DNA of 55,731 nt, the filler included, from Trichosphaerium sp. ATCC 40318 (Eukaryota; Protista; Tubulinea), in the NCBI GenBank assembly GCA_038496445.1. It is 3 parts of 3 records of this genome, joined end to end, with 100 filler letters (N's around TTAATTAATTAA, not from the genome) between each part and the next. Parts side by side here need not be neighbours in the genome. Positions count along the whole stretch, not along the records: positions 1 to 13,562 come from JALMLS010000230.1; 2 more parts are not named here. One strand, written 5' to 3'. The position numbers and the translations under genes are program-made. How positions within the stretch are numbered: the first letter of the stretch is position 1; each line of letters opens with the position of its first letter. This document shows positions 1 through 55,731 of this stretch, piece by piece. A model generated the notes under the pieces. The model did no database searches. It saw only the letters and a program-made list of their open reading frames with translations, and had not been told where the DNA came from.

Positions 1-1459
1 TATCTTGGTTACTACCAGCGTGTTGGCTCATTGCTACTTTTGTCGGAGCTATGGTGTACCTCGCTTGCATGCAGTTTTATATGGGCGCAGCCTCCAAAGG
101 TACAAATCAATGTAATGGTTAATTCTGTTAGCTAAGTTGTATTGTAGTCAAGCCAAATGCGATTGGTTATATCAATGGCTTCTAACAGGATCTTTGGATC
201 TTAGTGGTATTATATTTTGGTTGTTTCTCGTAGTGTATGACTGGGGTGTATCGCTAAGGTACATTTCTTCCTTTTTTCTTGTTCACGAACTAATTCCTGA
301 TTTCTCTTTCTTAGATGGGTCTTCTTAGGATATGGTGTACTTGTGTTCATATTCGTTATACCATCTGCTTTCTTCATGGACCCTGATTATTCTTTACTGA
401 CGCAAGAAAACCAACCAGTTGTGGGGGAAAAACCACCATCGCTCTTGGAGATTTCGAAAGATGCTCCAAATCCCATCGTTATTGCGTCATGTATGTTCAA
501 TCTGATTAAAGCGTCTCAATTAAGACTTTCATATGAAGGCGTATGCGATATGTACAGCACCTTGGGTTACTTCTACTTGAGTACTGTACCTGATCAGATT
601 AATTGGGTGACAAATATTGGAACAGTTGATGCTGATGACGATACTGCTCATGATCTCACGTTAGGGTTTTCTATATTACTACCAGCACTTTCATTATTTG
701 CTCCCCTGGCAGGATTTATGTTTCATACAAAAGTGGAAGGTACACGTGAACTTACTTATTCGTTTGCATAATCATTTTTTTAAAACTAAATGATGTTTCT
801 TAGGTTTGCGGACTGCTTGGAGAGGTGCCTTACTATCTCTTATCCTTGGGCTCATGTGGGTTGCTTTTTCTATGATTAAGGTAGAGATCGTATATTTTCT
901 GATTTACTTTTGAAGCTAATATCTACGGGGTAGATTGCAAACTTACAATACGCCACTTTTATATTTTTTATTTTATGGAGAATGTCAACTTTTCTTTTCT
1001 CTAATCAGCTGATTCAACAATACTGTCCAAGAAACTTTAGTAGAATCGTAGTTGTGTACGCATCAAATACTAATTTAAATCAAAACCAAACACCATATAA
1101 TTGACACGTGATAAACAAAAGACGTTCAAATATAGTTTTTTATCATGTGATACTGACAAGTTATTTTGACTGTAGAGGATACTGTATCAGTGGTATTGGT
1201 ACATTCTTGACACCTGTTCTCGATACACTTGTGTCACCTAATAACTATTATTATTGGGTAAACTTTGGCATGTTTGCTGTATCTGTAGTTCCTACAGCAA
1301 TTCTACTTGGATTCGCATTTGCACTTCGCGATGCAAACTATAACGGCTTGATACTAACACGTCCTTCACACCCGTAAGTTTGACACTTTAAATCACTCTT
1401 ACTTATATTTTTATATTAGTGTTAATGAAGAAGATGTGGTGTCTTTACAACCATCATAA
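1..1459 (+). CDS. Multi-exon MFS-type membrane transporter (SLC43/FMP42-like), 5' part outside window
   Basis: Successive hydrophobic exons bounded by GT..AG introns, including IANLQYATFIFFILWRMSTF; last exon VNEEDVVSLQPS* ends at 1459. Family is from recalled motifs. Confidence 0.55.
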
Positions 1460-1853
1460 TAAACAAAGTTATAGCTAACTGCAGCTTACCAATTTTTTTG
1501 TATATCAGGTAGACTTTTAACTTTATTTTGTAAAGACACCATGTTTCGCAGTCACAACCAATCCGAACTTTGCAATTCTACCATGGTAGTTATCTTGCCA
1601 AATTCTTTTAGTGTAAAACCCCAAATAAAAAAGGCGTCATTTATATTTAGTGTACTGTTCACAACTTGTAACTTGCGCTTATTTCAAAGAAATCATGTGG
1701 TTGGTCAATATAAAACAACTCATTTGGCTATAATTTATATCCTAAAAGTGGTGTACCAGTAAGAACGTCATAAGATACAGAATAGTTTTTGTTAGGTAAT
1801 GTATTATTTATTACACATCTTCAACAGTACATAGAGAATCAATTGTTTATTGT

Positions 1854-2792
1854 TTACCTGTATCTTCTGTGGTTCCTTGTTCGTGTGAATGATGATACCC
1901 AAGTATTCCTATTTCGCTTTGCATATGATCTAGATCGGTTATTCGTGTGTCTTTTTCTTGAAGAGCTATATTTTGATCTCCTTGACGGAGAATACATTGA
2001 GCTTTGATCAAGAACATATGAGGGTGCTGGTGAAGAATGTGCAGGTAATATACAAGGAGTATAACTTGAGCTTGAAGGAGTGTACTTCGGGCTTATAGGA
2101 GTATACTTTGGGCTTGTAGGAGAATACTTTGGACTTGTAGGAGCATATATTGGGCTTGAAGGAGGATACTTTGGGCTTGTAGGAGAGTACTTTGGACTTG
2201 CAGGAGCATATATTGGGCTTGAAGGAGGATACTTTGGACTTGTAGGAGAATACTTTGGACTTGCCAGTGATATAGGAGTATACTTTGGGCTTGAAGGAGA
2301 ATACTTTGGACTTGCCAGTGATATAGGAGTATACCTTGGGCTTATAGGAGAATATGCCGTTGATGTAGGATCATATATTGGGCTTGAAGGAGGATACTTT
2401 GGACTTGTAGGAGAATACTTTGGACTTGCAGGAGCATATGCTGATAATGTAGGAGCATATCTTGGACTTGTAGGTGAATACTTTGGGCTGGTAGGAGAAT
2501 ACTTTGGACTTGCCGGTGATATAGGAGCATACCTTGGGCTTATAGTAGAATATGTTGGACAATACTCAAGGCTTGAACTACAGTAACCTGTGCTTACAGG
2601 GGCATAATTTTGGCTCGAACAATATAGAGATAGTGGCCTTTCATTGTAAGTACGTCTTTTCTTTCTACCTCTCTTCCAATGTGGTGATGGGTGTTGATTT
2701 TGGCGTCTTGGACGTGTTTTTTTTTTTGGTTTTGTACGAGATCTTGATTTGTTAGCTCTATTTCTTCGTTTACCCTGATAATTAACACCCAT
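1854..2792 (-). CDS. Intronless 312-aa protein with RNA polymerase II CTD-like heptads (YSPTSPK) between Arg/Lys-rich termini
   Basis: About 25 tandem Y-[SATP]-P-x-S-P-[KRI] heptads, several exact YSPTSPK; no Rpb1 catalytic domains in the ORF or upstream. Confidence 0.8.
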
Positions 2793-3394
2793 GGCTGTTA
2801 TTTTGATGCTATTGGTGTTTTTCGTAAAGGTTTGTGTTGTTTTTGTTATTGTGGATGCTATGCTCTCGGTGGTGTATTGTAATTATTGTTTGTTAATAAG
2901 TGTGATGTACCTTGACGAGGTATGACTATGTCAGCGCTTAACTTAATAAACAGTTCGTTTAACCTATATCTACGTACCTTACAATAAGTAGTATGTCTAC
3001 AAACAAACAATCTCCTCGGTTGGGTTTTATCAAGATTCAAGATTTTTTTTGAGTTTTTCTATTTTAAAACAAACACGTGAGCATTTTTTTTACTTGACGC
3101 CTGGTGACTGGTGCCTCATGCGCAGATTTTTTGAAGATGAGATGAAGTAATTCCATCGACTAACAATAGACTAAGTGAATGCCAAATGGCATATAATCAT
3201 TGACTTAACAAACCTCTTTCCATTGACCGTGTACCCACTGAATAGTTAACACCATCGCATCTCTTTGCTTTGTCTTGATGACTCCGGTAGTTGCTCTAGC
3301 AATACTATTACAACATGTGGCAGTACAATATGTTGTTTCTTTATTCACAATGTCAATTTCAAAGCTTAAATTTGTCCAGTCTTTTGATATTACT

Positions 3395-5552
3395 TCATGT
3401 TCTTATTTTATGTTTCCTCGGTTCAACCTCCAAAGATATGTTGTATTTTTCGTTTTCATTCATTGTAGTTCTCCATCCATTTATGGTTGATCTTAGCCAA
3501 GCCACTGATTTAAAGTTATAGCAAGGTTTTAATGTTTTGTTAAAATAACCAATAACCTCTAACAGGATGTTGTATTTTCTCATGTTGTATTGTGGAAATG
3601 GTGGACGTAAACAACCACTTTCTTGTGTAAGAACTATGTCTCGTAGATATAATCCAATGTAAGGAACTTGTGGTTGGTTATACTCACTACGCTTTCTGTA
3701 CAAAGAATGAGAAGACGAGGTCTTCAGGTAATGGGACAACGTTGCAAAACACTTATTTAAACGTACAAACAAAATTCTCGAATATCCTTGTTGCGTTCAG
3801 TTACACTCAATAAAACGCTTAAACTTTCATGTGACAACATCGTTGATATTGAAATCTACAGGCTCTTGATTAGCCACGTTTGAGAAAAAAGAAGGAAAAA
3901 AAAGAGTGCGGCTCAGAATTGGTATTTTGTTTGAAATCTTAACCTTGCTGAATGTGCCTTTTAGCCTATATACAGGTCCACTATGTAGTCCACTAATAAC
4001 ACCACAAGCATCATGAGTATTACCAATATCAACAAGTTGTTGAGCCAACTTAATAAAGTATGAAATTCGCTTTGCACGGATGTCAGCAGTCTTTCCCTGC
4101 AACACTTGTTCAGTTACATATCCAGCCACCTAAAAGCGTTGGTCAGAAAGCCATTCATACTTTTAATATCGTACTAATGTGAAATGATCTCTAAGTGCCT
4201 GTACTGATCTATGAAAAGGGTATGGGCAAAAGAATAGAGCTATCATCAAACATTTCCTCATTCTTGAAACAATGTGTAAATGAATGTGTAAACAAGCAAA
4301 AAAGAGAACCATACAATTCATGTGTCTTTAGTGTCATCTCTATTGCAAGTTCTCTTTGTGGTATATCCCACAATACATCTGTTTTCTTGATACATTTCTT
4401 TGGTATCAACAGATTTGATGCCAATGGCTCAGTGTAACAGAATCCTCGGAAACAGAACTCTGATTTTGTTTTCTACAAAAACATATCTGTAAGCACATGT
4501 GATTTTACCTGTTTGTTTTACATTGGTTTGAAGCATCACTTGTATTCTATCTGAGAACGCTTTTGATAGTACTTTGTAGTGATCTGGCGATAACACTTTA
4601 AGAGAAGCTTCAAATTGTAAAGAGAAAGTATTCGATGAAGTTGCAATGTCATCACAAAGTGGCACGTGTGATAAAACATATCCCAAAAACTGGATTACCC
4701 TTGTTTTATTTTGATTAGTTACACCAAATGTGTTATGAAGGCAAATGAGGAAAGGGTGACGGTGTGTACCTATGAGCATCAACACTTTTTGAATTCGCCT
4801 TGTATATTGACATGAGTTTAGGAATAATATGAGAAACAAACTCATGTTTGTAACAAAGATGGCCTGCTATGAGCGCAACCAAGTCACCTAATTTGATTAA
4901 ACATTAATCACTACAATGAACATACTTGAGGTGTCATAGTTGATCGTTTTAATATTAAAACATAAGTCATCAACAAGTTCTGTATGAGCAAACTTTGTGT
5001 TGTGACAAATCAGTTTGACAAATCCATCAACTGTACACACGTGTATAGATTCTATGCTGAAAAGACAACCATAGCTTGGTTTCTCAGTTTGTTCCAACTC
5101 TTTGCATAGCCTGATGTCCTTGTGTATAAACTAAAGCAAAAATCACTTAGTAAAAAAAAGTCGTTATTGAGCACTGTGATGCAAAAATTAGGTTCACTGT
5201 CACGTGGTTTGTATACAAGTAGTTTGTTAACGTACGGTGTCAATTTGAGGATGTTTCTGTAGCAATTCAACGGTAGGTTTGACAAGTATGCGTACAAGCG
5301 CAACCCATGTACCACGACACAGTTCAAGCATTTTAGATGCTTGGTAGACGTTAGTATTCCATAAATAATTTGTAGTCTTACCATCTTCATATTTGATGCC
5401 GTTTTTCGCTAACAGCGGTTTAATCCATGTTGTAGGTAACGCAAAAACAGCACACCAATTTTTTGAAACCTAAATACCGTTAGTCACGTGCGCGTGGTGA
5501 CTGTACATACTGTAGAGCAGTTGTGGCATAGTTGTTGAGGAGAAAGGTTCAT
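3395..5552 (-). CDS. Multi-exon RasGEF (CDC25-type) domain protein
   Basis: RAKRISYFIKLAQQL, GVISGLHSGPVYRLKGTF, PQVPYIGLYLRDIVLTQE and SLEVEPR match the CDC25 domain; both ends approximate. Confidence 0.8.
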
Positions 5553-5816
5553 AAATATGTGTTGGAGTATCTCATTGGGTAGATCATTTACCGAAGTCAT
5601 CAAAAACAAAGCAAAGAGATGTGACGGGTTCAATTGAACAGATTTTTATAGCTTTTTTATTCATTGAAAACATGTTTTGCACAAAAGCAGTTGTATCTTT
5701 CTGTGTTGGTTTATAGGAACTACCAACGTAATATGGTCGGTGTTTATTCGCGTGCTATAGCACGTTGTGAGAAAAGCTAATACATGCTACTTGTCGTTGA
5801 TCAACAGAAAGGGAAA

Positions 5817-6896
5817 CTATTTTTTTCTATTTGGTAAGTAAGTTCCAATAATTATAGCATGGCTTGTTTCATATGGTTCCAGAGTAATTTGTTCCCTAGG
5901 CCTAAGTGCTGTAAGACTATAAGTTGTCTAACAGCGTTTTTAGTTTATGCTTGTGTGCAACAAAGTAAATTTAACAACAGAATTGGTGAACTTTTCTGCT
6001 CTTAGATCTTTTACAGTTTGTGAGTAAAACTGCTCAGGTAGCATTGCATCACCAAAGATTTGCCGCTTGGCCTGTGGTAGCGAGTGAGTTAAATAACCTT
6101 CAGCTACAGCAACAAAAAGAAGGGATCATATGTACATGGACAGAAATAACAAAGCCTCCTCCATCTGAAAGGAAATATTGCGCATTCACACCAATAATAT
6201 GTGCTTGGTCACGTGTAGAAATATCAGAGAAGATGCAATCAACTGTATTGACCAGCATTCTAAGTTTGTTATTGAGTAGAAAGCAGTTGTCTTTTATCTA
6301 CTCTACCTGTATTTATGTGGATAACGGGCATCCTCAATGATTGGAACAATATTTGGTCTGTTTTTGGCAACTTCAACCAACTCACGACCACGTTTGTGAG
6401 AAACTTCTACAGCATAAACAACACCCTTCTAAAATGTATGTAACTAAGTCTGGTATTTGTTACAAAGCAACATACCTCTCCAACAATGTCAGACACATGA
6501 GAGACTGTAATACCAGATGCAGCACCCAAGTAGAGCACTCTTGATCCAGGCGCCATGTGAATATTAATAACACCGCTGATGATTGCTGCTGCAAGCTTTG
6601 ATTGGAATGGATTCCATGTTCTGTATTCTTTTTTCTCATTAGGTTCCTATTAAGAGTTAAGACTGTGTTCCTGGCTTCTGTTGGCTATTAATTGTTTTGA
6701 ATCGTCGTACTTGGCTTTTCACTGCTACTGTCACCTCGTCATACACAGAACGGCCTGGTGTTAGAGAACAGGTAAACATACGCTTTTCGCTGTTTATTTC
6801 GCCCAAAAATACTCCTAAAAAACGTTGATGTGGTTCAATTATAAGTTTGTATTCATCATTACGAATATCACTACGCCTACTACCGAATGGAAACAT
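5817..6896 (-). CDS. FBL: Divergent fibrillarin-like 2'-O-methyltransferase without GAR domain, multi-exon
   Basis: Spliced translation gives [62 protein letters not shown] and [20 protein letters not shown], collinear with fibrillarin/Nop1. Confidence 0.9.
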
Positions 6897-7043
6897 AACA
6901 AATGTGTAGAAAAATAAAGACTATTTGTGTTAGTCATTTTTCTTATTGGTTTGTCTAAAATAAAAACTGATTTGCATCACGTGTTAATCAAAAAAAAAAC
7001 TGTTGTGGTAAATGAAATATATTTGAAGTACTGCTTAATGAGT

Positions 7044-8385
7044 TTACATGCTCCATGAGACAAAGAGAAGGACCAAAGAGAAGGATACAAGGTTAGTGCT
7101 GGAAGAAGTATCTTCCGTTGGTGCAACAGTCACTTCACTCGGCATCACGGATCCATCACTAGGCGCATCAGGTGCCATTGGAGATTCTGTTGTTGCTGAA
7201 GGCGATTCTGTAGTTGCTGAAGGCGCTTCTGTTGTTGGTGAAGGCGCTTCTGTTGTTGGTGAAGCTTCTGATGGCATACTCGGTTCTGCTGTTGGTATGT
7301 CTGTAGGATTGCATCCAGACTCTGATGGATCACAGTAAAGATTAGGCATCAAAGTACCGTGCCATTTCGCTCTCAACTCAGCAACACTTTGGCTGTCGGC
7401 TTTGTTAGTATCCCAGAAGCTGTATCCAAACTTTTCTCTATGAAAGAATGGACCAACATGGCCACCCCAGAATCCTTCATCAGCCAAAGTATTACACAGA
7501 CCACGAGACCACTTGAGCGACCAAGGAATTCCTGATTTTGGACCAGGAAAAATGCCCTCAGCTCCACCACCTGCGGCAACACAAGGAGAATGACCATCAG
7601 GTAAGTAAGGCTTTTGATCGTCAGGATCAGAAGGTACGAAACTTGCTCCACAGTGAGAGTTTGTACTGCTTTGACAAGGACCGTAAACTTCTGCAGAATC
7701 TGCTGTGGCAGGGTATTTTGTGTCCCACATTGTAGTGAACTTGCGTTCAGCACCCCACTGAGCACGAGCAAACATGCAGTAATCCTTCTTTACTTGTCTG
7801 TCAGCACTCGTATAGCCTAAAAAAAAGATCACTTTTGTTTTTTCTACTTCCTAAGCTGCATGTAGAAAACACGTGACATGCCAAAGTGGCTTTTTTTCAC
7901 AAATTAATTGGTATACTCTTTTTTTCGTACCTACTAGCGCTCGCACGTGATTTAACGCTATACGATGCCACTCATCGACTTCTGCTTTCGTTGGATTCAA
8001 GACGTCGGCAAAAGGATTGTGCTTATAGAATACCTCGCGTATGCCTCTAATACGATCTACTTGAGGGCAAATAGCCTTCCAGAAGTCCTCTCTGTTCATT
8101 TTGGAAGGATTGTAAATAGTTCCATCCCATTTAGAGTCTTCCCATGCTTGAGCGTTAATCCAAAGTACGCCATCAGGATCATGTGATACTTGGTTGCTGG
8201 AAATCGCTTTTGTTTCGAATGACGACCAATCAGCTGGATCTGGAGTATACTGCTGTAGAAATACTGTTGTCACACATAAGCATAGAATCAAGCAAGTGAC
8301 TAGTTGTGGTAAGTTGTTTGATCCAAAATAATAACAAACCAAGCGCAAATATTAAAAATACAAAAACAACAAGAAAAAATAACAT
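7044..8385 (-). CDS. Secreted, probably GPI-anchored protein: Trp/Cys-rich globular domain plus S/T/P/E-rich stalk
   Basis: Signal peptide MLFFLVVFVFLIFAL; exons in ORFs 7851-8348 and 7044-7832; PTTEAPS repeats; hydrophobic C-terminus. Confidence 0.7.
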
Positions 8386-8929
8386 AAATGACACGTGACA
8401 AAAGTATAAAGTTTTTTGGAAATTATTTAAGACTCGTAAAGTTGAATTGTTTTGGATTGCCAAGGAGACTCTTGTACTTATTCTAACGTGTACCTGACAC
8501 AAAGTTTTGCATCTTCAGTTGTTACGATGTTGAGAAAAATGATCTTATTATGAACGTAATTCACACAATTAATCAAGAGGCAACATTTTGTCGTTTTGAA
8601 AGGCAAATTACAGACTGTTATCACGTGATTACTCAAAGTAAACTTAATATGACTTGTGTGGTATCTTTTGTACCGAATTAGCTTAAAAATGGTGGCAAAA
8701 ATAATGGTACAAAGCATAATTAGCTTGCACTTTAGAAAATGGCAAAAAATGTTCTCCTTCTTTGGCAGTGTGCTTAATCCACGCCAAAAGAGGTACACGC
8801 AACTAAATACTGTTCGATTAGCGCTAACGTTTGTATTGAACAAGACTAATGTCATACGGTACAAAAAGCCATAAATAGAAAAATATCTTCATAGCATGAT
8901 TCAAACGAGGTAAACTAGTTAAAAACAGT

Positions 8930-9845
8930 ATGGCACGCCCAGTTATAATAGATACAGACCCAGGAGGTACGCTAATACCGTTTTTGATATTAATTAACAT
9001 AAAACCCAGTCGATGACGCTCTAGCTATACTCCTAGCGCTTGTTTCGCCTAAAATTAAGGTTCTCGGGATTACAATCGTACCTGGGAACCTAAGTGACGT
9101 TAAACAAATGGCGGAAAACGCGTTCAAGATCCTAGAAGTAGCAAACAGGCGCCACGTGCCGGTACGGACAAAAAATCAGTCTTTTTTTTTGTATTTGCTC
9201 ATTGCAAAACAGGTCTTTGTTGGCGCGTTGAAGCCTTTAGCACGTGCTCATAGACCCAGTGATTATTGTGTATATGGCTATGATGGTATGGGTGACACAG
9301 GTACACAAACAAAGAAATACGCTGGTTTGTTTACTGGTTTTTTCTAGACTATCCTAATACGGATCGTAAAGTTTCAGATAAATTACGTCCATGAAGTCTA
9401 CACAATGGGAGGTGCTGTAGGTTATCCTGGTAATAGAACAACTGCAGCTGAATTTAACAGTAAGTACAACAATGAACGTTCAAAGCTAATAATTGTGGCA
9501 GTATCGATTGATCCTGAAGCAGCCAAAATATTTTTTAATGCAGGTAATGCTTTTTACTAAAGTGAGAAGCTTTGAGATCTCTGATTTTAATCTTACCTAC
9601 AAGTACATGAAACTTAAAGTAAGGTTGACGATCCTATGTCTACAATGACAATACTAGAACCTACAATGTTCACATCACGTGAGATATGCGTTGATGTTGA
9701 GACAAAAGGCGAATTGACAACAGGTGCAACTATTGGTGATTTTCAGAATGTTTGGAACCGTTCTGCGAATGTTATACTTTACACCAGCGTTGATGAAACA
9801 AGGCTAAAAGATGCAATGTGTAACGTATTAAGACATGCAAAGTAA
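8930..9845 (+). pseudogene. Inosine-uridine preferring nucleoside hydrolase, internally deleted
   Basis: IIDTDPG/VDDALAI, GITIVPGN, GYDGMGD, MGG..GNRTTAAEFN, DPEAAK, VDVETKGELTTGAT present; the GPLTN and GLDVT segments are missing and the frame breaks near 9385. Confidence 0.7.
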
Positions 9846-9953
9846 AGTATACAACACAATCTAAAGCCTATGTTTCACATAGTACTTAACAAGATCTGTT
9901 GCTGTTTATTTAAACTCATTTGTTTTGTTTACTGTTTGAAGAAGAATGAAACT

Positions 9954-10747
9954 TTATTGTGTAATTTTTACATCAAGTTCACCAATAGGTTTACTCCAAT
10001 CGAAATCTGGTGATCGAGCTTCAACTGAAGACCGTTGATTCATCAATAATCCTAATCAAAAATAAGTTTGATTTAACACATCATTGCATTGCATGGTTGG
10101 CTTTAATGGATTAACTATTTTCATACCATATGTGATATCCATCTTAGTCTCTTTGGTAATTGGAAGAGGACCAATAGAATCAACTGTGAAGGCGAATAAA
10201 GCTCTTTTCAGAAAGTTAGCGTAAGTCTTAGTTTTATTGTTCAACGTGTTTGTAGGCATACCTCAGGTGAGAACGGCTCAAGAGAACAGTGTAAGTATGG
10301 CCGACAGTCAATTCTGAACCGACATTGCAGTTTGCTACACCATGCTTGGTGGCATTTTGAGCAGAAATGTCAGTCAATGCAACTTTTCCCATATCACTTA
10401 ACAAATTGATGTTAAAATACTTTCATAGGTGAAGAAAAAAGAGTACCAAACGCGATACATATCATCTCCTGCTAAACTGTAGGTCATTGATGCGGTTTCA
10501 GCCTTACAACCTCCATTGAACAAGATGTAAGGCTAAAAAAACCAATAAACACGTGGTTCGTAAATATCTCAAGTATCGCACGTGCCTCACGCAATTCGCG
10601 GTCAACAAAAAGACCAGATGTGGCGTATGAGCCACCACAGCTGTATGAAGCTTCAAAACTGAACTTTGTAGGTACACGTAATGGTGGTAGCGATTGAGAA
10701 GCGACGAAAGCGATGCACGCTAGTAGTAAGAGAAGTTGTGTTGCCAT
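9954..10747 (-). CDS. Multi-exon secreted protein, unknown function
   Basis: Signal peptide MATQLLLLLACIAFVASQ, GT-AG bounded exons, last exon ..KPIGELDVKITQ*. Confidence 0.6.
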
Positions 10748-11214
10748 TGTAGTTTGAGGATAATTACCAAGAGCACACTTAAGAACACGTCTAAATCAGG
10801 AAAGTAATTTCCCCGTGAGAAGAGTTTTTTTTTTTGTTTTTTTTTTCGATTATTGTTCTGCGTTACAATAACAATACTATTGTAGGGTAATACGGTCCGC
10901 CTATTTATTCCTTTGCGGTCCCATACAGATTTACATATCTGATAGGAACACTTACAGAGTAAAAGTTTTGTTGTTGTAGCTTGTGAGATACAAAATTTCT
11001 ACTCCATGTTTGACTCGTCATATTTCCAATTTTGTTTTTGATAATTTTGTATTGATTTTTGTTTGTTATTTTCCTGTTTTTGTAAGACTTCGATATGGTT
11101 GTGGGTTTGGGTGGGTGCTATCGTAGGATTGCGGAAACGTTGTTACGTTCAAGGAACAAAAGGGCTTAAGAATACTTAGTATTGTTAATGTCCTTGAACA
11201 ATAACTACAATTAG

Positions 11215-11893
11215 TTAAGTACCACTACTTATACACATAATAACCCTAATAGTGACGCATTTGAATATGGGTTTATACTTCAACTTGTAAAGGATTGGAC
11301 CTTGAGCTGTTTATAGTTGTAGTTTATCAATCAATAATCAGTATCAATGTCAATTTGGTTAAGCATGTGTACTTAAAACAAAATAGCCCGTATCAATAAA
11401 ACTCAGTGATTGATTATGCATTGTTGGTTAAGTATGTAAACTTAAAATGAAATAGCCCGTATCAAAGTACAACTTTTCAATCACCTTTTGAATGTGATTA
11501 AGGATGCGTACTTAAAACGTAATGACTCTAATGGTGGCAAATACAATGTTGTTGGCTAGGGTTTTAAACAAATATCTAATTTGTAGTTGTAAACGCTTTT
11601 GGAATCAATCTGGTAACTGTGTTAAGTAGGTGAACTTAGATCGTAATAGCAACAATCAATCTAGTGAATTGTATTAAGCAAGGAAACTTAGTGTACAATG
11701 GCAACAATCAATCTTAGAGTAATGGCTATTCACTAGTGCTAAGTAATACAACTTAATGCAACATAGCACCAATCAATCTAAATAAAGCACATTAAGGATG
11801 TGTGCTTAATGCAAAATGGCAACAATCAATCTAGTTTAATGGCTATTCACTAATGCTGCTAAGTAATACAACTTAATGCAAGATAGCAACAAT
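11215..11893. repeat. Array of ~9-10 degenerate units containing the palindrome YTAAG-N8-CTTAR plus an ATRGC/AACAATCAATCT tail
   Basis: Copies start at 11215, 11359, 11428, 11498, 11622, 11674, 11739, 11792 and 11859, with a weaker one near 11288. Confidence 0.85.
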
Positions 11894-12719
11894 AGTACAT
11901 GCAAGCATGAACAATGTATCATTCTTGAAATTGTTCCTGAAACTCTAAGAAACTCAAAGAATCACTGAAATCGTGAACTCTCTGAGTTGATTATAATCGG
12001 TGTCGGTTTGTTAAAGATGAGTGGGGTGATTGAGTATGGTTGGTATGGTTGTTCGTACCTGTTGTAAAATGAGAGTTACAATACAGTAAGCACTTGTATC
12101 TTTATATTGAACTTTTTAATGAAATCGCAAACATAATTTGGATTATAGCTGTTGATACAAAGCTTCTGGTGTGTATTCATAACATACATAGACAAGAAAT
12201 AGGCAAATGTTTTGAACGAAAGGTTAGCCTACGAAATTATGTTGGACGAATACAATGAGTTCTAGAAGTCGAAAAAATGATGCTATTTCTGTCACACCAC
12301 TATAGCAAACCTGAGGTGGTTATACATACGTTGTTCCGTGATACACCACGGTTTCTTATGTGAATATCTTTTTATTATATATGTCGTTGTTTGTGTGTAG
12401 CGATAAACACCACAATGGCTGTGTTAAATTCTGTACCTGCAATTTTGAATTAAGGATAAGGATGCTCATGAAGCTAGTAAGTTCTGTTACGTTATTGAAG
12501 AAATAGCTGTGATATGTTGTGTTTTCTTTTCACGCTTGCTATGGACAAAAGAACAATTTTACGTAAGTCACGTGACTTTTTTAGGTGAAAACTTAACAGT
12601 GAATTGTTTCTATACTTCAACTACGCCAAACAAAGATAGACCGGTGGTACTAGTTTGCTCCCATAGATGTACACATTATCTGTTTTATTGTTTTGTTTGG
12701 AGGCTTTTACGCTTATAAC

Positions 12720-13562
12720 ATGTACGTACTCTTGAATTCAACGTAATGAAACGGTTTTTTTGAACCAAGTGAAAAATCTTTTCAACTGTTCCTTTAAATT
12801 AATGAAAGGCAATCCTGCGGGTATGGTGGCGCACTTTTCAAGCGATGGGACCCTAGGTGAGCCAGGAAACGATGGTATACGAGTGTTCGGAGAAGACTTT
12901 AGTAGCCACGATGTTATTTCAGTAGGCGCTTGGGTGAACTTTGACAAGTACTAAATACGGCTGTTGTTCGAGCTTGACCTAATTTGTGTTTTTAGGGATT
13001 GTGATACGGATGGAGAAAAGCTTTATGGTATTTTCTCAACAAAACCTGCAGGAAGAAGCATTACGTATGGATTTCTTCTTTATGTTGGTCTTTACGAATC
13101 GGTCACATGCCCTCGCCGTCAACTCACATTCGAGACATTCTCCGATGACTACATAAAATACCCAAACACCTTCGATCCAAGTATTCACCCTCAGGTGCTT
13201 GAACAGTGGGTTACGTAACATTAGAACTAAGATTTCTGAAGCTTATAATTGTACAGGTTTATGTTTACTTTTCACGTGACTTGACAACAAAAGAGATAAC
13301 GATAAAGACTGTAGCAAATAATACAGTTCTTAAAAGTGCACATACTTTAATTCCTAGTTTACAACCATCAAGAAGAGTACATATTCTTTGCTAACTAATT
13401 CTTGTGATTGTTAACACGTTCTTTAATAGGGTTTCTTTACAATTGGCTGCTTGTCTTCGTTCGACCATAGTGTAGAATTTGGATTCTCAGTGCGTTGCAA
13501 CAAGGAATATGTTAAACATTTGAGTTCACATCTTTTAGGGTGACATTGATAACATGGGTATA
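12720..13562 (+). CDS. LamG/concanavalin-A-like domain protein, cut by contig end
   Basis: ISVGAWVNF, FTIG and GDIDNMGI follow the LamG pattern; spliced; start approximate. Confidence 0.5.
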
Positions 13563-13662
13563 NNNNNNNNNNNNNNNNNNNNNNNNNNNNNNNNNNNNNN
13601 NNNNNNTTAATTAATTAANNNNNNNNNNNNNNNNNNNNNNNNNNNNNNNNNNNNNNNNNNNN
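13563..13662. other. Artificial contig linker
   Basis: N44-TTAATTAATTAA-N44 (six-frame stop spacer). Confidence 0.97.
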
Positions 13663-16405
13663 TGTAATTATAAAGAAGCTGATGTACAGTTAAAAGATAC
13701 TACCGCAAGTTTTGCAGTAAATCACGCCTCAGGAGGTACGCAAGTTCTTTTTTTATTTTGCTTGGTTTTAGCTTATTGTTGTTTTTTTGAAAAGGCGAAG
13801 CTTTTTCATTGTCAATTGCGCTACATGATGCCTATGGATCTCAAAGTGCTATAAGTATGTATGATCCAATGTTCGATGCACAACCACCAAGTACTGATAC
13901 TGGTGTTGCTACAACTGAAGATTCAAGACCTGGTGCTGTATGTGAAGTCTATTTTACTTTAGTATATTGATTTTAATTTAGTTGATGATGACTTTATTCC
14001 CTCAAGTGTCAACTGACGATGAACCTCTAACTGAAATGATATTTTTACTTGACAGGTACATTTCATTTTGTTTATTCTCTTTAATAATCCTCGTTAGGAG
14101 TGGTAGTATGGCTGGTAGCCGTATAAAGAGAGCTAAGAGTCTCTTACAGTTATTTCTTCGGTCGTTGCCTGTTGGAACACGCTTCAATGGTATGATGCTC
14201 TTTCAGCAGTTCTTATCATTTAGGATTTTTTACTTATTTTTGTCAGTCTTTGGTTTCGGAAATACATACGAGAAGATGTTTTTCGAGAGTACTGAGTTTA
14301 ATGATCAGACACTACAAGATGCTACCCTACAGATTCAAGGCATTCAAGGTGATATTTTTTTTTGCAAAAGTAGACAAGAGTTTAGTATGTTAATATTGTT
14401 CTTTTAGCAAACCTACAAGGGACTGATATATTACCTCCTCTTAAAGATATTTTTAGTGTTCCTGCTGATCCTGAGTATCCACGACAAATATTTTGTCTTG
14501 TGCGAGGATAGTGGTGTTATTGTTTTATTTATTGTACTCTTAGACTGATGGAGAAGTATCTAATACTAGTCAAGTTCTTCAGTTTGTTAGAGAAAACGCT
14601 GGGTTTGCTCGGATTTTCACATTTGGTATTGGATGTGATGCTTCTGTTCCTTTAGTCAGAGGTCTTGCACGTTGTAGTGGAGGAAAGTATGAATTAGTTA
14701 AATCAGACGCTGTCATGGAATCAGCAGTTATGAGGCAACTGAGTAGGAGTCTGCAACCTGTTTTAAAAAATGTACGCCGAGATCTCATTTTTTTTGTTGG
14801 ATGTTTATTGATGGTACTAGGTATGTCTTGACTGGGGTAAAGTACCAGTATTAAAGAGACCAATACCGCTTTCTCTTGCACCAATATTTGTAAAGAAAAG
14901 CTTGTAGTCCACGCGTTTTGTAAAGCTGAAGATATTCAAGAGACGAGCATTAATATTACTGGAACTACTGGTGCTGATGATCATAAATTTTCTATTCCTG
15001 GTAAGTAATATTGCTTGAAGTTTAATCTCAGCTAACACTTTATTTGTTGTTAGTGTCTAAATCTTGCTCTGTTGTTTCTGGAGCTATGTTACATAGGTTG
15101 GCTGCATCATCTCTTATTACAGATTTAGAGAGTAAAGGAGAGCAATACAAACAACGTATTATTGATATTGCATTAAGGTACTACAAGAAGAAATTGACCG
15201 ATTTTTTGTGACTAAGACGTTGCATGGTCGTTGATTTTCCACTGCATGTGTTACCACAATCTGACTTCTATATCTTAGATGGAATATTCTGTCAAGGTAT
15301 ACTACCTTTGTTGCTATAGAGGAGCGACAAAGTGAATCTGCGGTAAGTACTTTTTTTTATTTTGAATTTTTTGTGCTTGAATGTACCTTTCTTACCTTTC
15401 CTTAGACTGGGGTATTAGAGACTGTTGATATAAATGATGATGCCAAGAAGTCTCGGATCTTACTTTCTGAACAGTTCCAAGCAAGGTTAATTCAAGAGCG
15501 TATGGAACTTAAACGCAAGGAGAAAACAGTAAAGGATCGTATTGCTACAGGTATTGTTACAAGCGTTTATTGATATTCGCTGGTTGTCGTTTAGTTGATC
15601 TTCTATCTAGAGCGTGACTTACCTTATAAACCGTTTATGTCCAACCATCAAAATAGACTAGAACCTCAAATGCTTGTAGTCAGGGAGTACGATTCTTTTT
15701 TTTTTTCTCTTTTTTTTTTATTGAAACAAGAAGTTCGGTTTGTTTTTTGACATTATTTTTGTAGGAGTTCTAGTAGTGGTGTTACACAAGTAAAAAAATC
15801 TGCTTCGTTTACAAATATGATGCCTGAATTACCACATACACCAGTGGCTGTATCACAGTCTGCTCATCTAGAGCAATTTGATACTTGTGAAAGTGATACA
15901 GATTCCGGCTGGAGTTCAGCTGGTACTAGTGACACGTTAAATGAAGATGTCTCTTCTAGTACTTCTATATTATCTAGAAGAGTATACAAGCTTATAGCAA
16001 CACCAACAAGAGGTACATCAAGCATGAAAACCACCTGTTTACTGATTGTTTAAAGCGAGCACTCAAAGTCCATTTGACAACTTTGTTCTCCTTCAAAATG
16101 CTGATGGAAGTTTCTCTCTCTGTCTTGAGTTTGCACAGCAACTTGGGTGTGAAATTAGTACTATAAAGAGTGCAATGCCTAAGGAGTTGATGAAAGAAGA
16201 GCTTGGTATATCTATATGGGTTACTGTTCTTGGCATTGTGTTGTTGTCCTTAAAATTCTCAGAAAAAAAAGGGTTGTGGGATTTACTAAGTAGAAAGTCA
16301 GAGAAGTTTGTTACTAAGGCACTATTAATATGCCCTAACGCTAACAAAGAGTCAATACTTGAGGAAGCAAGGACTTTTTTAAGTTCAAAATTTCCTTGTA
16401 AGTAA
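13663..16405 (+). CDS. vWA domain protein (VWA5A / VIT-vWA family), 5' truncated, multi-exon
   Basis: EMIFLLDRSGSM (MIDAS), LFLRSLP, GTDILPPL, TDGEVSN, RIFTFGIG, YTTFVAIEER, LQNADGSF, IWVTVLGI. Confidence 0.88.
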
Positions 16406-16482
16406 AAAAGAAAGACTCGAGCAAAAACGTCATTAACGTTGTTCACAAGATAAAATAAACAAAAAAACCTTCAACCAATAGT

Positions 16483-17654
16483 TTATTTTATTTTACTCCA
16501 CTGTCTTTTTTGTTTGGGCTTGGTATGGTTGTACTCTTCTGATCTACTAGTAATTTGTTGTGGCAACTTTTTGTATTTTGTAAAAAGCTGTTATTTTGGT
16601 TTTTTCCTATATTTTGCCATAATTTTAGAGACCAATAACTCAAAGGCTTCTGTCACTACAAAATCAAATTATTAAACTAGTTCATGCATAGGTAACTTCA
16701 TACCATTTGTTGAGTTTTTAGCTGATGTTTCTATGAACGACATCTCTAAACCGTCAGCTACCTCCTGAAAAAAGTTGGTATGAGTTTTAAGTAAGCAAGT
16801 TTTAAACAAATGAAAACACTATGTTGCCAATTATTAGACATTGTTTACCTTGGCAGTATCATAACCAATAACACGGTTTGCTGTTAGATCGCATTTAGTT
16901 CCGACAAGTATAGTTTGTGCGTCTTCTCTCCCATATCTTTGAATCTCTTGCAGCCAATTCCACATACTGTAATGAAAAGATTCACGGCGTGTTATGTCAA
17001 ACAATAACAAAATGCCATGATAACCTCTATAGGGAGTGTGGGCGTTAATCATTTGGGATGGACGGCCTAAATATACATTATGATAAAGGATAGTGTTGTA
17101 GAGAAGCATACTTTGATTCGCGCAAACATGTAGCCTAATCTTTTCACCCTTTATATTGATTTCTTTTATACTTATCTAAATGTAGCAGTTAGCGATTGCA
17201 TTAAAAATCAATTGATAGTTTTAACACGTGTTTTTTTGTCTGAGCAAACAGCAGTGGAAAGTTGTTTTGCGCTTGTCATTGCGTACTTTTTCTTCACCTT
17301 TGGAGTCATTGCGTACTTTTTCTTCACCTTCGGGGTACTGATTTGTATAGGTGTCATCAACGAACCTATGTACAAGGCTACGTTTCCCAACACCACGATT
17401 TCCAATCAGTGCTATGTTGAAATCGCTTTGGCTAACAAGAAGTGGCAGTAAATAGAAATACACATGAAATGAGTGTCTTACTATTCTTTTAGAGGCTCTG
17501 TATGGTCGCGGGATACGTAACCTGTTATTTAATCAAAATCGACAGGTAACAACCGATCGTCAATAAACGAACAATAGAAGAGAAGAGAAATTCAGTTTTA
17601 GCTACCTGGAGTTTTAGTTGTGGGTTTTGCTTCTTTACTGCTTTTATCGCCCAT
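16483..17654 (-). CDS. Atypical Rab/Ras-family small GTPase, multi-exon
   Basis: G1 GNRGVGKRS, YRGYHGILLLFDIT, G4 GTKCD, G5 ETSAK; G3 reads HVCANQ instead of WDTAGQ; basic tail with no Cys. Confidence 0.85.
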
Positions 17655-18018
17655 ATCTCTGCTAATTATAGGCAACGCAGTAGGTGTCTTTCAAGGGTAG
17701 GCTGAGAGAAGTGAGCAAACAAATAAAGCTTTTCGGGTTAGCGAAATTTTTTAAATGAACACGTGACGCGATACAAGCCCACACGAAATCCAATCAAATA
17801 AATGTGTATTTAGAGGTGGCGACAAAAAGCTCCAAAACCCAAATCAAATTTGTGTTTATGACACCATGATCATGTGCTTTTCAAATAAGCTGGGTAAACG
17901 ATTAGCGAAAACCAGATACATGACAGGAAGCTCACAATAGATACGTACTCTAGCAAGGCACTTGGTATTAACTCTCACAACATCAACTGGTGTTATAACA
18001 TGAAAACCTCATAGAAAA

Positions 18019-18774
18019 TATTGTCTGTGTCATTCAAGTTTTACTAATATTTTCTAGAAAGTAGCACTTTTAGCAGATCTAGCAAAAATTGACACTTCTG
18101 TCAAATGATGTAGATCTATCACAATGTGAACTATTTACGTTACTATGTTGTCCTTCATAGTGTGACTTACGTACCTTAAGTAATAACAAACTTTTCGATG
18201 TCAGTTTCAATAGATGGAAGATGATCTCAGTATTTTACCTACGCAAACTGTACACGGTACGATCAAACCACAGAAGTGCTCATGAGCTAGAAATCGAATT
18301 AAAAAGGTATGATGTCCTACAAAGCTATCGCATTACTGCCAAACACGGTATGAATGCCTCAAACACTATTTGCAGTATGTTTTGCTTCAAAAAATCAACG
18401 TACATGTATAACTTACTAGCGCTACGCTAGCGCCTACCACGCTAACAGAAGTGCCATGGTAGCATCCAAATAGCAATGAAGGTTTAACAAAGTCAAAACC
18501 GCCCCAAAACACCACCAGTGTTGCTGTAGGCTTTGTAAATGCTGCTAGGTGTCAAAATATGTAAATAAAAAATTTGCTATGAGGTTTGTTAAATCACGTG
18601 GGTTTGAAACGGTGGATTCACTCGACAGGCGTGAGGGTAGCTCACATTTAAAAAATTACAATTTGCAAGATCTGCCAGAAGTGTCAAATCCGTCAGATCT
18701 GACAGATCGGGCAGAAACTGGATTTTTTTTGCTAAAAGTCAGTCTGTCTCAAAACCTGAATGAAACAGACAATA
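18019..18774. mobile_element. Non-autonomous TIR element (TATTGTC family), copy A
   Basis: TATTGTCTGTGTCATTCAAGTTT ... AAACCTGAATGAAACAGACAATA inverted termini, with subterminal AGATCT/CTGACAGA motifs. Confidence 0.75.
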
Positions 18775-18861
18775 GTTCACAAAGTTGTAGGGTACCAGCT
18801 TTCAAACATCCGGTATTGAGGATGCTGTATAATACTTTATTTTTTAAGCTTGTTGTAAAGG

Positions 18862-18974
18862 AGAAGCTTTTTCATTGTCAATTGCGCCATGATGCTAATG
18901 AATCTCAAAGTGCAATGTACGATCCAATGTTCGATGCACAACCACCAAGTACTGATACTGGTGTTGCTACAACT
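18862..18974 (+). repeat. Duplicated fragment of the vWA gene (copy of ~13797-13916)
   Basis: GAAGCTTTTTCATTGTCAATTGCG and GATCCAATGTTCGATGCACAACCACCAAGTACTGATACTGGTGTTGCTACAACT occur at both sites. Confidence 0.9.
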
Positions 18975-19025
18975 AACCAAAAAAACATGACTCCACAAGT
19001 GTATCTGAGTTTATTTTTATGTTGT

Positions 19026-19537
19026 TTATTGCTTACTGCTCTTTTTTTTTGTTTTTTTTTTTTTTTTGGTACGATTGGATCCACTTGTGCTTTGTTCCGA
19101 CTCGTTATTCTGATTTTGCTCTTCTTGCTTTTTCACAATGTTTGCCATAATTTTAGATGACAATAATTCAATGGCTTCTGTCACTACAAAATCAAATTAT
19201 TAAACTAGTTCATGCGTAGATAAAGATCATACCATTTATTGAGTCCTTGGATGATGTCTCTAAGAACTCCATCTTGTGAGTATCAGCAAACGCCTGAAAC
19301 AGTTTGTGAGTGTTAAACAAAATGAAAACACAGATGATGCCAAGTATTACTGAGTTTGTTTACCTTGGCAGTATCAGTATCAATAACACGGCGATCTGTT
19401 AGATCGCATTTAGTTCCCACAAGTATTTTTTGGAGGTCGTCTCCCGCATATCTTTCAAGCTCATTCATCCACTTGACCAAATCATCAAAAGTCTCTTGGC
19501 GTGTTATGTCGTAAGTTATCATAACACCATGATAAAC
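19026..19537 (-). pseudogene. 5'-truncated paralog of the Rab-like GTPase
   Basis: YHGVMITYDITRQETF, GTKCD, ETSSK; same intron positions and near-identical last intron; G1-G3 exons absent. Confidence 0.75.
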
Positions 19538-20521
19538 TAGCGATGTTCCAAACGAATAGAATACCGAATCTATCTCCAGTTGAAAACCGTTTGCTTAACC
19601 TGTTTTTAAATGAACACGTGACGTAATAACCGCCCATACGATAGCCAAATCAAGTGAATGTTTCTATTAAGAGGTGGCGACAATATATGTTTTGGATAAT
19701 TTGAAAAGTGGTATTACTGTTCCACAAATGCCTAATGAAAAAAAGACTACTGCACCAATCTAAGTTTTCGTTAATAAATAAGCTGACCTCCAAAAACCGA
19801 AATAAATATGCTTTGGAGCGCATCTAAAAAGAAATACGTGCGATGTTGGAATGTCAAACCATATTAACAAAACGACGTTGGTTAATCGAAGACCTTTTTT
19901 GAACATAGCAATTCTTTAACGCATGTACCTAATTTATACATGAATATAACAAATATTTCTTAACTTGTTCACATTTTCACATGCAACCCAAATTTTAAAT
20001 TGTTTTGAGTTGAAACGTGACGTAATAAACCCATACCAGCCAATTCTGAACTTCTATTGGCGATACATATGGTTTTGGATATTTGAAAAGTGGTCAGTAT
20101 AAGCTGACATGACCTCCAAAAAAATTATTTATTGCACAAGATTGCAAGTATAGTCAATAAGGTTGGTTTGTTTTGGTAATCGAAAAAATTTTTGAAAACA
20201 CCTCCCGTTGCAGGAAAATTCAAACATGAATAAAAACATGATTCAGCGTACGTTGCCCATTTATCCCATGCTAACTATAGTTCCACATTTTCGGTAAACC
20301 CTTTGGCGATTCTCAATCTTTTGCCAATTTTTTAATAGCTATTTATTTATGTAGTTTTAGTCAATAATGGTTTGTTTATTGGTAATCATGATGGCCGCCT
20401 CCTCTGCATTTTACTTGGTCAACTAAGGATGTCTTCAACCTTCTTAGCCATCCCATGAGTTTTGCAACTTTAAGTCATCACTTAAGTAACAGTCCCAATT
20501 ACAACTTACAATTCAACGCAA

Positions 20522-23158
20522 ATGGGTACTACATGGGCAAGCAGTGTTCGCACTCAAGAGTATGACATCGTAATAGATATTGATGATGTGTCAAAAGGTG
20601 ACGTACCTTACGCTACCTTTTTGGCAGTTATTGTAGTTAAAACTGTGAAGGGCACCTTGGATGGCCAATATTTGTTTCTAAACGAATATTTGAGAAGCAA
20701 CGTCAAATAATAACAGCAGAGTACACCGAAGAAGGCAAGCACAAATACAACACCTGAGCGTACTGTTTAACTGTAGATTGATTAACACTGTTAAAAGGTA
20801 GCGAACAGTTTCATGACGCTGTAGACCACATAGGGGAAGTACTAAAACAGCTGGAAGACTCATTAGGATACCCTAACATGGTATGGTCACTACAGTTGGA
20901 GTTGACCCATATTTTCATAAAAAGATCAATTTTTAGTTCTTTCATAACTCGTACCCTAAACCATTTCCATACCGCATACCAAAATATTTCCAAGCCTCAC
21001 GCCAATGGCTACGGATTGATCTTTTTTGTTCTTAACACGGGCCAACTCCGTTGTCCCACGTGTGAACCGCTAGCCACAAAAAAACACTCTATTTCAGAGT
21101 TTTGGGACCTTATGAGAAGTTAAATTATAATTTGAGCTGACGTGGCAAAGGTTTCTGTTTCAGGGCTCTTCAACAAAGGGAAAACGTTCCTTACGAACAA
21201 ACTCGCGCAAGCAGACTTGCCAGCAGACAGGAAGGTAAACACAAAAGGCCTGAGCTTTGTTATTGGTAAAGGAAAGCTAAAAGACACTCTGTTTATTGAT
21301 ACTGCCGGAACAAACTCGCCCTTACAAGACTGTACGGTTGTTATTTAGCTTTAAAAACGTCTCATTTATGTGTTTAACTTTCTTCTAGTTGCGTCTTCGG
21401 AGACTAAGCTTGTAAACAAGAAAGCTACTGAGATGTTTCTAAAAGACCTTGTCTTTTGTCTATCAGACGCTATAATGGTCGTAGTAAATGACCTAACTTG
21501 GATGGAACAGCAACATATTGAATTAATTTACCGTCACGCAAGAATATCAGATTTAGTTGAAAAGCAAACGATGCCAATCTATGTAGTGCATAACTACGTA
21601 AATGTCGAAACCGACTCTGACCTATTGGTTATGTGGAAGGTATTTTTCTATTTGATAAAATACAAAATATACCGTTTTCTCTTTTCTATTTGCTCTTTGC
21701 CCACGTGTAAGGTAGACACTCTTTTCCTCGCTAGTGCTCTGTATGCGGCCTTTGCTTTAGCAAAAAAAGCTCGAGGTTACGGCACGCCATAAGCAGAAAA
21801 AAAACCAAATCACGTGATTTTGAAAAGATTGTAAAACCACAAAAACGAAACGTCAAGAAAAATGTCGACAACCAATAGCCGCGTTTACCAACATTTTTTT
21901 AAGAGCTTACTTCGAGCCTATGGACGGAATAGTACTAGTATTTGTGAGTATCCAGTTGAAGGAAGGAAAACTCCTCTTCACTATTTGACTACACATAACA
22001 AAGGGGTTACACACGTTTTTCTCGCAAAAGAAGGATCTAAAGCTGGGGAATGGAATAAGTATGTTATTGAATTCCTTCGTAATAGATTAGAATCTGTAAA
22101 GAGAGATAAGAGAATGAAATTGCTCGAGCAAATAACAAAGTATACGGAGGTAACCCTCAGAACATTCTGCAAAAACGCAATAGACTCTTATAGCTTGTTT
22201 AATTGATATTGATAAACTAATTAAGTACTAGGTATCCGGTGTAGAGATTATTCCAAGACCAGATGCGATGAAGGATGAATACAACAACAATCAAATAGTA
22301 CAACTTTTTTTTACCAACTTGCAGCTAACCACTTTGTCAGGTGTCTCTTGCTAAAATCGCAAAGACGGCAGATGCAGAAATAGACCCTAACGATTGGAGG
22401 ACCTACCCTGAGACTAGTGAAGTAGAACAAAAAGCACTCAGAAAGGTGATTAAAATACTGCTGGATGTTGTATTTCTCGCAGCTAAACGTTCTTTAGAGT
22501 GCTAGCTTTCTACTGAAAGTCAAAAATAAACTCGAATTATCATCTTACGAAGTCAAGTTCGATGGATACAACATCACCCTAGCAGAGGGACCATGGATTC
22601 CAAAGGTAGGAGAAAAACACTTTAAACTAATCTTGTGCCAAAACTTAGAAGTACTAATATTGTTTTAGTGTACTGTTCTTCATGTCAACGGCGACACAAC
22701 AACTACGGAACAAGTTCAAGGCGTCCCTAAGCAAATGGTGGTCGTTTTGGATCTACCAGGTGTTTCACATGTAACAAATCTAAATGATGTACAACGCGGA
22801 GGAACTATCGAAGCAAAGATAGAAGTACAAAGCTCCTTACTTACATACATCCTCACTTTTCTTTGAATAGCTTAGAAACCATGGTCCTCAGCTTAAAATC
22901 ACCGGTAACCGCCTTCTAAACTTTCGAGGCCACGCATCGGAAGGTAAACTGTTCCCGCCACGTGACTACAAATATACAACAAAGGAAGAACGTGGCCAGT
23001 CCGAGTTCGAAAGAATCTTTGATATTAACGGAGCTGAATATACTACAAACAAGACCCCTTATGTATATCAGAGTAACGGACTTGCGTATGTATGCATAAT
23101 GGGAAGGGAGCCAACAGAGTCATCAAAAACAACACAACTAGTAGATGATGCGTTCTGA
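20522..23158 (+). CDS. P-loop GTPase with C-terminal HSP20/alpha-crystallin-like domain, multi-exon
   Basis: G1 GLFNKGKT, G2 NTKGLSF, G3 DTAG, VVHN; C-terminal VVVLDLPGV..LKITGNR..EFERIF..NGLAYVCI. Confidence 0.7.
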
Positions 23159-23466
23159 AAAACCTCAGCTACTTCGTTGCAAAGAGACCTACCCATTTCT
23201 ACTTCCCTCTGTTGTTAAGATCACGTAAAAGTAATAAACCATGCTTTGCAAAGCGTAACTGTTAAGTGAATCGTAGTCAAAGGTTTTGATCCAATTCTAT
23301 TCAAATTGTTCGTTTTTCCTTTAGAAAACTCGCTTTTTTTCTCTAACCAAGTTGGAAGATTGCATATATTAGGTACACTGTACATTGGTACTTTCAAGGT
23401 AAAATAGACAATGTGCAAACAAGGTCAACGTGACTGTTGTTTCAAAATTGATTTACACAGACACCA

Positions 23467-24201
23467 ATGGCAACTTGTAGACGTAAGACGGCGGGGTTAA
23501 AGCCTTCGCGTATGGCAACCATGTACAATGATATTGTGCCTGAAATCTCTGCAAGGCGAATGCAAGAAATGCCCGCTGCTGCAAGTGCCGTAAATCCTAT
23601 ATTCAACGGCCTTTCCGCACGTAAAATGCAGACGATACAGCAAAACAACCCAGCAACAAATAGCCGCAGACGAAACAGCCCACAGGCGCCTAAGGCAACA
23701 AAATATGAACCTACTGTTACTTCTTACAATTTAACGAACAAGTACGTTTTTCTTTAAAATCACTTTAGCGTTGGCTCTTGAGTATTCGTATGATTATCGT
23801 CTCAGTTTAGAATTAATTAACGCTTGTACAGACAAACAAGGATAAATCCCGCTGAATACGCGCCAGTTGATTTCACCAAGCAACAATCCGAGTATACAAC
23901 TACTTTTTAAGATAAAGTCTCTTAACCTTGTTGACACGTAATAGTTTCAGCCCTATTCTTATCGCAGATGATGAACAGATTACTAGAGAACTCAAAGGTT
24001 TGTCTAATTTGCTTGAGGCTGGCTTTATAACACCAAACGAGTACAACAAACGTAGAAAATGTTTGTTGGTGTCACAAAAGTTGACATCTGACCGTTTGTA
24101 CATGGTATGACGAGACAACATTTGTTTTTTTATGTTTTAGAGTTCAACAAACTAAATCCGTTTGTGACAAGGTTTTCCAACCTCGATGGGAATGGATGTG
24201 A
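23467..24201 (+). CDS. Small spliced protein with SHOCT-like motif (may be partial)
   Basis: ELKGLSNLLEAGFITPNEYNKRR fits the SHOCT pattern; end uncertain. Confidence 0.45.
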
Positions 24202-25013
24202 TTAGAGTGACAAAGAAATGTAGAATAAACTGATAACAAAATACAAATTTGGAGTTACTGTTATTTTACACTGAGCGCAATAAGGAGGAGTATTAGATGG
24301 TAGTCACTGTCTGATAAATGCTGTGCAGTACAACAAGCTGTTATCATGTATCCCATAATGAATTAGTACCTACACTTTTTGGAGGTGAAACAAGTAGTAG
24401 GACTATTGGGAGACCACTATACCCATAAGTGAATTGATTACTGTTGCAATCTATTTTCCCTTTGAATTTTTCGCCTCACGTAACATACTCTGGGAACAGA
24501 GCCAGTAGATGTTGCTCAACCAACAGCTTAAACTCAATTGAGTGGTTTATAGTATTGTTGTGAATCTTCAATCCAAACCAATATCTCTTACTACCAACCA
24601 ATTCTGTGGAATCACCGGGAGATATACTTACTTTTTTCTTCACGTGGCAGGGGAGATATAACATATACTTGCTGTTGTTGATGATTTAGACACAAAGTGC
24701 ACTGTGACAATTGAATGCTCGTATTGAGGCAGTGCTAAAATACACAACAAGTGCGCTTGATATTCACTTGACACTTTTGCTGAATACAAGATATTGCAAA
24801 CTTACACCAGAAAATTGTGAGAATCAATTAACAAACTCTTTTTTTATTTTTTACTATTTTGTAATTGGTTTAAGCTCAATAATGGAAGTTTGGACATTAT
24901 GACTATCCAATGAATGCAAGTTATGAACATGATTATTTGAGTGTAGATTCAAACATTGAATTGGATGTATATTTCAGTGATGAAGAATGTACAATTGAAT
25001 TAAAACTTATTAT

Positions 25014-26069
25014 CAGGTCTAAAAATTAAAGTGGTATATACCAGTTTTTTTATGGTATATACCACTTTTTTCAACAAAATGGTATATGAACTGGTATATA
25101 CCATTTTGAAATACCACTTTTTTTAAAAATTAAGTGAATAAAAAAGTGGTATATAGAAGTGGTATATACCACTTTTCATTCACATAATGAGACCTTCTAA
25201 AAATGGTATATAAAGTGGTATATACCACTTTTTTATGGTATGTGGTATATACCACCTTTTTATTGGTATATACCACTTTTATGGTATGCTTCAAGAAGGT
25301 CATTAAGGAGCTTTTTGGTAATGGGTTTTCTTGTTGAACGATCATGGACGTCATACATTGAACGGTGCGTAGGGACCTTAGTATATCATAGAATCTAACC
25401 AAACAAAGCTCATTCGGACCGCAGGACCTGATTCCAGTACCAACATTGAGGAAACTATATTGCAGGTATTATACAGACGTTCGTGGGTACCAGACAAAGT
25501 TTTATTTTATTTTCGTTTGATATACATTAACCGACCTCCGTAGGCCTTAGTAATTGATAGATTCAGGTGGAACCACTTTCATTAGATGCGCAGCATGTTT
25601 TTACAGTAGGTACAGCAAGCTCATGGAGATGGACGAATTTTCCAGACGCCCATAGTAATGTAACTGTAGTGGACATTGTCCAAAACTTGTAACTCACAAA
25701 CTGTGTATTAAATAAAGTGTATTTTCTGGAATTGCAGGTGTACTATAAGTAAGCATAAAGTGGTATATAAGAGTGGTATATACCATGAAAAACTGGTATA
25801 AAAAAGTGGTATATAACTGGTATATACCTAAAAAAAGTGGTATAAAAAGTGGTATATTTTTTTTTTTCTGGTGAAAAAAAGTGGTATATTTTCTGTTTTT
25901 ATACCTGTTTTTTTTGGTATATTGGTATATTTGGTCAATATACCACTTTTTTTGGTATATTTCAGTCAAAATATACCACTTTTTTTGGTATATACCATAA
26001 AAAACTGGTATAAAAAAGTGGTATAAAAGTGGTATATACCAAAAAAACTGGTATATTTTTTTAGACCTG
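25014..26069. mobile_element. 1.06-kb non-autonomous DNA transposon, CAGGTCTAAAAA TIRs, AT target duplication (copy 1)
   Basis: AT|CAGGTCTAAAAA...TTTTTAGACCTG|AT; subterminal arrays of GTGGTATATACCAC; near-identical inverted copy at 45775-46829. Confidence 0.92.
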
Positions 26070-26793
26070 ATTTATTAATCTCTTTTACAGCCAAATATGA
26101 CTTGATCAATATGTATGTGTCCAAAGAAAATGAAATTATTTGTGTTGTGCAAATGGATGATGATCATGATGAAGAAAAGTGGACTTTACAACAAGCTTTA
26201 AAAAGAAATGTTGTGGTAGATAGTTTCTTGAAAACTATTTTACTAAAAGAATAAAAAATTATTTTAGTTACCAATAAAAGATTATCTTATATCTCATAGT
26301 CATGAATAGATATAAAAATAAATAATATCTCATTATGTTGCCATGTATGTATAAATATGAATTTAAATTACAGTTTAGCTACACATGATATACTAAAAGC
26401 TTTGTGTATATGAAAAGTGTGCATACATATTTTTTACCAAAAAAAAAAGCCAATTACAAACTCAAAATCGCTTACATCTATATAACTCATCACTATGAAT
26501 ACATAAAAATCAATTATTGCTTGTACCATGTTTATATGACCTAATAACATATATGTACATACATAAAGTAATTAAAAATGCATTTGTAAATGCAGCCTCC
26601 AAACGCAACTGCATGGTAAAAATATTTCAAAATTTGCAAAAAAAAAAAGTTCGCATGTCGCTCATGGGCCATGTAGTGCACGAATATCATTTTCGATGCT
26701 GCACATCATAATAATACATGCCTGTGCCTAGCGGCACAGCCATGAAAGTAGCAAAATCTAATAAAATCAAAAAAGTAGAGGTTTAGGTAACCT

Positions 26794-26910
26794 TAACCCT
26801 AACCCTTATTGTACAAAATCCACCAAATAATGTACTAATTTAGTTAGGGTTAGGGTTAGGGCTAGGGTTGAGGTTTATGAAAGTACAAATTAAGTTAGGG
26901 TTAGGGTTTA
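26794..26910. repeat. Interstitial telomere-like repeats (CCCTAA then TTAGGG)
   Basis: TAACCCTAACCCT at ~26794, TTAGGGTTAGGGTTAGGGCTAGGG at ~26845 and TTAGGGTTAGGG at ~26895. Confidence 0.75.
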
Positions 26911-27242
26911 GTTTTATATTTGCAAAAAACCATCGACACCTTAGGTACATAGGTTTTTCTAGCGAACAATATCCACATGCTATTATTAAAGGTGAAAAAA
27001 CCAATGGTACAGGTTAAAGTGCGTTAATCCAAAAAGTAACAGAGAACGCGTTTTAGGTGGTTTGGAAAATCACTTAAACATAAATATCTCTTACTTATCT
27101 GTTTTAGGATGATTAAAGCATTGCAACAGCCTTATTACACTATTAAAGAATGTATTTAAAGCATTAACTCCAAGTACGTTGTTTTTAAAGCTTATTTCCA
27201 CTTAATTTATCAAAAAACCCTATGCGTTCTTAATTTAGCATT

Positions 27243-27380
27243 CAGGTCTGAAAATTATCATGGTATAATACCATATTTTGCAGTATAATTGTGGTTTATG
27301 GTACTACCTTGGTATAATCACAAATTATACCATAAAATTATACTGCAAAATATGGTATAGTACCGTGATTTTTAGACATA
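27243..27380. mobile_element. ~140-bp foldback MITE related to the CAGGTCT family
   Basis: CAGGTCTGAAAAT ... ATTTTTAGACATA; internal TACCATATTTTGCAGTATAATT / AATTATACTGCAAAATATGGTA inverted repeat. Confidence 0.65.
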
Positions 27381-27533
27381 TGGTATAAGACTCAATATAC
27401 CATGTTTTATACTGTATCTATATTCATGGATTTTTATGATGTCAAATATTTTACAATGACTGTGTCGTGTTTGGTCTTTACTGTAGTATGTAAATAAAAA
27501 AAAACCAATTATATGAAGTAGCGTGAATTGCAT

Positions 27534-29371
27534 TTATTGAAACACAAAAAAATTACAACGTATGTGGTGTTCATAGCTTAATGCCACTAGTATGAACCTA
27601 TCCATTGCTTCATTCCATTCAGTAAAGTTAGAGACAGCAAATAAAGGTTCAAAAGTTGTCAGTGCTGCCATAGTATGGATGCGCGGCTGACAGTAAAGGA
27701 CATTTGGATAGTACCAATTGGGTATTAACATATCTATTTTGTATTTGAGCCATTTGTAAACAAAAGGCCACAACTGATGAGTGGCTTGGTGAAGCTCACA
27801 AACAGCACAAAGCTGCTGACAACCAAATTCATCCATATTGAGATCTAAACAATGAAATTAAAGACAAATGGTTAATGTAGTTATCTTGGTACCTTCTTTA
27901 GTGTTATCCACATAGTCAAAAAGCTGCTCATCGGATATTTCAAATAAAATATCTTTTGTTTTCTTGTCGTAAAACTCAAGGTGATCTTCATCTTGAAAGT
28001 CAATGGCCATCACTGGAAAGAGTTTGTAACCAACAATAGCTGCTACAGAAACTAACAACAATTTTTTGTTGGCCAAAGCATAGGTTGTTTTAGAAGTATA
28101 AAGTGTATCTTGAAAATAAAAAGAATTTTCAATCTCGTAAGTGGCAGCATTGGTAGTAAATCTGACAGTGACAACTTCTTCTTTATCTTCAGTGACTATT
28201 TTTCTTGTTCCTTTCAAGAACTGACCTTCTACACTGAAGTGAAAGACATCTCTATATTAAGCAAGTAATTGTTAAACTATAAAACCATAAACAAAAATTT
28301 CGTACTTGTATAACTTTATGCCAACTCTTATGTTCAATAATACTTTGATGCATCGTCCATAGTCAAAGGTAGCTCGTATTTCTTTGGTTTTTTCCTCATT
28401 ATTTTTTATCCAAACTCCATGTTTGACCCAACGGCCATGGTGTTTAATAAACAATGGAGCCAAAAAATACAAACACACCAATGAAAAACAATGATCAAAT
28501 TCAATGTCACAAAAACCACGAATCTTCTCAAAGATCTCACCAGGAATCATCAACAATTTTGGTTGATAAGGCTCAGCTACAATTGTAGTCAATAGTTTCT
28601 TTTGGGCATCATCCCTATACAAGTGTTAGTAACACAAAAGGTGACAGTTTGTATTTATATTTATAAATAACGTACATTGAACTACCATGTTTTGACATAG
28701 CCGCCTTTTCTATCACCTTGCCAATAGTATACCACAAACCTATTGATTCATTAAACTATTAACTGATAAACATACACGCACTGAGAGGTGGAGGATATAA
28801 TGGTGTCCGTGACAAAAGATCAAAAAGACACCAAGATTCAGTGAGATTGACTTTAAGAATTACTATTTTCACAATTTTACTTCTTGTCATCTACATTTAT
28901 AAGCTGATAGGTTGGTTTGCAAACAAAAAAGAGCGTACTGTTTCAGGTAAAGTAAGTTCAGCATCCATGATAACAGCATCAACAACACGTGAGTGTTTGT
29001 CATTGCTGAATTGATAAAAGTCAGAATATATTGTTCTTGAACCATGAATTTCTCTTCCAGCAACAGTACACACAGCATCACGAGATTTGTGAAACTGCAG
29101 TAGTGTATCCACAGGTTCATCAATAGGTAGAGCATCTTCATAAGTACTAGAAGATGTTAGCAGAGAAAACGAACCCAAAATTGCTAAAGTACTTGTGCTG
29201 AAATTGTCCCGTAGATATGACATGAATGTAAATGGAGCCAGGATTGATGCTTGTCACAGTTTGCAAGTGCTTACCAAAGTAATTACACAAAACAGTACTG
29301 TGTTGTGTCAAATCAGAGCGTGTGAAAGGTTCAACTGCTGAGAGCACTATTGCTTTCATTTTTCTATCCAT
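27534..29371 (-). CDS. Multi-exon protein with internal F-box-like motif; one apparent frameshift near 29220
   Basis: LLMIPGEIFEKIRGFC..FSLVCLYF resembles an F-box; collinear minus-strand ORFs joined by short introns. Confidence 0.5.
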
Positions 29372-31418
29372 CTTTGGGCGTCGTGCAAGCCAATAATCTA
29401 AAATACAGAGTTAAATGTTCTGAATGGCTTAAAACACTATAAACCTGAGCACGTACTTGTTATTTGGGCGTTTACAAGTAAAATACCTAAAATAAAAAGT
29501 TAAATGGTCTAAACGGTGTAAAGTGCTATAAAACTGAGCATATACCTAAGATTAAGGTTATTTGGGCGTTTTTCAGCAAAAGCCTTAAAATAACAATTTA
29601 AAAGACCTAAAAGGCCATAAAACAAGAACACATACCTAAAGTGGGCGTCTGTGATGGTGAATAGTGAAAACTCACAGTCAAAAGAGTTAAAAACAGACCA
29701 ACAAGTTTTTATAATTGATATTTATTATTTGACAGGATGGTTTTCTATTAACCACATGTACCTTCTACCATGAAAAGTAAATCTGTGAGTGCAAGTGAGT
29801 ATACAGCACTGCCAGCGCAAGGTTCCAACCTAAAACAAGTGATGTTAGGACAATGTCAGTAACAATGAGTAAAAAAAATAAAGTAAGTCACCAGAGAAAA
29901 CAAAGCAGAATTTCTACGAGTAAAAGGCAGCAATCACTTGACATAGTCTGTTGTTAGAGCATCAGTTGTAGGAGCCTCGGTGCTGTAGTTGTAGGAGCCT
30001 CTGTAGTTGGCGCTTCTGTCATTGGAGTTTTTGTAGTTGATGCTTCTGTCATTGGAGCTTTGGTTGTAGGTGCATCTGTGGTGCTTCAGTTGTTGCGGCT
30101 TCAGTGGTCGGTGCATCTGTAGTTGGAGTCTCTGTTGTAGGTGCAATCGGTAGTTGGAGCTTTGTAGTTGGTGCTTCAGTCGTTGGAGGTTCCATCTTGT
30201 AGTAACCTCTGTAGTTGGTGCATCTACAAAGAAAGTTAGTTGCTTTAGAAGTAAAATACAAAGTACCAGTTGTTGGCACTACAGTTGTAGGTGCTTCAGT
30301 TGTTGGAGCATCCATCGTTGGTGCATCAGTTGTAGGCGTATCTGTAGTAGGTGCTACAATGGTAGGAGCCTCAGTTGTTGGCGCATCCGTGGTAGGAGCT
30401 TCAGTCGTTGGGCTTGAGTGGTCGGTGCATCTATAGTAGGCGCTACAGTGGTAGGAGCTTCAGTCGTTGAGCTTGAGTGGTCGGTGCATCTGTAGGCACT
30501 ACAGTGGTGTAGGAGCTTCAGTCGTTGAGCTTGAGTGGTCGGTGCATCTGTAGTAGGCGCTACAGTGGTAGGAGCTTCAGTCGTTGAGCTTGAGTGGTCG
30601 GTGCATCTGTAGTAGGCGCTACAGTGGTGTAGGAGCTTCAGTCGTGAGCTTGAGTGGTAGGTGCATCTGTAGGCGCTACAGTGGTAGGAGCCTTTGTAGA
30701 AGGTGCCGTAGTCGTCAGAGCTTCTGTGGTGCTGTAGATGCTGGAGCTTCAGTGGTAGGAGCCTTTGTTGTAGGCGCATTTGTAGTTGCTGCCTCAGTCG
30801 TAGATGCCTCTGTAGTTGGCGCTTTTGTGGTAGGAGCTTCAGTCGTTGGGGGTATCGGTAGTTGGAGCTTTGTAGTTGGTGCTTCAGTCGTTGGAGGTTC
30901 CATATTGTAGTAACCTTTGTAGTTGGTGCATCTACAAAGAAAGTTAGTTGCTTTAGCAAGTAAAATACAAAGTACCAGTTGTTGGCACTACAGTTGTAGG
31001 CTTCAGTTGTTGGAGCATCCATCGTTGGTGCATCAGTCGTAGGCGCATCTGTGGTAAGAGCTTCAGTCGCAGGCGCCCTGTAGTTGGTGCCTCAGTCGCG
31101 GGAACTCCATAGTAGGCGCAGTAGTAGGTGTTACAGTGGTAGGTGCCTCAGTAGTGGGAGCTTCAGTAGTAGGTCCTCAGTCGTTGGCGCTTCTGTGGTT
31201 GAAGCATACGTTGTGGAGCGTCTGTGGTTGGTGCTTCGGTGCATTTGTGGTTGGAGCCTCTGTAGTTGGTGTCTCAGTTGTTGGTGCTTTGGTGGTTGGT
31301 GCATCTGTAGTTGGTGCCTTTGTAGTTGGCGCTTTTGTGGTTGGAGCCATGACGTTCTACCTCACTTGAGTGAAAAAAGAATTTGAAAAAAAAAAGTTTT
31401 AATTTTAAATTCTCGTAC

Positions 31419-31517
31419 CACAGGGTGCGTTGTAATTGTCAAGCCAGCGACTATCCTGGTCATCAATCTCATACTCAATGCCGTTGCTAGTGAAATCAAC
31501 CTCACCAGGTGCTTTGT
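31419..31517 (-). pseudogene. Isolated exon resembling the Enhancer-of-polycomb-like (EPL1) domain
   Basis: IEYEIDDQDSRWLDNYN fits the EPC/BRPF/JADE EYDxDxxDxxWL motif; exon bounded by AG and GT. Confidence 0.55.
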
Positions 31518-31719
31518 CTAGGTAAAAAGTGTCAACACCCACTGAAAAAAAAAATTATTCTCTTACCTCATCTGTTGTAGGCAGTTGGCGCATCTATTGT
31601 AGGCGTATTTGTTGTTGGAGCGTCAGTTGTTGATGCATCGGTGGTAGGTGCATCTATTGTAGGTGCATCTGTAGTTGGAAGGTCAGTCGTTGGTGCATCT
31701 GTAGTAGGTAGTTGGTGAT

Positions 31720-33480
31720 CAATGTTCTTTTACCTTGGTCCCTTTGTCTTTTGGTGCATCTGTGTTGGTTACCCATCCATAGACGTTGATATGACAAGGT
31801 GGTTTTCTTTTCATTCAGCACCCTATTGTGTAAGTTATTACTTTTTGGAGATTTATAAATTGTACGTAGCTTGAGTCCGCTCAGGTAGAAGCTTCCTGCT
31901 GGACAACTCTTTAGTAAATCGTCATTCAACTCTTCACCAGCAATACACAAGTTTAGAGTTAAGTTTTATAGAGACCATCCTTTGGCACATGCGGCAGCCT
32001 ATGTGAAGAATTTAATTAAAGAACACATATTATTTTTTGAATGGTTACCTGACGTGTTGCTTTGATGAACGGTTTAGGATTAAGAAGCTTATTCTCAGCT
32101 GTTCTTTTGGTGTTTCATCAAGTGATTGTCCAATTGCGGTGAGTTGACATGTTCTCTTTGTGAAATCTCTTACCCATCCGAATACATGTGTTGATGGTGA
32201 AATCTACACCGAGATTATTAGTATTTTCTGTGTTAGCTTCGCTTTTTGTTTACCTCATATTTGAGCCATGCCTTTGAAACATCACCTCTTCCAATACAAT
32301 CCATAAGATCTCTGATATCGTTTGTATGCTTCAGTTTGCCTTGACAAGCCTAAAAAAAAGCAAAAGAGTCAAGAAAGTGCAATCGAAATGGTTCCTTTAG
32401 TATTACCTGAGTAAGTTCGTCAAGGTCCTTATGGAGTTTCTTGAGTTGTGAAGCGCCTTGATTTACTTCTCTATTAAAGTAACGCCACAGTGGAGATGAT
32501 TTATCAGCTCTTTTTTCAGTTGGAGATTTGATATCCTACAAAAACATATCAGTCCATGTTTTTCTTTGAAAGAACGCCAAACTGCGAGACTGTGGACTGG
32601 TTTTTTCTTACCTTAGAAAGCAGTTTTATCCAGTCTGTGGTTATGGTTTCAAGCTGTTTTAGCTTTTCTTTATTTCCACCACCCTCCTTGTGTGTGAGTT
32701 AAATTACAACCTCGAAACAATAACATACTTGTTCAGAAACGCGTCATCAGTGGCTTGAAGAAGTTGCATCTGTTGTAGATTAAACACAACACGTTTTGTC
32801 TTGATTATAATAACTTCAGCGTTTGGTGACAAACTGAGCCATGTTGGATGCGTCCACTCTGGTAATGTAGAAACCTAGTAAAAACATTAGCATCGAGAAG
32901 TCTAAGAAAACCAACTAACCCATCTCACAAAGTCTTCTCTTCTTGTACTCTTTGGCAGCTTGACTTGTAATTCTAGAGAGGTTTTAAGTGTTATTTCACA
33001 AGGATATAGGCTTACCATCTTGGCTAGTACTTAAAACAAGAGAAAAGTCGTCTTTGTAGGCGTTTGGTTGGAAGAGATGTGAAAGGAACGAGTCCAGGAG
33101 TCTTTGATCAAACGCGTTGTCAACTCAACCACCATAAATAGTATGACCTAGCAAGCGACGCATAGCAGACCATAGAATAGTATCAGGAGATACAGTATCT
33201 CTTCCTTCGCTCACAGAACCAATCCAATAATCTAATGTTTAATAAGCACGTGGTTGATAAAGTGCAAGAAAACGTTTAATAAGATAGGTTCGTACCAACA
33301 CATTTTTGAGCGACTTTCTTATCTGTTTCATTACACTTGAACATCTTAAACCATCCGTATGGTATATACCTACGTCTTTGTTGTATAACAGCGTGGAACC
33401 TATCCATTAAGTTAACAACCAAAACAGAACCAAAGCTCTTAGTAAAACTAATAACTTACCATGCGAGAAGGAAGTACAGT
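31720..33480 (-). pseudogene. DYNC1H1: Intron-containing C-terminal fragment of cytoplasmic dynein heavy chain
   Basis: LYFLLAW/FHAVIQQRRRYIPYGW, IYGG*VDNAFDQRLL, LPEWTHPTWLSLSPNAE, PLWRYFNREV, ACQGKLKHTN, WVRDF, FIKATRQ, GWSL*; premature stops and a frameshift. Confidence 0.9.
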
Positions 33481-33578
33481 TGGCGCATCTGTTGTAGGCG
33501 CATCTGTTGTTGGAGCGTCAGATGTTGGTGCAGGTGTAGTAGGCACATCTGTTGTTGGAGCGTCAGTCGTTGGCGCAT

Positions 33579-33723
33579 AAAACTAGCGCAGATCCCTTTA
33601 ATGAGTCAAATAGGACTTCTAATACATTTGTGGTAAACATTGTTTACTCACAAGTGCTTTAAGTCCCCACGTGAACAAAGTGCCAAGTAATGCTTGTAGT
33701 ACTGGATGTATGCCTTCAATCAT
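33579..33723 (-). pseudogene. SLC39A11: 5' fragment of a ZIP11-type zinc transporter (exon 1, intron, start of exon 2)
   Basis: MIEGIHPVLQALLGTLFTWGLKAL / GSALV matches the ZIP11 N-terminus (QALLGTxFTWG..GAALVF), then runs straight into the minisatellite. Confidence 0.8.
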
Positions 33724-34872
33724 ATTCCAAGCTATTGTAGCGTTCTTGCAATTCAATATCGGTCGTTTAAGTTGTTTTGACGTTTTGTGAAGTATATTTA
33801 CTTCTAGCCTCGTGGTTCGCGTTGATAACTATGGGTAATCGTATTAGAAAGTCGTCGCTGTAGGGAAATTCTCATACGCAAAAATTGGCTCAATTCGTTA
33901 AAATATCACCGCCTGACGGTACGGTAACTGTAGTTGGCGCCTGTTGTGGAGCGTCAGTTATTGGCGCAGGTGTAGTAAGCGTATCTGTTGTTGAAGCGTC
34001 TGTCATTGGCGCAGGTGAAGTAGGCGCATTTGTTGTTGGAGAATCAGTCGTTGGTGCAGGTGAATTGTAAATACCTTCACTTTTTGTTGTATATTTTTCC
34101 TTGCTCCCAGAATATATGCGTCTGCTCGGAATAGCGTGTTTTTTAAAGTCTCACATAATTTTTAGCACCAGTCGGAAAAAACACTGTAATTACGAACCTG
34201 AGTTTGAAATTGCGCTTGTTTAATGCTCTCCGGCAAGTGTAACACAACTAATAATTTTCATCACTCGTACAAACCTAAACGAGCGTTTAGTGATGTTTAC
34301 ACATTGTAGAATTCTTTTAGTGGAATAGCGTACCTTTACCTGTAAGAATGCCGTAAGTATAAGGTTAAGAGAGAAAGTTATACCTTAAATCAAATACGTC
34401 TAAACAGGTCTGAAGTACGTAACTAGGTATTTAACAGTATTGTATCTAAATTTTCATTAGCGTTTCTCTTAAATAATACAGCACAAAGCAAAAGAAAAGG
34501 TACGTGTAAGGTTACGTAGCGTATGTGTAGTGAGTATTTTTGTGTGATGCAAAAACCCTCCAATTGGAGGTTTTTTGTCATTTTTTCACCAGAGCATATT
34601 GTCGCAATGCGCTTTTTGCGCGTAGTAAGCGCCATTGCGAGGGTTTACAGAAAAAAGATTCAAAAATTATTTTTGTTTTTTTGAATTGCTCTGATAAGTA
34701 CCCAAACAACCATTTCTCATTAAAAAACTTCATATAAGCCATTCGTGTTTTGGCGGCTAACTGTTTTTGAGATTATTTTTTTTTTTTTGGTTTTTTCTTC
34801 CGTTGCCGCTCATTTTTGAATTTTCTTTATTTAGTACTTAACTATACCGTTGTAGGTTTCGACGCTTAGCTC

Positions 34873-37790
34873 ATGTCCATCGTACGAAACACATCCAAGC
34901 GGTACACAGTGAGTTTTTTTGTTGGTGCTAAAATGAGGTGTAGAAAGCGAGTTTCAAGATCCAACTCCCCCAAAACACGATCGAAAAAACCACGCATACA
35001 AGATCTAAAGGTAACGTGTCAAGTAGATGATATAAACTCCGAGGTACGGTGACATGTTTTATTATAAACGTCAAAATCTTAATTATTTTCTTCAGACAGC
35101 AAATGCAAAGAACCGCGATCAATTTACAATACAAAGAGACAAGATTAAAAATGCTATCATTAATCTCAAAAGTTTATTAGAAGTTACAGTGGCAAATGGA
35201 GGCGCGAAAATATTAGAAGAGCCATGGGCAAAAGAATTAAACTTAAAAGCAACGTTATTGTCCAAAACACATACAGAGTGGATAGTACAAAGTGTGTTGC
35301 CTGCAAATATAAAATCGCCAACTGCAAACACAGTAAAAAAGCTTAATCAGGTACGAGAAGTCTCTTTACATCAAGCTTTTCTTATTTTTTTCCAATACAG
35401 GTGAAACGTAAAGCTGAGAAGCACAATATATCTGGTGCTGCCTTGGTGCGTATGGCTTTGATTGTACGAAACAAAAGGCAACAAGGTAAGCATATATTAC
35501 CAATCAACAACTTATTGTTATTGTAGCTAACAAAAGGCGTTCTGTTGTTCCTTATGGCACGTTAAAATCGAGCATTATGCCAAAAGATATAACCATGGCA
35601 TTTGATTATCTCAAGTGCAACACAATGCCTACTTTAACTCATTTTCAAGAAGGTACAGATAAAACAAATACAATGACACGATTACCCTCTAATGTATTAT
35701 ACAAGAGAATGAAGAAACAGCTCACGACAACATTAAAAGTGTTACTATCAAAAACACTTTTAATTCTACAAAGCTGAATATAGATTGGAGAGGATCTGTA
35801 TCACAACTGTGGCTTACAACATATGTTATACCTGACGAACTGTTGTTTGTGTGTAGACAATTTGCTGGACAATTCAAAAATGATCTCAAACACACGGTAC
35901 ACAAATCCATTGTCTTAACCACGTGTTTACTTTGTTAGTTTTGGTCTAAGCCCGGTGATTTGTGGGAAGCAAACATTATGAGGAGGTATAAGACCCAAAA
36001 TTATGGTAAAGTTGTTTGTGTTACCCCATATTCTGGTAAGTTGCTTATTTGTTTGGTATCGTGATTAACATCAACCATAAAGATAAGTTTTGTGGCAACT
36101 CTGAGGTTAAGATACCCATTCAACTAAATGAAGCCAAGTGAAATCAATTATTGCCTATTATAAATGCTCATCACAACATTACAACCAACACAAAAGCTTT
36201 AAATGACAGTGAAATTGCGGACATGGTCATAGAGTTAAAGGTGAGTTTATACAAAAAAATGGTGTTTGCAATGGTTAAATGTAGTTGTTTATAGGAGTGG
36301 CTTACAGGCAAATCAAGCTTAAGAATGCATAGTGATGGAGACAAAGGCCAATTGCATAGCGGCTCTGGTATAACATGTTTTGGTTTTGCTTTGAAGGATG
36401 GTAAAAAAGAAAAACTTGATAAAACCATAATCATTCAAACAAGCACGTGCTTTATATTTATTTTGTACTATGGTAATATTTACTTTAGATTCTGAAAAGT
36501 TTAAGGTTAATGGCACTAACTTTGTGTGGGCCTTAAGCAACATTGACCCTCCATCAGCTGATGTCCAAAATGATGGTGATGGATTTGGTCCAGGGGTAGT
36601 GCGACATTCTGTTGAAGTTGTGGTACCTAAAGGAGTCCGCTACTTTTCTTTAATTGTTAGACATTTCATTTGGACTCTGCCTGAAATAAGTGACCTTGCT
36701 ATTGCAAAACAGAAGCATTTGGTGGGGTTGTCTTCCAAAAGCTATGCTAAACACACCAAATTGAAACACTCTCTATATGTTTGTCCACAAAACCTGCGCT
36801 ATAAAGCCAACAACCACTTTCTTCTATCTTCTTCTTATAAATTACCTCAAGATGATGATAAAGAAACAATCATACACCCTGGAACTCTGTTAATTTACAA
36901 TTTACCTGGGTGCGTTTATTTGTAATTGCATAGTTGATTTAATATTCTTTTCAAGCTTGTGTGAAATGGGTTTGATTGCTTCTTATCAAAGAACTTTTCA
37001 AGGACATACAGGAGTAGGATTAAAAGTGGTAGTTAAAAAAGAGTGTGTTGCCAAAGAGTACATCAAGACTTTACTCAGTTACATTTAATGTTATTGCAGA
37101 TATTTTTCAAGTGATTGGGCGGTTGTATACTCTACTGCAACAGAAATATCTCAAGATAATGTTAGTGCGCTCATTAAAAAGTCACTGTATTTGCAACGGA
37201 ATGTCGACAATGAAGATGAAGGTTGTACTTTTTTTATAACCCCCTGCACTCTATTAAAACAACATGTTGATGTTGATTATGATTCACTGGGCTGTACGAG
37301 CTTGACATAGACTTATGTTTTGTTGACATTGTATTGTAGGCGCCCGTCAACTTGGAATTGTGTCAAGGTGGTATGTTCATGGCTTTCTTTATTACGGAAA
37401 ACAGCCTGTTGTGGTTTTTAGAAAAATCAAACGGCTAGGAAATAATCTCTCTCTTCACCTCAATTGCAAGTGCTGCACACTGCGTCCATTATTCTTGAAT
37501 ATATTTAGTGATGTACCTTCTGACAAGGACATGTCTGATGAAGATATAATAACTAAAGAAAGTTTTCATTGGAATACAATCAAACAATTAGATGGTACGA
37601 TTTTTTTTTTTGCAACTTTTTTTTCTAATGCTCCTTTTATTACAGTATTACCCACACTAGTAAATCAGTTTGCTTACACCGGAAAGCTATCCAAAGAAGA
37701 CAAAAGAAAATGTGATTGTACGTTGGTTGTAAGAGTATTAAACGTCTAAATTGTTTTATAGGTTTAGATAAATTGTGTAGGAAACAATAA
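34873..37790 (+). CDS. Multi-exon protein of unknown function; candidate accessory ORF of the adjacent transposon
   Basis: MSIVRNTSKR/CRKRVSRS.. followed by many GT-AG exons to GLDKLCRKQ*; ends ~60 bp before the transposase ATG. Confidence 0.55.
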
Positions 37791-37851
37791 ATAAATTTAT
37801 GCTCATTAAGTGGAGTTTTTTTTCCTTAATTGTAATCAACAACAAGCAACA

Positions 37852-40800
37852 ATGGCTAACGTGTATTGTGACGCTTGTAAGACATGGTATACATGGAGAC
37901 ATTATCATTACAGGCACTTAAAATCTAATAAACATACAACGGCGACCATAAAGCTAGGTACATGTACAAAATACCTCAAATGTACTTAGTTAATTATAGG
38001 AATGGGCAAGCGGAATAGAGACTTTTCTCAAGGAAACAACAATAACATTGGCAAAGCAAAGAAACGGATTAGAACTCATGATATTAATTTGGGAGATTCA
38101 GCAAATGCCAGTGAAAGTGTCGACCATCTGCTTGCTTTTAATCTAAATACTGATTGTGATGCCAATAGCAATGCAATAAGTCACAACAGTGACTCTGAAA
38201 GTCAAAGTAGTGTGGACAGTGGATTTAATGGCACTGGTGATGAGAGCAATGAAAGCAGTGTCAGCGACGGGTTTGCGGAACCAGTTTATTTAAGAGATGA
38301 CAATACAAAGCTACCTTTAACAGATCTTCCTCACTTTTTAAGTGTTGGTGGTGAGGCTATGCGCAGTGGTGAGTTAACAGTAGCAATTAGTGTAGCATTA
38401 ATTTGTTTGTTAAAGAATTCGGGCAGTTGTCTGATGAGCAATGGAAAAAAGAACAAAGGCCTCCAGATTTTGAGCCAAGTGATGACTTTAACTCTGCCTC
38501 TCCTCAACAAAAGCTTGGTTATTTGTTGTTTGCGCTAAAGTTGGAACACAAGCTGTCTTTGGTTTTGTGTAAAAAAATTTTAGAGCTGTTCAACACTGCC
38601 TTGGTTCTTTTTGGACTTGACGCTAATGGTACGTAACATGCCACATTGTGATTATCTCTTATGTTGGGTTTGTTAGGCACTGTGTCTGTTTCTGTGAACA
38701 CATTGTTGAAAGAAATTGCTACAAAAGTACATTTACCAGTCGTATGTGCCTTTGTCCTTGTTTATTGTTTTACATTAGTTTTTGCCTCAATTTCCACCTG
38801 AAATAATATCAGTGGACAAAAAAACCAAGTCAGACAAAGTTGTATACACGACACAAGTTCCTTTTTACTCTCCATCAGAGCATATCAAAAGAGTGTTGTA
38901 TTATTTGCCCACAAGAAACAGCATCGCTGAATGTATAACTGATGGACCATCCACAATGCACACACACTATGAAGATGGAACTACAAAAGCAGAGAAGGTG
39001 TACAAAGGTCCAGAAACTGGGACCAATGTGAAAAAAGTGTTCGCAGATGTACTTGACATTTATGAGGCAGACAAAAACAACACTATTTTACTCCCAGGTA
39101 TACTATACTTTATCTTTTGATTGCTTACTCACTTTTAATAAATAGCATATATAAGCAAGGATGATTTTACATACGATAAAAAAGACAGTTTGGGACCTTT
39201 GTATATGGTTGTTTGGAATTTGCCTAACAGTGCCAGTGCTACTGGAAAAATGTTGTTGGCTGTGCTACCAAAATGTTTGCATGAAGAAGATCTTTTGGAA
39301 CATGTTGTAAATGATTTTTTAAAGGTGTACAATGGCATGAGATGTTACATAAAAAGTGAACAAAAGGTACGGGCCAATTTTATTGGGTTTTTTTTACAAT
39401 TTAATCCAAAAAATAGTACTTCACAGTGTATTTGAGGTTGTCTAAGATATTGGGTGATTCACCGGGCTCAAATAGATTGATATGTACAAAATCCTTCACT
39501 ATTGATCAACTTATGTTACTTTTAGCAATGAGGAGTCCAACATCTCATTATCCTTGCCGAATATGTAGAGTGCCAAAAAATGCCTTTCAATTAATTACAG
39601 AAGACAATGAGATTGTAACAGCCACAAGAAACACACTCCAAATCCTCACCATGGCACATGAACACTCATATAGTGATCATATTAAAGATTGTTTTAGCAT
39701 TCACAGGCAGGTGAGCAACAACCCACAAATTTAGTTTTACTTTAGATTAACTGGTATTTTTTTTTCTTTTAGTCTCCGTTCAGTAAGCTGTTGAACCATC
39801 ACTTTGACTTTTTTTTGGATTCTCCATATTGTCCATTTCATAACATCATATTGGGCATAGCTAAAAATGTGTTGGATGCAGCATTGGCTAAAATGCAAGA
39901 GCTGCAACCCAAAGAAACATTTAAAAAAACTCTAAATCGTAGAATCAAGTATGTTAGAAAACAAAATACAGGGTTAGGAAAGTACGTACATGTTGTTGTC
40001 TTGATGTATTGATTCAAAGTCTTATTAGAATGAAGGCAGTGTGGAATAATACAGGATGTTTAGTATCTGAGAGTTGGGATGGAACAGACATGAGAACCTT
40101 TTTGAAAATGTCTGCTCTGGTTTTTCGCCACATTTTACCTGATGACCTCATGTCAATGTGGTACCTTTCTATTTCTCTTTGTGTGGCCCTTTTATTGACC
40201 AATTTAAAGGAAGCATTTATTGGCTTTTGTAGTATTGACACAAAGAGATTTTATGTCAGAACGTCAAGTCAAAAGTGTTACGGTCAAATACAAAAACTTA
40301 TTGAATGAAATAAAGCTCAGTTTACCTGGTACTGTTTGCAATTTGCTTTTTTTGTATGTGTCTGATCATTGACAACTTATTAGATCTAAATTTAGACACA
40401 ACAAACTTTCACGTGCCTTACCACTATGAATACATGATTAAACGATTTGGAGTTTTTAAACACTTTAGGTACACTTTTATGAAGTGGTTGTGATTAACTA
40501 CATTATTAGCACTTATGCATGTGAATCTAAGCATGCCACCATCAAAAAATGGAAGTTGTCGTCCAAGAACCATGACAAAATAAAGTGCGTGAAATGTTCC
40601 GTTTTCAACATACCAACAAAGCATAGGGACATAGTAGACAAAGAAATACCGTGGTTAATGCTATCATATATTGGCAAGTTTGATGCCCTTTGCACTTCCG
40701 TGCTACATGATCAATACAAAGATAACATTGAATTGTCAAGGAAAGTGATCACTCCTCCATTTTACAAAAGACCAAAGGCACACTGGATTTTACGTAAGCA

Positions 40801-41229
40801 ATGCAAACAAAAAAATTTACATCTCACTTTGTTGTTAGGCAACAAAAGATGTGTTAGAGAGTTATGCCACATGGAAAAATTAGCATTTGAAGCCACATTC
40901 CCTGCTGATACTAGAAGACTTATGTCAGAACCGTTTGTTTCCTATAACTCTGTAACAACGGAAAATCTGACAATGAAGCTTTCTGTCTCAAATGAAACTC
41001 TTTTTAAATCATGGAGACCGGCAAAGAGAGAAACTAAAAAAGACTGCATATATGTTAAAACTCAAGCCATTTATCAAAGCATCACTGACAACAATCAGGT
41101 GTTTGTATTTGGAGAGTGAGCTGTTTGTAGTAGTGCAACAACTAATTTACTCATGTAATTCTAGGTACTTTACTTTAAAAAACCCAAACAGCCCATACGA
41201 TGCCAACAGTGAGCTATTGACGTGCAAAA
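37852..41229 (+). mobile_element. Multi-exon CACTA/EnSpm (Plavaka-like) DDE transposase with N-terminal C2H2-like finger
   Basis: YCDACK..H.KSNKH; ILGDSPG..HYPCRICRV; PFHNIILGIAK; NFHVPYHYEYMIKRFG..TYACESKH, the D-x-P / CxxC / H-xxx-LG / HxxxH..FG..ES-x-H order typical of CMC transposases. Confidence 0.75.
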
Positions 41230-41708
41230 CCTTCCCTTCTTGCTTTTGTAGTTCCATCTTCATAGTGTGTGTGCATTGTGGATGGTCCATCAGTTATACA
41301 TTCAGCGATGCTGTTTCTTGTGGGCAAATAATACAACATCTTTTGATATGCTCTGATGGAGAGTAAAAAGGAACTTGTGTCGTGTATACAACTTTGTCTG
41401 ACTTGGTTTTTTTGTCCACTGATATTAATTTCAGGTGGAAATTGAGGCAAAAACTAATGTAAAAAATATAACAAGGACAAAGCACATACGACTGGTAAAT
41501 GTACTTTTGTAGCAATTTCTTTCAACAATGTGTTCACAGAAACAGACACAGTGCCTAACAAACCCAACATAAGAGATAATCACAATGTGCATGTTACGTA
41601 CCATTAGCGTCAAGTCCAAAAAGAACCAAGCAGTGTTGAACAGCTCTAAAATTTTTTTACACAAAACCAAAGACAGCTTGTGTTCCAACTTTAGCGCAAA
41701 CAACAAAT
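41230..41708 (-). repeat. Inverted duplicate of ~38520-38998 at contig end
   Basis: Reverse complement of transposase exons and introns (LEHKLSLVLCKK, PQFPPE) with scattered 1-nt indels. Confidence 0.9.
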
Positions 41709-41808
41709 NNNNNNNNNNNNNNNNNNNNNNNNNNNNNNNNNNNNNNNNNNNNTTAATTAATTAANNNNNNNNNNNNNNNNNNNNNNNNNNNNNNNNNNNN
41801 NNNNNNNN
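41709..41808. other. Artificial contig linker
   Basis: N44-TTAATTAATTAA-N44. Confidence 0.97.
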
Positions 41809-41825
41809 TTTCAGTAGTAAGTCGT

Positions 41826-42140
41826 GGGGCAGTACATCTCCTTAATACCTGTACAAACAAACGGTACGCGCGTCTAACGCAGTACCGGGGGCAGTACATC
41901 TCCTTAAGACCTGTACACAAATTTAATTGCGAGACACCTTTGACTTGGGCGTTTCCAAACGGTACGTGCTCTAAACGCACTACTGGGGGCAGTACATCTC
42001 CATAAAACCTGTACACAAAATTAATTGGTAGGTACCTTTGACTTGGGTACCTCCAGGGGCAGTACATCTCCATAAAATCTGTACATAATCGGTACGTCAA
42101 AAGACAACGCCGGGGGCAGTACATCTCCTTAAAATCTGTA
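41826..42140 (+). repeat. Five spaced copies of GGGGCAGTACATCTCC-WTAA-x-AYCTGTAC in the Gypsy 5' leader
   Basis: Copies at 41826, 41888, 41986, 42056 and 42113. Confidence 0.9.
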
Positions 42141-42292
42141 CTTCTGAAAACGAACGCTTTCATACGGACAAAAAGTTTAGACGGCAAACGTCCTTCTGTG
42201 CACAGGTATCTAAAGCGCACCACGAAAGCTACGTACCACTACAAAACATAGAAATTGCTTTTGTAAGAAACATTATTTGATCACGATTAGTC

Positions 42293-44122
42293 ATGTCAAA
42301 TAATTCGAATGACCAGATGATGCAAATCCTGTTAAACCTACAGTCACAGATGCAACAGACTCAGAATGAGATGCAGCGACAGGGTCAGGTTATAGCAAAT
42401 TTATCACAACGGGATCAGCCATCTACGAAGTCTCCTACTATTTCTGCGACGACTTCACCTTACCGACAACCATCGAGTTTTCTATACGCTACACCTCACA
42501 TTATGGCACAGCGACAACATCAAAGACAGATGCAGTATCTGTCAACACAACCTCAGATGACTCCTTTCTTGCCGAGAACGCAGATGCAATATCAATCGAC
42601 TGGTCAACAATTACAATCTGTACCACGAACTGCAACAGTACAGCAGCCGATGCCAAGGCCTCCAACAACTCCGTTTGTTTCAAGGAAAGCCACTGTCACC
42701 ACGACGACAGTGAAAAAGAAGAAGCAAGTTCCAAAGAAGAAGGACGTTCCAAAGAAAAAGAGCGTACCAAAAGAAAAAATAAAAAGAAGGTTTATCCTCC
42801 CTACAAAGATTCCTGTGGAGACAGGAAAGGTTACAAAACTTTGGAACAACGCTTTTGATGAAGCAAAGAAGAATATTCAACCGGGTATATTGGATAGTCA
42901 AGCTACGAAAGAACAAGTCGCTGATCGTGATAAAATTTATAAACAAAATCAACATGATTATGCTGTTCAGTATTTTGGTAATCTCTGTGTTGCTTATGCT
43001 AGAGAGATAGCACAGACAGAGTTAGACAAGTTCTTTGCTAGAGAGGGTAAAGAAGAAGAATCAATCAGTGACTCAGAGAGCGAGTCAGATGAAGATGATA
43101 AGGATGACGATGATGAAGATGATGATTCATTCGACTTTACAGAAATTCGCAAAGCTTTACCTGAAGATTCTACGTCGACATCAAATCCTTTACCACAGCC
43201 TAACTTTGGTACTAATCCTATTGTTCCTCAAGTACAGCCTTACATGATGCCACAATACCAAATGCCAATGCCAGGTTATCCAAATATTATCACCAACAAC
43301 GCGAGTGATAATGAAATTTTCTTTTATGGAAAACCAGGTGAAAATGTATTAAGATGGATTGCTGATATATCCGCTGTTGCCACACGTAGCCCTACAACTG
43401 TTCAGATGTTTATTGGGCTTATTGAGAAAAACCTTAAAGGATTCGCGAAGGATTATTACAAAGATCAATTTCCTGGTGGCGCTGTTGAAGGACAAGAAAA
43501 TGAAGTTTTTGAGAAACTTCAAAATTATTTTTCATCTGAAGTAACTAGAGAAGGACTCCGACATGCCTTTAAGAGTTACATTCAAGATCAACTACCTGTG
43601 TTACAATACGCAGCTAGAAAAGGAAGGAAAGCGAACGACACCGGTTATCATATCAACCATCAGACGCGTATCAAATATTTTATTAAGGGACTTAACCCTG
43701 AAATACAAGAACATTTGAGGAAAGAACGATACAAGTGGAATGATTGGTCAGAATGTGTTACCAGAGCACATCATATCGAAGCGGCAATCAATGATACCAA
43801 GAAAGCCGTTGGAGATAAGAAAAAAGATAAGAAGCCAAAGCCGAAGCCGAAACCAAAAACAAAGACCGGTGATGAACAATCTGATAAGACGAAAGCTGAT
43901 TGGTCTGATCCGAATGTGCAACCAAATCCTAGAACTCATTGGTGTGTACATCACAAGAAATGGAGTTATCATACCTCCTACAAATGCGAATTGAATCCGA
44001 AGGTCATAGCGAGAAAAAAGAGAAGAGCTGAAAGAAAGAAGAAAGCTGAAGAAGAAAACAAAGACGTCACAGTTGCTTCTGTTAAGACTGAAGACTCAGG
44101 TGAAGATTCGGAAAACGAGTAA
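42293..44122 (+). CDS. gag: Gag-like protein
   Basis: 609-aa intronless ORF with capsid-like FYGKPGENVLRWI..FIKGLNPEI and knuckle CxxHxxxxxHxxxxC. Confidence 0.85.
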   Translation: MSNNSNDQMMQILLNLQSQMQQTQNEMQRQGQVIANLSQRDQPSTKSPTISATTSPYRQPSSFLYATPHIMAQRQHQRQMQYLSTQPQMTPFLPRTQMQYQSTGQQLQSVPRTATVQQPMPRPPTTPFVSRKATVTTTTVKKKKQVPKKKDVPKKKSVPKEKIKRRFILPTKIPVETGKVTKLWNNAFDEAKKNIQPGILDSQATKEQVADRDKIYKQNQHDYAVQYFGNLCVAYAREIAQTELDKFFAREGKEEESISDSESESDEDDKDDDDEDDDSFDFTEIRKALPEDSTSTSNPLPQPNFGTNPIVPQVQPYMMPQYQMPMPGYPNIITNNASDNEIFFYGKPGENVLRWIADISAVATRSPTTVQMFIGLIEKNLKGFAKDYYKDQFPGGAVEGQENEVFEKLQNYFSSEVTREGLRHAFKSYIQDQLPVLQYAARKGRKANDTGYHINHQTRIKYFIKGLNPEIQEHLRKERYKWNDWSECVTRAHHIEAAINDTKKAVGDKKKDKKPKPKPKPKTKTGDEQSDKTKADWSDPNVQPNPRTHWCVHHKKWSYHTSYKCELNPKVIARKKRRAERKKKAEEENKDVTVASVKTEDSGEDSENE

Positions 44123-44175
44123 ATGACATTGCGTCTGGCTCAAGCAATGTCACTCGTAAACATACTCCAGAGCCA
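44110..44175 (+). promoter_or_regulatory. -1 programmed ribosomal frameshift signal
   Basis: G_GAA_AAC at 44110-44116 inside the gag/pol overlap, 7-nt spacer, stem TGACATTGC/GCAATGTCA, loop TGGCTC complementary to GAGCCA (44170-44175). Confidence 0.8.
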
Positions 44176-45504
44176 TTTGGAGATGTAACAACACACAATA
44201 AAGAAGTTAGATCAAAACGTGTTGTCAATTCTCCAAGCCCTCCTTCTTACGTCCTGGCCCATATAAATCAAGCTCCTATAGTGTCATATTTGGATGGTGG
44301 ATGCGATAAATCTATCATTCATTCTTTTTTTCTTAACAACTTACCAGAAGTAGAAGTACTATCAACAACTGCGCAAGCGAGTACATTGAATTCTAACAAA
44401 TTCAAGTTGGATGGTATTGTTTCCGTCTCACTTTCCTTTGGAAATCAAGAACAAAGATTAGTAGAGCTATACGTGACATCAGATATGGAAGAAGTCTTGG
44501 TTATTGGACGAGATCTTCAAGAAAAATTTAACATGAGCGTCAACTATGCAAAGAGAACCGTTACTTTCGCAGATGATTCAACTATTCCGATTATTAATCA
44601 ATCGAATAAAGAAGGCGAAGTTCGTCTCCTATATTCAAGAGATCAGATACAAATATATCCTAAAGAGACAGTGATCCTGACTATGAAGTTCCATAGTCAA
44701 TTACCAGATGGAACTGTTGGAATCATTACACCGGTTGGCCCTATATGGAAAAGAACTAGATTAGTTACTGGACCTATTATATCAGTGATTAATAATGGTC
44801 ATTGTGTTATGCAAATGACAAACTTGTCTGAAAAGACGATAAATATTCAACCAGGTCAACGACTTGGTAAATTTCAAACTCAGAAGTCTAAAATGCTGGT
44901 TAGAGGATTAAGAACAATCGAACAGATTAATGAATACAAAGCAACTCAAGCGGAGCTAGATTTGGTGGAAGAATACTTTGGTGAGCAACTCAAGGAATGT
45001 GCTATCAAAGACGAAGAAGAACTTCATACTATTCGCAACCTATTGGCTACTCACTTGAAGTCATTCGACATAGCTTTAAACAAACCTCCCAAGACGGCCG
45101 TACGCATGCATATTAATACTGGAGATTCACAACCAGTTGCTACGACTCCACGACGTTTTCCGAAGCGTTATGTTGAGTTTATCAGGAAATTTATTAAAGA
45201 TTATTTGAAGACTGGACTGATCAGGCCTTCAACAAGCCCTTGGGCTTCACCCATAGTCATCGCTCCGAAGAAAGATGGTACATTGCGATTCTGTATCGAT
45301 TATCGTGGATTGAATGCAATTACTAAGAGAGATGTCTATCCTATTCCCAACATTGATGATGCTTTTGATGCATTGGTGGGAAGTCATTACTTTTCGGTAA
45401 TGGATGCTTTGTCTGGGTTTCACCAATTGCAAATGGACGAAGCTTCAATTGAAAAGACAGCGTTTGTAGATCAATCAGGTCTATACGAGTGGACTGCAAT
45501 GCCC

Positions 45505-47167
45505 TTAAATTAATTTAGGTAAAAGATGGCTCTTTGTACCTATTATATAAAATCAAAAGCCAAACAACCAAAAAATAGGTAAAAACCAGCTTTGTGTGAT
45601 CACAAGGTGAATGTAGCACAGTGTATCATCACAGACGACAACCTTGATACCAGATCAAGGTTGTCTAGGCTAGGTTTTATGTAGTATTAACTAATATTGT
45701 GTAGTTTTAATAAAGATGGTTGTTCATGCCTTACAATATAAAATCATGGATGTTCATGCCTTACAATGTAAAATCAGGTCTAAAAAAATATACCAGTTTT
45801 TTTGGTATATACCACTTTTATACCACTTTTTTATACCAGTTTTTTATGGTATATACCAAAAAAAGTGGTATATTTTGACCGAAATATACCAAAAAAAGTG
45901 GTATATTGACCAAATATACCAACAATATACCAAAAAAAACAGGTATAAAAACAGAAAATATACCACTTTTTTTCACCAGAAAAAAAAAAATATACCACTT
46001 TTTTATACCACTTTTTTTAGGTATATACCAGTTATATACCACTTTTATATACCAGTTTTTCATGGTATATACCACTCTTATATACCACTTTATGCTTACT
46101 TATAGTACACCTGCAATTCCAGAAAATACACTTTATTTAATACACAGTTTGTGAGTTACAAGTTTTGGACAATGTCCACTACAGTTACATTACTATGGGC
46201 GTCTGGAAAATTCGTCCATCTCCATGAGCTTGCTGTACCTACTGTAAAAACATGCTGCGCACCTAATGAAAGTGGTCCCACCTGAATCTATCAATTACTA
46301 AGGCCTACGGAGGTCGGTTAATGTATATCAAACGAAAATAAAATAAAACTTTGTCTGGTACCCACGAACGTCTGTATAATACCTGCAATATAGTTTCCTC
46401 AATGTTGGTACTGGAATCAGGTCCTGCGGTTCGAATGAGCTTGGTTTGGTTAGATTCTATGATATACTAAGGTCCCTACGCACCGTTCAATGTATGACGT
46501 CCATGATCGTTCAACAAGAAAACCCATTACCAAAAAGCTCCTTAATGACCTTCTTGAAGCATACCATAAAAGTGGTATATACCAATAAAAAGGTGGTATA
46601 TACCACATACCATAAAAAAGTGGTATATACCACTTTATATACCATTTTTAGAAGGTCTTATTATGTGAATGAAAAGTGGTATATACCACTTCTATATACC
46701 ACTTTTTTATTCACTTAATTTTTAAAAAAAGTGGTATTTCAAAATGGTATATATCATATACCATTTTGTTGAAAAAAGTGGTATATACCATAAAAAAACT
46801 GGTATATACCACTTTAATTTTTAGACCTGATAATGGTTGTTCAACCCTATATAAAATAATGGACAGTCAACCCTATATAGAATATTGGATAGTCAACCCT
46901 ATTACATGAACACTGTAGACACACCAACCGTCAGAATTAACCCAGCAATGAGCCATCACACATAAACACAACACAGTGTATCATCACAGACGGACAACCT
47001 TGATACCAGATCAAGGTTGACCTAGGCTAGGTACAACAAAACAAAAGTAACAAATAAAAAATAACAAAAAAAAACAAAGTCAAAAAATTATTGATAATGA
47101 GTTACAGTGGTTCTTTGCCCCTATGCTCCAACATTGCCATCCGCATCCACATACACACCCACACTTA
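45505..47167. mobile_element. Insertion in RT: ~600-bp unclassified element with two 59-bp hairpin-containing direct repeats, hosting the CAGG element
   Basis: Removing it restores ATG CCC TTT GGG (MPFG); direct repeats at 45617-45675 and 46972-47032. Confidence 0.85.
45775..46829. mobile_element. CAGGTCTAAAAA TIR element, copy 2 (inverted relative to copy 1)
   Basis: AT|CAGG...CCTG|AT; near-identical to 25014-26069. Confidence 0.92.
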
Positions 47168-50029
47168 TTTGGGTTAACGAATGCACCTGCTACTTGGCAA
47201 CGCTATATGAACTTAGTCTTAGCGGGTCTCACCTGGCAGATCTGTTTAGTATACATTGATGATATCATTGTATACTCTAAAGACTTTAAGACACACATTC
47301 AGAGATTGGATACCGTTTTAACACAACTGGAGAAATTCAACGTTAAACTTAAACCAAAGAAATGCAAGTTCTTTATGAAGGAACTTAATTACTTAGGGCA
47401 TGTAGTTACCAACAACGGAAGAAAACCTGATCCTGCAAAGATAGAGGCTATAGCTAGAATGCCTCCTCCGAATGGAAAAAACCGACTAAAGCAACTCCAA
47501 CGATTCTTGGCGATGATCAAGTATTATGGATGCTATGTCAATAACTTAGCTAAAAGATCATATCATTTACGCATTCTAACTCATAAGAATGCTGAATGGG
47601 TATGGGGAAAAGAGCAACAAGATGCCTTTGAAGACCTCAGAAAGTGTTTAGTAACGGAACCTATCGTATTGGCTTATCCAGATTTCGACAAAGAATTCGA
47701 ACTTCACACTGACGCTTCAGATGAGGGACTATGTGCAATCTTAACTCAAAGAGAAGATGATGGTAAAAAAAGAGTTGTGTCGTACTATTCACGATCACTC
47801 AACAAGGCTGAACGAAACTATTCAGCTTCCGTGAAGGAAGCGCTAGCGGTGGTGGCTGGTGTTAGAAAGTTTAGACCGTACCTGTTATCTAAACATTTTA
47901 CAATTTGGACAGATCATCAAGCTCTGGTTTGGTTCTACCGACACCAGAACCCTGATGGAAAAATGATTAGATGGTCTATATTTCTCTCAGCGTATGATTA
48001 TACTATCAAACATAGACCTGGTGTAAGAAACGCTAATGCAGATACTGGGTCTCGGTCTCCTGTTATTTCTATTGAAGACGCTCCAAAGAAAGAATTCGAA
48101 GTCAACGAAATTTATACTCCTGTTATTCAAGCTAGAGGAGTTTCAATCTTTCCTGGACATGTGGTCCACAAGAAACCAGTTCCAGAGCCGTTACTTCGAT
48201 TATATTACTTACAAAGACAAGACGCTTTTATGAACAAACAGATTATGTATCTACAATCTCCTGATGTATTCAAATATTACAAAGATGTGGAACGTTTAAC
48301 TAAAAGTACAAAAGATCTCTGTCTAGACGATTATGGTATACTCTGTCGGAGTTGGATACCTCCAAAATCCCAACGATCCGATAAAACCGAAAGGATTCAA
48401 ACAGTTGTTCCTACGCAGATGAGATTGGAACTTCTTAGATTAAACCATGATATTCCTACATCAGGACATCTAGCAGTTAAACGTACTTATCTTAAACTCA
48501 TGGATAAGTACTGGTGGCCTAACATGTGGTTGGACGTTAACCAATATGTTAAAGGATGTATACAATGCCAGACTAAGAAAATCGATCGTCGAAAGAAGCT
48601 AGGTGGACCGATGGGAACGGTAACTTCAAGATGCCCGATAGATGTTATTGCCACTGATTTAATTACAAAGTTACCGCGTACCAGAAATGATAATGTTTGC
48701 ATTCTGGTGGTTATGGATTACTTCACCAGATATGCTAAGTCCATTCCACTTCCAAACAAAAAGGCATCAACAATTGCACGTGCAATTTATGACGAATTTA
48801 TATTGGAACATGGAACACCTAACGTATTTCTCTCCGATCAAGGTGGTGAATTTAAAAACGTACTGAAGGAACTTATGAAGTTATTGAATGTCGACCAACG
48901 CCAAACTACAGCATATAGACCTCAAACGGATGGTCTAGTTGAAAGATTTAATGCTACCTTAGTCAATATGATAAAGATGTATTGTAATGACAATCAAACA
49001 GATTGGAATGAATATGTACGACCTTGCACATTCGCGTATAATACGTCAGTTCATGAAGAATTAAAAGAAACACCTTATTTCCTTATGCATGGTAGAAGAG
49101 CAGTTTCGTCTTGGGATCAGGCTTTAGGACGAGTATCTACCAGATCAAAGGACAAATACATAAAAAACATTGCGAAAGTGATAAAGAAAACACATGAAAC
49201 GTCAGCTATGCTTAGACAGAAAGCATATCAAAGACAGAAGAAACGGTATGATGAGAAGCATCGTACCAAGACATTCTCTGTTGGACAAAAAGTTTATTTA
49301 CGTGTTAACAAGAAACGTGATGTACCATGGGGTAAATCACAAAAGCTTTTTAAGAACTATACTGGAGTATACTATATTGCTGAAGTTAAAGGACATCATA
49401 ATTATCGTATTGGAGTCATGAATAAAGATGGTACTAAAGGACCTATCATCCCTGATGTCTATAACGTTGATCGACTCAAGGAGCACAATGAACAAATTTC
49501 CGGCGATACAGATAAATTAGTTCAAATAGTGGAAGCTATACCTGTTCTTTCCCCTGCAGAGAAAGCATATGCAAAAGAACAGGAAGAAAAAAATGCGACA
49601 AAAGATAGTAATCCTACTATCACTAAGAAAGTAAGCCCTTTTAAAGATGCTTTATTGGAAGTATACAATGCTGTTTCACAACGCTCTGAAGCGGGTTCTA
49701 TTACGAAAAAGGTCTTACAGGTTTATAAAAATACATTACATGATCTTATCGCTGGCGATCTTTCCATGTTCGTTACGAGAAATTCCAGAAGAAATTATTT
49801 CAAAGGACAATTAAAGAATGTTACCACAGTGAAAAAATTTCTGGATTATATGGATTCACTCATTTCCAATTTCGAGACTATCTTTAAGCCTGAACTATAA
49901 AACGTATGGGTTCAGTTTGGAGGGGTATGCATTAGTATTTTATGATGTTTGGTACAGTGTGATAAATTAAAACTCATGTACATATCGTATAACATTCGTG
50001 TGGTATGTAAACTCACTTACCGGGGTATG

Positions 50030-50319
50030 TCACGATATTGTAATGTACTTAGATAGAATAAAACACACTTAACTACAACTCGTACCTCGCACCTTTTCTC
50101 GTAACATACATCATCGTAACTGTCTTTAGGGCAAGATCCCCAACGGTCGGCGCAAAAAGTTCCAGACTCTCCGTCAGTGTTTTCATACAGCCTTGAGCAC
50201 CATTTGGCCCAGCACCCTCCTTCTACATCTTCATCGTTTCCTGATACTGGACATGCGAACATAAATACTACAAAAACAATAGCCAAGGATAGCGTAGGTA
50301 TTAAAGAAAAGTTGCTCAT
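50030..50319 (-). CDS. Small secreted Cys-rich protein, paralog 1
   Basis: Signal peptide MSNFSLIPTLSLAIVFVVFMFACP; C..KWCSRLY..FCADRWGSCP; 3' end uncertain. Confidence 0.6.
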
Positions 50320-50974
50320 TGTAAGGTGACAATAATTTTTTGAGTGAAAATGTTTAACGAGTTTTCAAGAGTTTGTCCGATGTAATCCCGATTTCACATA
50401 ACCACAAAACACGTAAAACTACACGACCCTACACGACACGATGTTTCACTATTATAATTATCCTTGCCGTCAACGAGTAGGTAAGTTACAAACCCTAAGG
50501 CAAAGATTGCCTGTTGAAATAGTAAGGAATGTAACAATATCTGCAAAAAAAATAAACGTTGTTGTCTTTTTGTAGCACGTGGAGTATGTAGTAATTTGTA
50601 CATACAAAAGAGACCAACGCCTATTTGAGCTATAACCAAATTTATTGTCAACTTACAATGGCATTCCTTTTATTTACATACCTCCGCAGATAGTGTACAC
50701 CACAGTATGTATAATTATGTTAATAGGGTGAATGGAACAAAAGGTGAGCAAAGACCAAAAACAGTGAACCATAAGTAGTGGTCTATTACTGTTCAAGCGA
50801 CAAAAGATAATTCGGAGGATGATCTCAAAAAGTAGTGAAGTTCTCTTTATGCTGTGTTTTTCTCAAAAACAATTGTTGACAACACGTTTATGATCGGTTT
50901 ATGTACTGTGGCATAAACGAACAATGCTCTTTCTCTGAAAGTTCAATCTGGGCTACAACCTTTTAATTTTCATC

Positions 50975-51829
50975 TATTGTCCGTATCATTCAAGTTTGCG
51001 ACAGGTTTGGCAGAAGTATCAAAGTGTAAGATCTTGCAAGAACTAACAAAACTGACAGATCTTGTAAGTTCTGCTAGTTCTTGCAAGTTCTGTCAGATTT
51101 TGTCAGTTTTGATAGTTCTTGCACTGACAGCTTTGATAAAAACCTGCTGAACCAGTGCAATGTGAATGCATCACATTCTATAACTCATGACAATGTACCT
51201 TCCTTGCCGTCCTTATGTACGTTAAGGCAAGCCGAAAAAGCACTGTGTCAAAGTCGCATCATCTAACAAGACGACCTCAGTATTTCACGTAGGGCGCTCT
51301 CATTACTACTCACCCAGTAGCCATAAAAACGAGTACGAATCAATAATTATTTACATATTAACTAACAAGCACCACGCGCGAATGCTGGCACATTCAGGCG
51401 TAAAGAGGAGTATTTAACGTGAGATAACGTTAAAACCTCAAGGAAAATTCCAAGCGCTTCCAAAGTATCTTGCGCTGCATGTACGGTATAACATAGCGTA
51501 ATAATCCGTTTTAGAGTATAGGAGACAATCGTTGGACCTTAGAGGTCAGAGACATAAGCTAATGTACCAAATAAATAATGGTGGTTAAGAACACGTGGTG
51601 TCACAATAATTTGTATGCGTTGTACCTGTCCAAGTGGATTTAGTTTGTTCCAGAACTGACAAGATCCGTCAGATCTTGTAGTTTTTAACAGATCTTGCAA
51701 GAACTAACAAGATCTTGTAAGAATTAACAGAAGTTGCAAGATCTGTCAGATCTGACTAAACACGAAAACCAAAAGTCACAAACAGCAAAAAGTTGCAAAG
51801 ATTAGCAAACTTGAATGAAACGGACAATA
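50975..51829. mobile_element. Non-autonomous TIR element (TATTGTC family), copy B
   Basis: 25-bp TIR TATTGTCCGTATCATTCAAGTTTGC / GCAAACTTGAATGAAACGGACAATA (1 mismatch); subterminal AGATCTTGCAAG arrays. Confidence 0.85.
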
Positions 51830-52087
51830 TTAATTACAAGGCATGCGAATAATATCGCGAATAACATATGTATCTATATTTACACGCGTTATACACTTGC
51901 TTAATGATTTTATCGTAGTAACACGTGATGCTTCATAACTTGTAGCTCAAGGGGTTGAAAGGCTTCAAAATAAAAAAAGAAAATGCCAACAAACAATCAA
52001 TTTATTTATAGTTTGCTTAACACTAGCACTGAGATACCAAGTAACATACAACATGGATGTGGTTACTATATAGATACACTCGCTTAA

Positions 52088-52472
52088 TTACATTTATAGA
52101 GGGCTACTTCTGTAGCCATGATACCTTGAAAATTATTACATCTTCCAGCGCTAGGTGTTCTCTGATTGCATCGTTTACCACAGTTTTTCTTGCCTGATAT
52201 GTTGTCATACTATACTTTAAAGTGAGTCGAAAGTTGAACAGCATAGACAATGGAGAAGTGCGTACGCCATCATAACTCTTTTGAGGGCAAGATCCCCAAC
52301 GGTCGGCGCAAAAAGTTTCCGAACCTCCGTACGTATATTGATACAACCTTGAGCACCATTTGCCTACGCACGCTTCTACATCTTCATCGTTTCCTGATAC
52401 TGGACATGCGAACATAAATACTACAAAAAGAATAGCGAAGGATAGTGTTGGTATTAAAGAAAAGTTGCTCAT
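52088..52472 (-). CDS. Small secreted Cys-rich protein, paralog 2 (two exons)
   Basis: Highly similar to paralog 1; predicted exon 2 YDNISGKKNCGKRCNQRTPSAGRCNN. Confidence 0.65.
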
Positions 52473-53365
52473 AAGGTGACAATAGTTTTTTGAGTGAAAA
52501 TGTTGTGTTTTCAAGAGTTTGTCCGATGTAATCCCGATTTCACACAACCACAAAACGCGAAACTACACGACTCTACACGAGGACTACACGAGATATGGCC
52601 TATGCGTTTCAACTGTCGACTCACTTCAAAGTATAGTTTGACGCACGAAACTGTGGTAGACGATGCAATAAGCGAACACCTAGAGCTGGAAGCTTTAACT
52701 ACTATCATGGCATGATAATTGGTCTGAGAAAGCTCTTCATTATGTTGCTGGTGAGCAACAAGGAGAGCATAAAAATGCCTGTTACTTCTTTGCCAAATTG
52801 AAGGTAACTTTCTTCAAGTATTTGACAGAATGTGCAATACAGTTAAATTCATTTATTCCCTATTGCTGGCACCTTTTGGGCAAGCTCTCCTTGAAGTATA
52901 CAGCTTGTTAGACGTAGATTATGACCTACTAGAAACCATCGGATTCCTTTTGCAACTCTCACTCAATTTCCCACGCATATCTTCATTTAGCTTGTCATAT
53001 AATTTTATTGTAATCAGCTTTTCATCAAGTTAATGAAGCTACTAAAGCTTTTGAATGTAACTCAGCAAAAATTGTCGACAGCATTACAACAAGAATTATC
53101 AATAAATGAATTCAACGTAATGACTGCGTACCTGACACCCTGCTTTACGGCATTAGCCAAGAGAGCAAATGCCTCCAAATAAAACCAATTTCCTTGGAAC
53201 AGGATTATTATGGAATCAAATAACAGTGAAGGTAACCTCTATGTTACTTAATATTGTGAAACGAAACTTGAAATTTCTTAAGTCACGTATTTTGTCACGT
53301 GATTTATTTCAAATCAAGTTTTACGCCTGAAACACTTACTGTGGTAATCCGTATATCAATTCTAG

Positions 53366-55007
53366 ATGAAAAGAATTAGTGCTCTTTTATTTATTGCGTA
53401 CGTGCAGTAAAACTTTTGTTTTTCCGTTCCTGGCGCCGCAAGGCTTTAACTCATACAGTCTTTTATATCTTTTTTTCTAAAATTATTTAATCCAAGTTTC
53501 TTGGTGGCTCATGCTGTAGATTTATCCATGTACCTATGCCCATTAGAAGGTACATTGCCCTTTCTAACGTTTATCTGGCTTTGTATAAGGTCATTCATTT
53601 CTTACGCTTTAAATTTGGACTTTAAAGTTCTCATCCTCAATAGACGACAACTGTGGAACGTCAGTAAAGTCTTGTACGCTTAACAACCGAACACCAGTTG
53701 GAGATTGCTTTCCTTTAGACCCTTGTATTTTCCTTACAAATGATACCCATTACGCTCATTTTGTACCAAACGGAAACGGGTACGTGACGGAAATTTGTGG
53801 ATACTTCGGAGCTTTTTTTTCGAATAGCTACATTTATTAAATGAACACGTGGGAATTTTTTTAAATGGTTTTTGTGTTAGGTTCCAACTTGTTGGATTTC
53901 GTGATTCTGTATGTACAGATAGATCTGGTGTTGTTGGCGCAGCTGATACGGATGATTCGTGTACTACAAAAATCACTGGTTGGACTTGTACATACCTGAT
54001 CAGACTGGGTGTACCCGCAGTAACAGGAAACGCATGGAGTGGATGGGAACACACCTCAGGTTTGTTCTTTGCTTTTTAACGTAGGCTATACTAATATAAT
54101 ACCTGTAAGGTGGTTGTAGCACCGTTCCTACTATGAATAGAGGTCCTGTACTATTCGGAGAATGTGCATTGAGTCCTTTTTGTGATAGTGGAGATTGGAT
54201 CAACGCGCAAGTTAACAATGGAGATTCATCAATCATTGATTTGAATCACTACGCATCTCAAGCTGATTGTGAGAACAACGTTAATCCATTTTTCCAAAAT
54301 TCAACACTATATGATAGAGAAGCCGTGCCTTTCGGAAAATGTTCGGATTTTGATTGTAATATGAGTAAGTTCTTTTTTTTTCAAACACTTATTTTCGAAA
54401 GGCTAATATTCTGTTTTTTTGAACAGCTACGGTTTCACCTGGAATAAGTTTCGCTTATGCTCAAATTGGTCCTGATACGCCTACAACATCTCCACCTTTT
54501 GTTGTGCCTGTATCCCCAACAACTGAAACACCTGTATCCCCAACAACTGAAGCACCTGTAGAGCCTATAGCTCCAGTTGCACCGCCAGTAGCACCTCCTG
54601 TTGGAACTCCTGTCCAATCTCCCGTCTCAACGCCAGTTACCACTCCAATAGGATCACAACCGACAACAGAGGCACCAACGACTGGTACTCCTGTATCGTC
54701 CACGGGAACCACACCAACAACAGGCGAAACACCTGCCACTGTTATGACACCAACAACAGGGATTACTCCTTCGTCATCGCCACCTAGTTCAAACATGCCA
54801 ACTACAGCACCATCAGATACTGTACCTACAGAAATTGCTCCTACACCCGCTCCAGTCGCACCACCTACTCATACCTCACATGCTTCTGTTTTGGTAAGTT
54901 TTTCTTACAAATATTTACACTTACGTGTTTTACTAGGTGCCTTCTGTAATTATTTACGTTTTGATGCTCTTATTTTGTGTTCCACAATAACTCTTTCATT
55001 TGTATGA
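53366..55007 (+). CDS. Multi-exon secreted/surface protein with Cys-containing domain and P/T-rich mucin-like stalk
   Basis: MKRISALLFIA start, Cys-rich exons, PVSPTTE and APVAPP repeats, hydrophobic end. Confidence 0.65.
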
Positions 55008-55485
55008 ATCTTTCAATGTCGTATTTAATGTAGTAATGAACTAACAATTTAATAACTTATCTATTGGCCTCAACATTCTACCTTTAGAAAACTGATCAGG
55101 TGCCCAATACTATTAGGGCACGTGACTTTATCCTTGTGGAAAAGTTATTCCACAACACTTGCGGGTAATACTTGCTGAAAAATCCAATGACAGCACAAGT
55201 TCGTAGTTCCTGAGATTGAGTCGGATTTCGCTCCATTATTTATTGTTGTAACTCTTTTCAATAGCTAGTCATTATTTTTGCCGATTGTAGCTAGCCTTCG
55301 ATCACGTTCATCCTGTAATCGTAGTAGACATCTACTTCTGACAACCTGAATACTGTAAGTGTATTTGCGACGGCAAAATAATTGACTGTACAGAGCTGCC
55401 GGCAAAAAAAATAGGCCGCAATTCGTAAAAAAATGAGTACATTTTGAGAAAGTGACTTTTCACTATTTTTTGCCATCTCGCTCAT

Positions 55486-55731
55486 ATGGAAGCTCCTGCA
55501 ACGGATGAAGAATTAAAAATAGTCAGAGACATTGTAAGAGACGGTCATGAAGATATACCACAAGGCTTTTTGGACGCAGAAAACATTTCAAGGTCAGATT
55601 TCTTTGTTTGCTTTTTACAAAGCGCTAAAAAGCCATAGATACATACGAGCAACAGAAGGGAACGTAGAAAAGTGCGCAGAAATGATTAATACAATAAATT
55701 GGAGAAACGAGTTTAAACCGCATAAAATATC
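55486..55731 (+). CDS. CRAL-TRIO/Sec14-like protein, N-terminal part
   Basis: Spliced SR/YIRATEGNVEKCAEMINTINWRNEFKP fits the CRAL_TRIO_N pattern RYLRA..V..A..TL.WR. Confidence 0.7.

Follow-up and report, generated by a model that had tools for sequence, protein, structure and literature searches.

A free-standing RNA polymerase II CTD-like heptad array between basic tails in a single ORF of the Trichosphaerium sp. ATCC 40318 assembly

The CTD of RPB1, with its tandem Tyr1-Ser2-Pro3-Thr4-Ser5-Pro6-x7 heptads (PF05001), is usually studied as an appendage of RNA polymerase II (Pol II). Metazoan RPB1 proteins have long CTDs, and their C-terminal end is a short acidic tip. Action on CTD phosphorylation in trans is known from PIE-1 of Caenorhabditis elegans, Pgc of Drosophila and Pem-1 of an ascidian, small proteins which are each lineage-specific and unrelated to the others and which target the CTD kinase P-TEFb and block Ser2 phosphorylation (bioRxiv 10.1101/2021.07.12.452040; PMC2748068, where Zhang et al. 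2003, ‘CTD analogs and PIE-1’, is cited). PIE-1 combines CCCH zinc fingers with one or two CTD-like heptads, including the motif YAPMAPT. Mimicry of the CTD is also found in yeast Sen1 and Trf4, where a CTD-like peptide (the Nrd1-interaction motif) competes for a CTD-interaction domain (PMC7110113; PMC4186968). A third comparison is offered by hydrozoans and sea urchins, whose sperm-specific H2B and H1 have SPK(K/R) repeats by which sperm chromatin is stabilized, in nucleic-acid-binding segments under the control of phosphorylation (PMC9903204).

In addition, free-standing CTD-like proteins are already precedented, as predicted proteins, in the sequence databases. The PF05001-repeat ORFs recorded there outside RPB1, all of them uncharacterised, have 8–20 CTD-type heptads, several with Lys7, and are either free-standing (Ostrea edulis LOC125662825 (P0048), P0022/P0028 and P0019/P0033) or fused to BTB (P0068/P0089) or RING (P0093/P0101). 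The Ostrea edulis example is an isolated gene for a protein of 228 aa, with one inferred intron and a span of 850 bp in a chromosome-level assembly. These database proteins look like independent inventions and not like one family, and their likeness to the ORF described in the present paper is limited to the heptads, none of them having two basic tails.

The window, i.e. the whole stretch of DNA that was analysed, has a length of 55,731 nucleotides, and the ORF lies in its first piece (positions 1–13562). The ORF starts with an ATG at 2792 in a Kozak-like context (gccATGg) and stops with a TAA at 1856-1854, and Ser, Pro, Thr, Tyr, Lys and Arg make up 75% of its residues. The first-pass annotation had set its limits correctly at 1854–2792, the coding strand being the minus strand, and had called the frame intronless; the array and tails lie within a single continuous ORF. 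Only one of the six frames stays open across the array and both tails; an antisense ORF (2080–2586) is also open, but is restricted to the array. The probability that both non-repeat tails are open by chance is approximately 1e-3 to 3.5e-4, and the ORF with its array and two tails is more than a chance product. The start, the stop and the candidate poly(A) signals listed in Table 1 plausibly give it a gene-like arrangement, and the 312-codon frame has the look of a genuine gene, though an orphan. A Pfam scan of the ORF found no domain besides PF05001, and apart from the repeat itself there is no break in composition at the borders of the ORF. No Rfam family was found across the whole 1–13562 piece, and the exact 312-aa protein has no database record.

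Table 1 Positions of the CTD-like ORF, its parts and its surroundings, counted along the window
Feature	Position	Strand	Details
Complete ORF	1854..2792	minus	312 aa + stop; 35.1 kDa
N-terminal basic tail	2625..2792	minus	residues 1-56; NLS-like KKTR, KRGR, KKRR
N-terminal-edge degenerate heptads	2502..2624	minus	residues 57-97; match to repeat consensus climbs from 13/21 to 19/21, in register
Core heptad array	2064..2501	minus	residues 98-243
C-terminal-edge degenerate heptads	1983..2063	minus	residues 244-270
C-terminal basic Arg/Ser-rich tail	1857..1982	minus	residues 271-312
Two AATAAA hexamers, candidate poly(A) signals	1851-1846 and 1812-1807	minus	3 and 42 nt past stop; sequence only
Intergenic/5' region	2793..3394	minus	assigned from sequence only
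RasGEF (PF00617), last two exons	4129-3827 and 3772-3395	minus	profile positions 50-112 and 116-165 of 181; stop TGA 3397-3395

The ORF matched PF05001 (RNA_pol_Rpb1_R) in eight stretches with E=1.7e-13 and 50.5 bits, the gathering cut-off of this family being 20.3 bits, and the consensus of the array unit, TATTCTCCTACAAGCCCAAAG, reads YSPTSPK. With phmmer, the best PDB match of the protein was to residues 1778–1926 of mammalian RPB1, the Lys7-rich distal CTD (330 bits), the score for yeast being 122 bits. Judged by these profile and structure-database matches, the array is truly CTD-type, as the first-pass annotation had proposed, and of the Lys7 kind of the distal metazoan CTD. The figure of about 25 in-register heptads given at that time holds for the number of units, as the Tyr spacing is exactly seven residues in 21 units and ten in three (YxPISxASPK), with a few irregular units at the edges, but not for the register: because three 3-residue insertions disrupt it, the longest in-register runs are of eight and nine heptads. 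Exact YSPTSP[KR] occurs in six units, Y.P.SP[KR] in 12 and Y.P..P in 16, and the ORF has 36 [ST]P sites in all. Ser2 is present in 10/30 units, its place being taken elsewhere by Ala, Thr, Pro or Cys, and Ser5-Pro6 is retained by nearly all units.

The array thus shares with the RPB1 CTD its tandem heptads, the gathering of variation at positions 2, 4 and 7 and intrinsic disorder, the last of these predicted: the AlphaFold model has a mean pLDDT of 45 without fold or secondary structure, and the whole 312-aa protein is predicted to be disordered. It departs from the RPB1 CTD in its lack of an attached polymerase core, its disrupted register, its sparse Ser2, the near-uniform codons of a young or homogenised array and its very basic flanks, where RPB1 has a linker and an acidic tip. 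The ORF can be likened to PIE-1, Pgc and Pem-1 as candidates for trans action on the CTD machinery, although it has no sequence relationship with them. In six of its units the heptad opens with YAP and in three with YPP, and these, like the YAPMAPT of PIE-1, are non-phosphorylatable at position 2, but, unlike YAPMAPT, nearly all of them retain Ser5. It also differs from PIE-1 in having approximately 25 heptads, mostly keeping Ser5-Pro6, and no folded domain; neither Pfam nor the AlphaFold model gave tandem CCCH zinc fingers. With Sen1 and Trf4 it has in common a CTD-like sequence in a non-polymerase protein, whereas the mimics in those two are single short motifs within large enzymes and not a free-standing array. 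The sperm H1/H2B tails resemble it in their Ser-Pro-basic turns, repeated within a very basic, disordered segment; in contrast, the ORF has no SP[KR][KR], its heptad has an invariant Tyr and a second Pro, and no histone fold or winged-helix globular domain was found in it by Pfam or in the AlphaFold model.

Both tails are very basic and NLS-like, as had been described in the first-pass annotation, with 22 Lys/Arg in residues 1–60 and 16 in the final 50, K-K/R-x-K/R motifs at residues 24, 40, 44 and 292, and nine RS/SR dipeptides. The protein as a whole has a net charge of +50 and a pI of 10.5, a charge which differs from that of any real CTD and could govern the behaviour of the protein. We rejected the possibility that the tails are the repeat unit read in another frame, as their match to the 21-nt unit was no better than that of shuffled sequence. 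The first-pass annotation had suggested a search for orthologs in relatives; no orthologue or paralogue sharing the tails was found among 5.8 billion clusters. The top matches in a whole-protein word search were true RPB1 C-terminal fragments, and both basic tails were present in 0/120 of the matches listed. A word search with the N-tail (residues 1–96) gave no match, and a HMMER search of 1.84 billion representatives with the C-tail gave two, both spurious translated repeat junk. A metagenome scan with the N-terminal 96 residues gave a single locus, which was discarded: its match covers 27 residues and runs antisense to an ORF without relation to it, on a seemingly bacterial or phage contig. 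Viral contigs held no homologue, and the ESM Atlas, with RPB1 families left out, gave no usable match. The tails appear to be without known relatives among the collections searched, which seem to include no close relatives of this genome and do not include the genome itself, and the gene may be lineage-restricted, a suggestion which is part of the reading set out below and equally tentative.

The same piece of DNA gave no sign of RPB1 itself, as five RPB1 C-terminal fragments produced no HSP to RPB1 core sequence in 1–13562 by tblastn, and the catalytic core (Pfam RNA_pol_Rpb1_1 to _7) was not found contiguous upstream of the array, where the neighbour is a RasGEF gene. The ORF is not an RPB1 exon. 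The RasGEF stop lies 603 nt upstream of the ATG on the same strand, which agrees with the absence of upstream Rpb1 exons and the distance of approximately 600 bp reported in the first-pass annotation. The Atlas clusters nearest to this RasGEF are from Chordata and Mollusca. The earlier proposal that the protein complements a CTD-poor Rpb1 is unsupported, since the RasGEF neighbour looks metazoan and the RPB1 of metazoans has a long CTD. Synteny was searched through P0121, the best full-length homologue of the neighbour gene, on a Tara Oceans scaffold, and no RasGEF or CTD-like gene was found there; the best match of the neighbour gene had only 56–70% identity. The interval between RasGEF and the ORF contains a TATA-like TTTTAAAATAG near 3066-3076.

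At the DNA level, TRF reported repeat periods of 21, 42, 51 and 63 nt. Super-units of the core array are identical at 60/63 (63-nt) and 49/51 (51-nt) positions, i.e. 95–96%, and a block of approximately 250 nt is duplicated within the core array with 80% identity. Given these near-identical super-units and the near-uniform codons of the heptads (TAT TCT CCT ACA AGC/AGT CCA AAG), the array is young or homogenised by concerted evolution, and the in-register decay of the repeats toward both edges, free of stops and frameshifts, shows that it is not brand-new. The pooled pN/pS between units was 0.83. Amino-acid changes relative to the unit consensus numbered 29 at heptad positions 2/4/7 and five at 1/3/5/6, counts which are inflated by copied super-units; with distinct variants only, the numbers were 12 and 4 (binomial p=0.011). 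Synonymous changes fell mostly at the conserved heptad positions, and the substitution pattern resembles the constraint on a real CTD. Around the ORF we found no poly(A) tract, TSD, TIR, LTR or flanking direct repeats, and a processed RPB1 retrocopy or transposon origin was rejected, there being no A-run 3' of the stop and no target-site duplications.

Several other explanations have to be weighed against a gene in its own right. Repetitive CTD exons are difficult to assemble, and this is the one point we found in favour of an assembly artefact, in which the CTD exon of a real RPB1 would have been misplaced into the contig; we consider this extremely improbable, as the basic tails around the array are unique, do not come from RPB1 and share one continuous ORF with it, the borders of the ORF are smooth in composition beyond the repeat, and the C-terminal tail carries a charge of +16 where a metazoan RPB1 would end in its acidic tip. 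It is quite unlikely, although less so, that the ORF forms the last exon of some larger gene, or serves the RasGEF gene as an alternative 3' exon, with the ATG at 2792 being internal. An AG abuts the CCATGG at the ORF start, the first in-frame stop is 31 codons 5' of the ATG, a consensus donor (AAG|GTACGT) is found near 2976, RasGEF is close by on the same strand, and CTD-like arrays fused to BTB or RING are known elsewhere. Against this, the RasGEF domain is complete to position 165 of 181, and after it come a tail of 73 residues, a stop and, approximately 50 nt on, an AATAAA at 3345; the interval of approximately 600 nt has stops in the frame of the ORF and no notable ORF; and the polypyrimidine tract of the acceptor candidate is poor. 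The donor/acceptor pair would be accounted for equally by a 5'-UTR intron, and the AG before CCATGG is possibly the acceptor of such an intron or of trans-splicing.

A non-functional or proto-gene ORF is somewhat unlikely, but is the weightiest of these alternatives. A CTD-coding fragment or minisatellite would have been copied to this place, where slippage during replication or unequal exchange would have lengthened it, and the frame would be open mainly since the 21-nt unit contains no stop codon. The use of nearly a single codon for each heptad position, the near-identical super-units with their pN/pS of 0.83, the open antisense frame over the array, the lack of a homologue for either tail in the searches made and a low Atlas ‘recognition’ score (931) all agree with such an origin. 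Yet the ORF reaches 56 and 42 codons past the repeat-derived DNA, at the low chance probability given above, it has an ATG in a good context and a stop just ahead of two AATAAA hexamers, its amino-acid changes avoid Tyr1, Pro3, Ser5 and Pro6, its edges have decayed without losing the frame, and signatures of retroposition (poly(A) tract, TSD, TIR) are absent. Reproductive proteins are typically encoded by fast-evolving orphan genes with few introns, and the ORF might instead encode a basic protein that condenses chromatin or RNA (a sperm nuclear basic protein, or a nucleolar or RNP polycation), with S-P-K/R turns and tails binding nucleic acid, proline-directed phosphorylation switching that binding, and the CTD likeness being a by-product of ancestry or convergence unrelated to Pol II factors. 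The strongly positive charge, the 16 SP[KR]Y motifs, the RS/SR dipeptides of the tails, the full predicted disorder and the precedent of the SPK(K/R) repeats in sperm-specific H2B/H1 (PMC9903204) speak for it. We nevertheless regard it as unlikely, as there are no [ST]P[KR][KR] tetrapeptides, every unit keeps the Tyr1 and Pro3 that SPKK arrays do not have, both Pfam and the PDB point specifically to the RPB1 CTD, Pfam gives neither a histone fold nor a protamine-like domain, and the heptad core has just 16 Lys/Arg in 187 residues.

The reading that we tentatively favour is of a gene in its own right, restricted to its lineage, whose product would be a CTD mimic that is nuclear, disordered and tethered to nucleic acid. 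The 21-nt unit would have been amplified in situ to give the array, with homogenization still ongoing, and the Arg/Lys-rich tails would provide nuclear import and tethering to RNA or DNA. The array would then display approximately 25 Tyr1-x-Pro3-x-Ser5-Pro6-Lys7 units as a multivalent mimic of the CTD, which might use tyrosine contacts to enter the same hubs as the Pol II CTD, and might bind or sequester the kinases, phosphatases and readers of the CTD. As Ser5-Pro6 is near-universal and Ser2 is present in about one-third of the units, the protein would be a Ser5-type substrate largely refractory to Ser2 phosphorylation, and its logic would be that of the PIE-1 YAPMAPT decoy against P-TEFb, enlarged to a whole array. 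A scaffold, decoy or condensate role, as put forward in the first-pass annotation, would be an inference from these features. Doubtful, in our view, is the more far-reaching proposal of an expressed, trans-acting CTD freed from the polymerase, brought to chromatin or RNA by its basic ends and tuning or silencing transcription globally, for example in the germline or early embryo, by absorbing CDK7/CDK9, capping enzyme and CTD readers, or else by nucleating Pol II condensates or poisoning them.

If that proposal were true, the protein would be a solution of the PIE-1/Pgc/Pem-1 type made from a complete heptad array. A natural ‘CTD only’ protein with nucleic-acid-binding ends would serve as a probe of the partitioning of CTD kinases, phosphatases and readers, of the formation of tyrosine-driven CTD condensates and of the evolution of global transcription repressors, for which PIE-1, Pgc and Pem-1 represent independent origins. 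Should the ORF be unexpressed, it would make a clean case of a minisatellite that looks coding, and would counsel caution in annotation. The locus also illustrates how a functional low-complexity module may be copied to a new site and expanded there again.

The frame that the first-pass annotation had placed at 1854-2792 is a real ORF, which we now assign to the minus strand, with its ATG at 2792 (context gccATGg), its TAA at 1856-1854 and 312 codons. When the protein was cut at each tyrosine, 21 of the units were exactly seven residues long and three were ten long, the latter being a heptad plus 'SPK' in two versions (one occurring once, the other twice), with a few irregular units at both array edges. 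Because the ten-residue insertions break the register, the longest unbroken in-register runs are only eight and nine heptads. The earlier description of about 25 in-register heptads thus stands as regards the type of array, but not the unit count or the register. Exact YSPTSP[KR] is found in six units, Y.P.SP[KR] in 12 and Y.P..P in 16, and the Pfam model of the RPB1 C-terminal repeat, PF05001, matched with 50.5 bits (E=1.7e-13) against a curated cut-off of 20.3 bits. Tandem Repeats Finder returned periods of 21, 42, 51 and 63 nt. The top match in the PDB set was the distal Lys7-rich CTD of mammalian RPB1 (residues 1778-1926; 330 bits, E=1.6e-97), with the yeast CTD at ~122 bits in the same search, and the K7-type array is similar to the distal CTD of metazoans.

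The 21-nt consensus unit, TATTCTCCTACAAGCCCAAAG, encodes YSPTSPK. In a sliding comparison, identity to it was 19-21/21 in mid-array and dropped gradually towards both edges with the register kept, indicating that the edges had time to decay. Both tails matched it no better than shuffled sequence and therefore are not frame-shifted repeats, a possibility that we ruled out. The protein (35.1 kDa, pI 10.5) consists to 75% of S, P, T, Y, K and R, and contains 36 [ST]P sites and 16 SP[KR]Y motifs. Its tails are basic and NLS-like, as first described, with K-K/R-x-K/R motifs at residues 24, 40, 44 and 292 and a net charge of +50 for the whole protein. A single-sequence AlphaFold2 model, in itself weak evidence, had a mean pLDDT of 45, a pTM of 0.12 and no secondary structure, which is consistent with complete disorder.

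Features of the CTD-like ORF and of its surroundings, in positions of the window
Feature	Position	Strand	Remarks
N-terminal basic tail	2625-2792	minus	residues 1-56
Decayed heptads, N-terminal edge	2502-2624	minus	residues 57-97
Core array	2064-2501	minus	residues 98-243
Decayed heptads, C-terminal edge	1983-2063	minus	residues 244-270
C-terminal Arg/Ser-rich tail	1857-1982	minus	residues 271-312
RasGEF-domain gene, two last exons	4129-3827 and 3772-3395	minus	PF00617 positions 50-112 and 116-165 of 181
Hydrophobic ORFs	343-771 and 1108-1377	plus	membrane-protein-like stretches, no Pfam match; probably exons of a gene convergent with the CTD-like ORF at its 3' end
Fibrillarin-like ORF	6657-6896	minus	first 46 positions of Pfam Fibrillarin (E=2.9e-5, 23.8 bits, under the 27-bit cut-off); possibly a fibrillarin-like gene's first conserved exon
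Nucleoside hydrolase ORF	9636-9845	plus	PF01156 (inosine-uridine nucleoside hydrolase) positions 241-296 of 297, 34.4 bits vs 34.2 cut-off; a plus-strand gene probably ends with this exon

The CTD-like ORF is not RPB1. It shares with the RPB1 CTD an array that passes the Pfam repeat test, but lacks the attached polymerase core that defines RPB1. In a tblastn search we used five C-terminal fragments of RPB1, all of which contain core domains 5-7, and obtained no match outside the heptad array, the sole exceptions being low-complexity matches to the Pro/Thr/Ser-rich tail of another gene (7092-7358). Upstream, where Rpb1 exons had been reported absent, we found the same-strand RasGEF exons instead, and this gene ends (TGA 3397-3395, AATAAA at 3345) with its stop 603 nt before the CTD-like ATG, in agreement with the estimate of ~600 bp. 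Unrelated genes crowd the remainder of the piece. The RasGEF gene has a ~190-nt intron between its last two exons and probably extends further upstream; the Atlas clusters nearest to its exon are chordate and mollusc ones. It stands in tandem with the CTD-like ORF, and the pair could be co-transcribed if the organism trans-splices.

Misassembly of a true CTD exon into the piece is highly improbable, because the array shares a single ORF with unique, very basic, non-RPB1 flanks. One alone of the six frames is open through the array and both tails, and the antisense ORF (2080-2586, 168 aa) ends at the array borders; chance opening of the 98 non-repeat tail codons has p ~1e-3 at their own composition and 3.5e-4 at intergenic composition. 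The start is Kozak-like, and the stop is followed after 3 and 42 nt by AATAAA hexamers. An AG directly precedes CCATGG, and there is a consensus donor near 2976; the ORF start may thus adjoin a 5'-UTR intron, a trans-splice site or a coding exon further upstream. That the ORF is only the last exon of some larger gene seems to us distinctly unlikely. Relative to the consensus unit, 29 amino-acid changes fall at heptad positions 2, 4 and 7 and five at positions 1, 3, 5 and 6 (Tyr1 is invariant, and of 21 units Pro3 is retained in 19, Ser5 in 20 and Pro6 in 16), and synonymous changes lie mostly in conserved positions (10 vs 2). Because the super-units were copied, we restricted a recount to distinct variants, giving 12 vs 4 for the same two groups of positions (binomial p=0.011), whereas a Fisher test of distinct amino-acid against synonymous variants was not significant. 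The constraint pattern is that of a working CTD, the statistics being only suggestive. Essentially one codon is used at each heptad position, the super-units are near-identical (60/63 for the 63-nt and 49/51 for the 51-nt type) and pN/pS pooled over units is 0.83; the array is thus young or continually homogenised, and comparison between units cannot prove selection. There is also a block duplication of ~250 nt at 80% identity, and no signature of retroposition or of a transposon was found at the locus. Weighing these data, we regard a non-functional, recently expanded ORF as rather unlikely, albeit a serious contender.

Since the array retains precisely those CTD residues that recognition requires (Tyr1, Pro3 and Ser5-Pro6) between two polycationic, NLS-like tails that could make the protein nuclear and tether it to nucleic acid, we tentatively favour a nuclear, nucleic-acid-tethered CTD mimic. 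A nucleic-acid-condensing basic protein, modelled on the SPK(K/R) sperm histones (PMC9903204), is unlikely, given that SP[KR][KR] is wholly absent and that Tyr and Pro3 can be called invariant in the units (Pro3 with the count already stated); nor is the ORF an SPKK protein, having neither the SPKK motif nor a histone fold. As a CTD mimic, the array would receive phosphate on Ser5 from proline-directed CTD kinases, would bind Ser5-P/Tyr1 readers and would join Pol II CTD hubs by way of tyrosine contacts; that tyrosine plays a part in the phase separation of the CTD is described in PMC10519987. Most units carry Lys or Arg at position 7, and Ser2 is present in only 10/30, position 2 otherwise being A in six, T in five, P in three and C in three. 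Because this position is not phosphorylatable in most units, the array could sequester or inhibit P-TEFb-type kinases. PIE-1 carries the CTD-like motif YAPMAPT. A precedent is set by PIE-1, Pgc and Pem-1, family-less germline repressors that all block CTD Ser2 phosphorylation, PIE-1 through its CTD-like motif (bioRxiv 10.1101/2021.07.12.452040; PMC2748068, the latter citing Zhang et al. 2003, 'CTD analogs and PIE-1'). The CTD-like ORF has no zinc fingers and is not a member of the PIE-1 family.

A word-indexed search of 5.8 billion clusters gave 194 matches, the best being genuine RPB1 C-terminal fragments (e.g. the database protein P0001, 241 bits), and basic tails at both ends were found in none of the 120 matches listed. 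The N-terminal 96 residues alone had no match in this search, and the C-terminal 76 residues, run with full HMMER against 1.84 billion representatives, had only two, both translated repeat junk; metagenome contigs, viral contigs and the ESM Atlas gave nothing usable. The orthologue search proposed in the first-pass annotation therefore returned none sharing the tails in the collections covered. Because the exact protein is absent from the record and the best matches of a neighbouring gene are only 56-70% identical, these collections seem to lack both the organism and its near kin, and absence of relatives is weak evidence.

Judged by sequence, free-standing or fused CTD-like arrays recur in eukaryotic gene sets. 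LOC125662825 of Ostrea edulis (P0048; 228 aa) is an isolated gene, located on a chromosome record of 77 Mb, and since its 684 coding nt are spread over 850 bp, one intron is implied; P0022 and P0028 combine heptads with a coiled-coil-like C-terminus, and P0019 and P0033 are further array proteins. In addition, heptad arrays are fused to BTB/POZ or RING-finger domains in P0068, P0089, P0093, P0101, P0104 and P0119, e.g. in Cymbomonas tetramitiformis, suggesting that ubiquitin-ligase adaptors acquired the heptad module repeatedly. By pairwise BLASTP, only the heptads are common to our ORF and these proteins, which look like independent inventions, and a ~25-unit array between two basic tails was seen in no other match of those listed. 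We found no paper characterizing any such protein, and the ORF belongs to a loose, uncharacterized class of non-RPB1 proteins with CTD-type heptads visible in databases. If expressed, a 'CTD-only' protein would strike specialists, yet the array DNA looks young and similar orphan arrays are already in databases.

Elsewhere in the piece, the minus-strand gene at 7044-8348 has no Pfam domain. Hundreds of hypothetical proteins, the majority of them from bacterial MAGs (Myxococcales, Cyclobacteriaceae, Ekhidna, Marivirga and Oligoflexales), match its conserved part at 55-70% identity, with E-values as low as 1e-77. A bacterial homologue aligns over 8258-7308, and the extra codons at ~7832-7851 include a stop, so an intron is probable; at the C-terminus of the gene product, a Pro/Thr/Ser repeat of the TTEAPS type and a hydrophobic end are added. 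Among full-length homologues the best is P0121, which lies on a Tara Oceans eukaryote-like scaffold beside an APE2-like gene. This gene is a candidate for a bacterial-type, possibly horizontally acquired gene in a eukaryotic contig. Finally, a perfect 14-nt inverted repeat, TGGTGTCTTTACAA / TTGTAAAGACACCA (1437-1450 / 1528-1541, 77-nt spacer), lies between two convergent genes and may be due to chance.

Follow-up and report, generated by a model that had tools for sequence, protein, structure and literature searches.

We confirm a mosaic locus on the minus strand of a 55,731-nucleotide stretch of Trichosphaerium sp. ATCC 40318 DNA (the window: parts of three records joined with filler), in which four blocks of a threonine-rich, coding-type 15-nt repeat alternate with pieces of unrelated genes. 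The reading that fits best, and to which we give somewhat better than even chances, is that a mucin-like array was broken repeatedly and mended each time with a DNA copy taken from an unrelated gene. The initial annotation had already proposed, as one possibility, that fragments were captured as DNA when breaks in the unstable array were repaired from ectopic templates. The starting point would have been a contiguous piece of a mucin-like host gene, with about 1.7 kb of 15-nt coding units and introns of its own. This array would have broken several times, and each break would have been filled with a 0.2–1.8 kb copy from an unrelated gene, either by template switching or by end joining. The donors would have been copied at the DNA level, so that introns and upstream sequence were carried along. 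We infer that breaks triggered the captures and that the repair pathway was of this kind.

Tandem Repeats Finder and unit parsing bore out the order of the four blocks and their coordinates. Block 1 (33928–34067) consists of 15-nt units of the PTTDA/PTTPA type with a 45-nt higher-order period. It is followed on the minus strand by block 2 (33478–33578), block 3 (31583–31715) and the long block 4 (29945–31350), which is of the PTTEA/PTTKA type and contains two canonical introns of its own (30975–30932 and 30266–30224) and internal duplications of 59, 117 and 708 nt. The variation among repeat units sits at third codon positions (1.4–2.0 bits vs 0.1–1.0), a test that is partly circular as the units were chosen by consensus. 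This variation, together with the spliceosomal introns, indicates that the array derives from the gene of a Thr-rich mucin-like protein. The description of the locus as a coding minisatellite thus holds for its origin but not for its present state, since every part of the repeat now contains stops or frameshifts. Similarity is higher between adjoining blocks than between blocks further apart (local scores of 111, 105 and 83 vs 70, 61 and 76), and the four blocks probably once formed one array with a gradient along it.

Three internal inserts alternate with the blocks, and searches confirmed the identities first suggested for them: ZIP11, cytoplasmic dynein heavy chain and an EPL1-like gene. 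The ZIP11 insert (33579–33927, minus strand, 349 nt) begins about 205 nt upstream of its own ATG and comprises upstream DNA, exon 1 (33723–33652), an intron (33651–33596) and 17 nt of exon 2. Its first exon is 79–88% identical over 24 amino acids to eukaryote proteins whose loci carry a Pfam Zip domain downstream. The dynein insert (31716–33477, minus strand, 1762 nt) is a C-terminal fragment in 11 exon pieces. It matches Pfam AAA_lid_11 (E 1.6e-7) as well as dyneins in the PDB, is collinear with human residues 4182–4433 where tested, and finds its best matches in Dictyostelium dynein. Searches of the dynein exons against protein collections and metagenomes yielded no genuine relative; the sole match there, P0001, was rejected as a spurious repetitive protein. 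The EPL1-like insert (31351–31582, minus strand, about 220 nt) opens with 14 nt that can be read either as array or as donor, and contains an intron (31566–31518), an exon (31517–31419), a second intron and a few nucleotides of the next exon. The Pfam EPL1 match of this exon (E 2e-4) lies below the curated cut-off and is weak but specific. A fourth fragment, overlooked in the initial annotation, follows block 4: a piece of a propionyl-CoA carboxylase beta-chain gene (29755–29944, minus strand) made up of intron-like DNA and an exon at 29829–29755, with matches in the PDB (E 1e-4 to 3e-4) and in NCBIfam (E 1.2e-5). At the other end, an exon/intron-like stretch (34068–34400, minus strand) precedes block 1 and represents either one more capture or the 5' part of the array itself. 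The latter may be the case because one open frame extends from 34150 into block 1. This stretch has no match in Pfam or NCBIfam, and a LIM-like reading of it was dropped for want of profile support. The carboxylase piece and the 5' stretch stand at the ends of the array, and to explain them the repair reading has to assume further events, or that the mucin gene's original ends were deleted.

Spliced gene models were searched exon by exon. As originally noted, the inserts keep their introns and share the orientation of the repeat; introns are kept in every captured piece, upstream DNA is included, and no poly(A) is present. A retrocopy origin is ruled out by these introns and the missing poly(A) tail. 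For the ZIP11, dynein and carboxylase pieces, we also rejected native domains of the mucin protein, as the pieces come from unrelated housekeeping genes and are truncated. It had been stated that the fragments start or stop within exons; this does not apply to the end of the dynein piece, which terminates just inside an intron, nor to the start of the ZIP11 piece in upstream DNA. All four identified pieces lie in the sense of the repeat frame, for which the chance is 1 in 16 (p 0.06). The common orientation may reflect selection against antisense copies of essential genes, or a template choice linked to transcription.

We then turn to the junctions. The ZIP11 insert splits a single unit exactly between G and AT, in agreement with the clean split described initially, and when it is removed, blocks 1 and 2 close up into a single perfect unit, in frame and without any loss or duplication. 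The EPL1 insertion site rejoins within a few nucleotides, and the dynein site is ragged. The inserted sequence is thus bordered on both sides by the interrupted array, which rejoins, as is expected of filler-DNA repair. This rejoining and the likeness of neighbouring blocks indicate insertion into one pre-existing array and not a chain of independent pieces. The 14-nt stretch at the EPL1 junction, which fits both the repeat and a plausible donor coding sequence, is a candidate microhomology. A fixed-length target duplication was rejected, since the 12-nt candidate fails at the EPL1 insert. Gene fragments serving as filler inside rice tandem repeats are described in PMC3503983, after Wicker et al. 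2010, and the cases of A-U5 and GLA-U2 resemble the present locus: a foreign fragment sits in a break of a tandem array with array on both sides, and it is a DNA-level copy for which element ends are not needed. The inserts of grasses are single, whereas here about 250 nt of array hold three, all pointing the same way and preceded by one motif, and the array is a protist's protein-coding repeat.

The shared orientation of four out of four pieces, the clustering of the inserts and the one preceding motif are not expected of random filler. The 9-mer GCGCCAACT precedes all three internal inserts, at distances of 4, 0 and 0–14 nt. The earlier claim of each insert following the same unit survived a randomisation test. 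With random breakpoints in the rebuilt array, a shared 9-mer occurred in about 0.5% of trials (p about 0.005), or in 0.03–0.05% (p ~0.0004) under a stricter count that assigns the ambiguous 14-nt stretch to the donor; both figures are post hoc and concern one locus. The three insert sites fall within the first 390 of 1708 array nucleotides (p 0.012; p 0.06 in a span test), which is likewise a post hoc result from a single locus. The 51 nt before the dynein insert and the 51 nt before the EPL1 insert, that is, the last 51 nt of blocks 2 and 3, match each other better than any other part of the array (46–47/51, 46/51 when block 3 is compared with block 2; next best 43). The shared 9-mer, the clustering and this 51-nt match are the part that ordinary random patching leaves unexplained. 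They would be accounted for by targeted capture, in which a nuclease, an insert-excise transposon or a DNA structure cuts after GCGCCAACT and the repair regenerates the end, giving a repeat-spacer series; the crowding of the inserts at one array end in a single orientation also speaks for it. We regard this as improbable: block 4 holds three further copies of the 9-mer, none of them with an insert, the block starts differ, which speaks against simple duplication of the blocks, the 51-nt match could stem from a native higher-order repeat, the statistics are post hoc and from one locus, and no cutting enzyme was recognised. Its strongest form, a self-renewing break site by which the lineage directionally files sense-strand pieces of housekeeping genes between blocks, at many copies of the array, as a eukaryotic form of repeat-spacer acquisition, is a similarly distant prospect. 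The term 'landing pad', used in the initial annotation, may fit the array, as far as one locus can suggest. Repeated breakage and patching of the array, the most likely origin of the mosaic, is a known process, here unusually concentrated at one spot.

The captured pieces are decayed. Over the roughly 405 codons of the dynein piece there are three in-frame stops and two or more frameshifts within exons, whereas a nearby transposase-like gene, whose ten exons were joined computationally for counting stops, contains no disabling change in about 628 codons (five vs zero disabling changes, Fisher p 0.009; stops alone, p 0.06). At the core positions of the repeat, 4–12% are changed, mostly by C>T or G>A. 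In the carboxylase exon, three conserved residues are replaced (G to E, G to S and P to L), and one G>A or C>T change suffices to account for each. The approximately 20 frameshifting units of block 4 were dropped as evidence of decay, as they are possibly long-read errors. No open reading frame crosses any of the junctions, all of which have stops or frame changes. The frame of block 1 meets a stop 12 codons inside the ZIP11 insert, the frame shifts from ZIP11 to block 2 and again from block 2 to dynein, the dynein piece stops in an intron, and the EPL1 exon shares a frame with the adjoining sequence under one choice of acceptor alone, and then with a stop on each side. The lack of an open fusion and the decay are evidence against a selected exon-shuffling cassette, a role that had been suggested for the locus. 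The mosaic is best read as now dead: its protein was never made or is no longer made, and the locus has been drifting for some time.

The decay also bears on whether the mosaic is an artefact, either a chimera of whole-genome amplification or an assembly join through a shared repeat. The contig ends in a 478-nt inverted copy (38521–38998 vs 41235–41708) whose arms differ almost only by single-base indels, as is typically seen when an unpolished long read contains a fold-back or amplification chimera. The frameshifting units of block 4 are about as dense and may likewise be sequencing errors. However, the fragments bear substitutions and stops foreign to intact donors, and a chimera would need four separately decayed donors. 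A chimera formed in the laboratory would have copied its donors in intact form, and recent amplification is therefore an unlikely source of the mosaic. Identical bases common to the blocks amount to at most 13–18, too few to mislead an assembler; near-identical duplications of 59–117 nt were resolved in the assembly; and one junction restores the repeat unit to the base. We therefore hold an artefact of either kind to be very unlikely.

Exons with flanking intron DNA are also taken up at breaks in antibody switch regions (PMC11200687). The LAIR1, LILRB1 and other templated inserts described there, like the pieces in our mosaic, bring exon and intron DNA of a distant gene to breaks in a repeat region, and the EPL1-like piece has the same anatomy. 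The switch-region inserts are somatic, triggered by an enzyme and selected for an in-frame product, whereas the mosaic is inherited, decayed and without an open fusion. These inserts and the tandem-repeat filler described in PMC3503983 leave the initial view that nothing comparable was known without support. Coding repeats of mucin-like type occur commonly in protist and animal surface proteins. If such repeats recurrently take templated inserts in inherited DNA, there would be a direct route to proteins with a domain on a stalk, and a germline parallel of the antibody switch-region inserts. The locus shows the raw event three times and offers a testable motif. As the evidence stands, however, this dead and single locus is an example of a known repair outcome and not a new system.

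Mobile DNA is abundant in the right part of the 13663–41708 piece, where the mosaic might instead be the cargo of a CACTA-like (CMCT) transposon, that is, a Pack element that captured a piece of mucin gene and later received nested captures during transposition-linked gap repair. The transposase-like gene (37852 to beyond 41100) is intact, multi-exon and 3.5 kb away, and its motifs follow the order D, D, CxxC, H, HxxxH, E, as described for the CMCT clade (PMC12730594). A 1056-bp element at 25014–26069 is bounded by inverted ends (CAGG..CCTG) and shows a 2-bp duplication of AT, a small related hairpin element lies at 27243–27379, and a lone copy of its terminal 10-mer is found at 34405 (four matches in all vs 0.13 expected). 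Several host-gene fragments with introns, of four identities, are present, as in Pack elements; soybean Tgm-Express1 carries five intron-bearing fragments (PMC1947982). However, no pair of terminal repeats encloses 29755–34400 in the piece, where the search on the right side stops at the contig end: the motif occurs only at 25014, 26069, 27243 and 34405, of which 27243 is already paired with another end and 34405 faces away from the mosaic. The family of the transposase was assigned tentatively, by motifs, with no Pfam profile match, and the direct fragment-to-fragment joins usual for Pack elements were not seen in the mosaic. Single-copy Pack-TIRs mostly originate from gap filling that involves short microhomology and does not depend on transposition (PMC8277862). 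Pack-TIRs with FoSTeST (PMC8277862), Pack-CACTA (PMC13317346) and Tgm-Express1 share with our locus several unrelated intron-bearing fragments in a row, repetitive DNA as a fragile site and a nearby transposase, here putatively CACTA-like. Their pieces abut or are separated by element sequence, whereas here a host-derived coding repeat separates them, and no enclosing terminal repeats or target duplication were found. On balance, transposon cargo is the main rival reading, which we consider unlikely.

Multiple co-oriented fragments with introns are also the pattern of Helitrons, and a Helitron gathering the pieces would account for both the common orientation and the kept introns. A strong hairpin followed by CTGG and T is present at 34640–34586 on the minus strand; it lies upstream of the mosaic, however, which is the wrong side for a Helitron 3' end. 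Downstream, from 29700 to 26070, the cargo strand has no hairpin with a CTRR end. The 28-kb piece showed no recognisable Rep/helicase gene, although non-autonomous Helitron copies need none. A Helitron origin is therefore highly improbable, and we retain break repair with filler DNA.

The 13663–41708 piece is eukaryotic DNA with about 36% G+C and spliceosomal introns of 40–75 nt. This base composition, the shortness of the introns and the Dictyostelium dynein matches suggest a protist source and not human DNA. Its right part also holds three multi-exon genes without an assigned identity. A search for viral relatives of the genes flanking the mosaic found none, and the exact 15-nt repeat pattern had no match in metagenome or viral contigs. 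Atlas searches gave nothing useful, and matches to Inhibitor_I9 were judged to be due to chance. A single-sequence fold prediction for a flanking exon gave a pLDDT of 36. The left part of the piece contains ordinary genes, namely one VWA-domain gene and two Rab genes. A copied VWA exon is found at 18850–18974 with no repeat beside it, indicating that this contig makes fragment copies even without the array.

A multi-exon, intact transposase-like gene lies to the right of the mosaic of mucin-like repeat blocks and gene fragments (37852-41234, plus strand). Its N-terminus carries a zinc finger, and its motifs follow the order D, D, CxxC, H, HxxxH, E, which is that of the CACTA/Plavaka clade. No Pfam match was found when its exons were searched one by one. 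Upstream of this gene is a second multi-exon gene (34932-36925, plus strand), in which an HxD motif, then H and R motifs, resemble those of a 2-oxoglutarate/iron dioxygenase; this likeness received no confirmation from Pfam, Atlas or fold. TET/JBP genes are carried by fungal transposons of the CACTA/Plavaka clade (PMC12730594).

As for a Helitron, an unlikely alternative carrier of the mosaic, a strong, G+C-rich 13-bp hairpin (34586-34640), with CTGG and T next on the minus strand, resembles a Helitron 3′ end, but it is positioned upstream of the mosaic.

We then consider the ZIP11 insert, the 5′ fragment between the first two repeat blocks. Within it, the plus-strand interval 33831-33919 begins with MGN and includes a single stop, and a 5′ splice site comes after it. 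This may be the first exon of a gene head-to-head with ZIP11, in which case the insert would also hold antisense sequence, along with a bidirectional promoter. The insert (at 33928) splits the repeat unit in its Asp codon, after the G and before the AT, as do the array's two native introns (at 30976 and 30267); this shared split base may be due to chance. An exon copy also exists without a minisatellite beside it: 18850-18974, adjoining the second Rab gene, is 89% identical to one exon of the VWA gene (13784-13916).

A non-autonomous element with 12-nt inverted ends, a 2-bp AT duplication and numerous palindromic subterminal repeats occupies 25014-26069. It has a 137-bp hairpin relative at 27243-27379, and a single copy of its terminal 10-mer stands alone at 34405. 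Left of the mosaic is a multi-exon gene (27534-29371, minus strand), preceded by three to four imperfect repeats of 90-100 nt (29370-29614), for which neither a Pfam match nor a viral relative was found. An A+T-rich stretch contains short runs of TTAGGG, resembling telomere repeats and facing either way (26788-26914). At the contig end, 41235-41708 is an inverted copy of 38521-38998, differing by about eight single-base indels, and is likely a fold-back or amplification chimera from an unpolished long read.
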